Below, piece after piece: positions 1-64,000 of a stretch of DNA of 64,000 nt. Within the stretch, counting starts at the first letter, position 1. Each line of letters begins with the position of its first letter. The stretch is from Eubacteriales bacterium (GTDB lineage Bacteria > Bacillota > Clostridia > Oscillospirales > CAG-272). The position numbers and the translations under genes are program-made. The notes beneath the pieces are model-generated. The model searched no databases, had not been told where the DNA came from, and was given only the letters and a program-made list of their open reading frames with translations. The stretch is from NCBI GenBank assembly GCA_045542275.1, contig JAZQKP010000014.1, positions 524 to 64,523 on the forward strand, given 5' to 3'.

Positions 1-1
1 A

Positions 2-346
2 AGTGAGCTTAAAAGGCTACGAATGAGTGTAAACGAGCTACTTAGTGAGTTAAGACTTAAGGATATAGATGATGTAAGCACTGTTGATTATGCTATACTT
101 GAGCAAAATGGCAAGTTATCTGTATTTGAAAAGAAAAAAGTCGGGGAACGTGTGGATAAAAGTCAATTTTGTTATGCTGTTATTACAGATGGTGTAATAA
201 GTGAAACCGACCTTACGTACCTTGGGTTTGATAAAAATTGGGTTGAAAGTAAACTAAAAAAGAAGGGGCTTACAGTTAATGAAATATTCCTCATGACTGT
301 TAGTCCTGACGGCAAAACAAATATAATAGTAAAGGAAGAAAAATGA
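2..346 (+). CDS. DUF421/YetF-like membrane protein, C-terminal portion (5' end outside window)
   Basis: The reading frame is open to the left edge. ELLSELRLKDIDDVSTVDYAILEQNGKLSV resembles the conserved C-terminal region of DUF421 proteins. The stop overlaps the next start (ATGA). Confidence 0.55.
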   Translation, partial: SELKRLRMSVNELLSELRLKDIDDVSTVDYAILEQNGKLSVFEKKKVGERVDKSQFCYAVITDGVISETDLTYLGFDKNWVESKLKKKGLTVNEIFLMTVSPDGKTNIIVKEEK

Positions 347-699
347 AAGCATTTATTATTTCTACTTGCACATTACTACTAGTATTTGCAATTGTAATTT
401 TAAATTATTTTTATGTATTAAAGGTATACAGCCATATGGAAAACGAAATAAAAGAAATAGAAATAGTATCAAAAGACAAAGCCTCTTCTCTGCTTAATTA
501 TTGGGAGAAAGAAAGAATGTATGTTTCCTTATCCGTTCCTCATAGAATACTTGATGACCTTGAAAAAAACTTATCGGTTTTTGTAACCAAAATACGTGAA
601 GGAACAAAAATCGAGTTTGAGGAAACAAGACAGCTATTGTTAAATTCCATCGAAGAAATGAAAATACATGCAGGAATTTCTGCTGACACCTTGTTCTGA
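343..699 (+). CDS. DUF4363-like small membrane-anchored protein
   Basis: N-terminal TM helix (FIISTCTLLLVFAIVILNYF) followed by a helical domain. This is the usual downstream partner of DUF421 genes in Firmicutes. Family assignment is from memory. Confidence 0.45.
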   Translation: MKAFIISTCTLLLVFAIVILNYFYVLKVYSHMENEIKEIEIVSKDKASSLLNYWEKERMYVSLSVPHRILDDLEKNLSVFVTKIREGTKIEFEETRQLLLNSIEEMKIHAGISADTLF

Positions 700-810
700 C
701 ACAGCTTTTACGTCTCTTCTCTCCCTTTTTCGATATTCAATTTATAAAAATTGGTAATTTCTTCCAATTTTTAGTGAAAAAGTTTGTTAATTTTACCGAA
801 ATGGAAATTA

Positions 811-839
811 TTGTAATTTATGGAATAATATGGTATAAT
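811..839 (+). promoter_or_regulatory. candidate sigma-A promoter of spo0A
   Basis: TTGTAA (811-816), 17-nt spacer, TATAAT (834-839) with a TG extension at 831-832. Confidence 0.4.
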
Positions 840-890
840 ATTATTGTCGATAAAAGATAAAACAGTACCATGAAGAAAGGGAGAAGAAAA

Positions 891-1664
891 ATGGAAACAA
901 ATGCAAAAATCCTTGTTGCAGATGAAAATATTCAAACAAGGCATTCTACAAAGGAGGCGCTTATAAGAAAAGGCTACCGTAATGTAGATGAAGCTACTAA
1001 CGGAGAAGAGGCGCTTATTAAAATCAACAGAAATCATCCTGATATTGTTATTGCTGATATATGGTTATCAAAGCTTGACGGTATTGGGCTTATAAAAAAC
1101 TCCAGAGGAATTAATTACGGTAAAGATCAGCCACCTGCATTTATTATTGCATCACTTGTTACAAATCAGAATGTATTTATAGAAGCAACAAATGCCGGTG
1201 CATCTATGTGCTTAATGAAGCCCTTTGACTTCTCTAGTCTATGTGAGCATATAAATACAATTTACCGTTCAAGAGAAACTGCTATTCCCGAAAACAAGCC
1301 CAGCCGTGAGGACATCGAAACACAGGTTACAAAGGTTATTCATCAAATTGGCGTGCCTGCACACATAAAAGGATATCAATATTTAAGAACAGCTATTCTT
1401 ATGACCATTTCAGATAACGAAATAATCAATTCCGTAACTAAAATTCTCTATCCGTCTGTAGCGAAAAAGTACCAAACTACTACTTCACGAGTTGAAAGAG
1501 CTATTCGCCATGCCATTGAGGTGGCTTGGGACAGAGGTGATGTTGATACTCTTAATTCATATTTTGGATATACTATTCAAAACAATCGTGGAAAGCCTAC
1601 TAATTCTGAGTTTATTGCAATGATTGCCGATAATATGCGTCTTAAATACAAGTTGTATAACTAA
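891..1664 (+). CDS. spo0A: sporulation master regulator Spo0A
   Basis: Receiver domain ([25 protein letters not shown]) plus the diagnostic Spo0A effector domain ([19 protein letters not shown]; [18 protein letters not shown]; [14 protein letters not shown]). RBS AAGGGAGA lies 6 nt before ATG 891. The ORF-track start at 870 is less likely. Confidence 0.93.
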
Positions 1665-1666
1665 CA

Positions 1667-1704
1667 AAAAGCCTATTGCGAAAATGCAATAGGCTTTTTC
1701 TTTT
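1667..1704 (+). terminator. intrinsic terminator after spo0A
   Basis: GCCTATTGC-gaaaat-GCAATAGGC followed by TTTTTCTTTT. Confidence 0.75.
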
Positions 1705-1724
1705 ATATATAATAAATAATGAAG

Positions 1725-1756
1725 AAAACAAAAAAAGAGGATCTTGCGATCCTCTT
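1725..1756 (-). terminator. intrinsic terminator after rplA
   Basis: On the minus strand: AGAGGATC-gcaa-GATCCTCT followed by TTTTTTTG. Confidence 0.75.
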
Positions 1757-1774
1757 ATTATGTTTGGCTTTAAA

Positions 1775-2464
1775 TTAAAGCTTAGCAGCGTTAACCTTGA
1801 TACCAGGGCCCATTGTGGAAGCCACTGTGCAGCTCTTAATGTACTGACCCTTAGCAGCAGCGGGCTTAGCCTTGATGATAGCACCAAGCAATGTCTGGAA
1901 GTTTTCGTTAAGCTTCTCTGTACCGAAGGAAGCCTTACCGATAGGACAGTGAATGATGTTTGTCTTGTCAAGACGGTCTTCGATCTTCCCAGCCTTAGCC
2001 TCAAGAACAGCCTTAGCAGCATCCATAGATACTGTACCAGCCTTGGGGTTAGGCATAAGTCCCTTAGGACCGAGGATCTTACCAAGACGACCGATAACAC
2101 CCATCATATCAGGTGTAGCGATTACAACGTCGAACTCAAACCAGTTTTCCTTTGTAATCTTTTCAACGTATTCTTCAGCACCAACGTAGTCTGCGCCAGC
2201 CTCTTCAGCTGCCTTAGCCTTCTCGCCACGTGCGAATACGAGTGTACGTACCTTCTTACCTGTACCGTTAGGAAGTACTACAGCACCTCTAACCTGCTGG
2301 TCAGCGTGTCTGGAGTCAACGCCCAAACGAACGTGTACTTCGATAGTTTCGTCAAACTTTGCCTTTGATGTCTCGCATACGAGCTTCATAGCATCTGCGG
2401 GATCATAAAGCTTTGTAGATTCGATAAGCTCAGCGCTTGCGATATATTTCTTTCCCTTTTTCAT
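1775..2464 (-). CDS. rplA: 50S ribosomal protein L1
   Basis: Full-length L1-like sequence ([18 protein letters not shown]; [23 protein letters not shown]), immediately downstream of rplK. Confidence 0.95.
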
Positions 2465-2483
2465 CTCAAGTTACCTCCTTATC

Positions 2484-2909
2484 TTATTCCTCTACAGTAA
2501 TGCCCATAGAACGAGCAGTACCTGCGATCATGCTCATAGCTGCTTCAAGAGAGCCTGCATTAAGGTCGGGCATCTTTGTCTCAGCAATCTTCTGAACCTG
2601 TTCCTTAGTAAGCTTAGCAACCTTAGTCTTGTTAGGAGCTGCAGATGCAGTCTCGATACCAGCTGCCTTCTTAATGAGAACGGGTGCGGGAGGTGTCTTT
2701 GTGATAAATGTGAAGGAACGGTCTGCATATACAGTGATTACAACAGGAATGATGTAACCGATATCGTTCTTTGTTCTTTCGTTAAATTCCTTTGTGAAGT
2801 TAGGAATAGATACGCCGTACTGACCAAGAGCAGGTCCAATAGGCGGCTGGGGTGTAGCTTTACCTGCAGGGATCTGAAGTTTAATATAACCCTGAATTTT
2901 CTTTGCCAT
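2484..2909 (-). CDS. rplK: 50S ribosomal protein L11
   Basis: [24 protein letters not shown] signature; 141 aa. Confidence 0.95.
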
Positions 2910-2997
2910 GATTTATTTCCTCCTATGTGGTACTGTTGAGAGAATCATATTTTCTCTCTCCCACTTATTTGCGACTCGTTAAAGCCGGTCGCGCGCT

Positions 2998-3543
2998 TTA
3001 TTCTTCTATTTTCTTAATACACTTTGCGTCAAGGCTGACAGGCATATCTCTTCCGATGGAAGTAACAATAACTGTAACCTCATGTGTATCTGTTGAAATC
3101 TCGCTGATTCTTCCGCTATGTCCAGTAAGAATACCGTCAACGATTTCAACCATATCGCCGATGTTGAATGCATCTGCCTTTACAAGTTCCTCTCCGCTGA
3201 TCGCACGGGCTTCCTCGTCAGAAAGGGGAACAGGTCTAGATCCAGGACCTACGAAGCCTGTAACACCGCTGATGTAACGTACGATGTGCCAAACCTCATC
3301 ATTCATTATCATTTTAACGAATACGTAGCCGGGATAGATCTTTTCTTCAACAACCTTTTCCTTGCCCTTGGCATCTACTGTGGTTGTTGTAATAACAGGA
3401 ACCTTAACATCAAATATAAGATGAGAAAGATTTCTGTTTTCCACTACTCTTTCAATAGTGCTTTTTACTTTGTTTTCGTAACCAGTGTAGGTATGAACGA
3501 CATACCATTTCTGACCTGCAGTAAGTTCGTTAAAATCGCTCAT
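2998..3543 (-). CDS. nusG: transcription termination/antitermination factor NusG
   Basis: NGN domain (WYVVHTYTGYENKV) and C-terminal KOW (GDMVEIVDGILTGHSGRI). Sits in secE-nusG-rplK synteny. Confidence 0.93.
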   Translation of the reverse strand: MSDFNELTAGQKWYVVHTYTGYENKVKSTIERVVENRNLSHLIFDVKVPVITTTTVDAKGKEKVVEEKIYPGYVFVKMIMNDEVWHIVRYISGVTGFVGPGSRPVPLSDEEARAISGEELVKADAFNIGDMVEIVDGILTGHSGRISEISTDTHEVTVIVTSIGRDMPVSLDAKCIKKIEE

Positions 3544-3561
3544 TTTCAGTTACCTCTCAAA

Positions 3562-3795
3562 TCAAAAGACTTTTGCGAGGAAATTGAAAAGTGCAATAAG
3601 ACCAAAGTCAACAAGTCCGAGAACCAAAGCGATAGCAAGAATAGCAACGATTACCAAGCCAAAGCTCTTAAATGTTGTCTTCTTGGATGCCCATGTAATC
3701 TTCTTGAATTCACTCTTAAGACCCTTAAGCTTCTTTACGAGCTTAGAGAAGAATCCGGGCTTCTTTTCTTTTTTTACTTCGTTCTTTTCAGCCAT
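3562..3795 (-). CDS. secE: preprotein translocase subunit SecE
   Basis: 77 aa, lysine-rich N-terminus, single C-terminal TM; positioned between rpmG and nusG. Confidence 0.85.
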   Translation of the reverse strand: MAEKNEVKKEKKPGFFSKLVKKLKGLKSEFKKITWASKKTTFKSFGLVIVAILAIALVLGLVDFGLIALFNFLAKVF

Positions 3796-3806
3796 TTCGT
3801 TTCTCC

Positions 3807-3956
3807 TTACTTAGTTTCCTTGTGCAAGGTGTGCTTACGACAGAAACGGCAATACTTGTTCATTTCAAGTCTATCCGGATCATTCTTCTTATTTTTCTTT
3901 GTGTCGTAATTACGCTGTTTGCATTCGCTGCATGCCAATGTGATTTTGACTCTCAT
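3807..3956 (-). CDS. rpmG: 50S ribosomal protein L33
   Basis: [49 protein letters not shown] (CxxC...CxxC). Start placed at ATG 3956, preceded by GGAGGTG. The longer ORF-track start at 4070 is rejected. Confidence 0.9.
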
Positions 3957-4100
3957 TTCAGCACCTCCATAATTTATTTGGGAATTTCCCATACTCGTAC
4001 GTAGTACGTACTGTGCCTCCCTCTTACGCAAAGGGGTTAAGCCCATATACTCTGTGCAAAAAAACCGCACAAAAAAAGACCCTCTGCACGAGGTGAATGC

Positions 4101-4129
4101 ATTATAACATAATATTATATGCTTGTCAA
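4101..4129 (-). promoter_or_regulatory. consensus sigma-A promoter for rpmG-secE-nusG-rplKA
   Basis: On the minus strand: TTGACA, 17-nt spacer, TATAAT. Confidence 0.65.
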
Positions 4130-4164
4130 GTACCTTTCGAAAAATTTTTCAAGTAAATTTTCTC

Positions 4165-4193
4165 TTGATATTTTTAGGTACTTGTGCTATAAT
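4165..4193 (+). promoter_or_regulatory. sigma-A promoter for rimM-trmD
   Basis: TTGATA (4165-4170), 17-nt spacer, TGcTATAAT (-10 at 4188-4193). Confidence 0.6.
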
Positions 4194-4235
4194 ATATGTT
4201 GGAAATTTATGTGTACATAAAAGGAGACGTATCTT

Positions 4236-4742
4236 ATGGAAAAATATTTGGAATGTGGTGCTATAACCAGAATACATGGCTTAGCAGGAGCCTTGGTTGT
4301 AAACCATTATTGCGATTCATATGAGGTATTTGCTCAGCTTAAAAATGTATACATTAAATCCTCTACAGGATATGAAAAGAAAAAGGTTAAAAAGATTTCA
4401 CCCTACAAGGTGGGCGCTTTGCTCATGCTTGATGGAGTAACTGATGCCGATGAGGCTATGAAATACCGTGGAAAAACCTTATATGCTGATAGAGATGATC
4501 TTAAGAAAGACGAAGATTCATTCTTTATTGTTGATCTTATAGGCCTACCCGTATGCGATTACAATACAAAGGAAAAATACGGTGTGCTTGGTGAGGTGGC
4601 AAACTACGGTGCGCAAGACGTTTATGTGATCAAGCGCGATGGAAAGACTGATGCGTACATCCCTGCTATACCCGAATTTGTGAAGAGCATTTCACTTGAG
4701 GAAGGAATTTTTATAACACCTATTGAGGGAATGATAGAATGA
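4236..4742 (+). CDS. rimM: 16S rRNA processing protein RimM
   Basis: N-terminal RimM-type beta-barrel motif ([15 protein letters not shown]) and a PRC-like C-terminus. ATGA overlap with trmD. Confidence 0.85.
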
Positions 4743-5479
4743 GATTTGATATTTTAACTCTTTTTCCTGAACAGATAAATGCTGTACTTGGTGAAAGCAT
4801 TATGGGTAGAGCTCAAAAAAATGGGCTGATTTCCGTTAATGCACACAACATCAGGGACTATACATCAAACAAGCACAGAAAGGTGGACGATACACCGTAC
4901 GGAGGCGGTAAGGGCATGCTGATGGCTACACAGCCCATATACGATTGCTACTTGTCTGTCAAGTCTTCTCTACCTGAAGGAAAAACAAGAACTGTCTATA
5001 TGTCACCCAGAGGACGAATTTTCAATCATAATATTGCAAAGGAGCTTTCACAATACGATAATCTTATAATTCTTTGCGGTCACTATGAGGGTGTCGACCA
5101 AAGAGTTCTGGATGAAGTAATTGATGAGGAAATCTCTATAGGTGATTACGTTCTGACAGGCGGTGAGCTACCTGCATGTATACTTGTAGATGCTGTATCA
5201 AGACTTCTTGACGGAGTTTTAGCTGATGAAATATGCCATGAGGATGAAAGCATAGCATCAGGCCTTCTGGAATATCCTCAGTATACAAGACCTCCGATTT
5301 TCAACGGTAAGGAGGTTCCCGAGGTGCTTCTTAGCGGTCACCATGGAAACATAGATAAATGGAGACTTGAAAAATCTCTTGAATTAACAAAGGAGCGTCG
5401 ACCGGATTTATATGAAAAATATATGATCGAGCACCCTCCTGTTGAAAAGAAAAAACGCAAAAGCAAATCTACGCAGTAA
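4739..5479 (+). CDS. trmD: tRNA (guanine37-N1)-methyltransferase TrmD
   Basis: [11 protein letters not shown] start, YGGGKGM motif and [27 protein letters not shown] motif. Confidence 0.93.
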
Positions 5480-5517
5480 TGCGTATTCACTATTAAACTG
5501 GTATTGGATGTGATTGA

Positions 5518-7575
5518 TTGGAAAACAAACAGATTAAAAATACATCACAGGCTACAAAGTCAAAGTTTGAACGCGCTTCGTCGTGGGCTTTAGCCAAGGT
5601 GAGAGGAAGCTTTGTAGGTAAGTTTTTTACTTCATATGAAAAAGCAAACAAGTCTTATATAAGCAAAACAAAAGGTCTTAAAAATCAAGGTAATAAGCAT
5701 AAAACCAGACGCAAGGTATCCAAAATTTTTGAAAATAGCTTTTTTGTTAATTTGGTACCTAAAATAACAAGCTTTCTTTTACGTACATCCCTGCGCGATT
5801 ACGGAATAATAATGCTTAGTATGGGTTTTTTTATGTCTATTCTTTACCCAATACGCAGCTTTGTAACCATTCTCGATGTACCCTTTGAATCCTTTATTAT
5901 GGGTCTGATTCTCGCAGGCTGCTCTATCCCATTGCTTTTTTCAGCAAAAAGCTATGCATCAGGTGTATTGTCAAGCAGACTTGTAAGCTTCATTTTCTTC
6001 CAATGTCTAGGCTTAAAAGCTGACAATTTCCGTTTAGCAAATGAACAAACCACGCACACGTCCTCTAACATTTCCTTTTTTGTAGGAATGTTTATGGGCA
6101 TAATATCATATTTTACAAGTCCGTCCTTTATTCTTATAGCCTTACTTGTTTTACTGCTAGGCTATGCAGTTCTGACAACACCAGAATCAGGTATCGTTGT
6201 GTTGCTTTTTGCAATTCCGTTTATTTCCATTGATTTGTTTATTTTAATGACAATTTATGTGGATATATGCTACATTATTAAGTATATCATAGGTAAAAGA
6301 ACATTGAAATTTGAGCTGTTCGATATTGCAATTTCAGCTATAATGCTTATGATTGTTATCAGCTATGCTTTCTGCCTTGACCACAGAACATCCCTTGTTC
6401 CCACACTTATTAATGCAGCCCTTGTTCTCTGCTACTTTGCGGTTTCAAATCTAATAAGATCAAAACAATGGTTTACACGTTGCCTTGTTTCCTTAACGCT
6501 ATCTGTAACTTTGGCATCTGTTATTGGAATTGTCCAGTTTATACTTAAGGAGCTTAAGGTGATTGTACCTAATTTTGATGCGTTTTCATCAATCAATGAA
6601 CGCATAACATCTACATTCTACAATCCGGATGTATTTGCGATATACTTGTGCGCAATTGTTCCATTTATACTTTTATTCATCTTTTCGGGTAATAGAGCAA
6701 TGTCGCGTATTTACGGTGTATTTTCACTGGCACTTGTTATAACGTGCATTATTCTTAATCAATCCAAGGCAGCACTTATTGCTGTAATAGTAGAAATGCT
6801 GCTCTTCCTAATAATCTACAATAAAAACTTTATATACCTTGCAATGGTTGCTGCGGTGGCAATTCCAATTTTCCACTACACCTTACCTGCAGATATGCTT
6901 GCTTTAATAAATAGCTTTGGAAAAAGTGCTGAATTGACTTCTCCATCAACTGCTATTATTAACAGGACTACGTGGCAAATTTTTAAAAGATTTCCTTTCG
7001 GTATCGGCTTCGGTGAAAATAATTTTGCTGAGGCTTTGGACAGAGTAAATCTTGATTTAAACGGTGCTACAGATCTTGGAAGCATTTACAGACAGCTGCT
7101 TATATCATCAGGAATTCTTGGAATAATTATTTTAACCGCATTCTCTATTCTATTTTTAATCCTTGCCTTTACCCTTTGCGCAAAGGCAAAAAATAAGCAT
7201 AGAAGAATTAATGGCGCAGCAGGATTTGTCTCTATTATCGGTATATTTGTTTCCGGTATTTTCTGCTACTCACTTAAATCAAGCGAGCTTGTATTTATTT
7301 CATTCATTGCAATAGCGCTTACCTTCTCTTACTACAAAATTGAAAGAGAGCTTGATAAGCCTACAAGTGTTTACGTAGATATCACATCTGCAAGTGTTGA
7401 TATAGAAATACCTGCCGAATTTACAAAAAACACAACTCCTAAGAGAAAATATGTACATGCTCCTATAAAGAAGAAATCAAAGGCTCAGATCAAGCGAAAT
7501 CCCTTTGATGAGCTTATGAACAGTAATGAATTCATACGCATAGTTGATGATAATACGGAGGTTGGCGATGATTAA
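5518..7575 (+). CDS. O-antigen ligase-like (Wzy_C family) polytopic membrane protein
   Basis: At least 10 predicted TM helices with a periplasmic-loop region typical of Wzy_C/O-antigen ligase-like proteins. TTG start. The basic N- and C-terminal tails are unusual. Confidence 0.55.
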   Translation: MENKQIKNTSQATKSKFERASSWALAKVRGSFVGKFFTSYEKANKSYISKTKGLKNQGNKHKTRRKVSKIFENSFFVNLVPKITSFLLRTSLRDYGIIMLSMGFFMSILYPIRSFVTILDVPFESFIMGLILAGCSIPLLFSAKSYASGVLSSRLVSFIFFQCLGLKADNFRLANEQTTHTSSNISFFVGMFMGIISYFTSPSFILIALLVLLLGYAVLTTPESGIVVLLFAIPFISIDLFILMTIYVDICYIIKYIIGKRTLKFELFDIAISAIMLMIVISYAFCLDHRTSLVPTLINAALVLCYFAVSNLIRSKQWFTRCLVSLTLSVTLASVIGIVQFILKELKVIVPNFDAFSSINERITSTFYNPDVFAIYLCAIVPFILLFIFSGNRAMSRIYGVFSLALVITCIILNQSKAALIAVIVEMLLFLIIYNKNFIYLAMVAAVAIPIFHYTLPADMLALINSFGKSAELTSPSTAIINRTTWQIFKRFPFGIGFGENNFAEALDRVNLDLNGATDLGSIYRQLLISSGILGIIILTAFSILFLILAFTLCAKAKNKHRRINGAAGFVSIIGIFVSGIFCYSLKSSELVFISFIAIALTFSYYKIERELDKPTSVYVDITSASVDIEIPAEFTKNTTPKRKYVHAPIKKKSKAQIKRNPFDELMNSNEFIRIVDDNTEVGDD

Positions 7576-8020
7576 AGCTCGTAAAGACAAAAAAACCGTA
7601 TTTAACATAATTGATATTATTATCATTGCAATTTTTATTATTTTTCTTTCCTATTTTATATATTCATATGTTTTAGGTAATAGCTTGTATAATATTGGAG
7701 CTGAGGAAGTACAGCTGGAATATAATCTGCGTCTTGACAAGGTAAAGGCTTCGTATTGCAACAATATTAAAGAAGGCGATATCATAAAAACCTCAGACGG
7801 TAAGCTGGTGCTTGGAAGAGTTGTTTCATCCACATCAGAAATTTCTGACGATGGAATGTCCTATACTGTGTATGTAACTGTTCAAGCTGATGCTTATATG
7901 CGTAAAAGCTCAATATTTAATATTCAAAATCAAAAGCTTAAGCCTGATATGGATATTTCAATTCGATTTCCAAACTATTCTCCGCACAGTGCGGTAATCA
8001 CAGATATTAAGGTGGTTTAA
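7568..8020 (+). CDS. small membrane-anchored protein (DUF4330-like)
   Basis: GGAGG RBS before ATG 7568. N-terminal TM (IIDIIIIAIFIIFLSYFIY) then a beta-rich domain. Family call is tentative. Confidence 0.45.
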   Translation: MIKARKDKKTVFNIIDIIIIAIFIIFLSYFIYSYVLGNSLYNIGAEEVQLEYNLRLDKVKASYCNNIKEGDIIKTSDGKLVLGRVVSSTSEISDDGMSYTVYVTVQADAYMRKSSIFNIQNQKLKPDMDISIRFPNYSPHSAVITDIKVV

Positions 8021-9301
8021 ATGTTTATAGACAAGGTTAAAATTTATGTAAAGGCAGGTAACGGTGGTAACGGTTGCGTTTCCTTCAGACGTGAAAAGTA
8101 CGTTGCCAAGGGTGGACCTGACGGCGGTGACGGCGGTCACGGCGGTAATGTGGTATTCCACATCGACAAGGGCTCCAACACATTACTTTCCTTCCGTTAT
8201 AAAAGAAAATTCATTGCCGAAAACGGCGGTGACGGAGCAGGCGCCAAGTTCCATGGTAAAAATGGCGCTGATATAATTGTAAATGTTCCCGAGGGTACTC
8301 TTATCAAGGATGCAGAATCGGGCAAAATACTTAAGGATATGTCCGACTGCGAGGATTGGGTATGCGCCAAGGGTGGACGTGGTGGCTGGGGTAATAAGCA
8401 CTTTGCAACACCCACAAGACAGATACCCATGTTTGCAAAAAGCGGTACAAAGGGTCAGGAACGGGAGCTTACTCTTGAGCTTAAAATGCTTGCAGATGTA
8501 GGTCTTGTTGGCTTGCCAAGTGCAGGAAAATCCTCTCTCTTAGCGGCTGTAAGCGATGCAAGACCCAAGATTGCAGACTATCACTTCACTACTCTCTCGC
8601 CAAATCTCGGTGTGGTTAATGTACGTGACGGACATGGCTTTGTAATGGCTGATATTCCCGGTCTTATTGAGGGTGCATCAGACGGTGCAGGTCTTGGACA
8701 TGCATTCCTTCGCCACGTTGAAAGATGCAGATTGCTTCTTCAGGTGGTTGATATTTCCTGTATTGAGGGAAGAAATCCCATTGATGATATTGTAACAATT
8801 GATACTGAGCTTGAGAAATTCTCTCCCGAGCTTGCATCCCGTCCCAGAATTGTAGTTGCAAATAAGGTTGACTCACTTGACAAAGATCTGGTTGATGTTG
8901 ACGCATTTGAAGGCTATATTAAGGAACGTGGCTGGGAGCTTATATACATTTCTGCCTACACAGGAGAAAACACAGATGAGCTTGTAAAAATGGTTGACGA
9001 CAGACTGCTTGACCTTCCTCCACTTACTATCTATGAGGCTGATTATGAGCCTGAGGATAAGTACCTTAGTGGCGATGACCATGAGGTTACTATCACCCGT
9101 GATGACAAGGGAGTTTACGTGGTTGAGGGCGAATGGCTTTTTAACCTTGTAGGTCAGGTAAACTTTGAGGACAGAGAGTCACTTATGTTTTTCCAGCGTG
9201 TGCTTTTGAAGAGTGGAACTATTGATAAGCTTCGTGAAGCAGGCTGTAAGGATGGAGACACTGTTTCTATGTACGATTTTGAATTTGATTTTGTAACTTA
9301 A
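8021..9301 (+). CDS. obg: GTPase Obg/CgtA
   Basis: Glycine-rich Obg fold (GNGGNGCVSFRREKYVAKGGPDGGDGGHGG), G1 motif GLPSAGKSS, DIPGLIEGA, NKVD, and a C-terminal OCT domain. Confidence 0.95.
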   Translation: MFIDKVKIYVKAGNGGNGCVSFRREKYVAKGGPDGGDGGHGGNVVFHIDKGSNTLLSFRYKRKFIAENGGDGAGAKFHGKNGADIIVNVPEGTLIKDAESGKILKDMSDCEDWVCAKGGRGGWGNKHFATPTRQIPMFAKSGTKGQERELTLELKMLADVGLVGLPSAGKSSLLAAVSDARPKIADYHFTTLSPNLGVVNVRDGHGFVMADIPGLIEGASDGAGLGHAFLRHVERCRLLLQVVDISCIEGRNPIDDIVTIDTELEKFSPELASRPRIVVANKVDSLDKDLVDVDAFEGYIKERGWELIYISAYTGENTDELVKMVDDRLLDLPPLTIYEADYEPEDKYLSGDDHEVTITRDDKGVYVVEGEWLFNLVGQVNFEDRESLMFFQRVLLKSGTIDKLREAGCKDGDTVSMYDFEFDFVT

Positions 9302-9310
9302 GAGGTAACT

Positions 9311-10147
9311 ATGAAATTAAATATTGGCTGCCACCTCTCTGTTTCGGGAGGATATGAAAAAATGGGCAAAGCTGCCCTTTCCGTTGGCGCAAACACCTTT
9401 CAGTTTTTCACAAGAAATCCCCGTGGCGGATCATTTAAAATGCCTACCGATGAGGATATTGCAGGTCTTAACAAAATAATGGCAGAAAACAATTTCTGTC
9501 CCATTATTGCCCATGCGCCTTATACAATGAATCCCTGCGGTGCTGACGAGGAGCTTCGTAACTACACCAAGGATACTATGGCACAGGATATTAAGCTGCT
9601 TGAAAAAATAAACAGCGCATATTACAATTTTCATCCGGGCTCTCACGTTTCTCAGGGTGTAGAGGTTGGTATTGAAAAAACTGCCGACACCGTTAATCAC
9701 ATCTCACAGTTTGCCGAAAAAACCTTTATTCTTATCGAAACTATGGCAGGAAAAGGCTCGGAAATCGGCAAAACCTTTGAGGAAATCAGGGAAATAATCG
9801 ACAGATGCGAAAAAAAGTCTATTGTTGGCGTATGCCTTGACACCTGTCATGTACATGACGGTGGCTATGATATCGGCGCTGACCCTGACAAGGTGCTTAC
9901 AGAATTTGACAAGGTTGTCGGCCTTAATTATCTTAAGGCTATCCACTTAAATGACAGTAAAAATCCTTTAAGCGCACACAAGGACCGTCACGAAAAGATT
10001 GGCGACGGATTCCTTGGAATTGAAGCAATTACAAGAATTATTACTCATCCTGTTATCGCTTCTCTTCCTATCTGCCTTGAAACTCCTAACGAGCTTGAGG
10101 GCTATGCACGTGAGATTGCATTACTTAAAGAAATATTTTACAAGTAA
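9311..10147 (+). CDS. nfo: deoxyribonuclease IV (endonuclease IV)
   Basis: AP endonuclease family 2 TIM-barrel motifs (IAHAPYTMN, HPGSH, CLDTCH, HLNDSK). Confidence 0.88.
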   Translation: MKLNIGCHLSVSGGYEKMGKAALSVGANTFQFFTRNPRGGSFKMPTDEDIAGLNKIMAENNFCPIIAHAPYTMNPCGADEELRNYTKDTMAQDIKLLEKINSAYYNFHPGSHVSQGVEVGIEKTADTVNHISQFAEKTFILIETMAGKGSEIGKTFEEIREIIDRCEKKSIVGVCLDTCHVHDGGYDIGADPDKVLTEFDKVVGLNYLKAIHLNDSKNPLSAHKDRHEKIGDGFLGIEAITRIITHPVIASLPICLETPNELEGYAREIALLKEIFYK

Positions 10148-10158
10148 AAAGAGTGCCT

Positions 10159-10364
10159 TGTGGCGCCTGCCGTAGAGCAGGTGCCACAGTTATATTCGCC
10201 TGCAGCGAGTTATATTGCTTCGCAGTTATATTCGTCTTACGACGAGTGATATTCGCTATGCGAGTTTTATGGCGAATAAAATATCACTAAAGCCTTTAGG
10301 CTTTAATATCACTATTGCGGTAGCAATAATATCACTCCGACGAAGTCGGAATATAACTCTTGCG
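10159..10364 (+). repeat. structured word-plus-hairpin palindromic array (element A)
   Basis: Leading hairpin at 10159-10188. GTTATATT at 10189, 10209 and 10225; GTGATATT at 10246. Reverse-complement words AATATCAC at 10280, 10305 and 10328; AATATAAC at 10350. Each word is separated by a distinct 3-6 bp-stem mini-hairpin. Confidence 0.8.
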
Positions 10365-10497
10365 TTCTCTATCGTTTTATGGTTTATAAGAAAGGTGCGA
10401 AAACAATCTGCTTCTAAAACAACGGAACAAAAATTATTATATTTAATGAAAGACCATTTGGGATGCCAACCGATAATAAATGAAAAAACATAATAAT

Positions 10498-10532
10498 AAA
10501 AGCCGACAGATTCTTAAAATCCGTCGGCTTTT
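10498..10532. terminator. bidirectional intrinsic terminator (nfo/element A side and metG side)
   Basis: AAAAGCCGAC...GTCGGCTTTT hairpin with an A-run and a T-run on the two flanks. Confidence 0.75.
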
Positions 10533-10569
10533 ATCACCCTTATGAGAACCAACCTTTCGGCACTCTTTT

Positions 10570-12156
10570 TTATTTTTCTATTCTTGAAAATAAAATTCCA
10601 AAATCTTTGGGCAAGCTTTCCGCCTTGTAGTTTTGCGCTCTCCAATCCTTAGATAGTCCAAGCCAGCGAATAACCTTTTCAGATGAAAACGGAAGAAATG
10701 GCTGCAATAAAATTGCTAAATTGCCAATCAGATATGTGCAATTATAAATTGTATCCTTACATTTTTCTATATCGTTGCTTCTTGTTTTCCAAGGCTCACA
10801 AGAATCATAATACTTATTTCCATAGCGAACAAGGTCAAAAATACTTTCTAGAGCATCCTTAAAATTGCCCTTTTCTATTTTCTTGCCAATATTATCGTAA
10901 TAATAATCAACCTTTTCTTTAATTTCATCATTTGGTGTAATGCTTTCAAAACTGTTGTTTAAATACTTTATAGCAAAAGCAAGGGTGCGGTTTACCAAAT
11001 TACCCCAAGCGCCAACCAATTCTGAATTATTTTGCTCTATAAATTCTCTGTTTGAGAAATCAGTATCGCGTTTTTCGGGACCGTTTACTATAAAGAAATA
11101 TCTTATTGCATCGGGGTTATATTCATTCGCGAGGTCTTTTGCTAAGATTGACCAGTTTTCACTTTTAGAAATTTTTCTACCCTCCAATGTTAAATGCTCG
11201 CTTGAAATAATTTCATCAGGAAGCCTTAAACCTTCGCCATGAGCGAGTAACAATGCAGGCAAAATAATAGTGTGGAATGGGATATTGTCCTTACCGTGAA
11301 CGTAATAGTGTCTTGCATTTTCGCCATATACCTCTGTGAAAGGTATATTTCTCTCCTCACAAAGTCTTGCAGTTGCAGAAAGATAACCAAGCACATTTTC
11401 CGCCCAAATGTAAATTTTCTTACTTTCGTAATTATCCTTTGGCACATCAATTCCCCAATCCAAATCACGGGTAATAGCCCTGTCGCGAAGTCCTTCGTTT
11501 ATATATTTTCTTGTAAATGATATAGCATTTTTTCTCCAATTATAATGGCTTTCCAACAATTCGTTAAGTTCATTTTCAAGCTTGGATATCAGAAGAAAAA
11601 TCTGTTTTGTTTCTCCAAATAAAAGCTCTGTTTCACATTCAGAGCATTTCGCTTCCAAAACGGACTCAGCATCAAGAACCGCACCGCAATATCCACATTG
11701 ATCAGCTTGTGTTTTCTTACCACAATATGGGCAAATTCCAACTACAAGTCTATCTGTCAAAACCTTTTGACAGGTTGGACAAAACGCCTGTTTTACCGTT
11801 CTTTCCTCAATATAATTACCTTCATACAGCTTTCTATGAAAATCCCTTACAAATTCTTTGTGGTAATTATCAGTTGTTTTGCTATACAAATCATAAGAAA
11901 ATCCCAACTTTTTAAATACCTCACAAAATTCGTTGTGGTATTTGTCGGAAATTTCAAGAGGAGACACGCACTCCTGCTTTGCTCTAATGGTTATAGGTGT
12001 TCCGTGGCAATCGCTACCAGAAACGTAAAATACATTTTCTCCCTTTGCTCTGTAATAACGGGCTACAATATCTCCGGGAAGAAGCGCCGATAAATGCCCA
12101 ATATGGAGCGATCCGTTTGCATACGGCCACGCTCCGCCGATTACAATATTTGTCAT
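10570..12156 (-). CDS. metG: methionyl-tRNA synthetase
   Basis: Class I HIGH motif (SLHIGHL), KMSKS variant (KISKS), and CxxC zinc knuckles in the CP domain. Preceded by a T-box leader. Confidence 0.93.
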   Translation of the reverse strand: MTNIVIGGAWPYANGSLHIGHLSALLPGDIVARYYRAKGENVFYVSGSDCHGTPITIRAKQECVSPLEISDKYHNEFCEVFKKLGFSYDLYSKTTDNYHKEFVRDFHRKLYEGNYIEERTVKQAFCPTCQKVLTDRLVVGICPYCGKKTQADQCGYCGAVLDAESVLEAKCSECETELLFGETKQIFLLISKLENELNELLESHYNWRKNAISFTRKYINEGLRDRAITRDLDWGIDVPKDNYESKKIYIWAENVLGYLSATARLCEERNIPFTEVYGENARHYYVHGKDNIPFHTIILPALLLAHGEGLRLPDEIISSEHLTLEGRKISKSENWSILAKDLANEYNPDAIRYFFIVNGPEKRDTDFSNREFIEQNNSELVGAWGNLVNRTLAFAIKYLNNSFESITPNDEIKEKVDYYYDNIGKKIEKGNFKDALESIFDLVRYGNKYYDSCEPWKTRSNDIEKCKDTIYNCTYLIGNLAILLQPFLPFSSEKVIRWLGLSKDWRAQNYKAESLPKDFGILFSRIEK

Positions 12157-12204
12157 AATAAAAACCTCATTTCTAATTTAGTTTAGTAACACTTTTTCTT
12201 GTTA

Positions 12205-12508
12205 AGAAATAAAAAAACACTCTCACCCCCTGACTAATCAAAAGGGACGAGAGCATAACTCACGTGTTACCACCCTATTTCACCTACCCCTCGCGGCAGT
12301 AGGCCTTATCAAGTTCGGATAGGAAATGATCTATCGAAACTTTATCGCTATCACGGGCGAACCCGATGCAGCCTAATCATTTTGACTCGGTGCATAGCTC
12401 AGAGACCATGTTCGGCAAGGTTGTCTTTATCCATTCTCAGCGCATCTATAAGATGATGGATTTCTCTGTAAAAGCCTAATTTGCTTACTCTTTCTCGTCA
12501 TTGCTGTT
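12205..12508 (-). promoter_or_regulatory. T-box leader (riboswitch) controlling metG
   Basis: On the minus strand: AAATAGGGTGGTAACACGTG T-box core (about 12262-12281), AGAGA and GCUGAGA stem I elements, and a terminator hairpin plus U-run at 12211-12256. Candidate AUG specifier at 12407-12409 (GAAC-AUG-G). Confidence 0.85.
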
Positions 12509-12514
12509 GCAATT

Positions 12515-12543
12515 ATATTATCACATTTGTTTTAATTTGTCAA
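12515..12543 (-). promoter_or_regulatory. sigma-A promoter of the metG T-box leader
   Basis: On the minus strand: TTGACA, 17-nt spacer, TAATAT. Confidence 0.6.
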
Positions 12544-12570
12544 TAAGAAATAAAAAATTACTTTAAAAGT

Positions 12571-12597
12571 AAAAACGCAGCAATAAAGCTGCGTTTT
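12571..12597 (-). terminator. intrinsic terminator after cls
   Basis: AAAAACGCAGC-loop-GCTGCGTTTTT, directly after the cls stop codon. Confidence 0.75.
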
Positions 12598-12598
12598 T

Positions 12599-14161
12599 CT
12601 AAAGTAGTGGTGCGAAGATGCGTACAAGAGAACGGACAAGACGGGCGAAAATATTAGTTTTCAGGTCTTCCTTTTTTATTTCCTCACTCTTTTCAAGAGT
12701 TTCGGAGATATCCCTGTAAATATCCTCTATACAATCTGCATTATAGAGCCACACACCGTTTTCAAAATGGTGAACAAGGCTTCTGTAATCCAGATTAATT
12801 GTGCTTACCATTGCGTATTTACCGTCGGACACTACAGTTTTTGCGTGGATAAAGCCGGTGGTATACTCATATATCTTAACACCTGCATTTATAAGGCGAG
12901 AATAAAAGCTGCGTGTCATACTGAAAACAAGCTTTTTGTCAGGTATGTGAGGTGTGATAATACGCACGTCAACACCCTTTATTGCTGTATTTTCAATAGC
13001 TGTGCAAAGCTCATTGTCGATTATGAGATATGGTGTTGTAATATACACATATTCTGTGGCAGATGCAAGGATATTCTGAATTGCGCTTTTACCTACACGT
13101 CTGTCATACAAGGGCCTTGGACCGTCACCGAAGGGGATAACATAACCATTTGCTTCAACCTTATGTGCCGGATAAATATCCTTATGGGGAGATTTCAGCT
13201 CCTTGAAATTAATACCGAAATCGGTTAAAAACAGCTCGGTAAGTCCACATACAGCCTCACCCTCAAGACGTATTCCGACATCCTTCCAATGACCGAATTT
13301 TACTATTTCATTTATATATTCGTCCGCAATATTTACTCCACCTGTATAGCCGATATAGCCGTCAATAACCATTATTTTTCTGTGGCTGCGATTATTGAAC
13401 TCGCTATCTGCCTGTCCCTTTAGACGTGAAAACGGCGTTGCCAGAATTCCACAGTCTGCAAGGATTTTTGCGTAGTTACCCGGTAAGGTATTCATACACC
13501 CTACATCGTCGTAAAGTACACGTACGTCTATGCCCTTTTGAGCCTTTTTCTTAAGAATTTCAAGAATAGAATCCCAGAATTTACCCTCTTCAATTATGAA
13601 ATACTCAAGATAGATAAACCTTTCTGCCTTTTCAAGGTCCGAAAGCATGCTTTCGTGCATCATTTCACCTGAAGGAAAATATCTTTGAGAGGTGCTTTTA
13701 TAAAGGTGTGAGCCTGAAATATCGCAAAGCATTTTTGCTTGATTAAACGACACAGGGTCGGATTTTTTAAGCTCTGCCATTATTTCTGTATCATCTCTTT
13801 CCTGCTTATACTCCTTAAGGTCATTTAGGCGCTTGATATACTTTTTTTGTAGCTTTCTTGAATAGAAGATAAGATACAGCATAAAGCCTGCTATGGGCAG
13901 AATCAATACAAATAAAAGCCATGGAATTTTATAGTCCGGATTATCGTTAGATGCTATAATTTTAATTACGCATACAATTTCTGTTACCCAACACAAAAGA
14001 TAAAAGTAAGGGACAAAATAACAGAGTGCTACCACTACACCGATTATAGATATTATTTCAAAAACCGTTATAAGCATAGCAAAAATATATCGTACGGGAA
14101 TATAGCTGACCTCTCGCTCTATTTCCTTATTACCCGCCTTATATTTATATGTTCTTTTCAT
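12599..14161 (-). CDS. cls: cardiolipin synthase
   Basis: Two N-terminal TMs and two PLD HKD motifs (HRKIMVIDG; HAKTVVSDG). Start set at ATG 14161, preceded by GGAG. Confidence 0.9.
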   Translation of the reverse strand: MKRTYKYKAGNKEIEREVSYIPVRYIFAMLITVFEIISIIGVVVALCYFVPYFYLLCWVTEIVCVIKIIASNDNPDYKIPWLLFVLILPIAGFMLYLIFYSRKLQKKYIKRLNDLKEYKQERDDTEIMAELKKSDPVSFNQAKMLCDISGSHLYKSTSQRYFPSGEMMHESMLSDLEKAERFIYLEYFIIEEGKFWDSILEILKKKAQKGIDVRVLYDDVGCMNTLPGNYAKILADCGILATPFSRLKGQADSEFNNRSHRKIMVIDGYIGYTGGVNIADEYINEIVKFGHWKDVGIRLEGEAVCGLTELFLTDFGINFKELKSPHKDIYPAHKVEANGYVIPFGDGPRPLYDRRVGKSAIQNILASATEYVYITTPYLIIDNELCTAIENTAIKGVDVRIITPHIPDKKLVFSMTRSFYSRLINAGVKIYEYTTGFIHAKTVVSDGKYAMVSTINLDYRSLVHHFENGVWLYNADCIEDIYRDISETLEKSEEIKKEDLKTNIFARLVRSLVRIFAPLL

Positions 14162-14210
14162 AATTGCTCCTTTAAAGGGAAATAGAGGCACACCTGTGCC
14201 TCTTTTTTAA

Positions 14211-14474
14211 TTATTCCTTGTTAGCCTTTGTGGACTTAGCAAATTCGATGCGCTCGTTAGCTGCTGCTGTTCTTTCCTTAGCTGCTGCAATCTGCTCATC
14301 TCTTTCCTTCTGCATAAGCTGCTGTCTGCCTGAGGGAGACATCTTAGCCTCTTCCCATGTTGCCTTAGCCTCTGCCTTTGCAGCCTGGAAGTTTGCCTTA
14401 TCAACCTCGTGCTGTGCCTTTGTGCTTGCCTTCATATCACCGAATGCCTTTTTGAAAAAGCTCTTGATTCCCAT
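14211..14474 (-). CDS. small K/A/E-rich hypothetical protein with an amphipathic N-terminus
   Basis: 87-aa ORF with RBS AAGGAGAA. N-terminal GIKSFFKKAFGDMK followed by predicted helical low-complexity sequence. No family recognised. Confidence 0.55.
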   Translation of the reverse strand: MGIKSFFKKAFGDMKASTKAQHEVDKANFQAAKAEAKATWEEAKMSPSGRQQLMQKERDEQIAAAKERTAAANERIEFAKSTKANKE

Positions 14475-14505
14475 TGTCTTGTTCTCCTTTTGTTATTGTT
14501 ATATT

Positions 14506-14847
14506 TTAATTGTTAAGAACGCTGTCTGAAAGCTCAAGTACCTTTTCGGAATACTTCTTTTTTCTCTTTGCAAGAAGCTTATCATGCATAGGCTTTGCAG
14601 CTGATACCATTGCGATGCCTGCGCAACCGATTGCAACTCCTGCACCTACCATTGTGCCGATTACTCCCATGGCAAGGCACATACCTGTACCTAATACAAG
14701 TGAGCCTGCTGCACCGAATGCGTACGAAAATGCCTTCACAGGACGCTTAATCTGCTTATCAAGTGTTTTTAACTTGTCAAGCTCTGTTTCTTCCTTTTCT
14801 ACATACTGCTGACGAATCTTTTCAGCTGTCTTCATTTCATTTGTCAT
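14506..14847 (-). CDS. small 2-TM membrane protein (paralog of 15021-15410)
   Basis: N-terminal charged helix, Gly/Ala-rich TM hairpin, and a C-terminal KRKKKYSEKVLELSDSVL tail shared with the paralog. GGAGG RBS. Confidence 0.7.
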   Translation of the reverse strand: MTNEMKTAEKIRQQYVEKEETELDKLKTLDKQIKRPVKAFSYAFGAAGSLVLGTGMCLAMGVIGTMVGAGVAIGCAGIAMVSAAKPMHDKLLAKRKKKYSEKVLELSDSVLNN

Positions 14848-14890
14848 TATGTTTTCCTCCGTATTTGTTCTTGTTTCTGTTTACGTTCCT

Positions 14891-14919
14891 ATTATACGGC
14901 AGCCATGTTTGTATTTTAA
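14891..14919 (-). promoter_or_regulatory. candidate activator-dependent promoter of 14506-14847
   Basis: On the minus strand: TATAAT at 14891-14896 and a weak -35 TTAAAA with a 17-nt spacer. Confidence 0.45.
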
Positions 14920-14923
14920 TAAA

Positions 14924-14967
14924 ATACCGTAAATGAATTGAAAAAGAAATGTAAAAGAAATGTAAAA
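14924..14967 (-). promoter_or_regulatory. four phased 11-bp direct repeats (candidate OmpR-family response-regulator binding array)
   Basis: On the minus strand: TTTTACATTTC / TTTTACATTTC / TTTTTCAATTC / ATTTACGGTAT. The array ends 4 nt upstream of the -35. Confidence 0.55.
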
Positions 14968-14980
14968 GCCGACTTTTTTA

Positions 14981-15013
14981 GAAAAAATAAAAAAGAGGGT
15001 GAATTTCACCCTC
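14981..15013 (-). terminator. intrinsic terminator after 15021-15410
   Basis: On the minus strand: GAGGGTG-aaatt-CACCCTC followed by TTTTTTATTTTTT. Confidence 0.75.
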
Positions 15014-15020
15014 CATTATT

Positions 15021-15410
15021 TTATTCATTTTCTTCCTTAAGAAGCTCATCGGAAAGACGGAGTATCTCCTCTCCGTATTTTTCTTTATTGCGCTTCATTG
15101 TAAGAAGGTATACAGGATACGCACTACCCATTGGAACTGCGCCTGCTATAGAAACTATGATACCGAACACCATAATGTCCCACACAAGTATCATTGCCAT
15201 ACCAAGGCCGAAAATAAGGGCGCCCATAACTCCTATAACCAAGGAAAGAATCATTGAAAAGTTCTGCACAAAGCTATCAAGCCTTCTGATTCTTTCAAGC
15301 TTTATTTCCTTTTCGGACTTACCCCCGTATTGCTTTCTTATGCTTTCTATCTCTCTGCGCTCTGCCTCTGTCGGCGCAACATAAGTATATTCAAATCCTT
15401 TATTATCCAT
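15021..15410 (-). CDS. small 2-TM membrane protein (paralog of 14506-14847)
   Basis: Same architecture as the paralog: IRKQY helix, TM hairpin, and C-terminal KRNKEKYGEEILRLSDELL. GGAGAA RBS. 8-nt overlap with the upstream gene. Confidence 0.7.
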   Translation of the reverse strand: MDNKGFEYTYVAPTEAERREIESIRKQYGGKSEKEIKLERIRRLDSFVQNFSMILSLVIGVMGALIFGLGMAMILVWDIMVFGIIVSIAGAVPMGSAYPVYLLTMKRNKEKYGEEILRLSDELLKEENE

Positions 15411-16302
15411 TATTATTCTCCGATTTAATTTTATTAATTGTTTTTACACCCTTTACTATCATATAGATAGCAACGCTGTATGCGCATATACTTACTGCGC
15501 TTCCTGTAAGAGTATTTGCCAAGGATATATCCATTGCTCCGTCCGAAAAGGTATACAGCATAGCTGTCTGCAATGCCAGAATTGACACTGCACCGTCTAT
15601 CAGGTTTATATTTCTTGCCGATTCGATTACAAGGTCATTTTGCTTTTGCGCCTTGACAAAATTGTATATTGACATACCTATTTTAATAAAAGCATATAAT
15701 GCGGAAACATATATCATATAATCTCCGTATTCAAAGCCTCTTTCATCAAAAATCATTTGAGCAATTGACACGGATAAGGCAATATTAAGAAGCAGCATTC
15801 CTATTCCACTAACAAGATATGTCTTTACACGTCTTAAGCTGTCACCCTCGCCCCTGCTTTTTCTGTGATTAACCAAAACAGCTGAACGAATAAGGGTAAG
15901 CAGCAAATAATATGCAGCCAAGGATCCGAACCAGACAGAACCGTTTACTATGCCGATTATACCGTTATATATGCCGTAGGCTACGCTTACGGTCAATGAA
16001 ACGGCTAAGCCTATAATTGTTCGGTAGCCAAAGCTTTCAAGCAGCTCTGCCGTAACAGAATTGCTTCTTAGCATTTTAATAATTTTTGATTTTATTTTTG
16101 GAGCAAAAATTACAATTGTATATATGCTATATCCAAAGGCCACAGCCGTCAAGCCATACAAAACGTAGGTTATGATTTCCATAGCTCCGTCAAACGATTT
16201 AAGCATCAAAACCATAGACGCCACTACAAGCAAGGCTGTTACAGGATATATAATTGCAATAATTATTTTATTTGGTTGCTTTAATAAGTTAAATATCTTC
16301 AT
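15403..16302 (-). CDS. polytopic membrane protein (about 8 TM), unknown family
   Basis: 299-aa hydrophobic ORF that overlaps the kinase stop by 14 nt, suggesting translational coupling. No motif recognised. Confidence 0.65.
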   Translation of the reverse strand: MKIFNLLKQPNKIIIAIIYPVTALLVVASMVLMLKSFDGAMEIITYVLYGLTAVAFGYSIYTIVIFAPKIKSKIIKMLRSNSVTAELLESFGYRTIIGLAVSLTVSVAYGIYNGIIGIVNGSVWFGSLAAYYLLLTLIRSAVLVNHRKSRGEGDSLRRVKTYLVSGIGMLLLNIALSVSIAQMIFDERGFEYGDYMIYVSALYAFIKIGMSIYNFVKAQKQNDLVIESARNINLIDGAVSILALQTAMLYTFSDGAMDISLANTLTGSAVSICAYSVAIYMIVKGVKTINKIKSENNNG

Positions 16303-17341
16303 TTACATATTTTAATGTTATGGTAAAGGTGCTTCCCTTACCGATTTCACTCTTAACGGAGATTTCACCGCCAAGAATATCTATTACTTTTTTTACAAGG
16401 GGTAAGCCAAGTCCGTTGCCCTCTCCCGAATGTGATGTATCTCCCTGGTAGAACTTATCAAAGATATGCTCACCGGTTTCCTTTGAAATACCACAGCCTG
16501 TATCGGACACAGACACCACTACTCTGTCAAGATACTCCTTAAGAGTAACAGTTACGCTTCCTCCCGGCTCTGTAAACTTAATGGCGTTGGAAATAAGGTT
16601 ATTCCACACTATTTCAAGGTAGCTTGGTGAGGAATATATGATTACATCGTCAAGATCGCAATCAAGATTAAGACCCTTTTTGTCAATTAAATCCTCAAAA
16701 TTCAGTACGGTTTCCGCAAGCATTTCCGTAAGGTTTATTTTTTCATACTCTGTGCTTATTTCCTGATTCTCCAGCTTATTAAGCTTGAGAATATTTGTAA
16801 TAAGGTCGGTTAAGCGACGTGATGCCTGATTTAAAATGGAAACATATTTCTGTCTTGTTTCACTATCAAGGGATTCGTCCTTTAAAAGTGTACTGTAATT
16901 CTGGATTATAGCAAGAGGTGTCTTAAGCTCGTGAGAAACGTTTGATATGAAATCTGTTTTCAACACTGCACTTTTCTCAAGCTCGGTTGCCATCTTATTA
17001 AGGTCCTCCATAATGGCATCGTAGCCATTATACTGAGAATACTTATGGTCAGGGGTAATTCTTACAGAAAAATCCCCTGTGGTTATTTTTTCTGTTGCAT
17101 CAAGTATCTTTTTAACAGGCTTATCTACCATTATTTTACGTCTTATATAGTCTGCTATAGTGCATACAGTTGACAAAATCAAAATAAGAATAAGCACAAG
17201 CACAGCTATAAGTCCCTTGTTTGACGTTCTGTCCTCTATATAGTCAAAAACCAAAATGGCTATCTGCATTATAATTGCAATAAGAGCAAAAAATGCTATA
17301 GCTCCCGACAACGAAAAGGTGCTGCGATTTCTTTTTTTCAC
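16289..17341 (-). CDS. sensor histidine kinase, intramembrane-sensing type
   Basis: Two TMs joined by an approximately 11-aa loop (DYIEDRTSNKG), H-box SHELKTPL, and HATPase N/G boxes (NLISNAIKFT; DTGCGI; GNGLGL). Confidence 0.88.
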   Translation of the reverse strand: MKKRNRSTFSLSGAIAFFALIAIIMQIAILVFDYIEDRTSNKGLIAVLVLILILILSTVCTIADYIRRKIMVDKPVKKILDATEKITTGDFSVRITPDHKYSQYNGYDAIMEDLNKMATELEKSAVLKTDFISNVSHELKTPLAIIQNYSTLLKDESLDSETRQKYVSILNQASRRLTDLITNILKLNKLENQEISTEYEKINLTEMLAETVLNFEDLIDKKGLNLDCDLDDVIIYSSPSYLEIVWNNLISNAIKFTEPGGSVTVTLKEYLDRVVVSVSDTGCGISKETGEHIFDKFYQGDTSHSGEGNGLGLPLVKKVIDILGGEISVKSEIGKGSTFTITLKYVNEDI

Positions 17342-18009
17342 TTCAACACCGCCTTATAGCCAAGACCGTGAACCGTAAGTATTTCAAAGCCGTCACAGCC
17401 CGATGTCTTTTCTCTTATCTTTGCCATATACACGTCTACTGTTCTTGATGTAGCTGAGGAATCGTAATCCCAGAATTCCTCCATAAGAGCAGAACGGGTA
17501 AATGTCTTTTTAGGATAAGAAAGAAGCTTAAAAAGGATATCAAACTCACGTACAGTAAGAGGAATCTCCTCACCGTCAGCTGAGGCTGTATGCTCCTCTG
17601 TGTTCATTGTAAAATTGCCTATCTTAATCTGCTTCTCTGTTTCAATCTTTGCTCTGCGCAAAATTGCATTTATCTTAAGAAGAAGCACATCCATATCAAA
17701 GGGTTTGGTTACGTAATCGTCAATACCGATGGAATAGCTGAACATCGTAGAGGGCTTATCGTCCTTTGCAGTCATAAAGATAATAGGAATATCCTTATCA
17801 AAGCTACGGATGTTTTTTGTAAGCTCATAGCCGTCCATTTTAGGCATCATAATATCTGTAAGCACTAAATCGTACTTTACCCTCTCGGTCATATCAAGGG
17901 CTTGTTCTCCGTCAAAGCAAGAGGTTATTTCATATCCGTTATTTTTTAAAGATGAGGAAACAAAGCGATTAAGATCCTTATCATCCTCTACTATAAGTAT
18001 TTTAATCAT
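17338..18009 (-). CDS. OmpR-family response regulator
   Basis: Receiver (ILIVEDD; LVLTDIMMPKMDG; TKPF) plus a winged-helix domain (LTVREFDILFKLL; GLGYK). GGAGGTG RBS. Confidence 0.9.
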   Translation of the reverse strand: MIKILIVEDDKDLNRFVSSSLKNNGYEITSCFDGEQALDMTERVKYDLVLTDIMMPKMDGYELTKNIRSFDKDIPIIFMTAKDDKPSTMFSYSIGIDDYVTKPFDMDVLLLKINAILRRAKIETEKQIKIGNFTMNTEEHTASADGEEIPLTVREFDILFKLLSYPKKTFTRSALMEEFWDYDSSATSRTVDVYMAKIREKTSGCDGFEILTVHGLGYKAVLK

Positions 18010-18035
18010 AGTACACCTCCGTTTTCATCATTTCT

Positions 18036-18064
18036 ATTGTATCATATCTTAAGGGTATTTGCAA
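18036..18064 (-). promoter_or_regulatory. sigma-A promoter of the RR/HK operon at 15021-18009
   Basis: On the minus strand: TTGCAA, 17-nt spacer, TGaTACAAT. Confidence 0.5.
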
Positions 18065-18077
18065 AAGGTTTATATTT

Positions 18078-18093
18078 TGTTAATGAATTGTAA
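18078..18093 (-). promoter_or_regulatory. TTACA-type direct-repeat site upstream of the promoter
   Basis: On the minus strand: TTACAATTCATTAACA, related to the sites at 22596-22611 and 24669-24684. Confidence 0.4.
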
Positions 18094-18100
18094 ATTCCAC

Positions 18101-18137
18101 AAAAAAAGGTACAGGCCACACGAATGTGACCTGTGCC
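18101..18137 (-). terminator. intrinsic terminator after the LRR lipoprotein gene
   Basis: On the minus strand: GGCACAGGTCACA-ttcg-TGTGGCCTGTACC followed by TTTTTTT. Confidence 0.7.
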
Positions 18138-18177
18138 TCGGAGGTTTTACCACTTGTTAGGTAAAAATCTTTAGTTA

Positions 18178-21100
18178 TTAACTGCGTGTCCAGATATTAT
18201 GCTTATAGGTGTCTGATAGGTTAGTTGCATTTACGGCTGCATCCGACACATCTACATCTATCTTTTCCAGGCTGTTTGTAAGCTTAGCGCATTGCCAGCC
18301 ATCTGTATTTTCAAAGGTAACTGTTTTAAGCGATGGGCAGCCGTAAAAGGCAGATGAGCCTATATAGTTTACATTTTCGGGTATTATTATATTCTTAAGA
18401 GATGTACATCCGTAAAATGATGCTGCTCCCAATGATGTTAAGCTGTCGGGGAAAACAATTTCGGTTAATGAGCTGCAGTTTTGAAATGCATTATGTCCTA
18501 TTGATTCTATACCGTCATGAAGGACAATACCTTCAAGAGCTGTACATCCGCTAAACATTTCGTTGCCTATTGACGTAATGCTTTCGGGAATTACAATATC
18601 AACTAAGGATGTGCATTCCGAAAAGGCTCCGTCCCCTATTATTGTTGCACCGTCTTCTACAACAACGCTTTCAAGTAAATTGCAGTTATAGAAGCCGTAT
18701 CTTCCTATTTCAACACCACCGGGAATTGTTACCTTTGTTATATCGGTGCTGTAAAATGTATAACTGAAAACAACATAATTATTTCCCTTGTAATTTTTCG
18801 GCAAAACGATTTCCGTATCATTGCCTATATATCCGACAAGATAATATTCATCGTTCAAGGTCATAAATATAAAATCATCAACGTTATCAAAAATACTGGG
18901 GCTTTCTATTGATGTATGAATTACCTCGGCATCCATAAAATGTGGCTTAACGTCAAGAGAGGATAAATTATATACCTCCAAAAGCTTGTAGCAGCCTATA
19001 AAGACATCACGTCCCAAGGATTTTACGCTTGATGGGAGAGTAATACTCATAAGAGATGTACATTCACCAAATGCCTGACTGTCTATAAGGGTAATTCCCT
19101 CCGATAATGTAAGCTTATAAAGTGATGAGCAGCCGTGGAATGCCCATGTGCCTATAGATGTAACGCTTGATGGGATTGTAACTGTTCTTATTGATGAGCA
19201 ATTGTAAAATGCCAAGCCACTTACCGAGGTAATGCCCTCCGGTATTACAAGGTCTGTAAGAAGCTCCCCATTTAAATAAAGTGTTATTTCATTCTCATAA
19301 TACAACGGTGTGCCGTCCATAGCTATAAACTGAATTTTACACCATGATGTTAAATCTGCTAGGTTAACGTTTCTGATTCCTGTGCAGTTTTCAAATGCTC
19401 CTCTTTCAATTGAAGCAACGCCACTGCCAACTGTAATATCGGTCATATTGTAGCAATCGCGAAATACGCCTGTTCCGATTGATTTAACCCCGTTTCCTAT
19501 AACAACTTTTTTAAGTGCTGTACAGCCGGAAAATGTATAGTTGTCAAGTAATGTAACCTTATCGGGAATAATAATGCTTTCAAGAGATACACAATCGAAA
19601 AATACTGATTTGTCCATAGATGTAAGGCTAATAGGTAGAGCTATATTTTTAAGGGATTTACAGCCCCAAAATGCGCCAAAGCCTATTGATGAGAGTCCGT
19701 CCGATAAGGCTACGTTATCAAGGGCTACGCAATTACGAAATGCGTACTTGCCTATTGATGTAACGCCTCCCGATACATTCACCTTGGTTACATTATCTCT
19801 ACCATACAGGAAGCAATCGTAAATTGCATAGACGTTTCCGTTATAGTTACCCGGTAATGTAAGCTCACTGTCATTACCCAGATATCCCATAAGATAATAT
19901 TTATTATCCAAGGTCATAAATACGTAGTTGTCTATATTTTCAAGTATACTTTTTTCGCTTGATGATGTGTGTATTATTTCAATGGAGCTGAAATATTTAT
20001 CAACCTCTAATTCTGTAAGATTGTAAGCCTCTACCAGCTTATCACAGTCATAAAATGCTCCGTAGCCAATGTTTTGAACACTCTTTGGCAAGGTGATGCT
20101 GATAAGGGAATCGCAATCGGAAAATGCAAGATTGCCTATTGACGTAGCTGTGCTCGGAATAATTATGCTGTTAATAGTATTACATCCATTAAATGCATAT
20201 GCTCCAATGCTTATAACTCCCTCGGGAATTACAAATTCGTTAACCGAATTATCTGCATAGCATTTTACAAGAACTGTGCCGTCCTTGGAATATACTGCTC
20301 CGTTTACAGATTTAAATGATAAGCTGTCCTTGCTTACCTCTATACTTTCAAGAGATACGCAATCCTTAAATGCACCCTCGCTTATTACGTTAACGCTGGC
20401 AGGAACAGTTACTTTTTCAAGAGAGGTACACTCTGAAAAGGCAAAATTGCCAATTGATTTAACACCGTTCTTAATAACAACGGTTTTAAGAGCTGAGCAG
20501 CCCTCAAAGGTTGATGCATCTATTATGCCTACCTCGCCGGGAACTGTTATTTCAGTAAGAGCTGTGCAGCCTGTAAATGCAGATTTGCCAAGGGTATTCA
20601 AATTTTCCGAAATGGTTACGGCTTTAAGGGCTGTACAGCCGTTAAATGCTAAATCTCCGATAGATATAACGCTATTTGGTATATCTACGCTTGTAAGCTC
20701 TATACAGCCACTAAAGGCAGATGCTCCTATTGATTTAACCCCGTCCTTAATTACCACAGCTGTCATTCTTCTGCAATCCTTAAATGCGTTAGCGCCGATT
20801 TCAGCAAGGTTAGCAGAAATTGTAACCCCATTAAGATTATAACAGCCCGTAAATGCGTCTTCTCCGATATAAACAGTGCTATCGGGAATTGTAACATAGC
20901 TTCCGATTCCGGAGCAACCGAGGAATGCAGAAGCGCCTATATGGGTTACACCGTTACCGAAATTAACTATGCCAAGCTGATAACAATACTGAAAGGCATA
21001 ATCTCCTATTTCCGTTACGCTGTCGGGGATATCTATACGAAAAAGTGACACGCATCTTGAAAATGCATATTCTCCAATTTGTGTAAGGCAGCTTGACAGT

Positions 21101-21729
21101 GTGATATCTCCAAGGTTGCTACATTTTTCAAATGCATTTTTACCCACAAACATAACGGTATTGGGAATTGTAAAGCTTTCAAGCTTGCTGCAGCCTGTAA
21201 ATGCAAAGTCGGCAATTCCTATGGTGTCTGCCTCAAGTAAAATTTCCGTAGCTTCCGAATCAAAGCCTATTGCCCATTTATCCACATAAAGTATTCCGTT
21301 TATATTTTCTATAATGGCATCACAACCGTCAAATGCATCTTGACCTACCGATTCAACCGTATAAGGAATATTGATTTCCTTAAGAGCTGTACAGCCCTTA
21401 AATGCTTGAGTGCCAATTGATTTTATCTCGTGATGGATATTTATGCTTGTAATATTGGTGCATCCGTTAAAGGCACGGTCTGCAATTGCGGTAACGGGAA
21501 GTGAATTATATGTTAAGGGAATTTCCACCTGAGATTCCTTATATGTTCCTATTCCCGTAACACGGTACGAAATGCCGTCTGTGTTTAATGCAAAGCTAAG
21601 GGACTCCTTATCCTCCTCAATGATGCCTGTGGTTGTGGTATCTGTTGCATCGTCTCCACAGGAAGAAAATACAGTAGCGGCAAGAACAATCAACACAATG
21701 CTTAAAGCCAATAAAAAGATCCTTTTCAT
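18178..21729 (-). CDS. BspA-like leucine-rich-repeat (LRR_5 type) surface lipoprotein, about 1183 aa
   Basis: Signal peptide plus lipobox (VFSSCG) and a D/T-rich linker. Dozens of approximately 23-aa repeats of the form xIPxSVxxIGxxAFxxCxxL. Start set at ATG 21729, preceded by AGGAGA. Confidence 0.88.
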   Translation of the reverse strand: MKRIFLLALSIVLIVLAATVFSSCGDDATDTTTTGIIEEDKESLSFALNTDGISYRVTGIGTYKESQVEIPLTYNSLPVTAIADRAFNGCTNITSINIHHEIKSIGTQAFKGCTALKEINIPYTVESVGQDAFDGCDAIIENINGILYVDKWAIGFDSEATEILLEADTIGIADFAFTGCSKLESFTIPNTVMFVGKNAFEKCSNLGDITLSSCLTQIGEYAFSRCVSLFRIDIPDSVTEIGDYAFQYCYQLGIVNFGNGVTHIGASAFLGCSGIGSYVTIPDSTVYIGEDAFTGCYNLNGVTISANLAEIGANAFKDCRRMTAVVIKDGVKSIGASAFSGCIELTSVDIPNSVISIGDLAFNGCTALKAVTISENLNTLGKSAFTGCTALTEITVPGEVGIIDASTFEGCSALKTVVIKNGVKSIGNFAFSECTSLEKVTVPASVNVISEGAFKDCVSLESIEVSKDSLSFKSVNGAVYSKDGTVLVKCYADNSVNEFVIPEGVISIGAYAFNGCNTINSIIIPSTATSIGNLAFSDCDSLISITLPKSVQNIGYGAFYDCDKLVEAYNLTELEVDKYFSSIEIIHTSSSEKSILENIDNYVFMTLDNKYYLMGYLGNDSELTLPGNYNGNVYAIYDCFLYGRDNVTKVNVSGGVTSIGKYAFRNCVALDNVALSDGLSSIGFGAFWGCKSLKNIALPISLTSMDKSVFFDCVSLESIIIPDKVTLLDNYTFSGCTALKKVVIGNGVKSIGTGVFRDCYNMTDITVGSGVASIERGAFENCTGIRNVNLADLTSWCKIQFIAMDGTPLYYENEITLYLNGELLTDLVIPEGITSVSGLAFYNCSSIRTVTIPSSVTSIGTWAFHGCSSLYKLTLSEGITLIDSQAFGECTSLMSITLPSSVKSLGRDVFIGCYKLLEVYNLSSLDVKPHFMDAEVIHTSIESPSIFDNVDDFIFMTLNDEYYLVGYIGNDTEIVLPKNYKGNNYVVFSYTFYSTDITKVTIPGGVEIGRYGFYNCNLLESVVVEDGATIIGDGAFSECTSLVDIVIPESITSIGNEMFSGCTALEGIVLHDGIESIGHNAFQNCSSLTEIVFPDSLTSLGAASFYGCTSLKNIIIPENVNYIGSSAFYGCPSLKTVTFENTDGWQCAKLTNSLEKIDVDVSDAAVNATNLSDTYKHNIWTRS

Positions 21730-21791
21730 TTTTATTCTCCTTATCATTTTTAGGTGATATAAAGAACTTAAAGCATCTCTTTTTATTTATC

Positions 21792-22541
21792 TTAATACAC
21801 TAATATCTTATCTTCCCTCTCGCAACGTGTAATATCATCAATATAGTAAACTCTGCCGTATTGAAAGATAAATGCACCGTCGCCAACAGGCGGTATATAA
21901 ACAAACGGATCGGATAATACATAATAGCTATGAAGCATCTCTGCATCATATATAATATCTTTCTTGCTTCTGTACTCTGTCATGCCAGTAAAAAGAAACA
22001 TTTCATTTCCAAATCCGGAAAAGCTCTTCCTACTTAGGCCCGAATGAAGCACCTCTATGCGATAAAGCATGGCATCATAGGGTCTGTCCGCAGGTATTCT
22101 TACACCGTCTTCATATCGGCTGAAGGAATAATATTCGTGCATTTCTCCTCTTATATCATACACTCGTATAATATCACAGGTGTTAAAGAGAGCTACTGTA
22201 TCTGTAATAAGATAAAGAACCTCCTCATCAGTAAGACACATCCATTCTCCCTTATTCCTTTTTGCACGTATATCTGATATGTGCTCAAAAGAATATACGG
22301 TAGCAACGGTGTTGCCCTTTTCCTCTGTGTATGATGTATAATATCCGAACTTTTCCTTTATAGTCTGCATTGAAACCGGCTTGCCGGCAATCCCCACTAT
22401 TGAGGGTGATATGTTGTCTGTATCTACATCTTCATCAGCAGAAATAAAAGCAATAACACATAAAATTGATGTCAGCAATATAAATGAAGCGACAAAAACT
22501 ATGCATCCGATCTTCAAAAAGAAGCTTTTTTTATTCTTCAT
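21792..22541 (-). CDS. N-terminally anchored hypothetical protein
   Basis: 249-aa ORF with GGAGGG RBS, one N-terminal TM, and an extracytoplasmic domain with no recognised motif. Confidence 0.6.
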   Translation of the reverse strand: MKNKKSFFLKIGCIVFVASFILLTSILCVIAFISADEDVDTDNISPSIVGIAGKPVSMQTIKEKFGYYTSYTEEKGNTVATVYSFEHISDIRAKRNKGEWMCLTDEEVLYLITDTVALFNTCDIIRVYDIRGEMHEYYSFSRYEDGVRIPADRPYDAMLYRIEVLHSGLSRKSFSGFGNEMFLFTGMTEYRSKKDIIYDAEMLHSYYVLSDPFVYIPPVGDGAFIFQYGRVYYIDDITRCEREDKILVY

Positions 22542-22571
22542 ATACCCTCCTTTATTTCATTGTAGTTTTAA

Positions 22572-22611
22572 AATTTAATAGATTTATCTTGAATTTGTAA
22601 TGAATCTGTAA
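22572..22611 (-). promoter_or_regulatory. candidate promoter with a TTACAGATTCATTACA direct-repeat site overlapping the -35
   Basis: On the minus strand: TTACAGATTCATTACAA (22596-22611), where the proximal TTACAA acts as the -35, then a 17-nt spacer and TAAATT. Confidence 0.5.
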
Positions 22612-22615
22612 GATT

Positions 22616-23974
22616 TCAGAATCTTACTATCACCGTAGTTCCCTTACCCTTTTCAGAGGAAAACTCAAGTGAAGCGCCATGTACTTTAACGATTGTATCG
22701 CACAATGCCAGTCCTAAGCCTGTGCCACCCTCTTTTCTGCTTCTTGATTTATCCGTACGGTAAAAGGGCTCGGTAATATGCTCTAATTGCTCCGTAGTCA
22801 TTCCAATACCGTTATCCTCTATATAAATCACAGCACGGTCATTTTCGGTTTTTGCGCTAAGAATAACCTTTCCGCCATCGTAGCAAGCCTTTATTGCATT
22901 TTCTGTAATATTAGTCATTAAAAGCTCTAAAAGAACCTTTTCTCCGTTTACGGTTATATCTTCACCTGTTACAGAAATATTAACCTTCTTTTTTTCAGCT
23001 AAAACAAGCATTCTCTCTTTTGTGTTCTTTAATAGCTCAAGAACGGAAACAGGCTTAGGCTCTATAGTGTTTTCTCTTATAAACGCTGTATCAAGGAGTA
23101 TTTCGCTGATGCTTTTTAATCTCATAGACTCCTTTAAAATAAAATCTGCCGCATCTGTACGCTCTTCCTCGGAAATATTTGCATTTCGTATATATTCTGC
23201 GTATCCGTGGATTGATGTAAGAGGAGTTCTCATTTCGTGGGCGAGGTCATCAAGCATTCGTTGCTTCTGCTCTGCTGTGGATTTCAAATCATTCATTTGC
23301 TCATTTATCTTTTTGGACATTATATTGAAATCCTTTGCCAGCTCGCCAAACTCGTCATTCCCACTTTCATCTGCTCTGATTGAAAAATCACCCTCGGAAA
23401 TACGTCCTGTAACCTTACGTAGCTTTTCAAGCGGTGAATAAAGCTTACGCAGTACAAAGTACAGCAAAGCAGCAAGAGCTACAGAGGTGAGCAAGGATGC
23501 GCCTAAAAAGGAAAGCGCCAATACCTTAAATTCGTCATACAGATAGCTGATATCCTTGGCATAGGTTATTGTATATCCTCCACTTAAGGTTTCCTCGCTT
23601 ATTAAAATAAAATTATTGCCGTTATTTTTCTCAATAGATATAACGTTCGTGTCGGGGATATTCATTCCGTCGGGAATGCTTGAATAAATCTCATTTTCAT
23701 TTCTTTCAAAGCGCAAATAAATTTCCTTTCCCTTATAAAAATTGCAATAGCTTATTTGAAGCCAATATACACCCTCATTAGCCCCGTTAAGTGTACCAAG
23801 ATCATCTTCAAAGCTTTCCTTGATGGCGGCGCATTCGGCAAGACAGCCGCTTTTTGCAGTATCCATGGTATTATTGAAGGTAACTAAGCTTATTGTGAAA
23901 ATACTTACGTTGAAAAATATTAAAAACAGCGCCAAAATTATCAGGTATGTTTTTTCAAAAAATTTCATTTTCAT
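22616..23974 (-). CDS. sensor histidine kinase (extracytoplasmic sensor domain, HAMP, HisKA, HATPase)
   Basis: Two TMs flank an approximately 130-aa loop. H-box AHEMRTPL; N/G boxes NITENAIKA, DNGIGM, GTGLGL. Confidence 0.88.
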   Translation of the reverse strand: MKMKFFEKTYLIILALFLIFFNVSIFTISLVTFNNTMDTAKSGCLAECAAIKESFEDDLGTLNGANEGVYWLQISYCNFYKGKEIYLRFERNENEIYSSIPDGMNIPDTNVISIEKNNGNNFILISEETLSGGYTITYAKDISYLYDEFKVLALSFLGASLLTSVALAALLYFVLRKLYSPLEKLRKVTGRISEGDFSIRADESGNDEFGELAKDFNIMSKKINEQMNDLKSTAEQKQRMLDDLAHEMRTPLTSIHGYAEYIRNANISEEERTDAADFILKESMRLKSISEILLDTAFIRENTIEPKPVSVLELLKNTKERMLVLAEKKKVNISVTGEDITVNGEKVLLELLMTNITENAIKACYDGGKVILSAKTENDRAVIYIEDNGIGMTTEQLEHITEPFYRTDKSRSRKEGGTGLGLALCDTIVKVHGASLEFSSEKGKGTTVIVRF

Positions 23975-24618
23975 AATTCAAATCTGTATCCTATCTTATA
24001 CATAGACTTTATTCTGTTTTTAAGTCCAAGCTTTTTTCTAAGCTGTTGAATGTGGATATCAACAGTACGTGTATCTCCCTCGAAATCTATATCCCACACA
24101 AGATCAAGAAGCTTTTCTCTTGTAAGAGCAATATTCCTGTTTATAATAAGAGCTTCAAGCAGGTCAAATTCCTTTGGTGTAAGCTTTACCTCATTACCGT
24201 CGTAAAACACCTTTCTGCTGTTAAATTCCACAGATATGTTATCAAAGGAAATTGATGTGGTATTCTTATTTACACGTCTTAATACTACTGCTACACGTGC
24301 AAGAAGCTCCTGCATTTCAAAGGGCTTTACAATATAATCATCTGCACCAAGCTCAAGACCCTTAAGCTTATCCTGTAAGCCCGACTTTGCTGTAACGAAA
24401 ATTACGGGAGTATCCTTAATGTATGTGATTATTTCAAAGCCTGAAAATCCGGGTAGCATTACATCAAGTATTATCAGGTCATAATTATTGTTTTTTATCA
24501 ATTGTAAGGCAGTAGTGCCATCATATGCACCTGTGCATTTATGTCCTACAAGAGTGAGGTTTTTACAAATCAGTGTATTTATGGATATTTCATCCTCTAC
24601 AATTAAAATAGCAGACAA
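23971..24618 (-). CDS. OmpR-family response regulator
   Basis: Receiver (ILIVEDE; LIILDVMLPGFSG; VKPF) plus winged helix (LTPKEFDLLEALI; IGYRF). TTG start preceded by GGGAGGA. Confidence 0.88.
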   Translation of the reverse strand: MSAILIVEDEISINTLICKNLTLVGHKCTGAYDGTTALQLIKNNNYDLIILDVMLPGFSGFEIITYIKDTPVIFVTAKSGLQDKLKGLELGADDYIVKPFEMQELLARVAVVLRRVNKNTTSISFDNISVEFNSRKVFYDGNEVKLTPKEFDLLEALIINRNIALTREKLLDLVWDIDFEGDTRTVDIHIQQLRKKLGLKNRIKSMYKIGYRFEL

Positions 24619-24644
24619 TTCTTTATCCTCCCAAGAAATTCTTT

Positions 24645-24684
24645 ATTATATTAATGTTACCACAAAAATGTAATGAATTTGTAA
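24645..24684 (-). promoter_or_regulatory. promoter of the RR/HK operon with a TTACAAATTCATTACA site overlapping the -35
   Basis: On the minus strand: TTACAAATTCATTACAT, where TTACAT acts as the -35, then a 17-nt spacer and TATAAT (24645-24650). Confidence 0.55.
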
Positions 24685-24698
24685 AGATTTTTAAATAT

Positions 24699-24730
24699 AA
24701 AAAAAAGATGCGACCGAAATCGCATCTTTT
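24699..24730 (-). terminator. intrinsic terminator after pheT
   Basis: On the minus strand: AAGATGCGA-loop-TCGCATCTT followed by TTTTTTT. Confidence 0.75.
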
Positions 24731-24739
24731 ATTTGTTAT

Positions 24740-27136
24740 TTATGCACGCAAAGCGATGCCAAGCTCTCTTTCAAGTGCCTTAAGGATCTTCTTAACTGCG
24801 TTGTCAGCCTCCTGATCGTTAAGGGTTCTGTCAGCGGCTCTTAAGGATACCTTAAAGGATACACTCTTCTTGCCCTCGCCAACCTGTGCGCCACGGTAAA
24901 TATCAAAGAGCTTAATAGACTCTACAAGGTGGGAGCCTGCCTTTGCCATTACCTTTTCAATTGTGCCAACCTCAAGCGCCTCCTCGCATACAAATGAGAA
25001 GTCTCTTGTAAGTGCGGGGAACTTGGGAAGTGCCTTATACTTGATTTCTGTTGCGTGAACATCGAACATCTTTTCAAAATCAAGCTCTGCAACATAAACC
25101 TTCTTACCAAAGGAATAATTATCTGCTACATTGGGGTGAATTTCACCGAATACACCAAGATAATTGCCCTTTACATCATAGATGTCAGCGCATCTGCCGG
25201 GGTGGAATGTAGGATTGCTTCTGTTTGCCTTATATTCAATGTGCTTGATGCTGCACTTATCAAATAACTCATCAATTACACCCTTAAGGTCATAGAAATC
25301 GTGCTTACCGTACATACCGATAACTACCTGCTTAGGCTCTCTTGGGAGATTCTTGATATCATCATCGGGAATATAGATTGTGGAAACCTCAAAGATTGCC
25401 ACATCGTCATTCTTAAGATTGTTATTCTTTGCAAGAACCTCAAGCACAGAGGGAATAGATGTTGTACGCATTACACTTGTATCTTCACCGAGAGGGTTAG
25501 TAATAACAACGCTCTTTCTTCTTACATCGTCCTTAGGCATACAAATCTTATCATAGTACTTAGGGCTGATAAATGAGAAGGTATTGATTTCGTAAAGGCC
25601 CATACCGCAAAGGGTGTCTCTTACAAGGTTATCGTACTTCTGACGGGGTGTTCTCTCTCCCTGAGTAAGCTGAGCAACAAACTTTGTGGACTCAATCTTA
25701 TTGTAGCCGTAAATTCTTGCTACCTCCTCAGCGATATCCTGCATACCCTCTACGTCCTCACGGTAGGAGGGAACGTAAACCTTGCCGTCCTTAACCTCAA
25801 AGCAAAGCTGATTAAGAATTTCAACCATATATTCCTCTGTGAGATTTGTGCCGAGGAACTTATTGATTCTTTCGCTGTTGAAATCAATTACGTGCTGCTT
25901 CTTTAGTGTGGGATATACATCTATCATACCGTCAACAACTGTACCTGCATTAAGAAGCTGAACAAGCTGACAAGCCCTCTCAATTGCGGGAACTGTTGTT
26001 TCAACGTCAATGGACTTTTCAAATCTTGATGAGGACTCTGTTCTCATACCGAGAGCACGGGAGGTTACACGTACGCTTGCACCGTTGAAGTTAGCGCTTT
26101 CAAATACTACTGTCTTTGTATCGTCGGTAATTTCGCTGTTAGCGCCACCCATTACACCTGCCAAGGCAACAGCCTTTTTCTCGTCGGAGATAACAAGCAT
26201 ACCGCTTTTAAGTGTATGGTCAATATCATCAAGGGACTTAAATTGCTCGTTTTCATTTGCCTCTCTTACAATAATGTGAGAGCCGTCAAGACACTTATAA
26301 TCAAATGCGTGCATAGGCTGACCGTATTCAAGCATTACATAGTTTGTAATATCAACAATATTATTGATAGGGCGTACGCCTGAGGCACGAAGTCTCATTC
26401 TGAGCCAGAGGGGTGAGGGCTCAATCTTGATATTCTTAACTACTCTTGCTGTGTATCTGGGGCAAAGCTCAGATGCTATATCAACCTTAATGTAGTTTTC
26501 AATCTTATCACCGTCATTTGTTGCTTTAACCACGGGTGTGGGAATGCTGAGGTCTCTGCCGAATGAGGCTGCGCTTTCTCTTGCAAGACCGATAACGCTG
26601 AGACAGTCGGGACGGTTAGGTGTGATTTCAAACTCGACAACATCGTCAGAGAGCATAAGAGCCTCCTTAATGTCCATACCGAGCTTAAGCTCACCAAGAT
26701 CGTTCATAATGAAGATACCGTCTTCAATAGCTGTAGGCATATCATGAGTTGTAAGATTAAGCTCACTGATTGAGCAAAGCATACCGTTTGATTCAACACC
26801 GCGAAGCTTACCCGCCTTGATTGTAACGCCACCGGGAAGCTTAGCGGGAGCCTTAGCCACGGGAACAATAGCGCCCTCAAACACGTTCTGTGCGCCTGTT
26901 ACAATCTGAATTTCATTCTCTTCTCCCACATCAAGCATACAAATCTGAAGGTGGTCAGAGTTCTCGTGCTTGGAAATCTTAGTAATCTTACCAACTACTA
27001 CATTGTCGATATCCTCACCAAGAACCTCAAAGCCCTCTACCTTAGAGCCTGTGTAGGTCATAGTATCGCAATAATCCTTATTGGAAATATCCTTGCAGTC
27101 GACAAAATCGCCGAGCCAATTTCTAGATAAATTCAT
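24740..27136 (-). CDS. pheT: phenylalanyl-tRNA synthetase beta subunit
   Basis: 798 aa. MNLSRNWLGDFVD start, with tRNA-binding, B3/4, B5 and FDX-ACB domain order. Confidence 0.93.
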   Translation of the reverse strand: MNLSRNWLGDFVDCKDISNKDYCDTMTYTGSKVEGFEVLGEDIDNVVVGKITKISKHENSDHLQICMLDVGEENEIQIVTGAQNVFEGAIVPVAKAPAKLPGGVTIKAGKLRGVESNGMLCSISELNLTTHDMPTAIEDGIFIMNDLGELKLGMDIKEALMLSDDVVEFEITPNRPDCLSVIGLARESAASFGRDLSIPTPVVKATNDGDKIENYIKVDIASELCPRYTARVVKNIKIEPSPLWLRMRLRASGVRPINNIVDITNYVMLEYGQPMHAFDYKCLDGSHIIVREANENEQFKSLDDIDHTLKSGMLVISDEKKAVALAGVMGGANSEITDDTKTVVFESANFNGASVRVTSRALGMRTESSSRFEKSIDVETTVPAIERACQLVQLLNAGTVVDGMIDVYPTLKKQHVIDFNSERINKFLGTNLTEEYMVEILNQLCFEVKDGKVYVPSYREDVEGMQDIAEEVARIYGYNKIESTKFVAQLTQGERTPRQKYDNLVRDTLCGMGLYEINTFSFISPKYYDKICMPKDDVRRKSVVITNPLGEDTSVMRTTSIPSVLEVLAKNNNLKNDDVAIFEVSTIYIPDDDIKNLPREPKQVVIGMYGKHDFYDLKGVIDELFDKCSIKHIEYKANRSNPTFHPGRCADIYDVKGNYLGVFGEIHPNVADNYSFGKKVYVAELDFEKMFDVHATEIKYKALPKFPALTRDFSFVCEEALEVGTIEKVMAKAGSHLVESIKLFDIYRGAQVGEGKKSVSFKVSLRAADRTLNDQEADNAVKKILKALERELGIALRA

Positions 27137-27148
27137 ACCAATACCTCC

Positions 27149-28162
27149 TTAGAACTGCTCAAGAAAACGTACATTGTTTTCGTAAAGCAATCTCATATCG
27201 TCAATGCCGTACTTACACATAACGATTCTTTCAATACCCATACCGAAGGCAAAGCCTGAATATACCTCAGGGTCAATGCCACAGTTACGAAGCACGTTGG
27301 GGTGTACCATACCTGCGCCAAGAATTTCAATCCAACCCTCGCCCTTACAGAGACGACAGCCCTTACCACCACATACAAAGCAAGAAACGTCTACCTCAGC
27401 AGAAGGCTCTGTAAACGGAAAATGGTGGGGACGGAAGCGAACCCTTGTATTATCACCGAACATTGTCTTAGCAAAGGTTTCAAGCATACCGCGAAGGTCG
27501 CCCATTGTAATATTCTTATCAACTACAAGACCCTCAAGCTGATGGAACAAGGGGGAGTGGCTACCGTCAACCTCGTCAGAACGGTATACTCTACCGGGAG
27601 AGATAATTCTGATAGGGGGCTGCTGCTTCTCCATTACACGTGCCTGAACAGGTGATGTCTGGGAACGAAGAAGAATATTGTCTGTGATATAGAAGGTATC
27701 CTGTGTATCTCTTGCAGGATGATTTTCCGGAATGTTAAGAGCCTGGAAGTTATAGTAGTCATACTCTACCTCGGGACCCTCTGCGATTGAGAAGCCCATA
27801 CCGATAAAGATGTCCTCCATTTCTCTCTGTACCTTTGTTAAGGGATGAAGCTTACCTATCTGCTTCTTGTTACCGGGTACTGTAACGTCAAGAGTTTCCT
27901 TAACAAGTGCCTCTTCAAGCTTCTTCTTGCTCTGCACCTCTACAAGCTCAGCAATTTTAGCCTCAATAGCACCTCTTACCTCGTTTGCCATCTGACCTAC
28001 AACAGGTCTTTCCTCAGCACTAAGCTTACCCATCATACGGAGAACTGATGTAAGCTCACCCTTTTTACCGAGATATTTGATTCTTATCTCTTCAAGGTTA
28101 CAGTCCTCGCTTGAAAGAGCCGCTAAGGCCTCGGCTTTGATTTTTTTCAAAGTTTCTTTCAT
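27149..28162 (-). CDS. pheS: phenylalanyl-tRNA synthetase alpha subunit
   Basis: Class II motifs ([11 protein letters not shown]; [16 protein letters not shown]; [11 protein letters not shown]). Confidence 0.94.
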
Positions 28163-28190
28163 ATTTATTACCTCACATAAAAATTTACAA

Positions 28191-28449
28191 AAATAAAAAA
28201 TCCCCGTCTAAAAGACAGGGACGAACAAACAAATTTGCCCGTGGTACCACCCACATTCGATGCATTGCATCCTCAGAAGCGAAAACTCCTTATGTCTGTA
28301 ACGGGACAAGCCGTATCTGTCTACTTGGTTTCAACAAATCTGCTCCAAAGGGAAACGCAATTAGCAAGCGAACAAAATATCTCTCAGCCACGGATATTCT
28401 CTCTTTCTGTACGCTAAACTGCCAAAAGCAACTTTTTCATAGCATTTAC
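28191..28449 (-). promoter_or_regulatory. T-box leader controlling pheST
   Basis: On the minus strand: GAATGTGGGTGGTACCACGGGC T-box core, AGAGAG and GGCUGAGAG stem I elements, and a terminator TCCCTGTC-tttta-GACGGGGA plus U-run (28191-28224). Candidate UUC specifier at 28370-28372. Confidence 0.85.
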
Positions 28450-28455
28450 TGCTAC

Positions 28456-28484
28456 ATTCTAACATAACTTCACATAAAAATCAA
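28456..28484 (-). promoter_or_regulatory. sigma-A promoter of the pheST leader
   Basis: On the minus strand: TTGATT, 17-nt spacer, TGtTAGAAT. Confidence 0.55.
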
Positions 28485-28618
28485 GATATAAAATATGTTT
28501 TTCAAAATATTTTTTTGCTATCTTCATAAAAATATCACAAAAATATTGTAGAATTTTATTGTAAGGTAATCTAAAAGGGTTACACTATCTTTTACAAATG
28601 ATATTTGGAAGGTTTTTT

Positions 28619-29842
28619 ATGTCTGACTATATTTATAATAATTATTCAAATCAAAACGATAACGGCTACGACCCTGAAATCAAGCCCCCTAAGAAATCGG
28701 GTGGTAAGGGTATTATCGCCCTTCTCTGCGCCGTATGTATAATCGGCTCAGGTATTATGGGCGGAATTATCGGTGTTAATTTTGCATCAGGTTCAGGTGA
28801 TTCAACAGGTGACCCTGTGCGTGTGGACAGCTATATATTTTCTGCCCCATCAATCACAAACACAAGTAATGTAATTGACCCCGATATTCTTGCAAACGGC
28901 GGCAAGCTTACAGTTGCCCAAACTGCAGCACTTGCAGCGCCTACCGTAGTTGAAATTAAGACAACCTATGTTGTACAGTCATACTTCCAGTATGTAACAG
29001 GTGGTGCGGGAAGCGGTGTTATAATCGGAAAATACTCTATTGAGGGAACCCCCTCGGGATATTATGTAGTTACAAATGCCCACGTAATCCAAAATTCCAA
29101 CGGTGGAATTGTAGATGCAACAGGCATTACGGTAACAACAAATACAGGTAAGGAATATGCAGTTGCCAAGGTTGTGGGATATGATACAATCGGCGATCTT
29201 GCAGTTCTTATGGTTAACACCACGGATGAGCTGCCTATTGCTCCTCTTGGAGACTCTGACACACTTATTATCGGTGAAGAGGTTGTGGCAATCGGTAACC
29301 CTCTTGGAGAGCTTGGCGGTACGGTTACAAACGGCATAATCAGCGCTCTTGACCGAGAAATCGACGTTGACGGTAACAAAATGAACCTTTTGCAGACAAA
29401 TGCTGCCATAAATCCCGGAAATTCCGGTGGAGGACTTTTCAATCTTCGCGGTGAGCTTATCGGTGTTGTAAATGCCAAATCCTCAGGCTCCGGCATTGAG
29501 GGACTTGGCTTTGCTATTCCTGCTAACGATGTTGAAAACGTGGTAAATAACCTTATTGAGTTTGGATATGTCAAGGGCAGACCCTATGTTGGCATAACCG
29601 TTGCCACCGATAATTATTCAAGAGTTTATGTCTACTCTCTTGAAAAGAATTACAACGACGGTGTGCTTCAGGTACATGACCAGATTCTTGAAGCAAACGG
29701 CAAGGCAATTACATCAAATAAGGACTTTAATGCAATTATTCAGCAGTGTAAGCCCGGAGATACAGTAGAGCTTCTTATTAAGAGAAACCGTACCACAGTA
29801 AATGTGACAATTACAGTTTTTGAAAAAAAGGCAGCAAAATAG
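28619..29842 (+). CDS. htrA: HtrA/DegP-family serine protease with a C-terminal PDZ domain
   Basis: N-terminal TM. Catalytic His (TNAHVI), Asp (GDLAVL) and Ser (GNSGGGLFN), followed by a PDZ-like tail. Start is either 28619 or 28598. Confidence 0.88.
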   Translation: MSDYIYNNYSNQNDNGYDPEIKPPKKSGGKGIIALLCAVCIIGSGIMGGIIGVNFASGSGDSTGDPVRVDSYIFSAPSITNTSNVIDPDILANGGKLTVAQTAALAAPTVVEIKTTYVVQSYFQYVTGGAGSGVIIGKYSIEGTPSGYYVVTNAHVIQNSNGGIVDATGITVTTNTGKEYAVAKVVGYDTIGDLAVLMVNTTDELPIAPLGDSDTLIIGEEVVAIGNPLGELGGTVTNGIISALDREIDVDGNKMNLLQTNAAINPGNSGGGLFNLRGELIGVVNAKSSGSGIEGLGFAIPANDVENVVNNLIEFGYVKGRPYVGITVATDNYSRVYVYSLEKNYNDGVLQVHDQILEANGKAITSNKDFNAIIQQCKPGDTVELLIKRNRTTVNVTITVFEKKAAK

Positions 29843-29901
29843 CTTCTCTTTTTTAATCTAAAAAGCAGCAATACCCTGTGTTGTTGCATTTTTGATATAT
29901 A

Positions 29902-29931
29902 TTGACAAACGATTTGCTTTTATGATATTAT
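29902..29931 (+). promoter_or_regulatory. sigma-A promoter of the third RR/HK operon
   Basis: TTGACA (29902-29907), 18-nt spacer, TGaTATTAT. A TTGATA hexamer lies 10 bp upstream (29892-29897). Confidence 0.5.
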
Positions 29932-29949
29932 TTTTATGAGGTGATGACA

Positions 29950-30645
29950 ATGTATAAAATTTTAGTAGTTGACGATGAAGAAATGATAAGAAAGCTTATC
30001 CGTAAATATGCAGAATTTGACGGACACAAGATAGTTGAAGCTGTAGACGGAATGGATGCTATAACAAAGTTCAGAAGCGAAAGTTTTGATATTATAATTA
30101 TGGATATTATGATGCCTGAGCTTGACGGCTTTACCGCATGCCGTGAAATCAGAAAGACATCCGATATTCCTATTATTATGCTCTCTGCCCGTGGAGAGGA
30201 ATACGATAAAATCAACGGATTTGAAATAGGTATTGATGACTATGTTGTTAAGCCCTTTTCACCAAAAGAGCTTATGCTCAGAATAGATGCAATTATGAAG
30301 CGCGCAAAGTCTACCCCTGTTAAGGAAGAAAATAAAAATGAGGTTGTTTCTATTGCAAACGGTGGCATTGTTGTTGATTTTACAGCAAGAATTGTCTACC
30401 GTGACGGAGAAAGAATCGATATGTCCCCTAAGGAATACGATCTTTTCTTCTATATGATAAAAAATAAGAATATTGCTCTTTCACGTGACAAGCTTCTTTC
30501 CGATGTATGGGGCTATGATTTCTTCGGTGATGACAGAACACTTGATACTCACATCAAAATTCTCAGAAAGAGCCTTGGCAAGTATAATGACCTTATTGTA
30601 ACAATTCGCGGCGTAGGCTACCGATTTGAGGATAAGTATGAATAA
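29950..30645 (+). CDS. OmpR-family response regulator
   Basis: Receiver (ILVVDDEE; IIIMDIMMPELDG; VKPF) plus winged helix (SPKEYDLFFYMI; GVGYRF). GAGGTGA RBS before ATG 29950. Confidence 0.9.
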   Translation: MYKILVVDDEEMIRKLIRKYAEFDGHKIVEAVDGMDAITKFRSESFDIIIMDIMMPELDGFTACREIRKTSDIPIIMLSARGEEYDKINGFEIGIDDYVVKPFSPKELMLRIDAIMKRAKSTPVKEENKNEVVSIANGGIVVDFTARIVYRDGERIDMSPKEYDLFFYMIKNKNIALSRDKLLSDVWGYDFFGDDRTLDTHIKILRKSLGKYNDLIVTIRGVGYRFEDKYE

Positions 30646-32107
30646 TCATAATAAGGCGCCCAGCATACGATCCCGAATTATTTTCGCAATGCTGATACTT
30701 ATTGCGGTTATGCTGATTATCCTTTGGATAACCCAGACTGCCCTACTTAGCGGAATATACCAGTACATTAAGATCAATGATATGGATCAGGTTGCCGAGC
30801 TTATAAATGATAACGTAGATAATGATAATTTCGCTGCTCTATTTGACAGAATTTCCATACAGCATGAAACCTGTATGATAATGGTGAATATGTCGAATGA
30901 TGAGGAGATTATATATAACTGTCACTCTCTGAATGACTGTATAATACATAAGCTACCCGTTAATACCATTATTGATAACTGGTATATGGATGCTGTAAAA
31001 AATGACGGGCAGCTTATTAAGATAATTTCCCGTGAGGAATTCAGAGATAATTACTACAATCCCAGCTATTATAACGGCAGCGCTCCCTCCGTAAGCAGCC
31101 CTGCCAACTGTATTCTTACAGTAAATGTTACAACCACACAAGAGGGAGAAACCCTTGTATATGTGCTTAACTCATCTATAGAGCCTGTAACAGCGACGGT
31201 TCGTACTCTTCGCTTTCAGCTTGTGTTGATTTCAATTCTTATGGGTGGAGTTACAGCAATTATTTCCTTTTTCCTTTCAAAAAGAATTGCATCTCCTATT
31301 GTTAATATGAGCGCAGATGTTAAAAAGCTTGCCCTTGGCAACTACAATGTAAAGTTTGAGGAAACAGGCACAGAGGAAACCGTAGAGCTGGCAAGAACGC
31401 TTAACCATATGACTGAGGAGCTATCAAAGGTTGATAAGCTGCAAAAGGAGCTTATCGCCAATATTTCTCACGACCTACGCACACCCCTTACTATGATATC
31501 GGGATACAGTGAGGTTATGCGTGATATTCCCGGTGAAAACACCCCTGAAAATATGCAGGTAATTATTGATGAGGCGGCAAGGCTTTCTTCTCTTGTAAAT
31601 GATTTGCTTAATGTTTCTAAGCTGCAAAACGGCACTCAGACCCTTAATCAGCAAAGAATGAACCTTACAGAATGTATAAGAAATACTATAACAAGATATG
31701 ACCATCTTATATCTCATGATGGATATAACATTGAATTCGAATATGCAAAAGATGTTTATATCTATGCCGACGAAATTCGTGTGCTTCAGGTTATATACAA
31801 TCTTATCAACAATGCTATCAATTACACGGGTGACGATAAAAGGGTTACTGTCCGTCAGGAGATAAACGGCGATACGGTAAAGATACTTGTGATTGATACA
31901 GGCTGTGGTATAAGTGAGGAGGATCTTCATCTTATCTGGGACAGATACTATAAGGTCGATAAGGTTCATACAAGAGCCAAGGTGGGCACAGGACTTGGTC
32001 TGTCTATTGTAAAGAATATTCTTAAGCTTCACAACTGTCGCTTTGGTGTATCAAGTGAGCTTGGTAAGGGTAGCACCTTCTGGTTTGAATTCAAAACAAT
32101 TGAATAA
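30638..32107 (+). CDS. sensor histidine kinase (extracytoplasmic loop of about 165 aa, HAMP, HisKA, HATPase)
   Basis: H-box SHDLRTPL; N/G boxes NLINNAINYT, DTGCGI, GTGLGL. Start overlaps the RR stop. Confidence 0.88.
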   Translation: MNNHNKAPSIRSRIIFAMLILIAVMLIILWITQTALLSGIYQYIKINDMDQVAELINDNVDNDNFAALFDRISIQHETCMIMVNMSNDEEIIYNCHSLNDCIIHKLPVNTIIDNWYMDAVKNDGQLIKIISREEFRDNYYNPSYYNGSAPSVSSPANCILTVNVTTTQEGETLVYVLNSSIEPVTATVRTLRFQLVLISILMGGVTAIISFFLSKRIASPIVNMSADVKKLALGNYNVKFEETGTEETVELARTLNHMTEELSKVDKLQKELIANISHDLRTPLTMISGYSEVMRDIPGENTPENMQVIIDEAARLSSLVNDLLNVSKLQNGTQTLNQQRMNLTECIRNTITRYDHLISHDGYNIEFEYAKDVYIYADEIRVLQVIYNLINNAINYTGDDKRVTVRQEINGDTVKILVIDTGCGISEEDLHLIWDRYYKVDKVHTRAKVGTGLGLSIVKNILKLHNCRFGVSSELGKGSTFWFEFKTIE

Positions 32108-32151
32108 CATTATGAAAATCTTCATTTCGAAGATTGAATGTGAAGAAAAAT

Positions 32152-32205
32152 AAAACCACTCAAGTGAAGTGAACCCCATTTAGTTCACAAGCTAGTGGTT
32201 TTTAT
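32152..32205 (+). terminator. intrinsic terminator after the kinase gene
   Basis: Outer stem AAAACCACT...AGTGGTTTT with an inner GTGAAC/GTTCAC hairpin, followed by TTTATTTTT. Confidence 0.6.
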
Positions 32206-32282
32206 TTTTACTATTGACATTAACGTAACGTCAAGTGCTATACTTAATAGAAAGAGGCTTCTCTTTCCTATTTTTGATAATA

Positions 32283-32305
32283 TTTTGACAGCTTTAGTGT
32301 CAAAA
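32283..32305. promoter_or_regulatory. 8-bp-arm inverted repeat (candidate operator) upstream of the LRR lipoprotein gene
   Basis: TTTTGACA-gctttag-TGTCAAAA, 8 nt upstream of the predicted -35. Confidence 0.4.
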
Positions 32306-32312
32306 AAATATG

Positions 32313-32341
32313 TTGAATACTGATATAAAATATGATAAAAT
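32313..32341 (+). promoter_or_regulatory. sigma-A promoter of the LRR lipoprotein gene
   Basis: TTGAAT, 17-nt spacer, TGaTAAAAT. Confidence 0.5.
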
Positions 32342-32419
32342 ATATATATCGCACGTGACGTACACTATATCTTTATTGTTATATAAAGTAGAAGGATACA
32401 CAAATTAAAGGAGAAAAGC

Positions 32420-35400
32420 ATGAAAAAAATAATACTGTTATCACTTGTAATTATTCTGTGCTTAGTTACTGTCTCTACATCGCTTATATCTTGTGGTGAC
32501 GATACTACAGATACAACAACTACGCCTGTTGCCGATGACGGAAGCAGCATAGGTCTTGAATTCACCTTAAATGAGGACCAGTCCTCCTACACGGTTAAGG
32601 GAATCGGTACCTGCGCAGATACAGATGTTGTTATTCCAAGCATACATGAGTCCTTACCTGTTACAGCTATTGCTTCCAACGCATTTAAAGGCTGCGATAA
32701 GCTTACAAGCGTGACTATTCCAGGTACTGTTGTATCCGTCGGTGCTGCTGCATTTCAGGGCTGTACCGGTGTTATAAAAAATGAGTATGGTATATCATAT
32801 GTTGACAAATGGGTAGTTGGCTGTGATAAAGAAACCACTACTACTATGCTTCGTAATGATACTGTAGGTATTGCAGATTCAGCATTTAACAACTGTACCC
32901 TTTTAACAAGCGCTACTCTTCCTGAGGGAATAAAATACATAGGCGCTTACGCATTTAGAAGCTGTACTGCCCTTATTGCTGTTTCAATTCCCGATAGCCT
33001 GATATATGTAGGTGAATCAGCATTTGAGCAGTGTAATGAGCTTACCAAGGTGAATATTAACGATATCAAGGCTTGGTGTAATATTACCTTTGTAAACGCT
33101 ACATCTAACCCTATGCAATATTCCGTCGGCTTTTACGTTAATGATGTGGAAATTACCGAGATTGTTATTCCCGACAGCGTTACCTCTATTGGTAATTATG
33201 CTTTTATAGGCTGTGATAAGCTTACAAGCATAACATTGCCTGATACTATTACAGATATCGGTACATCCGCTTTCCAAAACTGTCGTTCCCTTAAGAATAT
33301 AAATATTCCAAAGGGTGTTACATCAATTAGCAACTCTGCCTTTTACGGCTGCTCATCAATTTCAAGTATTACAATCCCTGACGGAGTTACCTCTATTGGC
33401 TTCGGTGCATTTCGTTTATGCTATAGTCTTACAAGCATTACTCTCCCCAACGGACTTTTATCTATAGGTGGTTATGCATTTTACGGCTGCACCACACTTG
33501 AAAGCATTACAATTCCCACAAGCGTTACAAACATAGGTGACAGCGCATTTCATTATTGCTACAAGCTAAAAAGCATTGTAATTCCAGACAGTGTAACAGC
33601 CCTCGGCTCTGCGGCATTCTGGAACTGCTCTGCCCTTGAAAGTGTTACTCTCAGTAAAAATATTACAAAGATCGGTGAATATACATTCCATTCCTGTACA
33701 TCACTTAAAAGCATTGTTATCCCCGATAGCGTTACTGCAATTGCCGATAACGCATTCCGTTCCTGCAATCATCTTGAGAACATAACTATCGGTAAAAATG
33801 TTACAGCAATTGGCAAGTCTGCATTTGAATATTGCACAGCTCTTAAATCAGCGACCATTCCAAACGGTGTTACATCTATCGGTGACCTTGCATTTAACAA
33901 CTGCTATGAGCTTGAAGCTGTTAATATTCCCGACAGCGTTACTACTATCGGCCCGTCCACCTTTAATGCGTGTATCGCAATTAAGGAAATTAACGTAGGC
34001 GAAAACAACACTGTTTATAAGTCAATTGACGGTAATCTTTATTCTAAAGACGGCACTACACTTATTAAGTATGCCGTAGGTAAAGAGGATAAAGAATTTA
34101 TCGCCCCCGACGGTGTTACAAGCATCGGCTCTTACGCTTTCTACGGTAGCTTATCTCTTGAGCAGCTCACATTACCGAGCAGCCTTAAAATTATAGACGA
34201 GTATGCATTCAACACCTGTCCTGAGCTTATTTCAATCAACATTCCCGAGGGTGTTACCGAAATAAGGAATAATGCATTCCAGAATTGTATCAAGCTTAGC
34301 GAAATTGTAATCGCTGACAGTGTTACTTCGTTAGGCGATAACGCATTTGTGGATTGTATTTCCTTATCTAAGATTACAATGGGTAACGGACTTACAACCA
34401 TCGGTACAAATGCATTTTATGATTGCCTTGCCCTTACAAGCATCAAGATACCTGCAAGTGTTACTACCATTGGATATGAGGCATTCTCTAATTGCTACAA
34501 GCTTGCTGAGGTATACAATTTCTCCTCTATTGATGTTGATATGTATTTCGCATATGAAAAGGTAATTCATACATCAGAGGAGGCTGAAAGTATACTTGAA
34601 AAGGTTGGAGATTATATCTTTATGACCTTAGACGATAAATACTATCTTATGGTTTACACAGGCACTGACACAGAGATTACACTTCCTGCAAGCTACAAGG
34701 ACAGTCCCTATGCCATATACAACTATGCATTCTTTAACAACACCTCAATAACAGGTATTACTGTTCCTGAGGGTGTTACAGCTATTGGCGAATACTCCTT
34801 CCAGGGCTGCACAGAACTTCTCAACGTAAGCTTGCCTAACGGTCTTAAGGAAATCGGCTTCGGCGCATTTTCAACCTGTACTGCTCTTACAAGCATTGAA
34901 ATTCCTTCAACCGTTACTTCAATTGGTAAATCTGCATTCTATGATTGTATAGCTCTTACTTCTGTTAACATTCCTGACGGTGTAACCTGTATCGATAATT
35001 ACACCTTTAAGGGCTGTACAGGGCTTACAGCCATTACAATTCCAAGTAGCGTTACCGATATTATGACTAACGCATTCCAGGATTGCACAGGACTTAAAAA
35101 AGTTATTATTTCCGACATTACTGCTTGGTGTAATATAGACTTTGAGGACGGAAAGGCTAACCCCTTATATTATGCAGAAAGCCTGTATATTGGAGATACT
35201 CTTGTTACTTCTCTTGAAATCCCATCAGGCATAACAGCAATCAAGGATTACACATTTATAAACTGCACTCCTCTTACAAGCGTTACACTCGGTGAGCAGA
35301 TTACATCAATTGGCCGTGAATCCTTTAGCATGTGCTCCTCACTTTCCGACATTACTCTTCCTAAAAATCTTAATTCTATCGGAAGAAATGCATTTTTATA

Positions 35401-35650
35401 CTGCAGCTCTCTTACCGAAATTACAATTCCTAAGAGTGTTACACGAATCGGCTCTCATGCATTCAACTTATGTGATGAACTTGTAAGTGTAATTTTTGAG
35501 AACACCACCGGTTGGTATACTTACAATTATTACGAGGAAACAAGAAACGATTTGAAGCCTGAGGATCTTGCCGACCCTGCCAAGGCATCTGCGTATTTAA
35601 GAGTTGACCACACTAATTGGAACTGGATATGCGACGATACAGCTGAATAA
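32420..35650 (+). CDS. BspA-like leucine-rich-repeat surface lipoprotein, 1076 aa
   Basis: Lipobox LISCG and a D/T-rich linker (DDTTDTTTTP). Long array of IPxSVTSIGxxAFxxCxxL repeats. Paralog of 18178-21729. Confidence 0.88.
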   Translation: MKKIILLSLVIILCLVTVSTSLISCGDDTTDTTTTPVADDGSSIGLEFTLNEDQSSYTVKGIGTCADTDVVIPSIHESLPVTAIASNAFKGCDKLTSVTIPGTVVSVGAAAFQGCTGVIKNEYGISYVDKWVVGCDKETTTTMLRNDTVGIADSAFNNCTLLTSATLPEGIKYIGAYAFRSCTALIAVSIPDSLIYVGESAFEQCNELTKVNINDIKAWCNITFVNATSNPMQYSVGFYVNDVEITEIVIPDSVTSIGNYAFIGCDKLTSITLPDTITDIGTSAFQNCRSLKNINIPKGVTSISNSAFYGCSSISSITIPDGVTSIGFGAFRLCYSLTSITLPNGLLSIGGYAFYGCTTLESITIPTSVTNIGDSAFHYCYKLKSIVIPDSVTALGSAAFWNCSALESVTLSKNITKIGEYTFHSCTSLKSIVIPDSVTAIADNAFRSCNHLENITIGKNVTAIGKSAFEYCTALKSATIPNGVTSIGDLAFNNCYELEAVNIPDSVTTIGPSTFNACIAIKEINVGENNTVYKSIDGNLYSKDGTTLIKYAVGKEDKEFIAPDGVTSIGSYAFYGSLSLEQLTLPSSLKIIDEYAFNTCPELISINIPEGVTEIRNNAFQNCIKLSEIVIADSVTSLGDNAFVDCISLSKITMGNGLTTIGTNAFYDCLALTSIKIPASVTTIGYEAFSNCYKLAEVYNFSSIDVDMYFAYEKVIHTSEEAESILEKVGDYIFMTLDDKYYLMVYTGTDTEITLPASYKDSPYAIYNYAFFNNTSITGITVPEGVTAIGEYSFQGCTELLNVSLPNGLKEIGFGAFSTCTALTSIEIPSTVTSIGKSAFYDCIALTSVNIPDGVTCIDNYTFKGCTGLTAITIPSSVTDIMTNAFQDCTGLKKVIISDITAWCNIDFEDGKANPLYYAESLYIGDTLVTSLEIPSGITAIKDYTFINCTPLTSVTLGEQITSIGRESFSMCSSLSDITLPKNLNSIGRNAFLYCSSLTEITIPKSVTRIGSHAFNLCDELVSVIFENTTGWYTYNYYEETRNDLKPEDLADPAKASAYLRVDHTNWNWICDDTAE

Positions 35651-35652
35651 AC

Positions 35653-35688
35653 AAAAAAAGAATTCCGATTTCTCGGAATTCTTTTTTT
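35653..35688. terminator. bidirectional intrinsic terminator
   Basis: AAAAAAAGAATTCCGA-tttc-TCGGAATTCTTTTTTT between convergent genes. Confidence 0.8.
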
Positions 35689-35690
35689 AT

Positions 35691-36623
35691 TTAAAATACA
35701 GTTTCAACAAGCTTTTTGCTGCCGTTTGGAGAATAACGCCAATAATCTATATGCTTTATTTTATCGGTATCAATAAAGTATGTTGGATGCTTAAGATTCG
35801 GGGTAAAATCGTAAGCATCAATAATTACAAGCTTAACCTTCATTTTTTCGGGGATTATGCTTTTTATGTAGACTGCACAGCACTGTCCCTCTGCAAGATC
35901 ATCTCTGTATTCGGCAAGACCGGCAAGATTAGGAGCAAGCTCCACGAAAATGCCGTAATCCTCTATACTTCTTACAACACCTGACACGGTTTGCCCGGGG
36001 GAAAACAGACGTGCGTTTTCCTCCCATGTGCCAAAAAGCTCTCTTGTAGATACATAAAGACGATTATTTTCACTATCTATGCTTTTTACAACCACCTTAA
36101 TTTCCTCACGTAAGAAAAATCTTTCCTGAGGTGTTGAAATACGGGATACGGAAACAGAATCAACAGTCATAAGGGATATAACTCCACAGCCTATATCCAT
36201 AAATGCACCAAAGGGCTCAAAATGAGTGATTCGAGCAGGGATTATATCTCCTGCTTTCAAGGTTGAAATATAATTTTCCATACATTCCCTTTGTGCTTCC
36301 TTTCGGGAAAGAATGGCTATGTATTTATCACTCTGACACTGTATCTCTGTAACCTTAAATGCAACAGGCTTACCTACCCTTGTAATTATGGCAATATCCT
36401 TGATTTCGTTGCCGTAAACAGTGTCCTCACGTTTTATAATACCGTCAATTCCACCTAAATCTATGTGAAGAGTATATGTGTCACTATCACATAAATTAAC
36501 CACTCCCTCAAGTATTTTACCCTCTTTCATAGCTTTTTCAAGACCTGCTACACTTGAAATATATTCTCTGTTTTCTGCTGTAGAGCAAAGTGCACCCTCC
36601 GGCAGATATTTATTATCTTGCAT
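35691..36623 (-). CDS. S1 RNA-binding domain protein (multiple S1 repeats)
   Basis: Repeated S1 OB-fold signatures (GDIIPARITHFEPFGAFMDIG; GQTVSGVVRSIEDYGIFVELA). GGAGGAAGG RBS. Confidence 0.75.
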   Translation of the reverse strand: MQDNKYLPEGALCSTAENREYISSVAGLEKAMKEGKILEGVVNLCDSDTYTLHIDLGGIDGIIKREDTVYGNEIKDIAIITRVGKPVAFKVTEIQCQSDKYIAILSRKEAQRECMENYISTLKAGDIIPARITHFEPFGAFMDIGCGVISLMTVDSVSVSRISTPQERFFLREEIKVVVKSIDSENNRLYVSTRELFGTWEENARLFSPGQTVSGVVRSIEDYGIFVELAPNLAGLAEYRDDLAEGQCCAVYIKSIIPEKMKVKLVIIDAYDFTPNLKHPTYFIDTDKIKHIDYWRYSPNGSKKLVETVF

Positions 36624-39300
36624 TTTCCTTCCTCCAATTATTACTTACTTCTATACTATGAGCATTTTCACTTATATATTCCCCTCTTTTTAGTCTTATA
36701 AGCTTAGAAGCAAGCTTCCTTAAAAAATCAAATATAACAACTGAGGATGAGATCAAAATAGTTGATATTAAATCATGGATTGACAAAGGGATACATCTAA
36801 AGATATCACCACTAAAATATATAAAGCATATTTGCACTATGGCAATAAGCATCATTATTAAAATAAAGGAGAGATTTTTGGAGATATTTGCAAAAATATT
36901 CAGTCTTTCTGTCCTTGATACAAAGCAAACGAATATACACATAAAGCACAGCATTGCAAAGAAGGCACTGAGAAGATATCCTTCATCACTTCTATGTAAA
37001 ATCATACACAGGGTATCACTTTTTAAAAACCAAACACACAAAAACAGGATAAATGCCCCGTTTATCAGTACCTTTTTCAGCATTGGTACTGACAATATAC
37101 TTTCATCTCTGCTTTTTGGCATAGACCTCATATATTCCCCAAGAGGTGGCTCTGATGCAAAGGCGAGTGCTCCCAAGGTGTCCATTATTATATTGACCCA
37201 CAGCATTTGAGTTACGGTGACGGGACTGTCAACGCCTATAAATGGTCCTATAAAGGAAATTCCTGTGGCTCCAAGGTTAACAGTTAACTGAAACACAATG
37301 AATTTACGAATGGAATGAAATATTGTTCTGCCGTACAAAATAGCCTTACAGATTGATTTGAAATTATTGTCCGAAATTACTATGTCGCCGGCATCCTTGG
37401 CAACATCTGTGCCGGAGCCCATAGCAAAGCCTACATCTGCTCTTTTAAGGGATGATGCATCATTTATTCCGTCACCTGTCATACCGACTACATAACCTTT
37501 TTTCTGCCCTATTTGTACAAGTCTGCTTTTATCAGATGGTAAAACTCTTGCTATAACAGCTATTCTGTCTAATATATCGCCTATTTCATTATCGCTTAAA
37601 ATTGAAAGCTCCTCGCCTGTCAAAACAATTTTTCTTTTTGAATAAGGAGTAATTATACCACATTCCTTAGCAATCGCTTCGGCAGTATCCTTATTATCGC
37701 CTGTTATCATAATGACCCCCACACCTGCCTCGCTTACCTCTTTTATTGCAGTGGGTACCTCTTTTCGGACCTTATCCCTTATTGCCAAAAATCCAAGAAA
37801 AATAATATCACTAAGCTCAGTATTGGTGTCGTTCTTATATCCCATAGCTACCACTCTGTATGCTGATGAGGTATATTCCTTTAAAGTAGTAAAAATCTTC
37901 TCTTTTGTGTCAAAATTATGCAAAACCCCATATACGTCCATATATTTTTGCGACATATTAAGTATTTTTTCGGGTGCGCCTTTAAAAAAGGTCAATGCTT
38001 TTCCTCCGTCATTTACGGCGACAGCGCTATATTTTTTTGCGCTGTCAAAGGGGGTTTTTGAGATTATTTCTGTCGAATAATAGCTCCCACGGACAAATTC
38101 GCATATAGCCTTATCAGTTTGATTGGCTGATGTCACCTTTCTTCCGTTTATTTCATTGTTTCCACAAAAAATCGCACACTGGGTCAGGTATTTTTTATAA
38201 ATTCCCTCTTTCAAGCTGTTAAATGAACGTACCTTTTCACCACTTGGTGAGTAAAGCTCCATAACCTTTAATTTACCCTCTGTAAGTGTGCCTGTTTTGT
38301 CTGTAAAAAGGAGATTTATATTACCTGAGGTTTCTATTCCCGTAAGCTTTCTTACTATAACATTATCCCTCATCATTTTCTTCATATTTGAGGATAGCAC
38401 GACTGTTATCATCATCGGTAAGCCCTCGGGGACCGCCACCACTATTACAGATATGGCAAGAGTAAGGGCTGATAAGAGTGTTGACATCATAAATCTTACG
38501 TCTTTTATCTTTAAAAGCATCTCTGTCTTATTCATTGAGGAGTCGATTACTATAGCATTAAAAAGGTAGGCTATGGCGACAAGACAGGCTGTTATATACC
38601 CTATTTTACTTATGCTTTTTGCAAGGACGGACAGTCTGTGCTTTAGCGGACTCGGTCTTGTGTCAATGGTAAGCTCCCCTGCTATTTTACCGTAATATGT
38701 ATCCTTTCCTACGGTACGTACTATGGCTTCGCCGTATCCTGAGCATATAAGCGCACCCTTTAAAAGCTTTTTATCATTTTGATTTTTCTTAACCTCGGTA
38801 CTTTCCCCAGTAAGTGCCGATTCATCAATTCCAAGCTCGCCTGAAAGAAGCTCAGCATCTGCCTGTATTCGCATACCGGGGTTTAAAATTATAATATCAT
38901 TTACTACTATTTCTTCTGCGCTTATTTCACGTACCTCGCCCATACGTCTAACAAGACAGACAGAGCTTTCACTCTCTGCCCTAAGCCTTTCAAAGGCGTT
39001 TTCATTGCTATATTCTGATAAGGCAGAAACAAGTGTTGAAATACATATTGAAACGGCAATTCCTCCGGATTCAAACCAATTTATATTTGGAAAAACAAAA
39101 ATTATATTAAGAAATAATGCTATAATTAACACTCTTATTATGGGGTCAGAAAAATTTGAAATAAAAAGAGAGAAAAAGCTCCTTTTCTTCCCTCTTTCCA
39201 ACCTATTGGAGCCGTATTTCTCTCTGTATTTTATAACCTCGTTATCGCTTAAGCCCGTTTTTATGTCTTGCATATAAGATGTCCTTTCTTTTTTATACAT
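36613..39300 (-). CDS. calcium-translocating P-type ATPase (P2 type)
   Basis: DKTGTLT phosphorylation motif, TGES, MITGDN and GDGINDA, with 10-TM topology. An alternative start at ATG 39273 has the better RBS. Confidence 0.88.
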   Translation of the reverse strand: MYKKERTSYMQDIKTGLSDNEVIKYREKYGSNRLERGKKRSFFSLFISNFSDPIIRVLIIALFLNIIFVFPNINWFESGGIAVSICISTLVSALSEYSNENAFERLRAESESSVCLVRRMGEVREISAEEIVVNDIIILNPGMRIQADAELLSGELGIDESALTGESTEVKKNQNDKKLLKGALICSGYGEAIVRTVGKDTYYGKIAGELTIDTRPSPLKHRLSVLAKSISKIGYITACLVAIAYLFNAIVIDSSMNKTEMLLKIKDVRFMMSTLLSALTLAISVIVVAVPEGLPMMITVVLSSNMKKMMRDNVIVRKLTGIETSGNINLLFTDKTGTLTEGKLKVMELYSPSGEKVRSFNSLKEGIYKKYLTQCAIFCGNNEINGRKVTSANQTDKAICEFVRGSYYSTEIISKTPFDSAKKYSAVAVNDGGKALTFFKGAPEKILNMSQKYMDVYGVLHNFDTKEKIFTTLKEYTSSAYRVVAMGYKNDTNTELSDIIFLGFLAIRDKVRKEVPTAIKEVSEAGVGVIMITGDNKDTAEAIAKECGIITPYSKRKIVLTGEELSILSDNEIGDILDRIAVIARVLPSDKSRLVQIGQKKGYVVGMTGDGINDASSLKRADVGFAMGSGTDVAKDAGDIVISDNNFKSICKAILYGRTIFHSIRKFIVFQLTVNLGATGISFIGPFIGVDSPVTVTQMLWVNIIMDTLGALAFASEPPLGEYMRSMPKSRDESILSVPMLKKVLINGAFILFLCVWFLKSDTLCMILHRSDEGYLLSAFFAMLCFMCIFVCFVSRTERLNIFANISKNLSFILIMMLIAIVQICFIYFSGDIFRCIPLSIHDLISTILISSSVVIFDFLRKLASKLIRLKRGEYISENAHSIEVSNNWRKENAR

Positions 39301-39423
39301 CTTTATTCAAGCTATTATCGTATTATGACCGTGACCACTTTTTATAGGGTAATATAAGTCTTTATTATGTATTTTTATTTTACATTTTTGAAAATAAAGT
39401 TAACAAAATTTTATACATTTATA

Positions 39424-39452
39424 TTGATTCAACTCTTTTTTTACTGTATAAT
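39424..39452 (+). promoter_or_regulatory. sigma-A promoter of 39494-41116
   Basis: TTGATT, 17-nt spacer, TATAAT. Confidence 0.55.
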
Positions 39453-39493
39453 AGCCTTACAAGCAAGCTTAATATTCATAAAGGAGGAGACAT

Positions 39494-41116
39494 ATGAAAA
39501 GGTATATCATTCTTATATTTACTATCATGATTGTTATAGCATCTATGCTTCTTATATCCTGCGGAGAATGTGAACATACATTCGGAGAGTGGGAGATAAT
39601 CAAGGATGCAACCTGCACAGAAAAGGGAACTCAGTCCCATACCTGTACAAAGTGCGGTCACACTGAGCTTAATGACATTGAAGCATTAGGTCATAAGGAA
39701 GCTATAAAAGAAAAAGTTGAGCCTACCTGCACAGAATCCGGACTTACCGAGGGTAAATATTGCAAGGTATGTAATGAAATAATTACAAAGCAGGTTAAAA
39801 TAAATGCTACCGGACATAAAGAAGTCGTAGACAAGGCAGTAGAACCTACCTGCAGTTCCATAGGTCTTACCGAAGGAAAGCATTGCTCTGTTTGTAATGA
39901 AAAAACAGTTAAGCAAACCGAGATACCTAAGCTTGAACACACTTACGGTGATTGGGTAAAGAATACTGACGGCACATGCACTACTAAAGGTACTGAAAAA
40001 AGAACTTGCTCTGTATGTAATTATTCTGATATAAGAGATTTAGATTATGTTTCACACGTATACGGAGAATGGATAGATGCAATTGCGCCTACCGAAACAA
40101 ATGACGGTACCGCAGGCCACTATCATTGCTCAGTATGTGGTAAGGATTTCAACAAAAACGGAGTTCAATTAAAATCTCTTGTTCTTCCAAAGGAAGCAAA
40201 GGGACTTGAGGTAGAGTTTAACTCAGGAAACACCTGCACAATCCTTGGAATAGGTACATATACAAATCCCGACTCCCAGCTTTATATTCCGTATTCAATA
40301 AATGGAAGCATTGTTACAAAAATTGCCGACTACGCATTTAAAAATTGTACTGATATAACGTTTGTTAGAGTTGACTCAGGAGTTACACTTATTGGAAAAA
40401 GTGCCTTTGAGGGATGCTCAAACCTCGAAAGTGCATATATGGTAGGTGTAATTACTGTTGATTCTGCTGCATTTAAAGGATGTACTCGACTTAACGAAGT
40501 TGAGTTCGGTGTAATTGAATATATTAAAGACGAAGCATTTATGAATTGCTCGTCTCTTGCATATCTATATCTCTCAGAATTCCTTAAAACCATAGGAAAC
40601 AAGGCATTTATGGGTTGTGATAATATCTCCACCCCACGTACAACAGGTGCTAACTCACACAGTGTGTTCCTGCCCGATACTGTTACAACCGTGGGCGACT
40701 ATGCCTTTTCAGAATGTGAAAATCTTAAATCTATAGTTATGTGGGAAACAAATATTACTTCTGTTGGTAAGGGTGTATTTGCAAACTGCCCCAAATTTTC
40801 AAGTGTAAGTGGTTTCTTAAATAAGATTTCTAAGATTCCCGACGAAATGTTTATGAATTGCGACAGCATAGTTATTTTGGGTATGCTTGGTAACAACATA
40901 ACATCTATTGGCACTAAAGCTTTTATGGATTGCGATAATCTTGAAAGCTTTTATATTACTGACAAAATAACAAGTATTGGCTCCGAAGCATTCAAGGATT
41001 GCGAAAAGCTTAAAACAGTTTACGATTTATCAAGCTCAATCAATATTCAAAAGGGCTCAATGGAAAACGGATATATAGGCTATTACGCAGACAATATATT
41101 TACAACCTTAGGATAA
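39494..41116 (+). CDS. lipoprotein with N-terminal Cys/His-rich repeat modules and a C-terminal BspA-like LRR domain
   Basis: Lipobox LISCG. About six modules carrying H...C...CxxC spacing. LRR_5-type repeats from about aa 230. AGGAGG RBS. Confidence 0.8.
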   Translation: MKRYIILIFTIMIVIASMLLISCGECEHTFGEWEIIKDATCTEKGTQSHTCTKCGHTELNDIEALGHKEAIKEKVEPTCTESGLTEGKYCKVCNEIITKQVKINATGHKEVVDKAVEPTCSSIGLTEGKHCSVCNEKTVKQTEIPKLEHTYGDWVKNTDGTCTTKGTEKRTCSVCNYSDIRDLDYVSHVYGEWIDAIAPTETNDGTAGHYHCSVCGKDFNKNGVQLKSLVLPKEAKGLEVEFNSGNTCTILGIGTYTNPDSQLYIPYSINGSIVTKIADYAFKNCTDITFVRVDSGVTLIGKSAFEGCSNLESAYMVGVITVDSAAFKGCTRLNEVEFGVIEYIKDEAFMNCSSLAYLYLSEFLKTIGNKAFMGCDNISTPRTTGANSHSVFLPDTVTTVGDYAFSECENLKSIVMWETNITSVGKGVFANCPKFSSVSGFLNKISKIPDEMFMNCDSIVILGMLGNNITSIGTKAFMDCDNLESFYITDKITSIGSEAFKDCEKLKTVYDLSSSINIQKGSMENGYIGYYADNIFTTLG

Positions 41117-41118
41117 AC

Positions 41119-41151
41119 AAAAAAAGACACGGACAAAATCCGTGTCTTTTT
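41119..41151. terminator. bidirectional intrinsic terminator
   Basis: AAAAAGACACGGA-caaaa-TCCGTGTCTTTTT between convergent genes. Confidence 0.8.
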
Positions 41152-41163
41152 ATTTAATCTGAA

Positions 41164-43272
41164 TTAAAGAGCGTCTTTTCTTGAAAGGTTTGCTCTGCCC
41201 TTGTCGTCGATGCCAAGGAACTTAACGAGCATTTCGTCGCCTACCTGACAAACGTCCTCAACCTTTTCTGTTCTCTCCTTAGCAAGCTTGGAGATGTGAA
41301 CAAGGCCCTGTCTGCCGGGAGCATACTCAACAAATGCGCCGATTTCAATAATTCTTACAACCTTTGCATTGTAGATTGCGCCTACCTCAGGCTCAAATAC
41401 AATTGCTGCAATCTCTGCTCTTGCTGCGTCGATGGACTGCATGCTGATAGCGGAGATAAAGATTGTACCGTCTTCCTGAATGTCAACCTTAGCGCCTGTT
41501 TCTGCAACGATCTTCTGAATTACCTTACCGCCTGTACCGATAACCTCACGGATCTTTTCAGGCTTAATGTTCATTGTGATCATCTTAGGAGCATAATCGG
41601 ATACCTGCGCTCTGGGAGCGGGGATAGTCTTAAGAATTACTTCGTCAATGATAGCATCACGGCCCTTATGTGTAACCTCAAGAGCTTCCTTAATGATTTC
41701 AGGTGTAAGACCGTCAATTTTAAGGTCCATCTGGATAGATGTGATACCCTTATGTGTACCGGCTACCTTAAAGTCCATATCTCCATAGAAGTCCTCAAGA
41801 CCCTGAATGTCGATCATAGTCATCCACTTTTCGCCCTCTGTGATAAGACCGCAGGAGATACCTGCAACGGGAGCCTTGATCGGAACACCTGCGTCCATAA
41901 GAGCAAGTGTAGATCCACATACAGAAGCCTGTGATGTAGAGCCGTTAGAGGAGATAACCTCGGATACAAGACGGATAGCATAGGGGAATTCCTCTACTGA
42001 GGGAAGAACGGGAACAAGGGATCTTTCAGCGAGTGCGCCGTGACCGATTTCACGTCTACCGGGAGTACGGGACGCCTTAGCCTCACCTGTGGAGTAGCCG
42101 GGCATATTGTAGTGATGCATATATCTCTTCTCTGTTTCCTCATCGATACCGTCAAGCATCTGGCACTCGGAAATAGGACCGAGAGTAGCAAGTGTCATAA
42201 CCTGTGTCTGTCCACGTGTAAACATACCGCTACCGTGGATCTTCTTGAACATACCAACCTCAGCTGTAAGAGGTCTGATTTCGTCCATTCTACGTCCGTC
42301 AACACGCTTCTTGTCCTCAAGGAGCCAACGGCGAACGATCTTCTTCTGGATTTTGTAGATAAGCTCTGCCATAATAGCGGAGATATCGGGATACTTTTCT
42401 TCAAATGTAGCTACGATATTTTCCATGATGGGCTGCATTCTTGCATCACGGATTGTCTTGTCGTCTGTGTCAAGAGCGTACATAACGTCCTTTTCGCAGA
42501 ATGCAAATACTTCATCAAACATATCGTGGTCAAGCTCGCAAGAGGGATATGCAAACTTAGGCTTACCAATCTCAGCAACGATACCGTTGATAAATACGAT
42601 AAGCTTCTTGATTTCCTCATGAGCCATCATGATAGCTGCGTACATATCCTCATCGGATACTTCCTTAGCGCCAGCCTCAATCATAACAACCTTCTTTTCG
42701 CTTGCAGCAACTGTAAGCTCAAGTGTGCTTTCACGTCTCTGCTCAGATGTGGGGTTAATTACGATCTTGCCGTCTACCATACCCATAAAGAGACCGCCGA
42801 TAGGACCGTTCCAAGGAATATCGGAGATAGAAAGGGCGATAGATGCACCGATCATAGCTGCAATTTCAGGGGAGCAATCGTTATCTACAGAAAGAACTGT
42901 AAGAGAAATGTTTACATCGTTACGAAGGTCCTTAGGGAAAAGAGGACGGATAGGACGGTCAATTACTCTGGATGTGAGAACTGCCTTTTCAGAGGGCTTA
43001 CCTTCTCTCTTAAGGTAACCACCGGGGATTCTACCAACGGAATACATTCTTTCCTCAAAGTCTACTGAGAGAGGAAGGAAGTCAATACCGTCTCTGGGTG
43101 CTGCAGATGCTGTAGCACATGCAAGAATTACTGTTTCACCGTAGCGAATAAGAACGCTACCGTTTGCAAGACCTGCCATCTTACCGCTCTCAACAACGAG
43201 CTTACGGCCGGCAAGGTCATATTCATAGGTCTTATAGTTGTCAAAAACCTTTTCTGTGAACATCTTAGACAT
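41164..43272 (-). CDS. pnp: polyribonucleotide nucleotidyltransferase (PNPase)
   Basis: Two RNase PH domains, then KH, then S1 (GAIYNAKVVRIIEIGAFVEY). Start set at ATG 43272, preceded by GGAGGAAAACAAA. Confidence 0.94.
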   Translation of the reverse strand: MSKMFTEKVFDNYKTYEYDLAGRKLVVESGKMAGLANGSVLIRYGETVILACATASAAPRDGIDFLPLSVDFEERMYSVGRIPGGYLKREGKPSEKAVLTSRVIDRPIRPLFPKDLRNDVNISLTVLSVDNDCSPEIAAMIGASIALSISDIPWNGPIGGLFMGMVDGKIVINPTSEQRRESTLELTVAASEKKVVMIEAGAKEVSDEDMYAAIMMAHEEIKKLIVFINGIVAEIGKPKFAYPSCELDHDMFDEVFAFCEKDVMYALDTDDKTIRDARMQPIMENIVATFEEKYPDISAIMAELIYKIQKKIVRRWLLEDKKRVDGRRMDEIRPLTAEVGMFKKIHGSGMFTRGQTQVMTLATLGPISECQMLDGIDEETEKRYMHHYNMPGYSTGEAKASRTPGRREIGHGALAERSLVPVLPSVEEFPYAIRLVSEVISSNGSTSQASVCGSTLALMDAGVPIKAPVAGISCGLITEGEKWMTMIDIQGLEDFYGDMDFKVAGTHKGITSIQMDLKIDGLTPEIIKEALEVTHKGRDAIIDEVILKTIPAPRAQVSDYAPKMITMNIKPEKIREVIGTGGKVIQKIVAETGAKVDIQEDGTIFISAISMQSIDAARAEIAAIVFEPEVGAIYNAKVVRIIEIGAFVEYAPGRQGLVHISKLAKERTEKVEDVCQVGDEMLVKFLGIDDKGRANLSRKDAL

Positions 43273-43410
43273 TTTGTTTTCCTCCATTTGGATTTTAATT
43301 TTCCTTATGCGAGAAGACATAGCACTTAACCAAATACCAAATTTTTTGATGCTTGGTTAATTGCTACCTCACTCGCATCTTTACTGATTTGCCAATGAAT
43401 TTTAGTAAGC

Positions 43411-43466
43411 AAAACTTTGGCTGTGCAAATTTTTGCACAGCCAAACCTGTGCGCCAAGGCGCACTT
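43411..43466 (-). terminator. rpsO terminator / pnp leader hairpins
   Basis: On the minus strand: GTGCGC-cttg-GCGCAC, then a 12-14 bp stem TTTGGCTGTGCA...TGCACAGCCAAA followed by GTTTT. Confidence 0.6.
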
Positions 43467-43471
43467 TTGTT

Positions 43472-43735
43472 TTACTTTCTGAGCTCGAGCTTCTCGATGA
43501 GAGCACGATAGCGCTCAATGTCAACCTTTGCAAGGTAGTTAAGAAGGTTTCTTCTTGCACCAACCATCTTGAGAAGACCTCTTCTGGAGTGGTGGTCCTT
43601 ATCATTCTTCTTAAGGTGCTCATTAAGAGCCTTAATACGATATGTGAGAAGAGCTACCTGTACTTCGGGAGAACCTGTGTCACCCTCGTGTGTTGCATAA
43701 GCTGCAATGATTTCCTGCTTGTTCATTTTCTTCAC
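43472..43735 (-). CDS. rpsO: 30S ribosomal protein S15
   Basis: 87 aa; [38 protein letters not shown] signature. Confidence 0.95.
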
Positions 43736-43829
43736 CTCATAAAAATTTATTGACCCATATACACAGCAGACGGCAGGTGAAATAACCTATCGGTCTATAC
43801 CCGTTAGCCGAGTATGCGGTGTCCTGTGC

Positions 43830-43858
43830 ATTATAACACAAGTATTTTACTTTGTAAA
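43830..43858 (-). promoter_or_regulatory. sigma-A promoter of rpsO, followed by a structured leader of about 95 nt
   Basis: On the minus strand: TTTACA, 17-nt spacer, TGtTATAAT. It overlaps the 3' end of the upstream gene. Confidence 0.5.
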
Positions 43859-44245
43859 GTGTTTTTTCGAAATTTTTTTCTTTTTTTCTTTTATTATTTG
43901 ATAAACTACTTTAAATGCTGTTTGTCCTCCACTTAAAATAAGCAGAACTCCCAGTACAATTCTGGGGATTTTCGGGTCAACCGTATTTGCAAGATAAGAG
44001 CCTATTAATGTACCGGGTATTGAAAACAGAACAATGGGTAGCAGCCTTTTTAAATTCAGATTTCGTTTTCTTAGATGGATAAGAAGTGAGGAAAATCCGG
44101 CTATTAGAAAGAATAAAAGATTAGTTCCTTGAGCTATTAACTGTGGATAATTCATACACAGGGTCAGGTATATTACTAAAAATCCCCCACCTCCAATGCC
44201 CATTCCAACAAGTATTGCAATAAGAAAGCAAACAAGCATCATCAT
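43847..44245 (-). CDS. TauE/SafE (TSUP) family transporter, C-terminal half-size protein
   Basis: 132 aa with 4 TMs and Gly-rich TM motifs typical of TSUP repeats. Starts 1 nt after the stop of the preceding half. Confidence 0.65.
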   Translation of the reverse strand: MMMLVCFLIAILVGMGIGGGGFLVIYLTLCMNYPQLIAQGTNLLFFLIAGFSSLLIHLRKRNLNLKRLLPIVLFSIPGTLIGSYLANTVDPKIPRIVLGVLLILSGGQTAFKVVYQIIKEKKKKISKKHFTK

Positions 44246-44246
44246 A

Positions 44247-44633
44247 TTATTTCAACACCATGGAAAAGCCTGAATAAATTACTAATGCTGAAAAAATCAG
44301 ACTAAGCCACTTCCTTTCTATTTTATCCATAAGATATGCACCGACAATACCTCCCAAAATGATAGGTAGCAACGACAGCCTTATAAGCTCATAATCAACG
44401 TTTTCTCCTTTAACATAAAAATACAGGCTGACAAAAGACATGGGCAAGACCGCCATTATTGTCATTGCAAAATTATTTTTTACATTTTCTTTTTCTAAGT
44501 AAGCCAAAAGATATATTAGCACTATTCCTGCGCCTGTGCCTAAAAAGCCGTTTATTACTCCTGCAAGACAGGAGAAAAATCCTAATATCAGATATTTGAT
44601 GATTCTTTTATTTAATGTTTTGTTTTCCCTCAT
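44247..44633 (-). CDS. TauE/SafE (TSUP) family transporter, N-terminal half-size protein
   Basis: 128 aa with 4 TMs (LGFFSCLAGVINGFLGTGAGIV motif). Confidence 0.65.
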   Translation of the reverse strand: MRENKTLNKRIIKYLILGFFSCLAGVINGFLGTGAGIVLIYLLAYLEKENVKNNFAMTIMAVLPMSFVSLYFYVKGENVDYELIRLSLLPIILGGIVGAYLMDKIERKWLSLIFSALVIYSGFSMVLK

Positions 44634-44805
44634 AGTATAAAATTTTCGTATTTTTTTATTTTCTATTGTTTTTTTAATATTTTTCTGTTATTATAATATA
44701 TATGGGAATATATCTATCCCTATTTTTTTCAATGTCAAATTTTATTTTAACCGATTTTATCAGCTATATGCTTTGATATATTCGTCGCAAAGAAAGGAAT
44801 CAAAA

Positions 44806-47715
44806 ATGAGAAAATCCCCGGTGGTTACAAACAACAAAAAGAAAAGAACTCCTAAAAAGCCCAGCAAGGGAAAGGTTATTCTTTCTTTTTTGAATAAAAT
44901 AATGCCTTATGTGCTTTCAATCTTTTTTGTAATAACATTATTTGCTATTGCAGGAATTGCAGGTGCATTCGGTCGTGGTATCAATTCCTTGCTTGGAGGC
45001 TTATTCTCTAACTTTGGTACTTACTTTACAGCTATATTCCTTCTTTTCCACGCACTTATGTGGTATTACGATGTTAACAGAGGCATCTGCAAGCGCAGAG
45101 TTGTATGCTCCCTTGTTACCGTAATTTCAGTGGCTACTCTTCAGCATATTATCACAGCTATCAAGAGCTCCGATGTGCTTGTATACAACCTTAAGACACT
45201 TTACAATCTTGGTAAGGAAGGTAAGGGCGGTGGCGTATTCGGTGGCTTTATCGGTACACTTCTCTACAACCTTTTGAGCAATGTAGGCGCTGTTGTAGTA
45301 GTTGTGCTCATTCTCTTCTTTATGATTCTTCAGATGTTTAATATCACACCTGCAACCATTACTAAGAAGATAATGGGTGACAGACGAGTTAGAAAGAATG
45401 AACAGGCAGCACGTGAAAAGGAAAGACGTCGCATTACTGCATCACTTAAGCACAGAAAATTCAATGTTTACGATGATGAGGATGATAACAGCTTTACAAC
45501 AAGCACAATTGAAAAGCTTGAAATTCCCGAAATCAAGGTAGAAAGTAAGCCTGACCTTTCTATTGAACGCACTCCTATGAGCAGTGAGCCTAAGGCTCCC
45601 ATTTATGAACAGCCTAAGCCTGTTTACCAACCCTCTCCCAACTATCAAAATGCTCAGAGAGTTCCTTCTTCAAGTGAATTTGAGCTTTCATCTCCTTACA
45701 ATGCACCTCGCGAAACACCTGTCGTTAATGAAAGAAGCTACAGCTATGCTGAGCCTACCAATGACTTTGTTTATACAGAACGCAAGGTTACAGACGATTT
45801 TGCTGATAATTACAATTCTCCTAAAAAGGATTTCGAAACATCCGACTATAAGGTAGGAGATATAAATGCTTGGGATGATACTCAGACTGTTTACGAAGCA
45901 CCCAAGCCTGTTTATGAACAGCCTAAACCTGTTTATGAGCAGCCTAAGCCATTTTACAATGAGCCTGCTCCCGTATACGATGAGCCTGATGAATTTATTG
46001 ATGACGATCTTGAAGATGCAATCTATGCCGAGGAGCATCAGGATGAAACACTTTCCGATTTTCTCTCTGATGACGCATTCAGAAAGATTAAAGGCTATGA
46101 CAGAAATGAGCTTGACACAGTAAAAACAACTATCGCTCCTCCTCCCGTAAGGGAAGAGCCTGTTGCTCCACCTGTTCAGGCCCCTGCTCCTGCACCTACT
46201 CCTGCTCCCGTACCTGTTAAAAAAGCGAAGAGAAAGTACGTATTCCCTCCTATTGATATATTCGAGCCTCGCCTTGCCGATGAGGACAGTGAGGAAGCCC
46301 ATGAGGAATGTGAGCAGAATGCAAGAATTATTGTAGAAACTCTTGCAAGCTTTAATGCTAAAACCAGAATTGTTGACGTACAGAGAGGTCCTACCGTTAC
46401 AAGATATGAGCTTGTGCCCGAGGCAGGCGTACGCGTACGTTCTATTGCTAATCTTGTTGACGATATTGCCCTTAATCTTGCGGCTGACGGAATCCGTATT
46501 GAATGCCCAATTCCCGGTAAGGCAGCTGTTGGTATTGAGGTTCCGAACAAGACTACAAGTATTGTTTATATCCGCAGTCTTCTCGAGGATCCCCAGTTCA
46601 AAAAGGCAAAAAGCGTTGCCACCTGTGCTGTTGGTAAGAGTATTTCAGGTGAAAATGTTTATATTGATATTGCAAAAATGCCCCATCTTCTTGTAGCCGG
46701 TGCTACAGGTATGGGTAAATCTGTGTGCATCAACGCACTCCTTGTCAGCCTTCTCTATAAGTCTTCACCCGATGATTTAAGACTTATCCTTATTGACCCT
46801 AAGAGAGTTGAATTCTCCGTATTTAACGGTCTTCCCCACCTTCTTGTGCCTGTAGTTTGCGAAGCAAAAAAATCTATCGGTACGCTTCAGTGGGCTGTTG
46901 CTGAGATGGAAAGACGCTTTGAGCTGCTTGAGGCCTCCGGCTTACGTAATATCGGTGAATATAATGACCGTGTTGAAAGCGGTGTTATTAATGCCGAAAA
47001 GATTGCACGTATTGTTATCGTTATAGACGAGCTTTATGACCTTAAGATGCAGGTGCCTGAAATTGATGAGCATATTATTCGTCTTACTCAGAAAGCACGT
47101 GCTGCCGGTATTCACGTTGTTATCGGTACTCAGCGTCCCTCTGTTGACGTTATTACAGGCGTAATTAAAGCAAATATCCCCTCACGTATTGCATTCCGTG
47201 TTCCTGCACAGGTTGACTCAAGAACTATTCTTGATGAGGTTGGCGCAGAAAAGCTTGTAAGCCGTGGCGATATGCTTCTTAAGCCTGTTGGCGCTCTTAA
47301 GCCTATTCGTGTTCAGGGTGCATATATCACTGAGGATGAGCGCCTGGCAGTAGTTGATTACATTAAGGCTCACTCCAGTGGTGAAAACTATGACGATGAG
47401 GTTGCAAATCAGATTGAAAATCTTACAGCTAAGCTTACTAAGGCGGACAAATCTGCCGAGGCAGAGGGTGGAGATTCTCACGAATCCGAGCTTGACGAAA
47501 AGTTCTATGCTGCCCTTGAGATTGCTACCGATATGGGTAAAATCTCATCCTCTTACCTCCAGAGAAAGCTTAATCTCGGCTTCCAGAGAGCTGCAAGAAT
47601 TATTGACCAGATGGAATCCCTTGGCTATATCGGTGAGCAGAATGGCTCCAAGCCGCGTGATGTGCTTATTACAAAACAGGATTTCATGGAATTAAGAATG
47701 AGAAACGAGGACTAA
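44806..47715 (+). CDS. ftsK: DNA translocase FtsK/SpoIIIE
   Basis: N-terminal TMs, a Pro/Gln-rich linker, a motor domain with Walker A GATGMGKS and Walker B VIVIDE, and a C-terminal gamma winged helix. Start set at ATG 44806. Confidence 0.92.
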   Translation: MRKSPVVTNNKKKRTPKKPSKGKVILSFLNKIMPYVLSIFFVITLFAIAGIAGAFGRGINSLLGGLFSNFGTYFTAIFLLFHALMWYYDVNRGICKRRVVCSLVTVISVATLQHIITAIKSSDVLVYNLKTLYNLGKEGKGGGVFGGFIGTLLYNLLSNVGAVVVVVLILFFMILQMFNITPATITKKIMGDRRVRKNEQAAREKERRRITASLKHRKFNVYDDEDDNSFTTSTIEKLEIPEIKVESKPDLSIERTPMSSEPKAPIYEQPKPVYQPSPNYQNAQRVPSSSEFELSSPYNAPRETPVVNERSYSYAEPTNDFVYTERKVTDDFADNYNSPKKDFETSDYKVGDINAWDDTQTVYEAPKPVYEQPKPVYEQPKPFYNEPAPVYDEPDEFIDDDLEDAIYAEEHQDETLSDFLSDDAFRKIKGYDRNELDTVKTTIAPPPVREEPVAPPVQAPAPAPTPAPVPVKKAKRKYVFPPIDIFEPRLADEDSEEAHEECEQNARIIVETLASFNAKTRIVDVQRGPTVTRYELVPEAGVRVRSIANLVDDIALNLAADGIRIECPIPGKAAVGIEVPNKTTSIVYIRSLLEDPQFKKAKSVATCAVGKSISGENVYIDIAKMPHLLVAGATGMGKSVCINALLVSLLYKSSPDDLRLILIDPKRVEFSVFNGLPHLLVPVVCEAKKSIGTLQWAVAEMERRFELLEASGLRNIGEYNDRVESGVINAEKIARIVIVIDELYDLKMQVPEIDEHIIRLTQKARAAGIHVVIGTQRPSVDVITGVIKANIPSRIAFRVPAQVDSRTILDEVGAEKLVSRGDMLLKPVGALKPIRVQGAYITEDERLAVVDYIKAHSSGENYDDEVANQIENLTAKLTKADKSAEAEGGDSHESELDEKFYAALEIATDMGKISSSYLQRKLNLGFQRAARIIDQMESLGYIGEQNGSKPRDVLITKQDFMELRMRNED

Positions 47716-47726
47716 TTTAAAATATT

Positions 47727-48389
47727 ATGGGAAAATTTATAGCTATCGACGGTCTTGACGGCTCAGGTAAGGGCACGCAGACGGACATTTTAGTTGAAAG
47801 ACTTAAAAAAGAAAACAAGAAGGTGCGTGTTCTTTCCTTCCCTATGTATGAAAACGACTCTTCTCTGTTTGCAAGAATGTACCTTGACGGTAAATTTGGC
47901 AAAAACCCCTCTGATACAAACGCTTATGTTGCATCTATGTTCTTTGCATCTGACAGATATATCAGCTATAAAACCGACTGGATAAAGGATATTGAGGACC
48001 CAGATACCTATGTTATCGCCAACAGATACACATCTGCTAATGCGGTACATCAGCTGTCCAAGCTTCCCTATGAGGAATGGGAGGACTTTCTTCAGTGGCT
48101 TTGGGACTTTGAGTTTTCAAAGCTTGGCTTACCTCAGCCCGATGAAACAGTTTATTTAAGAGTTCACCCAGATGTTTCTCTTGCCCTTGTAAAGTCAAGA
48201 AGTGAGGAAACAGGCAGAAAAATTGATATTCACGAGAATGATACGGAATATATGTTCAAATGCTATGATGCTGCTATTTATTCCTGCAAAAAGCTTGGTT
48301 GGTTACAAGTAAGCTGCTGCAAGGACGGCAAAATGCGTACACGTGAGGACGTAGCAGAGGAAATCTACACAAGACTATTTGACAAATAA
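47727..48389 (+). CDS. tmk: thymidylate kinase family protein
   Basis: P-loop IAIDGLDGSGKGTQ and a DR(Y) motif (FASDRY). Length fits a dTMP kinase fold. Confidence 0.75.
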   Translation: MGKFIAIDGLDGSGKGTQTDILVERLKKENKKVRVLSFPMYENDSSLFARMYLDGKFGKNPSDTNAYVASMFFASDRYISYKTDWIKDIEDPDTYVIANRYTSANAVHQLSKLPYEEWEDFLQWLWDFEFSKLGLPQPDETVYLRVHPDVSLALVKSRSEETGRKIDIHENDTEYMFKCYDAAIYSCKKLGWLQVSCCKDGKMRTREDVAEEIYTRLFDK

Positions 48390-48398
48390 GGAGAAAAT

Positions 48399-48941
48399 AT
48401 GGTTTATTTGTTTTTAGCAAACGGATTTGAGGAGATTGAGGCGCTTTATACACTTGATTTGCTTCGCCGTGCAGGAATTGATGTGCTTACTGTGGGTGTC
48501 AGCGGTGAGGTGGCTATGGGCTCTCACAAAATACCTGTGGTATGCGATATTACTCCCGATGCTCTGCCCTATGACAGCAATTTTGATATGATAATTCTTC
48601 CCGGAGGTATGCCCGGCTCTACTAATCTTGATATGGCTGAATGCGTTGAAAAATATATTAAGCTTGCCCTTGAAAATAACAAGCTTATATGTGCTATCTG
48701 CGCTGCTCCCTTTATTCTTGGTAAGAGAGGTATTCTTAAGGATAAAAATGCTACCTGCTTCCCCGGATTTGAGGGTCAGCTTGAGGGTGCCAACATAGTT
48801 GATGCAGGTGTAGTACGTGACGGTAATATTATTACAGGACGTGCCATGGGCAGCGCCCACGAATTTGCCCTTACTATCCTTGAGGCTCTTAAGGATAAGA
48901 ATGCAGCAGAGGAAATGAAAAGGACAATTATACTTAAGTAA
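48399..48941 (+). CDS. DJ-1/PfpI family protein
   Basis: GFEEIEA and LPGG motifs, and a nucleophile elbow ICAICAAP. Confidence 0.85.
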   Translation: MVYLFLANGFEEIEALYTLDLLRRAGIDVLTVGVSGEVAMGSHKIPVVCDITPDALPYDSNFDMIILPGGMPGSTNLDMAECVEKYIKLALENNKLICAICAAPFILGKRGILKDKNATCFPGFEGQLEGANIVDAGVVRDGNIITGRAMGSAHEFALTILEALKDKNAAEEMKRTIILK

Positions 48942-48961
48942 GTAATGTCTGACGAAAGGAG

Positions 48962-49594
48962 ATGAAAGGCTTGACCCCTATAAAGAAAGTTAAGGACGAG
49001 ATAAGAATGGAATACTCGGCTAAGCGTGATGCTCTCACACCTGAGGTAAGAGCTGAAAGAAGCAAGAAAATCTGCACTACTGCAATGAATCTTATAAGCT
49101 TCCGTCATGCTGAGGTTATACTTCTCTATTCTCCCATAAAATCAGAAATAGATGTTATTCCCTTGGCTATGGCAGCTTGGGAAAAGGGTAAGGCAGTTGC
49201 ATTTCCCAGATGTAATAAAGAGGACAAAACTATGAAATTCCACTTTGTTTCATCACTTGATGAGCTTGAGGTTGGCGCATACAGGATTAATGAGCCAAGA
49301 GAGGATGCCCCTGTTTATGACCCCTTGACAGACAATAGAGTAGCAATTTGCTATGTTCCCGGGCTTACATTTGATGTTTACGGCTACCGTCTCGGATACG
49401 GTAAGGGCTATTATGATAAGTTTATGAATATGTTTAACGGCTGTACTATCGGTATTACCTACAGTGAGTTTATCGTAAAGGAGCTTCCCAAGGGTAGATT
49501 TGACAAGCACTGTGATATTCTGCTTACAGAAAACGGAGCCAAAGCAATCAAGCAGGAAAAGCTTACACGTGAGCTTAATAAAAGCCGTTTCTGA
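48962..49594 (+). CDS. 5-formyltetrahydrofolate cyclo-ligase
   Basis: C-terminal signature VPGLTFDVYGYRLGYGKGYYDKF. Start is uncertain: ATG 48962, TTG 48971 or ATG 49007. Confidence 0.8.
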   Translation: MKGLTPIKKVKDEIRMEYSAKRDALTPEVRAERSKKICTTAMNLISFRHAEVILLYSPIKSEIDVIPLAMAAWEKGKAVAFPRCNKEDKTMKFHFVSSLDELEVGAYRINEPREDAPVYDPLTDNRVAICYVPGLTFDVYGYRLGYGKGYYDKFMNMFNGCTIGITYSEFIVKELPKGRFDKHCDILLTENGAKAIKQEKLTRELNKSRF

Positions 49595-49616
49595 GCCTAT
49601 ATAATAAATGAAGATT

Positions 49617-49652
49617 AAGGAGAGATGAAACCCCATCTCTCCTCTATTTTTA
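49617..49652 (+). terminator. intrinsic terminator
   Basis: GGAGAGATG-aaaccc-CATCTCTCC followed by TCTATTTTT. Confidence 0.7.
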
Positions 49653-49768
49653 TAAAATTTTTTCAAAAATTTTTATTGAGAAAACGAGAGAAAAAAAGAG
49701 ATTAAATGAGATTAAATGAGAACGCACCCAAAATTATTAAAATGGCAAAAAAATTTTTAAAAAAGCAC

Positions 49769-49797
49769 TTGACAGACCTTGGGGTGCGTGATATAAT
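49769..49797 (+). promoter_or_regulatory. consensus sigma-A promoter of rplM-rpsI
   Basis: TTGACA, 17-nt spacer, TGaTATAAT. Confidence 0.65.
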
Positions 49798-49860
49798 GAT
49801 TGAGCATTAAAAAAGCGGTTGAGCCCGCATGTTATATTAACTTATATGGAGGAAATCACA

Positions 49861-50289
49861 ATGTCAACATTTATGGCAAACAACACCATTGAGCGTAAGT
49901 GGTATGTTATTGACGCTGCAAACAGACCTCTTGGTAAGACAGCTGTTGCTGCTGCTAACATTTTGAGAGGTAAGCACCGTCCTGAGTTCACACCCCACGC
50001 TGACTGTGGTGAGTTCGTAATCATCGTAAACGCATCTAAGGCTGTTCTTACAGGAAAGAAACTTGAGCAGAAGTACTACCGTCGTCACTCCGGTTACATC
50101 GGTGGTCTTAAGGAAGTTCAGTACAAGACTCTTATGGCTACAAAGCCTGAGCTCGCTATGCAGCTCGCAGTTAAGGGTATGCTTCCCCACAACAAGCTCG
50201 GCGATAAGGCTATCACAAGACTTAAGGTATATGCAGGTGCAGAGCATGCTCAGCAGGCTCAGAAGCCCGTTAACTACGAAGTAAAATAA
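49861..50289 (+). CDS. rplM: 50S ribosomal protein L13
   Basis: [18 protein letters not shown] signature. GGAGG RBS before ATG 49861. The ORF-track start at 49819 is rejected. Confidence 0.95.
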
Positions 50290-50311
50290 TCAGGAAAGGA
50301 TATAGAAGAAA

Positions 50312-50713
50312 ATGTATACAAGTGCTAAACCCTATTTCTACGGAACAGGTAGAAGAAAATCATCAGTAGCTCGTGTTCGTCTCTATCCCGGTACTGGTGT
50401 TATTACAATCAACGGCAGAGATATCGACGACTACTTTGGTCTCGAAACACTCAAGCTCATCATCAATCAGCCCCTCGACGTTACAAACAACATCGGCAAG
50501 TTCGATATCGTTGCTAACGTAAACGGTGGTGGTATCTCCGGTCAGGCTGGCGCTATCCGTCACGGCATCGCAAGAGCTTTGCTCCTCGCTGATGAAACAT
50601 ACCGTGGTGCTCTTAAGGCTGCTGGACTTCTTACTCGTGACCCCAGAATGAAGGAAAGAAAGAAGTACGGTCTCAAGGCTGCTCGTCGTGCACCTCAGTT
50701 CTCAAAGAGATAA
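50312..50713 (+). CDS. rpsI: 30S ribosomal protein S9
   Basis: [14 protein letters not shown] signature and C-terminal [17 protein letters not shown]. Confidence 0.95.
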
Positions 50714-50733
50714 TTTCGACCTTGGTCGAGTTC

Positions 50734-50767
50734 AAAAAATGCTCTGCTTATGCAGGGCATTTTTTAT
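50734..50767 (+). terminator. intrinsic terminator after rpsI
   Basis: ATGCTCTGC-ttat-GCAGGGCAT followed by TTTTTATT. Confidence 0.75.
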
Positions 50768-50790
50768 TATCTCTTTGAGAACAACTAAAT

Positions 50791-50946
50791 TTGCCCTTAC
50801 AGGCAAGTGAAGTTATTTGTAATAGTGAAGTTCACCTTGTAAGTGAAGTTTCGCCTAACGGCGAAGTAGCAAATTTAACTTCACTTGAACAACAGTTCAA
50901 ACTTCGTTGCGCAGCAACTTCACTTTCGCTTTGGCGAAAACTTCAC
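50791..50946 (+). repeat. structured word-plus-hairpin palindromic array (element B)
   Basis: Leading hairpin at 50791-50806. GTGAAGTT at 50807, 50825 and 50843 (18-nt phase). AACTTCAC at 50877, 50916 and 50939. Degenerate copies at 50861 and 50900. Mini-hairpins lie between the words. Confidence 0.8.
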
Positions 50947-50949
50947 CTC

Positions 50950-50997
50950 TTCTCTGCTGTCCTATTTACTTTTGTTGGAATTTATGGTATAATGCAT
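50950..50997 (+). promoter_or_regulatory. 48-bp promoter module, copy 1
   Basis: TTCTCTGCTGTCCTATTTACTTTTGTTGGAATTTATGGTATAATGCAT: -35 TTTACT, 17-nt spacer, TGgTATAAT. 46/48 identical to 52170-52217. Confidence 0.6.
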
Positions 50998-51037
50998 AGT
51001 GTGATATTTCCGTGTAATTAACAAAAGGAGGAAAGTT

Positions 51038-52123
51038 ATGGGGGAAATAATTTCAAGTATTATATGTTTCTTCTTTGTTGTAATAAGCAATTTAATATAC
51101 GAATATATCAAGAAAAAAGAAGAAATTAAGTTATCTTTAAAATCTGAATTTACTGTTAAATCCAGTAAAGGAATATTACTTTTCTTTATGTTATGGATGA
51201 TTATATGCTCACTAGGAATGATTGGTGTGGTAATCTTTCTAATAACGTCAGGCGAACCTAACGAAACTCAAACGGTTTGGATAGCTGAAATAATTTTATT
51301 GGCATTCTTCTTTTTGGGTACATTAGGCTTCTTCACCTGCAAGTATAATTACCTAGTTATCAAGAACAACGGTATAGTAATCAAATCATTATTTAAAAAG
51401 ACACGATTTATTAAATACACCGATATTACTTACGTAAACTGTATAATGGGAATCCAATGCTTTGATTCTGACGGTATCCAGCTTTTTGCAGTTGATCATT
51501 ACCATATTGGTATAGATAAATTGTATTCTTTTTTGCTAAATAAGGGATGTATAGAGTTGCCAACGCCTTACCCAACAAAAGAAATGAAAGATAACGCCAG
51601 ATTTATGGCATATAGAAGGAAATCATCTCTTATATCAAGCTTTTGGGCATTATCGATATTTGCTTTTTTGTTTCTGTCTATAGGACTTTTGGCTAATTCT
51701 TTATCCGACTTTAAAAGCTACGAAAACTATAAGGTTATTGGATATGTAGAATCCTATACAAATGATGACGAAACTCTGAAAATCAAGTTGAAAAATGATA
51801 GTAATCAATACTATGTGAATAATATTGTTTATGATGAAATAAATGAAAACCTATTTAAAGTTATTAACCAAGACGATTCACTAATTTTACATATAGGATA
51901 TATTGATGAATATAATAGACTTAACATTTCTCAAATTGAGATTAATAATACAATCTATTTAAATATGTCCGATGCTGAAGACCGTGAGTATTCAAATTAC
52001 AATGCAGGAATAATTTCAAGTTATATTTTTTTCAGTATAAGTGCAATTTTCTTCGCTTTCAGCATTGTATTTTTTGTTAAGTTAAAAAGATATTCAAAAA
52101 CAGTTTTTAAATTACAAATATAA
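51038..52123 (+). CDS. hypothetical polytopic membrane protein
   Basis: 361-aa ORF with AGGAGG RBS and about 5 TMs separating two soluble regions. Visibly more AT-rich than its neighbours. No family recognised. Confidence 0.65.
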   Translation: MGEIISSIICFFFVVISNLIYEYIKKKEEIKLSLKSEFTVKSSKGILLFFMLWMIICSLGMIGVVIFLITSGEPNETQTVWIAEIILLAFFFLGTLGFFTCKYNYLVIKNNGIVIKSLFKKTRFIKYTDITYVNCIMGIQCFDSDGIQLFAVDHYHIGIDKLYSFLLNKGCIELPTPYPTKEMKDNARFMAYRRKSSLISSFWALSIFAFLFLSIGLLANSLSDFKSYENYKVIGYVESYTNDDETLKIKLKNDSNQYYVNNIVYDEINENLFKVINQDDSLILHIGYIDEYNRLNISQIEINNTIYLNMSDAEDREYSNYNAGIISSYIFFSISAIFFAFSIVFFVKLKRYSKTVFKLQI

Positions 52124-52132
52124 CTTAATAGA

Positions 52133-52166
52133 AAGAACTCTCAAGCAATTGGGAGTTCTTTTTTTG
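52133..52166 (+). terminator. intrinsic terminator
   Basis: AAGAACTCTC-aagcaatt-GGGAGTTCTT followed by TTTTTG. Confidence 0.7.
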
Positions 52167-52169
52167 CTT

Positions 52170-52217
52170 TTCTCTGCTGTCCTATTTACTTTTGTTGGAA
52201 TTTATGATATAATACAT
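52170..52217 (+). promoter_or_regulatory. 48-bp promoter module, copy 2
   Basis: Same sequence as 50950-50997 with 2 substitutions; -10 is TGaTATAAT. Confidence 0.6.
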
Positions 52218-52253
52218 TCGTTAAATAAGCTTGAATTTACAGGGGGGATAAGC

Positions 52254-52775
52254 ATGGGTAATACCATATTAGTCTGTGGATTGAATGGATCCGGAAAAAG
52301 CACATTAGCAAAGGCACTTGCTGAAAGATTAAATTTCCGCTTCATTGATATTGAAGACATATACTTTGATCGTAAAGACAACCCTAATTATCCGTATGAA
52401 AAATCCCGTCCCTATGGAGAGGTTGTATCACTGCTTACAAATATTTTAGATAGTGAAAATGACTTCGTTTTGGCATCGGTAACAGGCAGCTTCGGGGATG
52501 AATTTATTTCTCATTTGAAGTGTGTAATCTCCATTGAAGTTCCAAAAGAGATACGTTTAAAGCGGGTACATAACAGGTCATACATACTTTTCGGCGAGAA
52601 AAGTTGTAAAGGTGGCGCTTTTTACGAACAAATCAAGTCATTCCATAATTTTTGTGCCTCAAGAAATGAAAACTTAGTTAATGATTGGCTATCAACTATA
52701 TCCTGTCCCATTATCAAAGTAGATGGAACGTTACCTATATGTGATAATGTAAATCTAATTGCTGAAAAGCTGTAA
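52254..52775 (+). CDS. P-loop NTPase / small-molecule kinase-like protein (AAA_17/18-like)
   Basis: Walker A GLNGSGKST at the N-terminus; about 173 aa. Start set at ATG 52254. The ORF-track N-terminal extension is a read-through of the promoter repeat. Confidence 0.65.
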   Translation: MGNTILVCGLNGSGKSTLAKALAERLNFRFIDIEDIYFDRKDNPNYPYEKSRPYGEVVSLLTNILDSENDFVLASVTGSFGDEFISHLKCVISIEVPKEIRLKRVHNRSYILFGEKSCKGGAFYEQIKSFHNFCASRNENLVNDWLSTISCPIIKVDGTLPICDNVNLIAEKL

Positions 52776-52800
52776 AATAAAAACAACTTACACACTTATT

Positions 52801-52837
52801 AAATCAAAAAGCACGGTTTTGCCGTGCTTTTTGATTT
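52801..52837. terminator. bidirectional hairpin terminator (copy 1 of a repeated hairpin)
   Basis: AAATCAAAAAGCACGG-ttttg-CCGTGCTTTTTGATTT. Confidence 0.7.
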
Positions 52838-54797
52838 AATTGTTCTTTTCCATCCATTCAACATGCTTTTCAAGCCATGCGATAAATTGCTTTTCTACCT
52901 TATCAAAGGATTTACTGTCTGTGCCGAATCTTATTTTTTCGTATTGCAAGAGCTCGCTGTGAGCTTCTGTGTCTATTTTAGAATAAGCATCTTCTATATA
53001 CTCTGCCAGCTTATCCTTGGTTTCGTTAAACAGCTCATTATATTTTTCCTTAAAGGAATCCTTGCGTAGCAGATATGGAAAATAGAATGGGCAGCCGTTC
53101 CAGTACATTCTTATGGTGGAATATGCATTATAATTACCCATCCAGGAGTCAAAATCCCAATTTGGACCCATTCTTACCTTGCTATCTGAGGTGGAATTTT
53201 CCTTGCAAAGATAAATATTAGCTCCACCACCGTCGCTTATACACAGATAATCCATTACAAGAAGCCATTTTGCAAAGGAGTCAAGGTCTATATATTCAAG
53301 ATAGGAATCGTCATCCTTATTTAAAGCCTTTTCAAACTCAGTCATATATTCCTTGATATAAATATATTCGGGAGATGTTTTATCAATAAGCTTAGTATCG
53401 GGATATTTAAAGGTGAAGAACATGGCTGTCTTCTCTGTCATTGGTGTATTGAAGTACAAATCCTCATTCCACCAATAAGCATCACACTCAAAAAGGTATC
53501 CGTCAGCATCTACATCAACACGGGATTTGTTTCCCTCCTCACCGTTGCCAACCTCTATGGATTCGGATAAAACGTAAAGTCCACGGTAATCACCGTTTAC
53601 ATACAGGCTTACGTAGCAGTATTCGGGGCTCCATTCTGTGCCGACTGCGTCTGCAACAGCCTCTCCACCTATACGAAAGCTTTCTTCGCCATAATTAAGC
53701 AGCAGCCAATCCTTATAGTCATATTCCTTGCCGTCATCTGCTCTCTCAATAAAGGGCGCTAACAGGTCGGTTTTTGTATTCAATTTAAGCTTGTAGGGGT
53801 ATTTTTTATCTGAGGAATGGTGTGCAGCGCTTGTGTTACCACGTATCTTCATTTTTGCGCCCAGATATTCCTGTGTAGCGTCAAGATTTACGGTTGAATC
53901 ATATACAAGCTCATTATCTGCATTGTAGATTGAAACCTTGCATTGCTCATATTCATTATTCTGAATTCCTGAGCCCCAATATTTATCGGGAGAATGCACC
54001 ACATCGCAGCTGGGCCATACAAAATTCTCAGTAGTTATCTCTACCCTCGGGAATGAAACATTTTTTGCATCAGGCATAAAGCAAGCATCAAATTCTATAG
54101 CCTTACCTAAGCTTTGATAGCCGATAGCCTGTACTTTAACAGTACATTTTGAGTTATTTGTAAGCTTAGCAAGCTCTACCTTACCAAGTGATGCTTCATA
54201 TTGCTCTGTCTTGGATGTGCCATCCACAGTAGAAGTGATTTCAACATATCGAATAGGTGTATCGGTAAGCTCCTTCCAGCTGAAGGAAAGGGTTCCGTCT
54301 GAGGAAATACTGTGTCCAAAATCTGCCATAAGCTCTGTTTCGGCTGAAGTCATGGTTCTAACTGAAACAGATATAAAGAGATCCGATTTTACATCATGAA
54401 TACAGTAAACATCATTATCAAGGGGTTCCACACGGGAATATTCTCCTGCAACATTTAAGCTGTGTACCCTGTATTTTCCCTCAGGCTTTACGGTAAGCCA
54501 TATTTTTCCTGTGCCATCATCAGTTGGTGTACCACCGGGTGTAGTGGTTGAATAAAGCACCTCAGCAAGCTCAGAGGACGGGGTATTATCTGCAAAATAG
54601 GGAGATACTGTTATTTTACTGTTATTGCTTACTGTTGCTACAAAATAACCTGTTTCGGAGCCGGTATCGGTAGTCGTAGTATTATCGGTATCAACCGTGG
54701 TTGTTGTATTACTGTCACCACAGCTAAATAAAAGCGTACAAAGAGCAAAAGCAAATACTAAGGCTAATAACTTAAATATAAAATTTTGTTTAGTCAA
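52836..54797 (-). CDS. CotH-family (atypical kinase fold) lipoprotein
   Basis: Lipobox LFSCG, T/D-rich linker, Ig-like N-terminal region, and a C-terminal CotH domain (RGNTS; GPNWDFDSW). TTG start 5 nt after GGAGGTG. Confidence 0.78.
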   Translation of the reverse strand: MTKQNFIFKLLALVFAFALCTLLFSCGDSNTTTTVDTDNTTTTDTGSETGYFVATVSNNSKITVSPYFADNTPSSELAEVLYSTTTPGGTPTDDGTGKIWLTVKPEGKYRVHSLNVAGEYSRVEPLDNDVYCIHDVKSDLFISVSVRTMTSAETELMADFGHSISSDGTLSFSWKELTDTPIRYVEITSTVDGTSKTEQYEASLGKVELAKLTNNSKCTVKVQAIGYQSLGKAIEFDACFMPDAKNVSFPRVEITTENFVWPSCDVVHSPDKYWGSGIQNNEYEQCKVSIYNADNELVYDSTVNLDATQEYLGAKMKIRGNTSAAHHSSDKKYPYKLKLNTKTDLLAPFIERADDGKEYDYKDWLLLNYGEESFRIGGEAVADAVGTEWSPEYCYVSLYVNGDYRGLYVLSESIEVGNGEEGNKSRVDVDADGYLFECDAYWWNEDLYFNTPMTEKTAMFFTFKYPDTKLIDKTSPEYIYIKEYMTEFEKALNKDDDSYLEYIDLDSFAKWLLVMDYLCISDGGGANIYLCKENSTSDSKVRMGPNWDFDSWMGNYNAYSTIRMYWNGCPFYFPYLLRKDSFKEKYNELFNETKDKLAEYIEDAYSKIDTEAHSELLQYEKIRFGTDSKSFDKVEKQFIAWLEKHVEWMEKNN

Positions 54798-54933
54798 GCT
54801 TACACCTCCAAATAAAAGTAACCTTTATTATATTGTATCATCAAAGTGAAGCTTTTTCAAGTACGTATATTTTTGATAAAAATGAGCTTATTATTCATAT
54901 GGGTTGTTCATATGTTCATATGTATATATTAAT

Positions 54934-54958
54934 AAAAGCACGGTTTGACCGTGCTTTT
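54934..54958 (-). terminator. intrinsic terminator after the HD-domain gene (copy 2 of the repeated hairpin)
   Basis: AAAAGCACGG-tttga-CCGTGCTTTT, nearly identical to 52807-52831. Confidence 0.65.
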
Positions 54959-54968
54959 CCTTGATTTT

Positions 54969-55628
54969 TTACATTAATTGTTGATTGTTTACAACCAATT
55001 TGAAGTCTAAGCCAAGCTTTGAGGCTGCCTTACGGCACATTATCATTCGCTTTAAGAAAATTTCAAAGTAATTTACCACAGGGCTGATTTCTGTGTCGAT
55101 TTCAAGCTTAAGCTCTATAGCTGTTTTTTCTTCGTTGATTGTAAGGTCTGTTTTTATAACTGAATAGTTTACTCTGTCATGAATGTCAAAGCTTGTAATA
55201 TCGCTATTTCTTACTCTTGTGCGACGCACATCGGTTTTATCTCCGATAATAAGAGCTGCTGCCAAAGGGCTTACTGCCTCGCCCTCGCCCTCATCGTGAT
55301 TGCCTATAGCTGTAACTATCATAGCAATTTCATCTGCGTCCATGCCTAAGGTATCAAGAATACGGAATGCCATTACAGCTCCGCTTTGTGAATGATCCTT
55401 ACGGTTTACAACATTACCGATATCGTGCATAAAGGCTGCTATTTTTACAAGCTCAATTTCTCTCTCACTATATCCCAAGGTGGAAAGAATATATTCTGAT
55501 CTTTTAGATACGATGCCTACGTGCGCATAGCTATGCTCAGTATATCCTAAAGCAAGAAGTGACTTATCTGCATGCTCAATATACGCTCTGATTTTAGGGT
55601 TGTTTTTTATATCCTTATAGGTTACCAT
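54969..55628 (-). CDS. HD-domain phosphohydrolase
   Basis: H...HD motif (SYAHVG; FMHDIGN), plus NHDEGEG and GDKTD. Confidence 0.75.
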   Translation of the reverse strand: MVTYKDIKNNPKIRAYIEHADKSLLALGYTEHSYAHVGIVSKRSEYILSTLGYSEREIELVKIAAFMHDIGNVVNRKDHSQSGAVMAFRILDTLGMDADEIAMIVTAIGNHDEGEGEAVSPLAAALIIGDKTDVRRTRVRNSDITSFDIHDRVNYSVIKTDLTINEEKTAIELKLEIDTEISPVVNYFEIFLKRMIMCRKAASKLGLDFKLVVNNQQLM

Positions 55629-56250
55629 TATCTGATTCCTTTTCTATTGAGAATTTATTTACTGTATTACAAAGAAGTATAAGCTTGATTATATAGACTA
55701 TAAGCATAAGCGCCATTAGTCCACCTGCAACGGTAAAGCCTACACCTGTTATGTCTGCTCCGTTTTTAACTGTCATTGCAATACCCGAAAGGAGCAAAAA
55801 TACAGATACAAGAGTTACTAAAGGAATAAAGAAAATAAGGCTGAAGCGCATAAATTCCTTAAAACGAGTTTTTTCGTATCTTGTATTCCTTGATGTATCT
55901 ATGACCTCCACAGTAGTATATGATTTTAATATCCCACCTTCATTGCCGATATAAAGCCTATCCTTACCCTCTGTCACCTCAACATCAAAGGAAAAGCATT
56001 CTACCTCGCCCTCCTTAAGCACGTCATGGGAATTTCCCACCACGTTATACATAGCCATGGAAAGCAGACTCTCTCCGTATTTTTTCACGATTTTTCTAAT
56101 ATATACATCTACTCGGTGCAAGCCCTCGCTTACCTCAAGCTTATATCGGCTGCAGCCCCTTTGAAGCTCAGCATTATCAAGCTGCTTACCGTCAAGCATT
56201 ACCTGATGAGAAGTTGCATCCGATCTTACAATATCCAAGCTAAATACCAT
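55615..56250 (-). CDS. hypothetical protein with a soluble N-terminal domain and 2 C-terminal TMs
   Basis: 211-aa ORF that overlaps the HD gene start by 14 nt. No family recognised. Confidence 0.55.
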   Translation of the reverse strand: MVFSLDIVRSDATSHQVMLDGKQLDNAELQRGCSRYKLEVSEGLHRVDVYIRKIVKKYGESLLSMAMYNVVGNSHDVLKEGEVECFSFDVEVTEGKDRLYIGNEGGILKSYTTVEVIDTSRNTRYEKTRFKEFMRFSLIFFIPLVTLVSVFLLLSGIAMTVKNGADITGVGFTVAGGLMALMLIVYIIKLILLCNTVNKFSIEKESDNGNL

Positions 56251-56295
56251 AATATCTCCATAAAGTAAATTCTGTAATTATTTTAGCATATTGAA

Positions 56296-56328
56296 AATAA
56301 AAAAGCAAGAGGCTGTATGCCTCTTGCC
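56296..56328 (-). terminator. intrinsic terminator
   Basis: On the minus strand: GCAAGAGG-catacag-CCTCTTGC followed by TTTTTTATTTT. Confidence 0.75.
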
Positions 56329-56335
56329 CTTATCT

Positions 56336-57469
56336 TTATTCAAATGAAGAATAAACCTTTACTCCGTCAACATAGAGTGAATAGCCAATATTAGATAAAA
56401 TGAACAGATTGTTATTTTGAATTCCGTCCCATTGCGTCTTTGATTCAACATGGAACTGTATATCTCCGGCAGTAAAAGCATTTTCTCCAATAAAGTTGAC
56501 CTTTTTACCGATTGTAACCTTGTCGCAATCACATCCAGAAAATGCTTCCCTACTGATTTTTTCAAGTCCGTCGCCTATTACAACTTCTTTGAGATATCCA
56601 CAACTGTAGAACGCCTTTGCACTAAGTGTTGTTAAGCTGTTTGGTAACACTATTTTTTCAATTTTAGAGCATCCGAAAAATGCTTGATCATAAATAGCTG
56701 TTAAGCCCTCGTTAAATTCCACTTCTGTAAGATTTTCACAATATTTAAATGCCATCTGTCCGATTTGTGTAACATTAGCGGGAATTACAATTTTTTCAAG
56801 TCCAGAATATGAAAATGCTCCACCATATATTGTTTCAATTTTATTTCCTATAGTAAAGCTTTTCAGCCCTCCGCACCGTGCAAACATATTAGATGCGATG
56901 ATCTTTGTATCCTCATGCATTTTAACAGCTTTTATACCCGAACGCTCGAACACGCTTACACCAAATTCAATATCAGGAGATTGAATATCTAATTCATTAA
57001 TATCACTCTCGCTAAACGCCTTATCTCCTACCTTTTGGATTCCATTGGGAATTACAAGCTTAGTTATTGTTTTGTTTCGTAAAAAAGCCTCTGCCGCTAT
57101 CTCTTTAACAGGCTTTTCATTATATTCAGTAGGGATTACAAGCAATTCACTTGTATATTTACCGACACCTGTAATGATGTAATAAGAACCGTCCTCGCTA
57201 AGCTTAAATTCAAGAGCTTCCAGAGGATTAGCTGTATTACAATATGTGCAAATCCCATCTACATAATTATGTGTAAGCTTAGGTATTATTTCTTGCTCCT
57301 TCAAAATTTCTCCACACAGGGTGCAGCATTCTCCCTCAGTTAAGCCTGTCTCATAACATGTTGCATCCTTTTTTTCAAGGATCTTTTTTTCATGCTTACA
57401 GCCACAAGAAGTAAGCAAAAAAACAAATATCAGTAAAATTATTAACAAAGATAAAGTTAATCTTTTCAT
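56336..57469 (-). CDS. lipoprotein with one Cys-rich module and a BspA-like LRR domain
   Basis: Lipobox LTSCG, then KKDATCYETGLTEGECCTLCGE (same module type as in 39494-41116), then LRR_5-type repeats. AGGAGG RBS. Confidence 0.8.
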   Translation of the reverse strand: MKRLTLSLLIILLIFVFLLTSCGCKHEKKILEKKDATCYETGLTEGECCTLCGEILKEQEIIPKLTHNYVDGICTYCNTANPLEALEFKLSEDGSYYIITGVGKYTSELLVIPTEYNEKPVKEIAAEAFLRNKTITKLVIPNGIQKVGDKAFSESDINELDIQSPDIEFGVSVFERSGIKAVKMHEDTKIIASNMFARCGGLKSFTIGNKIETIYGGAFSYSGLEKIVIPANVTQIGQMAFKYCENLTEVEFNEGLTAIYDQAFFGCSKIEKIVLPNSLTTLSAKAFYSCGYLKEVVIGDGLEKISREAFSGCDCDKVTIGKKVNFIGENAFTAGDIQFHVESKTQWDGIQNNNLFILSNIGYSLYVDGVKVYSSFE

Positions 57470-57572
57470 ATTTACCTCCTTAAAAGTACTTATTGATTAT
57501 ATTTTATCATACATAAATAAGTTTTACAATAGCCTATTATAAAATAAAAAAGTAGACACTTGGTCCACTTTT

Positions 57573-59042
57573 TTATTCAAATGTAAATTCAAGAAATTCA
57601 ATTGAGCCGTTGCCCTCATAGAAGAAATAAAGAGGATATACTCCGTTTGGTACAGAGATATTGCAGCCTGCCTCTGTCCAATTCTTGTTATCGAAAACGG
57701 GAATTCTGCCTATTGCATCGCCATTAGGTGAAAGCTTAACTATCATTTCACCCTTTGGTACAATATCATAGGTACGGTACTTGATTTTTATAGATTTTAC
57801 ATCCTTAAAATCAAAGTATTTATATCCTATCATTGTGTTATTTTCAATCTCGGAAATAAAATGCTCCTCACCCTTAAAGGATATATGAGGGAGTCTTGCA
57901 CCGGGACATGCACAATGAGGCACCTTACCGTTTGTAAGATTACAGCAAATAGGTGACGGATACGTACCCTTGGCTACAAGCGGTCCTCCGTTTAAGCCAC
58001 AGGATGTCATTTCAACCTGTGGGATAAATCCGTTATCAAGAATTTCAATCTCCTCAGCGCAGCCCTGACGTGAATATTCCATCTTCAAGGTGTGACGGTG
58101 ATAGAAAATGTACCATTTGCCGTTTATATTTTCAATACTGCCATGGTTATTGCCGGATCGCATAAGCCTGTTTTCAGGCTTTCTGCCCTTGTAGCCTACA
58201 TCGCCGTTTGAAATTATAACTCCACCAAACTTAAAATCTCTGTCGGGATAGTCACTTGTAGCATAGCAAAGCTCATGATTTTGCCAGGAGGAATAAACAA
58301 AATAATATTTATCGCCCACCTTACGCATTGAGCTTGCCTCAAAAAATTCGTGTCCCTTAAAATCTGTTCCCTCGTAAATTGAAGGGAAAATCCTCTTGGG
58401 AGTGTCTTTAATTGTCATCATATCGTCTTCAAGCTGAACATAGATAGGTCCCATTACTCCACCGGGAGTATTAAGAACCTCCTCCCTCGTTTTCTTGAAG
58501 GTGGACATCTGCCTTTTTATACTTTCCTCACGGGAAATCGTGGGATTTTCATCAAAATCAAACCACATTCCGTAATAAAAGCGTATAGTACCGTTATCGT
58601 TAAAGCAAGCAGGATCGAATATGGCGTAATCCTGTAAGGGTGTTCCGTCTTTGTGGCGAACAAAGCCAAGATATTCAAAATCACCGCAGGGAGTATCGCA
58701 AACTGCAACTCCCATAATATAGCTGCAATCAGGATATGTATTTGCAAGAGAGTAATAAAGATAGTATCTTCCGTCATTGCCCTGTACAACGTCGGGGGCA
58801 TACATATATTTATATTTAGGGTAAAGGGGATCTCTTTCTGCCTTATATATAACTCCCTCATATCTCCATTCGGTAAGATCGGTTACAGGGGCTGAATATG
58901 TTACATAATCAAGCATACAGAAATCGTCGCCACCCTCCTTATCGTGAGAGCCGTAAATGTACACTCTATCCCCAAAAACATGGGGTTCACCATCCGGAAT
59001 ATACTCATTTAAGGGTAAATATGGGTTAAAAACCTGTTTCAT
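57573..59042 (-). CDS. glycoside hydrolase family 43 protein with a C-terminal beta-sandwich (CBM-like) domain
   Basis: GH43 five-bladed propeller motifs (PDGEPHVF; YMYAPDVV; FFEASS). Confidence 0.78.
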   Translation of the reverse strand: MKQVFNPYLPLNEYIPDGEPHVFGDRVYIYGSHDKEGGDDFCMLDYVTYSAPVTDLTEWRYEGVIYKAERDPLYPKYKYMYAPDVVQGNDGRYYLYYSLANTYPDCSYIMGVAVCDTPCGDFEYLGFVRHKDGTPLQDYAIFDPACFNDNGTIRFYYGMWFDFDENPTISREESIKRQMSTFKKTREEVLNTPGGVMGPIYVQLEDDMMTIKDTPKRIFPSIYEGTDFKGHEFFEASSMRKVGDKYYFVYSSWQNHELCYATSDYPDRDFKFGGVIISNGDVGYKGRKPENRLMRSGNNHGSIENINGKWYIFYHRHTLKMEYSRQGCAEEIEILDNGFIPQVEMTSCGLNGGPLVAKGTYPSPICCNLTNGKVPHCACPGARLPHISFKGEEHFISEIENNTMIGYKYFDFKDVKSIKIKYRTYDIVPKGEMIVKLSPNGDAIGRIPVFDNKNWTEAGCNISVPNGVYPLYFFYEGNGSIEFLEFTFE

Positions 59043-59896
59043 TTCTGCAAATCCTCTCTTGTAAGTATCTTTATTGCAGGACGTTCATTTGGGGTATTGT
59101 TGGGGGTATGAAATACGAAATTCATATTACCCGAATAATCGATAAATATCATTCCGTGACCACCGTCCTTGGTAAACAAAAGCTTTTCATCAATAGTCCA
59201 TTTACCTGTTATGCTTCCGTTATCTGAACGGGAGATTGATTCGCAATACTCGTTTCCCTCTGTAAAGCTTGACCAGATACAAATAAGCTCATTATCAAGC
59301 CTTATCATAAAGGGTCCGTCTGTTACATAATCGCCCTTACCTGTAAAGTTGTGTACCCACGATGGAGTTGATGCCTTCCACATTTCAACAGGCTCTCCAA
59401 CTGCTTTTTTAAGGTCGGGAGTGAGCTGTAAATAACATACAGTTCCATCCTTAATTTGAGTCCATTCGTGGCAAAACACTATATACGGGGTGCCATTTTC
59501 AACATAAAATGTACCGTCAAGGCATTCCCAGTCACGGGGAGTTACAGCCTTATCGGAATGCTCTCTGAAGCGTCCGTCGGGAGTGTCACATTCAAAAATT
59601 GCTGTGCCTCTGTGATATCCCTCTCCTTTAAAGCTGGCAAAAAGGTAGAATTTGCCCTTGTATTCGTGTACCTCCGGCGCCCAATACTGGGTATCACCCC
59701 AAAATCCGTCAAAATATGAAAATATTTCTTTTGGCTCACTCCAGTTTTCAAGATCATCGCTTACATATACATCAAAGCCTAAGGCTTCAAGAGGCTTTTT
59801 CTCCCATGTATTATTCCCTCTTGTACCGTACATATAGTACTTGCCTTTATATAGGAGAATAAACGGGTCTCTTATGTTTATATCGCAAAATTTCAT
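59039..59896 (-). CDS. glycoside hydrolase family 43 protein (arabinofuranosidase/arabinanase-like)
   Basis: IRDPFIL, WAPEVHEY and DGPFM motifs. ATGA and TAATG overlaps with its neighbours. Confidence 0.8.
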   Translation of the reverse strand: MKFCDINIRDPFILLYKGKYYMYGTRGNNTWEKKPLEALGFDVYVSDDLENWSEPKEIFSYFDGFWGDTQYWAPEVHEYKGKFYLFASFKGEGYHRGTAIFECDTPDGRFREHSDKAVTPRDWECLDGTFYVENGTPYIVFCHEWTQIKDGTVCYLQLTPDLKKAVGEPVEMWKASTPSWVHNFTGKGDYVTDGPFMIRLDNELICIWSSFTEGNEYCESISRSDNGSITGKWTIDEKLLFTKDGGHGMIFIDYSGNMNFVFHTPNNTPNERPAIKILTREDLQK

Positions 59897-61863
59897 TATA
59901 TTTCCTTTAAGAAAAGTGCCTCAAAGGGCTTAAGTGTTACTCTGCCACTTACAGTCTTTTCGTTTAATATATCGTAGTATTCCTTTGTAAGCTCAACATA
60001 GCCTTCCTTATTCTGAAGCTCAAGGGCGATAATACCGTTTTCCTTACCGCTTCTTTCAATAAGCTCTATATTCTCCGATGCCTTGGCAATAGGAGCTCTG
60101 TCAATAAGCTTAAGAAGTGCATCGCCGTCAACGCCTGTACCGAGGATAATAATCTGTCCCTTACCAACCTTACGTCTTGTAATAGCTGCAAGTCCGTCAA
60201 AGTCCTCTCCGCCTGAGTAAACAGCAAGCGCCTCACTGTCAACTGTTTCAAAGGCATCGTAGTTAAGACAGGTTTTTATCTCCTGACCGTTATCAACAAA
60301 ATGTGTCTTGATAATCTTATCAACCTGAGTATCGAATGGGATATTATATTTTGTATATACTCCACCAAGCTCCTCAAGGAATGAGAATGGAGCATCTGTA
60401 TATTTGGATGCATGGTCAGTCATTATATCGGAAAGAGGACCGACAATCCATGTTCCACCGTTCTTGATCCACTCAGTAACTCTTTCCTTAAAGCCACACT
60501 CGGTAGCATTTGCAAGCATAGGTGAAAGAAGTATCTCATACTCATCAAGACAAGCATCTGTTTCGATAACGTCCACGTTATAATGCTTAAGAGGTGCGTG
60601 GAAGGTGTCTATAAGACGCTCTCTGTAATTTAGGTCAAGACGGCCGGAAATAAGAGGTGCGTGTTTAAAGTCCTTGACTGCTGTTGTAGAATATGTAAGA
60701 GCAATTTTTGACTTAATCTGAGAGTTCTCAAGGAAGCTCTTGCTCTTTTCAACATGGTCAGCTGCACGCTTTATACCCTTGGATACGCTATAAGGTCTGC
60801 CTGATGTACTAACAACAGCACCGTGACCAAGCTCGTGTCCGTTGGGGTGAGCACGGTAAAGCCAGAAAAGGTTCATTTCTCCACCCTTACAGATAGGTGA
60901 AATTGTGTTCATATAGCAGCTGTCTGTATAGTGATAATCATTAGCTGCACAATAGCCACCGTTCCATCCAACAAGGGTTTCTGTTACCCAGAAGGGACGG
61001 TCCTTTATCTTGCGTAAAAAGTCAAACACAAACATATTACGGTAGATAATGTCTATGTTGTCATAATGATTGTACTGTACAACATCGAGTGTCTTATTCA
61101 TATCACGGTAGCTGAGATAGTTATTTGTCATCATATCTGTACCGATAGGCGCACTTGAATGCTTTCTTATAGCCTCAGCCTGTTCATTTGTATAGGAGTA
61201 AATAAGCTCACACTGAAAATGTCCCCAATCAACAAAGCGGCTTGGGTTTTCCCACTGATATGTATGAGGGGGCTCAATATCATCAAAGGATTCATAGTCG
61301 AGAGACCAACGGTATGTTCCCCAGCTCTTATTAAGGTTCTCTATTGTTCCGTATTTCTTCTTAAGGAATTCACGGAAGCCCTTAACGCAATCGGGGCAGT
61401 AGCAGCCGTCATCATACGGAAAAAGCTCGTTGTCTATCTGCCATCCGATAACGCCGGGATGGTCCTTAAATGCCTTAGCCATTTCCTCAGCAATTTTAGC
61501 ATTTAATCTTCTTGCGTCCTTATTAGACTTGCAGGTGTGAACTCTTGCTCTGTGAAGCTGCTTCTCTCTTGAGTTGTTTACAGCAACGGTACGAAGAGCA
61601 TCCGGATATTTTTTAAAGAACCAACGGGGAGGAGTGCATGAGGGGGTACACATAATTGTGTAAATGCCATTTTCATAAAGCTTGTCTGCAACATACCTGA
61701 AAAGGCTGAAATCATACACTCCCTCAGTCTTTTCCATAGTACTCCAGGCAAATTCGCCAACACGCATACAGTTGAGACCGTGCTCCTTCATTACCTTAAT
61801 ATCCTTGTCAATTTCAGCCTTATCCCAAAGTTCAGGATAATAAGCTGCGCCAAAATAAAACAT
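59896..61863 (-). CDS. beta-galactosidase, glycoside hydrolase family 42
   Basis: FGAAYYPELW start, WQIDNE acid/base region, and a trimerisation plus C-terminal domain length of about 655 aa. Confidence 0.88.
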   Translation of the reverse strand: MFYFGAAYYPELWDKAEIDKDIKVMKEHGLNCMRVGEFAWSTMEKTEGVYDFSLFRYVADKLYENGIYTIMCTPSCTPPRWFFKKYPDALRTVAVNNSREKQLHRARVHTCKSNKDARRLNAKIAEEMAKAFKDHPGVIGWQIDNELFPYDDGCYCPDCVKGFREFLKKKYGTIENLNKSWGTYRWSLDYESFDDIEPPHTYQWENPSRFVDWGHFQCELIYSYTNEQAEAIRKHSSAPIGTDMMTNNYLSYRDMNKTLDVVQYNHYDNIDIIYRNMFVFDFLRKIKDRPFWVTETLVGWNGGYCAANDYHYTDSCYMNTISPICKGGEMNLFWLYRAHPNGHELGHGAVVSTSGRPYSVSKGIKRAADHVEKSKSFLENSQIKSKIALTYSTTAVKDFKHAPLISGRLDLNYRERLIDTFHAPLKHYNVDVIETDACLDEYEILLSPMLANATECGFKERVTEWIKNGGTWIVGPLSDIMTDHASKYTDAPFSFLEELGGVYTKYNIPFDTQVDKIIKTHFVDNGQEIKTCLNYDAFETVDSEALAVYSGGEDFDGLAAITRRKVGKGQIIILGTGVDGDALLKLIDRAPIAKASENIELIERSGKENGIIALELQNKEGYVELTKEYYDILNEKTVSGRVTLKPFEALFLKEI

Positions 61864-61896
61864 ATGTATTCTCCTTTTTTATGCTTTGATATTTCT

Positions 61897-61925
61897 ATAA
61901 TACCATATATATGGTATTTTGTCAA
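61897..61925 (-). promoter_or_regulatory. sigma-A promoter of the GH42/GH43 operon with an embedded 20-bp perfect palindrome (operator candidate)
   Basis: On the minus strand: TTGACA, 17-nt spacer, TATTAT. AATACCATATATATGGTATT (61899-61918) fills the spacer and part of the -10. Confidence 0.55.
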
Positions 61926-61955
61926 TTTGTGTTTTTGCTTTTAATACCTAATCTA

Positions 61956-61983
61956 TTGACATATTTTTTAAAAGTGATAAAAT
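61956..61983 (+). promoter_or_regulatory. sigma-A promoter of pepD
   Basis: TTGACA, 16-nt spacer, TGaTAAAAT. Confidence 0.55.
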
Positions 61984-62015
61984 ATATTATATAAGAAAGT
62001 TTAAGGAGAAATGCC

Positions 62016-63437
62016 ATGCTTAAATACATTACAGGAGTTAAAAATCAGCTCCCACTTTACTATTTTGAAAGATTATCTGAAATTCCCAGAGGCTCAGGCA
62101 ATGAGGCTGAGGCAGCTGATTTTGTAGCGAATTTTGCAAAATCAAAGGGACTTTTCTGCTACAAGGACCAACATAATAATGTGCTTATCAAAAAGCCCGC
62201 ATCAAAGGGTCGTGAGAACGAGGAAGCTATTCTTCTTCAGGCCCATACAGATATGGTATGTGAAAAGAACAAGGGTACCGAGCACGATTTTACAAAGGAT
62301 CCCATAAAGCTTATCCAGGAGGGAAATATTCTTCACGCAGACGGTACCACACTTGGTGGCGACGACGGATTTGGCGTGTCTATGATGATGGCTATCCTTG
62401 ATGATGACTCTATTTCTCATCCTGCTATTGAGTGTCTTTTTACATCCAGTGAGGAAATCGGTCTTGTGGGGGCATCTAACTTTGATTACAGTCTTATTAA
62501 TGCCACAAGAATGATTAACCTTGACTCTGCCGAGGATTCAACAGTCATAATCGGCTGCTGTGGCGGTGTAAGAACCGAATTTACATTACCCGTATCAAGA
62601 GGTGGCGAGGAAATCGGCTACAGACTCTGCATTGAGGGACTGTGTGGTGGACACTCAGGAGAGGACATTGATAAGGGTAGACTTAATTCTCACATTTTAA
62701 TGGGTACTTTGCTTAATAAAATTAATAAAAAAACACCGATACGTGTCGCTTATTTACACGGTGGTGATAAGGACAACGCTATTCCACGTGAATGTGAGGC
62801 TGTTTTTGTTGCTGACTCCGAAATTGATAGTGCTTTTGACGAAATCCGTACATACGGTATGGAGCTTTTGAAGGCTGAAGAGGACAAGGGTCTTAGAATT
62901 ACTCTTGAAAAGAACATTTTATGTAAACCATTCTCCTATGAGGATACAAAGCATATTCTTGACCTTATTTCCGTAAGAAACGGCGTTTTAAGATACAGAA
63001 GCGTTGAGCCTATTCTTCCTGAGCTTTCACGCAATCTTGCAAGAATAAGAACAAATGAAAACAATATTTCTGTCGGCTTCTCTTCCCGTTGCAGTCTTGA
63101 AAGTGGACTTAACGAAAGTACAACAGAGCTTGATAATTTGGCATCTGAAATGGGTGCATCTACCCTTCACCACGAAAAATATCCCGGTTGGGAGAGTGAC
63201 CCAAATGCCGAAATTATTGAAAGCTGGAAAAATGCGTATCGTAAGGTAAGTGGCAAGGATGTTAATGTTACAATAATTCATGCAGGACTTGAATGCGGTA
63301 TTATTACAAGCTCTGTAAAGGGGCTTTCTGCTATTGCAGTAGGCTGTAACGTAATTGACCTTCATACACCCATGGAAAGAATGGAGCTTGACTCCTATGA
63401 CCTTATTTACGACGTACTTATTGAGCTCTTGGCTTAA
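62016..63437 (+). CDS. pepD: aminoacyl-histidine dipeptidase (M20 family, PepD)
   Basis: N-terminal FERLSEIPRGSGNE, metal ligands (QAHTDMV; GGDDGFG; SSEEIGL). About 473 aa. Confidence 0.85.
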   Translation: MLKYITGVKNQLPLYYFERLSEIPRGSGNEAEAADFVANFAKSKGLFCYKDQHNNVLIKKPASKGRENEEAILLQAHTDMVCEKNKGTEHDFTKDPIKLIQEGNILHADGTTLGGDDGFGVSMMMAILDDDSISHPAIECLFTSSEEIGLVGASNFDYSLINATRMINLDSAEDSTVIIGCCGGVRTEFTLPVSRGGEEIGYRLCIEGLCGGHSGEDIDKGRLNSHILMGTLLNKINKKTPIRVAYLHGGDKDNAIPRECEAVFVADSEIDSAFDEIRTYGMELLKAEEDKGLRITLEKNILCKPFSYEDTKHILDLISVRNGVLRYRSVEPILPELSRNLARIRTNENNISVGFSSRCSLESGLNESTTELDNLASEMGASTLHHEKYPGWESDPNAEIIESWKNAYRKVSGKDVNVTIIHAGLECGIITSSVKGLSAIAVGCNVIDLHTPMERMELDSYDLIYDVLIELLA

Positions 63438-63509
63438 GGTCGAAAATTGTCAAATACTGTTTATTTTCAGTTAACCTTATAGAAATATAATATAAAATGA
63501 GGTGATATA

Positions 63510-64000
63510 GTGTTCCATATTCTTGTAGTTGATGACGATAAAAATACAAGGCTGTTTCTTAAGGCTGTACTTGAGGATGCCAACTATACTGTATATACCG
63601 CAAAGGACGGTCTTGATGCTCTTGACGTGCTTGACAGGGAGCATATTGACCTTGTTGTGCTTGATATAATGATGCCCAATATGGACGGCTATGAATTTAC
63701 CAAAACATTGCGTGAAAGCCAGAATAATTTACCTATTCTTATGCTTTCTGCAAAGCAGCTGCCCAAGGACAAGCATATGGGCTTTCTTGTTGGTACTGAC
63801 GACTATATTACCAAGCCTGTGGATGATGAGGAAATGCTTTTAAGAATCAAGGCACTTCTCCGCCGTGCTAAAATTGTCAGTGAAAGAAAAATCGAGATAG
63901 GTGATGTGGTTCTTGACTATGATTCCTTTACTGTTTCAAAGGGTGCCGAGGTAGTTGAGCTTCCTCAAAAGGAGTTTTTACTTCTCTACAAGCTTCTTTC
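63510..64000 (+). CDS. OmpR-family response regulator (3' end outside window)
   Basis: Not in the ORF track because there is no stop in the window. GTG start 63510, 4 nt after GAGGTGA. Own translation reads FHILVVDDDKNTRLF...LVVLDIMMPNMDGYEF...DDYITKPV...LPQKEFLLLYKLL. Confidence 0.8.
   Translation, partial: MFHILVVDDDKNTRLFLKAVLEDANYTVYTAKDGLDALDVLDREHIDLVVLDIMMPNMDGYEFTKTLRESQNNLPILMLSAKQLPKDKHMGFLVGTDDYITKPVDDEEMLLRIKALLRRAKIVSERKIEIGDVVLDYDSFTVSKGAEVVELPQKEFLLLYKLL

Follow-up and report, generated by a model that had tools for sequence, protein, structure and literature searches.

The gap between nfo and metG in the window, the 64-kb stretch of DNA analysed here, is occupied by one complete Gut-1 element (family RF01706 in Rfam) with both of its arms, which we call Element A. 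Our best explanation, to which we give a probability of about 0.6, is that Gut-1 is here a REP/BOX-like dispersed intergenic repeat read into 3' trailers, with Element A as a complete copy and a second element 3' of rpsI (Element B) as a weaker one. The analysis establishes the family identity, the local hairpins, the pair architecture, the pairing of the centre, the multi-copy and strain-variable behaviour and the placement next to terminators.

Gut-1 was described by Weinberg et al. (2010, Genome Biol 11:R31, PMC2864571) as a single arm, rated as a certain RNA and found only in human-gut environmental sequence, in no sequenced organism. Literature searches on Gut-1, its words or terminator-loop repeats found nothing past that paper, and since 2010 the family has stood in Rfam as an orphan 'sRNA' with human-gut reads only and a one-line description. 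The inverted second arm, the cap hairpin, the fourth hairpin, the centre pairing and the word subfamilies go beyond the 2010 description, as do the multi-copy, strain-variable behaviour, the placement after terminators and tRNA genes, the presence in metatranscriptome assemblies and the occurrence in ruminant-gut genomes. The window sets Gut-1 in the assembled genome of a Clostridia lineage from the herbivore gut and, together with related loci, provides a fuller anatomy and a repeat-like population behaviour. If this behaviour holds, an orphan RNA motif would be reclassified as a REP/BOX-like repeat of uncultured Firmicutes, Gut-1 loci would be flagged as assembly breakpoints and rearrangement edges in gut metagenome-assembled genomes, and a concrete question would arise, namely what recognises the words. 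For the nfo-metG gap itself, no new category is needed.

Anatomy and family identity of Element A

The features of the locus, in window coordinates, are the following.

10146-10157, plus strand: surviving 5' arm AAAAAGAGTGCC of the ancestral nfo/cls bidirectional terminator; identity with relatives stops after 10157
10158-10189, plus strand: cap hairpin, GTGGCGCCTGC cgtaga GCAGGTGCCAC plus flanking pairs, with the U-rich first word directly 3'
10187-10257, plus strand: arm 1 (Gut-1 unit), words at 10189, 10209, 10225 and 10246, three hairpins
10254-10279, plus strand: fourth hairpin CGCtatGCG (10254-10262) and centre, with the P0 partner (see below) inside
10276-10359, minus strand: arm 2 (Gut-1 unit), words at 10350, 10328, 10305 and 10280 as read on this strand, three hairpins, convergent with arm 1
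10358-10390, plus strand: right-end module TCTTGCGTTCTCT..., from sequence comparison with A-type copies
10492-10538, strand unassigned: terminator hairpin at the metG 3' end, outside Element A

Direct inspection and pattern search place the words exactly where the earlier note had put them, with GTTATATT at 10189, 10209 and 10225 and GTGATATT at 10246 on the left, and AATATCAC at 10280, 10305 and 10328 and AATATAAC at 10350 on the right. The motif GTKATATT has 23 matches in the window, 8 of them inside the 170 nt of Element A, against a chance expectation of 8.5 +/- 2.8 for the whole 64 kb (23 matches were reached by 0/100 shuffles). A conserved A precedes every word in the element, giving a unit of the form A-GTKATATT-hairpin on both strands, and the word spacing is irregular (16-25 nt). 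All mini-hairpins are present (CGCctgcaGCG, GCttcGC, CGTCttacGACG, CGCtatGCG, AAAGCCtttaGGCTTT, ATTGCggtaGCAAT and CCGACgaaGTCGG); the 4 pairs of CGTCttacGACG are one above the version given earlier (CGTcttACG). The stems of the right arm differ from those of the left arm, which led us to reject the idea that the arms are mirror copies of each other. Both strands of the element fold much more stably than shuffled sequences (z = -6.6 and -6.8).

The first hairpin, described earlier with a 12-bp stem, is real and lies at 10158-10189, its stem having instead 11 core pairs including one G-T, or 13 pairs counting the flanking TT/AG. The same cap, TTGTGGCRCC...GGTGCCACA, is present in loci L175 and L133; homologous cap hairpins head other copies, and a true terminator with a T-run occupies its place in others. 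The claim that no terminator separates nfo from the element is doubtful, as a simple scan rates the first hairpin and the U-rich first word as terminator-like (13 pairs, 8 of them G-C, tail TTATATTCGC). In a permissive terminator scan, the cap hairpin with word 1 and three unit hairpins pass, with interrupted U-rich words as tails, and the 800-nt stretch around Element A contains 7 sites where 0.5 are expected.

The 92-codon ORF at 10215-10493, which has a TTG start, had been taken for a read-through of the repeats, and its first two-thirds do cross them. With that portion inside the repeats and a sense Gut-1 arm on each strand, the ORF looks spurious from its sequence. At the opposite end of the element, ACTCTT at 10356-10361 forms part of the right-end module. 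This promoter-like module is degenerate in the window copy; in some other A-type copies it runs on into an outward sigma-A-like promoter (TTGYKT - 17 nt - TGnTATAAT). The right end of L153 (~2206-2240) reads TCTTGTTTTCTCTGCTGATTTGTGCTATAAT, and L153 and L102 possess a nearly identical arm 2, with one stem carrying a compensated G-C to A-T change.

No RNA family had been recognised in this sequence by the earlier note, a statement overturned by the match to Gut-1. Arm 1 (10187-10257, plus strand) aligns with RF01706 over its full length, positions 1-77, with 46.1 bits (E = 2.7e-8), and arm 2 (10276-10359, minus strand) does so with 38.5 bits (E = 2.3e-6), again over 1-77. These scores and that of the first arm of Element B (38.0 bits) are all under the gathering score of the 77-position model, 50 bits; at this score Rfam returned no match in the whole window, and Gut-1 surfaced only in E-value mode. 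Ten arms of metagenome copies that share their words and hairpin order with the window arms exceed the gathering score, with 50.4-76.5 bits. A covariance model of our own, R1, built from same-word arms, gives 64.5 bits for arm 1 and 70.5 bits for arm 2, and its search detects A and B, each with its two arms, and a pair in locus L070. The RF01706 seed alignment itself holds GUGAUAUU rows, as in the window, some of them with a tRNA and a terminator upstream and an inverted AAUAUCAC arm in the unaligned flank. Given the same-word copies above 50 bits, the scores of our own model and the GUGAUAUU seed rows, the homology of the window arms to accepted Gut-1 members is clear. The Gut-1 consensus, CAaUGAAAU-hp-GUGAAAU-hp-GUGAAAU-hp-GUGAAAU, has the same word-plus-hairpin grammar as Element A.

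The earlier view that this is not a CRISPR array is upheld by the irregular spacing, the varying words and the finding of no linked cas gene. With no linked RT or cas gene, and on the same spacing and words, we dropped the retron, CRISPR array, plasmid iterons, omega-type heptads and Rex/CRP half-sites as candidates.

Local hairpins, word complementarity and the centre pairing

An alignment of 36 arms, including window positions 10187-10253 and 10280-10359, was used to examine covariation. The three local hairpins, taken with their AUU...AGU closures, have 94.7% of cells paired, compared with 71% in shuffles and 34-68% in slid controls. Double-sided changes number 166 versus 48 in shuffles, a value matched by 0/500 of them, and occur at 13/21 pairs, with a covariation score of 0.50 (shuffles 0.11, 0/500; slid controls 0.05-0.10). 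The closing U-G pair is invariant across the 36 arms and compatible only with the Rfam sense strand. The local hairpins are therefore strongly supported by covariation. Each stem is closed by AUU...AGU, that is, by the end of one word and the start of the next, with ~3 unpaired bases between hairpins. As the word ends are locked in local stems, the words act as stem closures and linkers and not as rungs of a ladder.

A nested ladder, with left and right words paired into 8-bp helices and hairpins branching at every rung, had been proposed by the earlier note; its helices would be linked through four-way junctions, whether as RNA or as single-stranded DNA. The words of the two arms are indeed reverse complements of each other in all four subfamilies, the outermost pair L1-R4 is present in the unconstrained fold of Element A (-81.0 kcal/mol), and a forced ladder is no costlier than local hairpins only (-74.9 and -74.5 kcal/mol). 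However, any two inverted copies of one motif will have complementary words, and the only word position that varies does not covary: among 22 full elements, it is complementary in 31/53 nested pairs, with 30.6 expected. Whole elements with all-G left words and all-T right words exist in this set, and elements such as L136/L168 and L137 are mismatched at all rungs. Left and right word numbers are often unequal, solo arms exist, the word ends are already taken by covarying local stems, and the pairing that has support joins word 1 to the centre and not to the outermost right word. We regard the ladder as highly improbable.

The long-range pairing that is supported by covariation is P0, not the ladder. 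P0 joins the start of arm 1 (the 3' part of word 1 and the 5' arm of hairpin 1) with the centre, and in Element A consists of GGCGAATA (10271-10278) complementary to TATTCGCC (10193-10200), 8 nt. It spans 10-15 nt in 13/20 A-type elements, with compensating changes, as in ATATTCGCC/GGCGAATAT, ATATTCGTCCCTT/AAGGGACGAATAT and TTTTATTCGCC/GGCGAATAAAA. The same relation is found in Element B (AATTTGC/GCAAATT), in the C-type element of L326 (TATGATTGCC/GGCAATCATA) and in a classical GUGAAAU element, L190 (AAATAAATCCC/GGGATTTATTT). P0 recurs in this way across four word subfamilies and competes with hairpin 1.

The loops of the 36 arms carry a strand bias. On the complement of the Rfam sense strand, 29/57 triloops are GNA and 14/35 tetraloops GNRA, while the sense strand has 1 GNA triloop and 0 GNRA tetraloops, with ~4 and ~1 expected by chance. 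Because an element combines two inverted arms, one arm of each kind is present in both possible transcripts and on both DNA strands. The bias would suit a functional form in single-stranded DNA, in which very stable C(GNA)G and C(GNRA)G mini-hairpins would signal priming or initiation, or be acted on by a single-strand transposase. Hairpins of the d(GCGAAGC) type are exceptionally stable in DNA, and the inverted pair would place one such array on each strand, in agreement with the symmetry of the element. GNRA loops are, however, just as characteristic of RNA, and any transcript across a pair includes one such arm; the invariant U-G closure points to RNA on the other strand; and no HUH-type gene was present among the neighbours scanned. 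This makes a single-stranded DNA form, in our view, very improbable.

Locus history, copies and genomic behaviour

Both flanking genes of Element A were confirmed, nfo by PF01261 and by homologues named deoxyribonuclease IV, and metG (10570-12156, minus strand) by PF09334. In relatives with 91%, 85% and 84% identical nfo, nfo and cls converge around one plain terminator, and the strain with 99% identical nfo retains this terminator and the cls 3' end. The relatives with 99%, 91% and 85% identity read AAAAAGAGTGCC-aaac/aaaa-GGCACTCTTTTTTT, followed by the cls 3' end. Element A is absent from the nfo relatives compared. In the window, the matching cls end (TAAAGTAG...) begins only at 12600, cls occupying 12599-14191 on the minus strand. 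As identity ends at 10157 and resumes at 12600, Element A lies at one border of a 2.4-kb rearrangement instead of being a clean insertion; its junctions recur in independent metagenome contigs, which confirms them, and no target-site duplication is visible around it. A model with Element A inserted in the nfo terminator loop and a cls remnant at ~10380-10430 was rejected, because the intact cls end lies at 12600 with metG in between. An exact look-up of the nfo protein of the window returned no contig.

The 2.4-kb block that splits nfo from cls (10158-12599) comprises Element A, metG, a T-box leader and a terminator at 12571-12598, and its left breakpoint lies in the loop of the ancestral nfo/cls terminator. 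The T-box leader, at 12240-12510 on the minus strand and directly upstream of metG, scores 85.5 bits, and another at 28214-28449 on the same strand scores 75 bits (Rfam gathering score 93). After nfo in the 84% relative lies a ~370-nt region (L006:3347-3731, z = -10.3) with a closing 14-15-bp stem AAATCCCTCGCAGA...TCTGCGAGGGATTT, several nested hairpins and a C-type word array (GTTATGA). Both covariance models, RF01706 and R1, missed this element, which is filed with the Gut-1 family by anatomy only.

Element B, at 50782-50948 and 3' of rpsI, is also real and is the same kind of thing as Element A, as had been suggested; it is a second, weaker Gut-1 copy with a different word. Its features are listed here.

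50734-50765, plus strand: canonical rpsI terminator, 14 pairs and TTTTTT, directly upstream of Element B, also in L326/L327
50782-50854, plus strand: arm 1, cap hairpin TTTGCCcttacaGGCAA and then three copies of the word GTGAAGTT (50807, 50825, 50843)
50865-50876, plus strand: centre, GCAAATT (50869-50875) complementary to AATTTGC (50788-50794), the P0 relation
50877-50948, minus strand: arm 2, four AACTTCAC-type words (50877, 50900, 50916, 50939) with hairpins between

Its first arm matches the Rfam model over positions 1-77 with 38 bits (E = 8e-4 in a 70-kb search) and R1 with 28.7 bits (E = 0.008); its second arm matches R1 with 25.6 bits (E = 0.041). The rpsI site has filled and empty alleles. 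In L326/L327 the flanks are near-identical (identical S9 protein) but enclose a C-type element, of another subfamily, with the architecture of Element B, the word RYTATGA/TCATAAC and different hairpins, while other contigs skip 50788-50949 or 50716-50951. At the 50788-50949 indel no target-site duplication was found, the flanks ...AACTA / TTCTCTG... sharing no joint bases. A perfect 17-bp inverted repeat (50698-50714 / 50766-50782), conserved in L326/L327, encloses a small hairpin and the rpsI terminator, and its left arm (50698-50714) is formed by the final rpsI codons. Downstream of B, TTTACT - 17 nt - TGgTATAAT lies at 50965-50993, ahead of an ORF at 51038-52123 with no Pfam match.

Further copies exist. 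A metagenome pattern scan returned ~24 full elements with the words of the window, in unrelated contexts, and other metagenome copies retain the words with different hairpins. A full element consists, in order, of a cap hairpin (often a real terminator), arm 1 with 3-4 G+C-cored hairpins, a centre and an inverted arm 2; a constant word of 8-9 nt separates the short hairpins of an arm. There are at least four word subfamilies, all words within one element belong to one of them, and the numbers of left and right words often differ. With our own covariance model, 23 convergent arm pairs were found in metagenome loci, which with A, B and L070 makes 26, and no divergent pair was found in this same set; about ten metagenome copies are solo arm-1 copies. 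In 80 loci (1.3 Mb) of nfo relatives, the same model finds a copy in L070 alone. A ladder detector (7-mer, <=1 mismatch, gaps 12-32, >=3 + 3 copies) picks out A and B in the window, together with one weak hit in coding sequence, and nothing in shuffles; this spacing-constrained detector is specific, whereas k-mer and loose ladder scans missed A or drowned in A+T-rich noise. A phage association was considered and rejected, as of 119 pattern hits in viral contigs only 3 are true elements, one lying next to a tRNA-like 3' end, and the rest are A+T-rich tandem repeats.

Gut-1 is high-copy in herbivore-gut metagenomes, with many copies in herbivore- and human-gut Clostridia. Over 10179-10364, the depth of gut-metagenome contigs is 1000-14000, compared with 5-116 on the flanks (four DNA runs), and loose ends specific to the flanks lie at 10187 and 10358/10370, those beyond 10370 reading GCCGATTTGTGWTATAAT in several runs. 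Gut-1 behaves, in short, as a dispersed intergenic repeat between unrelated genes, variable among near-identical strains. In the pairs L141 and L203, and L131 and L159, one flank and one arm are common and the sequences then diverge inside the element, which suggests that elements mark recombination or assembly breakpoints. Several contigs stop inside or beside elements (L328, L175).

A terminator typically stands immediately upstream of the copies. Upstream flanks end in T-runs, and arm 1 normally begins 1-2 nt past the terminator or cap hairpin. Copies lie downstream of tRNA, rRNA and ribosomal-protein operons, and in 9/41 loci (two of which may be one locus) a tRNA gene of the same strand ends 28-38 nt upstream of arm 1, a terminator filling the gap; five tRNA types are represented (Arg, Met, Gln, Ala, Tyr). 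No transposase, integrase or RAYT-type gene adjoins the copies, 10 Pfam-scanned neighbours being ordinary genes, and an all-against-all BLASTP of ~37 loci gave no recurring flanking ORF except 23S_rRNA_IVP (PF05635). This gene, of 118-121 aa, lies directly downstream of a tRNA and Gut-1 in four loci (L138:1915-2271, L152:4910-5266, L094:742-1107, L195:359-724). Pfam was run on two of the four; the remaining two are 59-80% identical to that pair and identical to each other, probably representing one locus. In L138 a full element lies on one side of the gene and a second, solo arm 1 on the other. Separately, a conserved stretch of ~45 nt (TTTTGTCTTATACYGTWACAAGCAGGGAA..TGTG.., with a hairpin at its end) adjoins Gut-1 elements in L131 (~225-265), L159 and L190 (~5205-5260) and accompanies two different subfamilies; in L131 and L190 it has no Rfam match at gathering score.

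Arm 1 could instead be a free-standing gene for a trans-acting sRNA, the second arm and the flanks being incidental. Rfam classes the family as Gene; sRNA, the 2010 authors rated it a certain RNA, its three hairpins covary strongly, the invariant U-G closing pair suits the Rfam sense strand only, and solo arm-1 copies exist. In addition, metatranscriptome contigs hold Gut-1 at depths from hundreds to 2600 (these data are unstranded, possibly include DNA and are not specific to the nfo locus), with the left arm deeper than the right. The DNA runs, however, show this same left-over-right bias. The start of arm 1 just 1-2 nt after the terminator or cap hairpin leaves no space for a promoter of its own, convergent pairs make up most copies, and it is the opposite strand on which the loops seem optimised. 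Each community also has many divergent copies, and loci differ in whether a copy is present, which is unusual for sRNA genes. We consider the sRNA gene unlikely.

The words, direct on one side and inverted on the other, might alternatively be bound as double-stranded DNA by a sequence-specific protein, be it a transposase, a recombinase, a nucleoid protein or, as with REP/BIME, gyrase; each subfamily would then have a cognate protein of its own. Conserved words with variable spacers, one degenerate word position (K) as is typical of binding motifs, the symmetric layout and the single subfamily of words per element would all agree with this. So would the copies downstream of highly transcribed tRNA, rRNA and ribosomal-protein operons, near which E. 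coli gyrase sites cluster. Against it, the irregular spacing implies no helical phasing of the words, the spacers are under clear selection for hairpins that binding to double-stranded DNA would not need, and no linked candidate protein gene was found among the neighbours examined. A role as protein sites is improbable in our judgement.

We return to the dispersed repeat read into 3' trailers. The element would spread as a non-autonomous repeat, comparable to REP/REPIN, BOX and MITE and, being located at gene ends, would be included in 3' trailers from either side. There, its stable hairpins, each with a U-rich word behind it, could provide a second point of termination or impede 3' exonucleases; at nfo, the old terminator has lost one half, and the cap hairpin now occupies that position. 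Transcription of Element A as an nfo 3' UTR, as the earlier note supposed, may occur. A role as stabiliser or terminator is proposed by analogy, and fails to account for the conservation of words within a subfamily or for the strong strand bias of the loops. We put forward more tentatively, as a possible extension, that Gut-1 might be a new class of mobile or self-propagating repeat and not an sRNA gene, with a cognate enzyme reading the subfamily word, copies homing 3' of terminators and the pairing of hairpin 1 and centre taking part in the mechanism. An arm would then be an array of sequence-free, structure-conserved hairpins punctuated by the subfamily word, so that different subfamilies could fill one site in sister strains.

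Comparison with known systems

The closest relative is Gut-1 itself (RF01706). The window arms share with it the three tandem short hairpins, a constant word (GUGAAAU in the consensus) and the occurrence in gut metagenomes and uncultured Clostridia, and differ in scoring 46.1 and 38.5 bits, below the gathering score.

Intrinsic terminators resemble the Gut-1 unit in its G+C-cored hairpin followed by a U-rich word, and copies abut true terminators. On the other hand, the unit stems are short (~7 pairs with closures) and the words are not uninterrupted U-runs; GUGAAAU (D type) is not U-rich, and word conservation is not a property of terminators.

MITEs such as the Correia elements are likewise small and non-coding, with inverted ends, presence/absence polymorphism and an outward promoter in some copies. 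Gut-1 differs from them in that no target-site duplication was seen and in that its 'terminal repeats' are whole hairpin arrays; we know of no parent insertion sequence for it.

BOX of Streptococcus pneumoniae, boxA-(boxB)n-boxC, is a Gram-positive intergenic repeat with a variable number of modules, strongly folding and transcribed. Like Gut-1 it has no coding capacity and no known mobilising enzyme. Its sequence is unrelated, its modules are of 45-60 nt and conserved in sequence, and it has neither the word-plus-variable-hairpin grammar nor the convergent pair of arms.

In REP sequences, according to Di Nocera et al. (2013, PMC3733652), one end of the palindrome bears a tetranucleotide tag, GTAG or CGTC. 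This tag is absent from the Gut-1 units, which are flanked by A-GTKATATT, GTGAAGTT, GTTATGA or GTGAAAT. Unlike in REP, only the words are conserved between units and not the hairpin sequences, each arm holds 3-4 units, the host phylum is different and no RAYT-type gene was found near copies. The statement that Element A is not a REP element is correct for membership and does not extend to behaviour, in which it acts much like REP. In common with REP/BIME/REPIN of Proteobacteria, Gut-1 consists of short extragenic palindromic units in high copy and in inverted doublets, placed at gene 3' ends or between convergent genes, variable among strains and, for Gut-1 probably, transcribed into 3' trailers.

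Follow-up and report, generated by a model that had tools for sequence, protein, structure and literature searches.

A hairpin-and-word foldback repeat of gut Clostridia and phages that resembles the Gut-1 motif and is probably mobile

Introduction

Rfam has listed Gut-1 (RF01706) as an orphan sRNA since 2010, with the human gut as its only known source. The Gut-1 sections of the original report and its Rfam entry give the function as unknown and the Rfam class as Gene; sRNA, and the motif was rated 'RNA: Y' on the basis of covariation (Weinberg et al. 2010, Genome Biol 11:R31, PMC2864571). Both the Rfam model and the Gut-1 text of 2010 cover one arm only, and that text contains no mention of a second inverted arm, a centre complement, a variable word, polymorphism or phage copies (PMC2864571). 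A later paper on Gut-1 was not found in a literature search. Like the elements described here, Gut-1 comes from gut Clostridia and metagenomes and consists of at least three consecutive short hairpins with a GUGAAAU-like word between them, with a terminator-like hairpin and CAG in front and a first hairpin of the form UUYGCC..GGCRAG.

Here we analyse two elements, A and B, which carry different words and lie in one 64-kb stretch of DNA (the window, meaning the whole stretch analysed). An earlier note had described both from the sequence as members of a family defined by architecture. We find that element B is a divergent copy of Gut-1, present in its full form, with the word GTGAAGTT in place of the Gut-1 word GUGAAAU or GUGAUAUU. 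The reading that gained most support is that the element is probably a dispersed, non-autonomous mobile repeat.

Results

Layout of elements A and B

In element B the word GTGAAGTT starts at 50807, 50825 and 50843 on the + strand (start-to-start distances of 18 and 18 nt), and its reverse complement AACTTCAC starts at 50877, 50916 and 50939; each arm contains in addition one degenerate copy, GCGAAGTA at 50861 and AACTTCGT at 50900. Reading and searching confirmed what the earlier note had reported here, i.e. the 18-nt phase, the reverse complements, the degenerate copies and all named hairpins, and likewise element A with its four GTKATATT and four AATATMAC words (Table 1). Strictly, the word comprises 9 nt, AGTKATATT in A and AGTGAAGTT in B. 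Six of the eight occurrences of the B word in the window, counted in both orientations, fall inside the 140 nt of element B; shuffled sequences contain a mean of 2.19 and 0 of 100 shuffles reach 8.

The left arm opens with the conserved first hairpin TTGCC-cttaca-GGCAA (50791-50806), followed by (A)GTGAAGTT three times and GCGAAGTA once, interspersed with mini-hairpins (ATT/AAT, CAC/GTG, TCGCC/GGCGA); the hairpins between the words of the right arm are longer (TTGAAC/GTTCAA, GTTGC/GCAAC, TTTCGC/GCGAAA). All seven B spacers have a stem of at least 3 bp and five of the seven a stem of at least 5 bp; in the spacer-stem controls, random window segments of equal length gave a mean of 2.3 and shuffled spacers a mean of 2.9 (P ~3e-4 and ~1e-3, respectively). 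The computed fold of B has an energy of -50.5 kcal/mol (z = -4.9). Element B is a non-coding region and does not form a plain array for a double-strand binder, which bears out the earlier view that neither a coding sequence nor a single protein-binding word is involved.

Ahead of the B array, a 15-bp perfect inverted repeat (TCTCAAAGAGATAAT / ATTATCTCTTTGAGA, 50700-14 / 50766-80), whose 5' arm comprises the last rpsI codons and the stop, spans a TCGACC..GGTCGA hairpin (50716-29) and the bidirectional rpsI terminator (50734-65). The 3' copy of this rpsI-end repeat occurs only in loci with a dyad and, as read from the alignment, follows the wobble base of a Ser codon in 8 of 12 loci. On the other side, the promoter segment of the right flank adjoins element B, yet is found elsewhere without the element; within the window it is repeated at 52167-52217, downstream of a 361-aa ORF.

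Table 1. Positions of elements A and B and of adjoining features in the window
Feature	Position	Strand	Description
Composite long hairpin	50700..50780	+	Precedes the B array; counterpart of 'H0' in other family members
B left, H0-proximal arm	50782..50868	+ (Gut-1 sense)	CAA, degenerate first word, first hairpin, then words and mini-hairpins
B centre GCAAATTTA	50869..50877	+	Perfect complement of the left end TAAATTTGC (50786-50794)
B right arm	50877..50946	- (Gut-1 sense)	+ strand: AACTTCAC x3, AACTTCGT x1; - strand: GTGAAGTT
B conserved right flank	50947..50997	+	Outward sigma-70-type promoter: TTTACT, 17 nt, TGgTATAAT
Element A, whole	10158..10359	.	GTKATATT x4, AATATMAC x4
Element A H0	10158..10189	+	Long hairpin GTGGCGCCTGC-cgtaga-GCAGGTGCCAC, then AG-TTATATT
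Element A dyad	10187..10359	.	Left arm AGTKATATT 4-5x (+), centre GGCGAATAA, right arm AATATMACT x4
Split arms of ancestral nfo terminator	10146..10569	.	AAAAAGAGTGCC (10146-57), GGCACTCTTTT (10559-69)

Element A, whose right arm has its Gut-1 sense on the - strand and whose H0 resembles a terminator of nfo, is the start of a 401-nt insertion between the split arms of the ancestral nfo terminator. The dyad makes up only part of this insertion, and a second one (metG) adjoins it. In contigs L095, L096 and L097 an intact hairpin, AAAAAGAGTGCC-aaac/aaaa-GGCACTCTTTTT, immediately follows nfo, and element A is missing from the same-species contigs L095 and L096 (flanks 99.3% identical). An exact k-mer cluster scan of the window revealed no elements beyond A and B; the remaining clusters, which proved to be promoters rich in A/T or repeats in coding sequence, were rejected. 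A T-box in the long metG leader (12157-12590) was unsupported by the Rfam gathering scan, and exact-sequence lookup found no record of the window nfo protein or the 361-aa protein.

Both arms match Gut-1

The Rfam scan of the whole window at gathering thresholds gave no match; Gut-1, whose gathering score is 50 bits, emerged only with E-value thresholds on a short region. RF01706 then matches the left arm of B with 38.0 bits (+ strand, 50782-50854, E 2.7e-6 to 4.8e-6) and the right arm with 23.3 bits (- strand, 50824-50909, E 0.014-0.024), as well as both arms of A (46.1 bits, +, 10187-10257; 38.5 bits, -, 10276-10359). All these arm matches are thus below the curated 50 bits, though significant (quoted E-values for arm matches, 5e-6 to 3.5e-8), and the model alignments cover positions 1-77 of 77. 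A and B have the three adjacent hairpins of Gut-1 with a GUGAAAU-like word between them, whose ends close the stems, and the context of the Gut-1 seeds is found in B as well: the 15-bp repeat with the terminator, then ACAA, then TTGCC..GGCAA.

The relatives L162, L171, L110 and L158 exceed the gathering score with 53-78 bits. The canonical matches above it, which score 77.5, 65.1, 61.9 and 53.4 bits, lie on the H0-proximal arm of dyads with the same layout, with a weaker opposite-strand match on the other arm, and the flanks of the published seed alignment contain the inverted arm. The earlier claim of an unrecognised family therefore fails because both arms match a known Rfam ncRNA family, whose above-threshold members have the same dyad. 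The subfamilies with the words GTTATGA and ATGAATTG are undetected by the RF01706 model.

A polar dyad with subfamily-specific words

In its full form the family is a polar, roughly dyad-symmetric foldback repeat of ~160-210 bp in intergenic regions. Its parts follow in the order H0 (a long terminator-like hairpin), CA(G/A), a unit array, a centre and an inverted array. The unit array contains 3-5 units, each made up of a 7-9 nt word (core RTGAW) and a short GC-rich hairpin; the centre complements the first word and the 5' half of the first hairpin, and the inverted array has the same word with longer hairpins. Complementarity of left end and centre was seen in every family member examined, e.g. 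TATGATTGCC/GGCAATCATA in L002, TGAATTGCCC/GGGCAATTCA in L013, ATGAAATCTGCC/GGCAGATTTCAT in L087 and TATTCGCC/GGCGAATA in A. That A and B have one architecture, as the earlier note had it, was borne out, and relatives at the rpsI locus share it with the words GTTATGA, ATGAATTG, ATGAAGC and ATGAAATC. Units are gained and lost in whole hairpin-plus-word blocks, word spacing is variable (16, 20 and 21 nt in A; 16 and 23 nt in the right arm of B), and tandem-word palindromes without hairpins exist (L068, L338). H0 and the conserved first hairpin are present on one side only, which makes the element polar. The details of this polarity, namely the loop bias described below, H0 with CA(G/A), the first hairpin TTYGCC..GGCRAA and the complementary centre, are kept in phages and in organisms of both ruminant and human guts, and distant copies are 84-93% identical in sequence. 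A simple two-ended transposon does not require such polarity, a point we count against our best explanation.

As the earlier note had proposed, the word differs between elements and is always the same in both arms of one element (seven word types among ~25 elements). Its use of this co-variation as proof of selected arm-to-arm pairing did not hold up: all 6-8 words within one element are identical, and each arm, read on its own strand, bears the same strand-specific features. For these two reasons the arms behave as inverted copies of one subfamily-specific unit, and the co-variation of the arms reflects subfamilies of a dispersed, probably mobile foldback repeat. Joining of cognate arms yields a gain of -14.6 kcal/mol, compared to -6.1 for chimeras of arms with different words.

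The hairpins, as had also been claimed, are preserved through compensatory change: 72 of 76 spacers form hairpins, with 409 Watson-Crick, 20 G.T and 2 A.C stem pairs. Among 78 unique hairpins, each arm read in its own sense, loops are of the T..C type in 39 and of the G..A type in 1, and a C-G pair closes 64 of the 78. This loop bias results in C(GNA)G triloops on the complementary strand, a motif that stabilises DNA hairpins more than RNA hairpins, and its mirrored strand preference points to a single-stranded form. In a structural scan of 1.13 Mb such arrays were confined to these elements, with 0 in shuffles.

Dispersal and polymorphism

The carriers are uncultured gut Oscillospiraceae/Clostridia and phage contigs, and copies are gained and lost within one species. 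Compared with the window, the same-species contig L002 has flanks of 98.7% identity, an unrelated dyad and a different word. Four of the Gut-1 seed copies are near-identical including H0, yet their upstream flanks differ. The dyads of L092 (rpsI locus) and L100 (nfo locus, opposite orientation) have 93.5% identity over 123 nt and are the sole similarity between these contigs; the L100 dyad and that of seed BAAZ01000095 are also located between split hairpin arms. Such near-identical copies at unrelated loci were found in separate assemblies, and horizontal transfer with recombination may be behind them. The copy number per genome may be low.

Phage contig L439 (terminase, portal, capsid) has two GTGAAGTT-type copies, mutually inverted, both within a co-directional head-gene operon. 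Three-word pattern scans of IMG/VR found true dyads only in L110, L158/L171, L162, L225 and L439; the other three-word matches were mostly unrelated tandem repeats and were rejected. BLAST of the dyads against collections of cultured phages and plasmids returned a single unannotated faecal phage contig, MT835815. The placement is always at gene 3' ends, beside or inside terminators; the rpsI locus is occupied across species with flanks ~73-76% identical to the window, and the 3' end of rpsI, with its integrase remnants, is a hot spot of integration.

Presence/absence polymorphism, the exchange of alleles at a single locus, copies at unrelated loci and copies in phages thus give most support to the non-autonomous mobile element that the earlier note had offered as an alternative. 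Of its two marks of mobility, presence/absence polymorphism was found (A versus L095/L096), while a target-site duplication was not seen there, nor at the L092/L100 junctions, where as in the A filled/empty pair the boundaries are not exactly defined. A classical terminal inverted repeat could likewise not be seen at this A pair. The arms are inverted word arrays. The 20 window ORFs scanned include no transposase, HUH/RAYT, Y1 or recombinase gene, and Pfam and PHROGs searches showed no shared or mobility-related gene beside A, B, L171, L110 and L439.

Discussion

We regard a REPIN/BIME-like non-autonomous foldback repeat as the best full explanation, with a probability of roughly 0.5. Such a repeat would act while single-stranded, as ssDNA or read-through RNA; hairpin arrays would form in each arm, and 5'-arm words could zip onto 3'-arm words. 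At the 3' ends of genes the repeat would lodge in or beside the hairpins of intrinsic terminators, and insertions would be tolerated because the element's own hairpins substitute for the split terminator. The word would serve as a subfamily mark, uniform because all units would be read by, or paired with, the same partner.

The Rfam label suggests instead a structured ncRNA, whose hairpin-array transcript would act in trans or as a 3'-UTR/intergenic mRNA element (e.g. a 3'-end stabiliser or processing site); multiple copies would then represent RNA paralogues, with the dyad providing no more than an orientation-independent fold or a terminator. We consider this unlikely. The rating 'RNA: Y' on covariation speaks for it (Weinberg et al. 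2010, PMC2864571), as do the G.U-compatible pairs that close hairpins on the sense strand (20 G.T versus 2 A.C); however, the G.T pairs all stem from the constant word ends and are therefore not independent observations. The L439 copies, lying in a co-directional operon, must be transcribed, and H0 as a bidirectional terminator could end a transcript arriving from the far side. On the other hand, no promoter is consistently placed on either side, a search by eye and by scan for a - strand promoter driving an sRNA that would end at the bidirectional terminator gave nothing consistent, and the chromosomal array sits downstream of a terminator. Moreover, the C(GNA)G triloops on the complementary strand favour DNA hairpins, both orientations are tolerated, and within-species presence/absence and wholesale replacement of the word are unusual for a functional sRNA gene.

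It is doubtful, though conceivable, that the Gut-1 dyads are foldback transposons of a new, structure-defined class found in bacteria and phages, in which a single-strand-specific enzyme would read hairpin-plus-word units and target the loops of terminator hairpins. As the DNA word, and not the protein, would carry the specificity, subfamilies could swap the word in both arms at once; in a variant of this reading, by analogy with CRISPR repeats, units may be added singly with duplication of the word.

An immobile, host-selected punctuation module, i.e. a bidirectional terminator or an insulator that separates a strongly expressed gene from the adjacent one, would account for the constant position beside or inside terminators at gene 3' ends and for the occupation of the rpsI locus across species at ~73-76% flank identity. 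It would evolve in situ, slippage and palindrome-templated mutation homogenising the words and keeping the arms complementary without transposition, and the gain and loss of hairpin-plus-word blocks and the hairpin-less palindromes of L068 and L338 fit this. We nevertheless think it improbable given near-identical dyads at unrelated loci in either orientation, multi-copy seeds with differing flanks, a clean empty site within the same species and copies in phage structural operons. The element could also be functionless debris, left where palindromes repeatedly formed and were repaired at terminator hairpins via fold-back priming or template switching. This would explain the inverted copy of the rpsI end after the terminator, the nested hairpins and the fast within-species turnover, but is very improbable in view of the detailed polarity that phages and organisms of ruminant and human guts have in common and of the 84-93% identity of distant copies. 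Most improbable of all are 4+4 opposed double-strand DNA sites for an element-specific protein (partition, iteron, transposase-end or integrase arm-type): the hot spot of integration at the 3' end of rpsI, with its integrase remnants, would fit, and the inverted 4+4 layout with a 16-23 bp unit period resembles centromere-like arrays or the ends of Tn7, Mu and Tn402 with their multiple sites, but the inter-word spacing varies in both elements, the spacers are all different palindromes maintained through compensatory change, for which a double-strand binder has no need, two elements per genome and the alleles within a species would require different proteins, and no candidate protein gene is nearby among the 20 window ORFs scanned.

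If the REPIN/BIME-like reading is true, it would add a REPIN/MITE-like repeat class for gut Clostridia, where such repeats are rarely described, and would explain why metagenome-assembled genomes show assembly breaks and hypervariable intergenic alleles. It would be testable by finding an enzyme that co-occurs with the repeat, and then by distinguishing RNA from ssDNA as the active form. Gut-1 would be recast: the listed motif would be one arm of a polar dyad with dispersed copies, some of them in phages, which is polymorphic within species and whose subfamilies change the 8-nt word in concert. For annotation, the Rfam model overlooks most subfamilies and one arm of every copy.

Comparison with known systems

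Several systems share traits with element B. We rejected a CRISPR array, as the words are 8-9 nt long, the spacers palindromic and the two arms opposed, whereas CRISPR needs direct repeats of 23-50 nt in one orientation and unique non-palindromic spacers; the sole CRISPR match in the Rfam search was CRISPR-DR33 at chance level (E 9.5). Integron attC sites are likewise families set by a folded single-strand architecture and not by sequence, but they have no internal periodic word; by inspection the words of B misfit the R''(RYYYAAC)...R'(GTTRRRY) boxes, gene cassettes and an integrase are lacking, and this reading was rejected too. More generally, words that vary within a genome and hairpins in every spacer led us to reject CRISPR, attC, Chi-like, Ter-like and integrase arm-site readings alike.

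The ends of IS200/IS605 elements and PATEs resemble B in their single-stranded hairpins flanked by short words and in lacking a visible target-site duplication, and their specificity can be DNA-encoded, so that different words are possible with one enzyme. They have one hairpin per end on the same strand, in contrast to the arrays of B with mirrored polarity on opposite strands; a TnpA gene and a conserved target tetranucleotide were not found. The pneumococcal BOX A-Bn-C, RUP and Correia elements are, like B, small, non-coding and intergenic, with a variable number of internal modules and ends that pair into a long stem, and they may carry or abut promoters and terminators; unlike in these, no terminal inverted repeat or target-site duplication was recognised here. 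BOX is built from 45-nt boxB units, the B family from word-plus-hairpin modules of 16-23 nt with a word that varies by subfamily. As in MITEs, we observe insertion polymorphism and copies at unrelated loci (A versus L095/L096; L092/L100; the seeds).

A further comparison is with the REP/BIME/REPIN sequences of Proteobacteria and their RAYT transposases. Their conserved GTAG next to the hairpin does not flank the units of A and B, and no RAYT gene was found among the 20 window ORFs scanned. REPs have one REP per arm, in contrast to 3-5 different mini-hairpins per arm in Gut-1 dyads, and the dyads further differ in words that vary among the copies of one genome, in an apparently low copy number and in their Firmicutes hosts. 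REPs number tens to hundreds of near-identical copies in a genome, and the 64 kb analysed here contain two copies, A and B, whose words differ. Nevertheless, like these repeats, B lies outside genes, at a gene 3' end, and sets hairpin-forming units against each other in inverted orientation, with polar units that fold back on each other when single-stranded, dispersed copies and a lineage-specific sequence.

Layout of element B

Element B, which follows rpsI, is a dyad in which a left array of a repeated word and mini-hairpins leads through a centre into an inverted right array. Direct reading and a search bore out the word positions, the 18-nt phase and the degenerate copies described in the earlier note. 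B holds six of the eight occurrences of its 8-mer in the 64-kb window; in shuffled sequences the mean was 2.19, and 0 of 100 reached eight. All seven spacers form mini-hairpins, as had been proposed, and in five the stem reaches 5 bp or more, compared with 2.3 of 7 for random segments of equal length and 2.9 of 7 for shuffled spacers (P about 3e-4 and 1e-3, respectively). The claim of a shared architecture also held, element A having the same layout with another word. The full word is 9 nt long (AGTGAAGTT in B, AGTKATATT in A; AGTKA..TT is common to both). The centre of B, GCAAATTTA (50869-77), is perfectly complementary to its left end, TAAATTTGC (50786-94), and this complementarity is kept in every element examined. 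A 15-bp perfect inverted repeat, with the end of rpsI as its 5' arm, precedes the array and encloses the rpsI terminator.

Positions and characteristics of the dyads, their words and associated features (L-numbers are other contigs compared with the window)
Feature	Location	Strand	Details
B left-arm word GTGAAGTT	50807, 50825, 50843	+	direct reading and search; spacing 18 and 18 nt
B right-arm word AACTTCAC	50877, 50916, 50939	on +	direct reading and search
B degenerate word copies	50861, 50900		
Element A	10158-10359		words GTKATATT/AATATMAC; layout as B
RF01706 match	A left arm	+	46.1 bits, E 3.5e-8
RF01706 match	A right arm	-	38.5 bits
RF01706 match	B left arm	+	38.0 bits, E about 5e-6
RF01706 match	B right arm	-	23.3 bits
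Words (A)ACTATGA first, then GTTATGA / TCATAAC	L002/L003, L088-L092		
Word ATGAATTG / CAATTCAT	L013, L015, L086		
Word ATGAAGC / GCTTCAT	L084		
Word ATGAAATC / GATTTCAT	L087, L093		
rpsI hot spot	L013 about 11300-11525; L025 about 11250-11443		
Hairpin-less palindromes	L068 15187-15291; L338 about 9870-10010; seeds BAAY01013587, BAAZ01023714		

Relationship to Gut-1 RNA

The whole window gave no match to Rfam at the gathering threshold. E-value scans of the A and B regions returned one family with four matches, RF01706 Gut-1 RNA (gathering score 50 bits), whose consensus, CAaUGAAAU-hairpin-GUGAAAU-hairpin-GUGAAAU-hairpin-GUGAAAU, matches the word-plus-hairpin design noted earlier. In the raw flanks of the Gut-1 seed alignment, an inverted second arm follows the modelled arm (GUGAUAUU, then AAUAUCAC, in BAAZ01000095, -085, -322 and -187; GUGAAAU, then AUUUCAC, in BAAV01002358). 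Contigs with above-gathering matches share the dyad (L162, 77.5 bits; L171, 65.1; L110, 61.9; L158, 53.4), the strong match always lying on the arm adjacent to H0, the long terminator-like hairpin preceding the dyad, and a weaker opposite-strand match on the other arm. Since Gut-1 matches both arms and the canonical contigs carry the same dyad, A and B count as relatives of Gut-1 that score below its threshold; the Rfam model covers one arm of what is really a polar dyad. The kind of element is not categorically new, and the suggestion of an unknown family is refuted by the matches of a known ncRNA family to both arms of A and B. Weinberg et al. 2010 (PMC2864571) described Gut-1 from human-gut metagenomes, called it an RNA from covariation and gave it no function; the supplementary note on it is one sentence. 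A literature search for Gut-1 work after 2010 found no paper.

Structural constraint on the hairpins

Across 15 elements, 72 of 76 word-to-word spacers are hairpins. With each arm read in the Gut-1 sense, their stems contain 409 Watson-Crick, 20 G.T and 2 A.C pairs, the G.T pairs not being independent observations because they derive from constant word ends (ATT...AGT). Homologous hairpins show paired substitutions or insertions (TTGCC/GGCAA to TTGCCC/GGGCAA, CAC/GTG to CACC/GGTG, GTTTGC/GCAAAC to GTTTGG/CCAAAC), confirming that the mini-hairpins keep their pairing while changing in sequence. Among 78 unique hairpins, 39 have T..C loops (TTC, TGC, TTGC, TTAC, TGAC, TAC) and one a G..A loop, and 64 have a C-G closing pair. 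Both biases are present in both arms, each on its own strand; the same loop bias on opposite strands is therefore mirrored, and any single strand carries TNC loops in its 5' arm and C(GNA)G or GNNA loops in its 3' arm. In DNA, C(GNA)G triloops characterise very stable mini-hairpins; in RNA, GCAA, GAAA and GUAA are GNRA loops. The loop bias argues for a single-stranded functional form, ssDNA or RNA alike. Stems of the right arm consistently exceed those of the left in length.

Folding of B gave -22.8 kcal/mol for the left arm, -16.3 for the right and -50.5 for the full element (z = -4.9). Joining cognate arms contributes on average a further -14.6 kcal/mol, versus -6.1 +/- 3.7 for chimeras of arms that differ in word. 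The proposed selection on a folded nucleic acid stands for the hairpins, which are structurally constrained, but matching arms are no proof of selection for arm-to-arm pairing. All six to eight words within one element are identical. Because pairwise nested pairing would not need identical words, and because the arms share the same strand-specific features, they are better regarded as a single unit copied in inverted orientation, its uniformity maintained through a common partner or copying mode; pairing selection is only part of the story.

Word subfamilies and the rpsI locus

Searches anchored on the rpsI 3' end found the same architecture at the same place in relatives, with other words. 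With GTKATATT, GTGAAAT and GTGAAGTT included, the word types number seven and share the core RTGAW, and the right-arm word is the reverse complement of the left-arm word in every element, in line with the claimed co-variation of the arms. The ATGAAATC and ATGAAGC types score weakly with the Gut-1 model, which misses the GTTATGA and ATGAATTG types altogether. L002/L003 belong to the window's species (98.7% identity in both flanks); the roughly 150-nt dyad between these flanks has no detectable similarity to that of the window.

B has rpsI (50312-50713) and the bidirectional terminator of that gene on one side and, on the other, the strong outward promoter of a 361-aa ORF, for which Pfam gave no match; A lies between nfo and convergent metG. 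The window is housekeeping chromosome of a Clostridia bacterium with Spo0A. The public DNA closest to it belongs to ruminant-gut assemblies. For the rpsI locus, the nearest sequences are in Clostridia/Oscillospiraceae assemblies from the guts of ruminants and other animals.

The Oscillospiraceae rpsI 3' end is an integration hot spot (L006, L012, L013, L025, L088, L005/L022), with duplicated rpsI 3' ends, adjoined by tandem CACGATATT 9-mers, and C-terminal remnants of a tyrosine-integrase-like ORF (...IYVHIFKEYKAKMAESIEHDLL*). An inverted copy of the rpsI end (window 50700-50714 / 50766-50780; also L002, L013, L015, L084-L092) is found only at dyad-bearing loci, and tracks the Ser-codon wobble base (TCA/T, TCC/G, TCG/C) in 8 of 12 loci. 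In L025 (about 10490-10540) and L085, a REP-like three-way structure, GTAGGGG-[GAGACC..GGTCTC]-[GGGCGAAC..GTTCGCCC]-CCTAC, replaces the Gut-1 dyad at rpsI; L025 has two copies. A 51-nt direct repeat (50947-50997 and 52167-52217, 94% identical), containing the motif GTCCTATTTACTTTT and a promoter with TGgTATAAT, brackets the 361-aa ORF and looks like a cassette or att-type duplication; motif and promoter are also duplicated in L002/L003, L013 and L025. L001, an independent same-species assembly, ends at window position 50719, a few bases past the rpsI stop and ahead of both terminator and dyad; difficulty in assembling a variable element rich in hairpins would account for the break.

Dispersal and polymorphism

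Element A is absent from the same-species contigs L095/L096 (99.3% identity), where, as in L097, a plain terminator, AAAAAGAGTGCC-aaac/aaaa-GGCACTCTTTTT, follows nfo. In the window, a 401-nt insert that begins with H0 and the dyad splits this hairpin into its two arms (10146-57 and 10559-69). Additional inserted sequence and the metG insertion alongside complicate this sole filled/empty comparison. In another species (L100), a GTTATGA-type dyad lies downstream of nfo in opposite orientation, between the split arms AAATCCCTCGCAGA / TCTGCGAGGGATTT, and seed BAAZ01000095 is also nested inside a split terminator. Over 123 nt, the dyad of L100 matches the rpsI dyad of L092 at 93.5% identity, and it differs from that copy by one hairpin-plus-word unit; the two contigs are otherwise without similarity. 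Four near-identical seed copies, H0 included, have different upstream flanks, and A and a copy in L225 share 84% identity across 109 nt. No target duplication is visible in the A filled/empty pair or at the L092/L100 junctions, and the neighbourhoods of the copies examined contain no transposase or HUH gene.

At the A locus, an extra metG, a leader of about 430 nt without Rfam match and a new terminator (12572-12598) lie between nfo and a PLD/cardiolipin-synthase-like gene (window 10158-12593), which are directly convergent in L095/L096, L097 and L099. Window 12765-18018 is also missing from L095/L096.

True dyads are present in IMG/VR contigs. L439, with terminase, portal and SU10-like capsid genes, carries two mutually inverted GTGAAGTT-type dyads 4 kb apart inside a co-directional head operon; other dyads have a terminase gene beside them (L110), an endolysin (L171) or a tRNA cluster (L162) nearby. 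When 1.13 Mb of related loci were scanned for the structure, arrays of this kind turned up nowhere but in these elements and two likely false positives (none in shuffles); within these loci, the family is therefore sparse and no high-copy REP-like repeat.

Three further observations concern these contigs. L439 carries a GP20-b RNA (RF03003; 4684-4743, 52.3 bits, above gathering score) upstream of putative scaffold and capsid genes. In L110 (about 5185-5230), four tandem CGGTAACTTGC copies lie immediately beside the canonical Gut-1 dyad, upstream of a terminase-like gene. Long imperfect palindromes of tandem 7-8-nt words (AATTGAAA, GTTATGA, TGAAAAT) also occur without hairpins, and may be relatives or precursors of the dyads.

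Interpretation

Element B belongs, as a divergent member, to a family of polar dyads that is dispersed and polymorphic and includes Gut-1; its hairpins are under structural constraint and its words are subfamily-specific. A genuine sRNA or mRNA element, as Rfam annotates Gut-1, would suit the co-directional phage context; this reading is weakened by the terminator upstream of the array, the failure to find a promoter, orientation independence and turnover within species. Near-identical copies in phages and at unrelated loci contradict the reading as a host terminator or insulator that does not move and evolves at its site. The array of oppositely oriented double-strand protein-binding sites, raised as an alternative in the earlier note, conflicts with variable spacing, palindromes compensated unit by unit and different words in one genome. 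Functionless palindrome debris would not keep such detailed polarity across ruminant gut, human gut and phages.

We infer that the dyad acts as a REPIN/BIME-type or foldback-MITE-type repeat. It would fold in a single-stranded state and settle at the 3' ends of genes, within terminator hairpins or next to them, where its own hairpins could replace the split terminator; for A, H0 together with the AGTTATATT after it was scored as a terminator. Compared with Rfam and the 2010 paper, apparently new features are the second arm, which makes the unit a polar dyad, the complementarity of the centre, a word specific to each subfamily, including subfamilies invisible to the model, insertion polymorphism with allelic replacement, and terminator nesting, phage copies and the mirrored loop bias.
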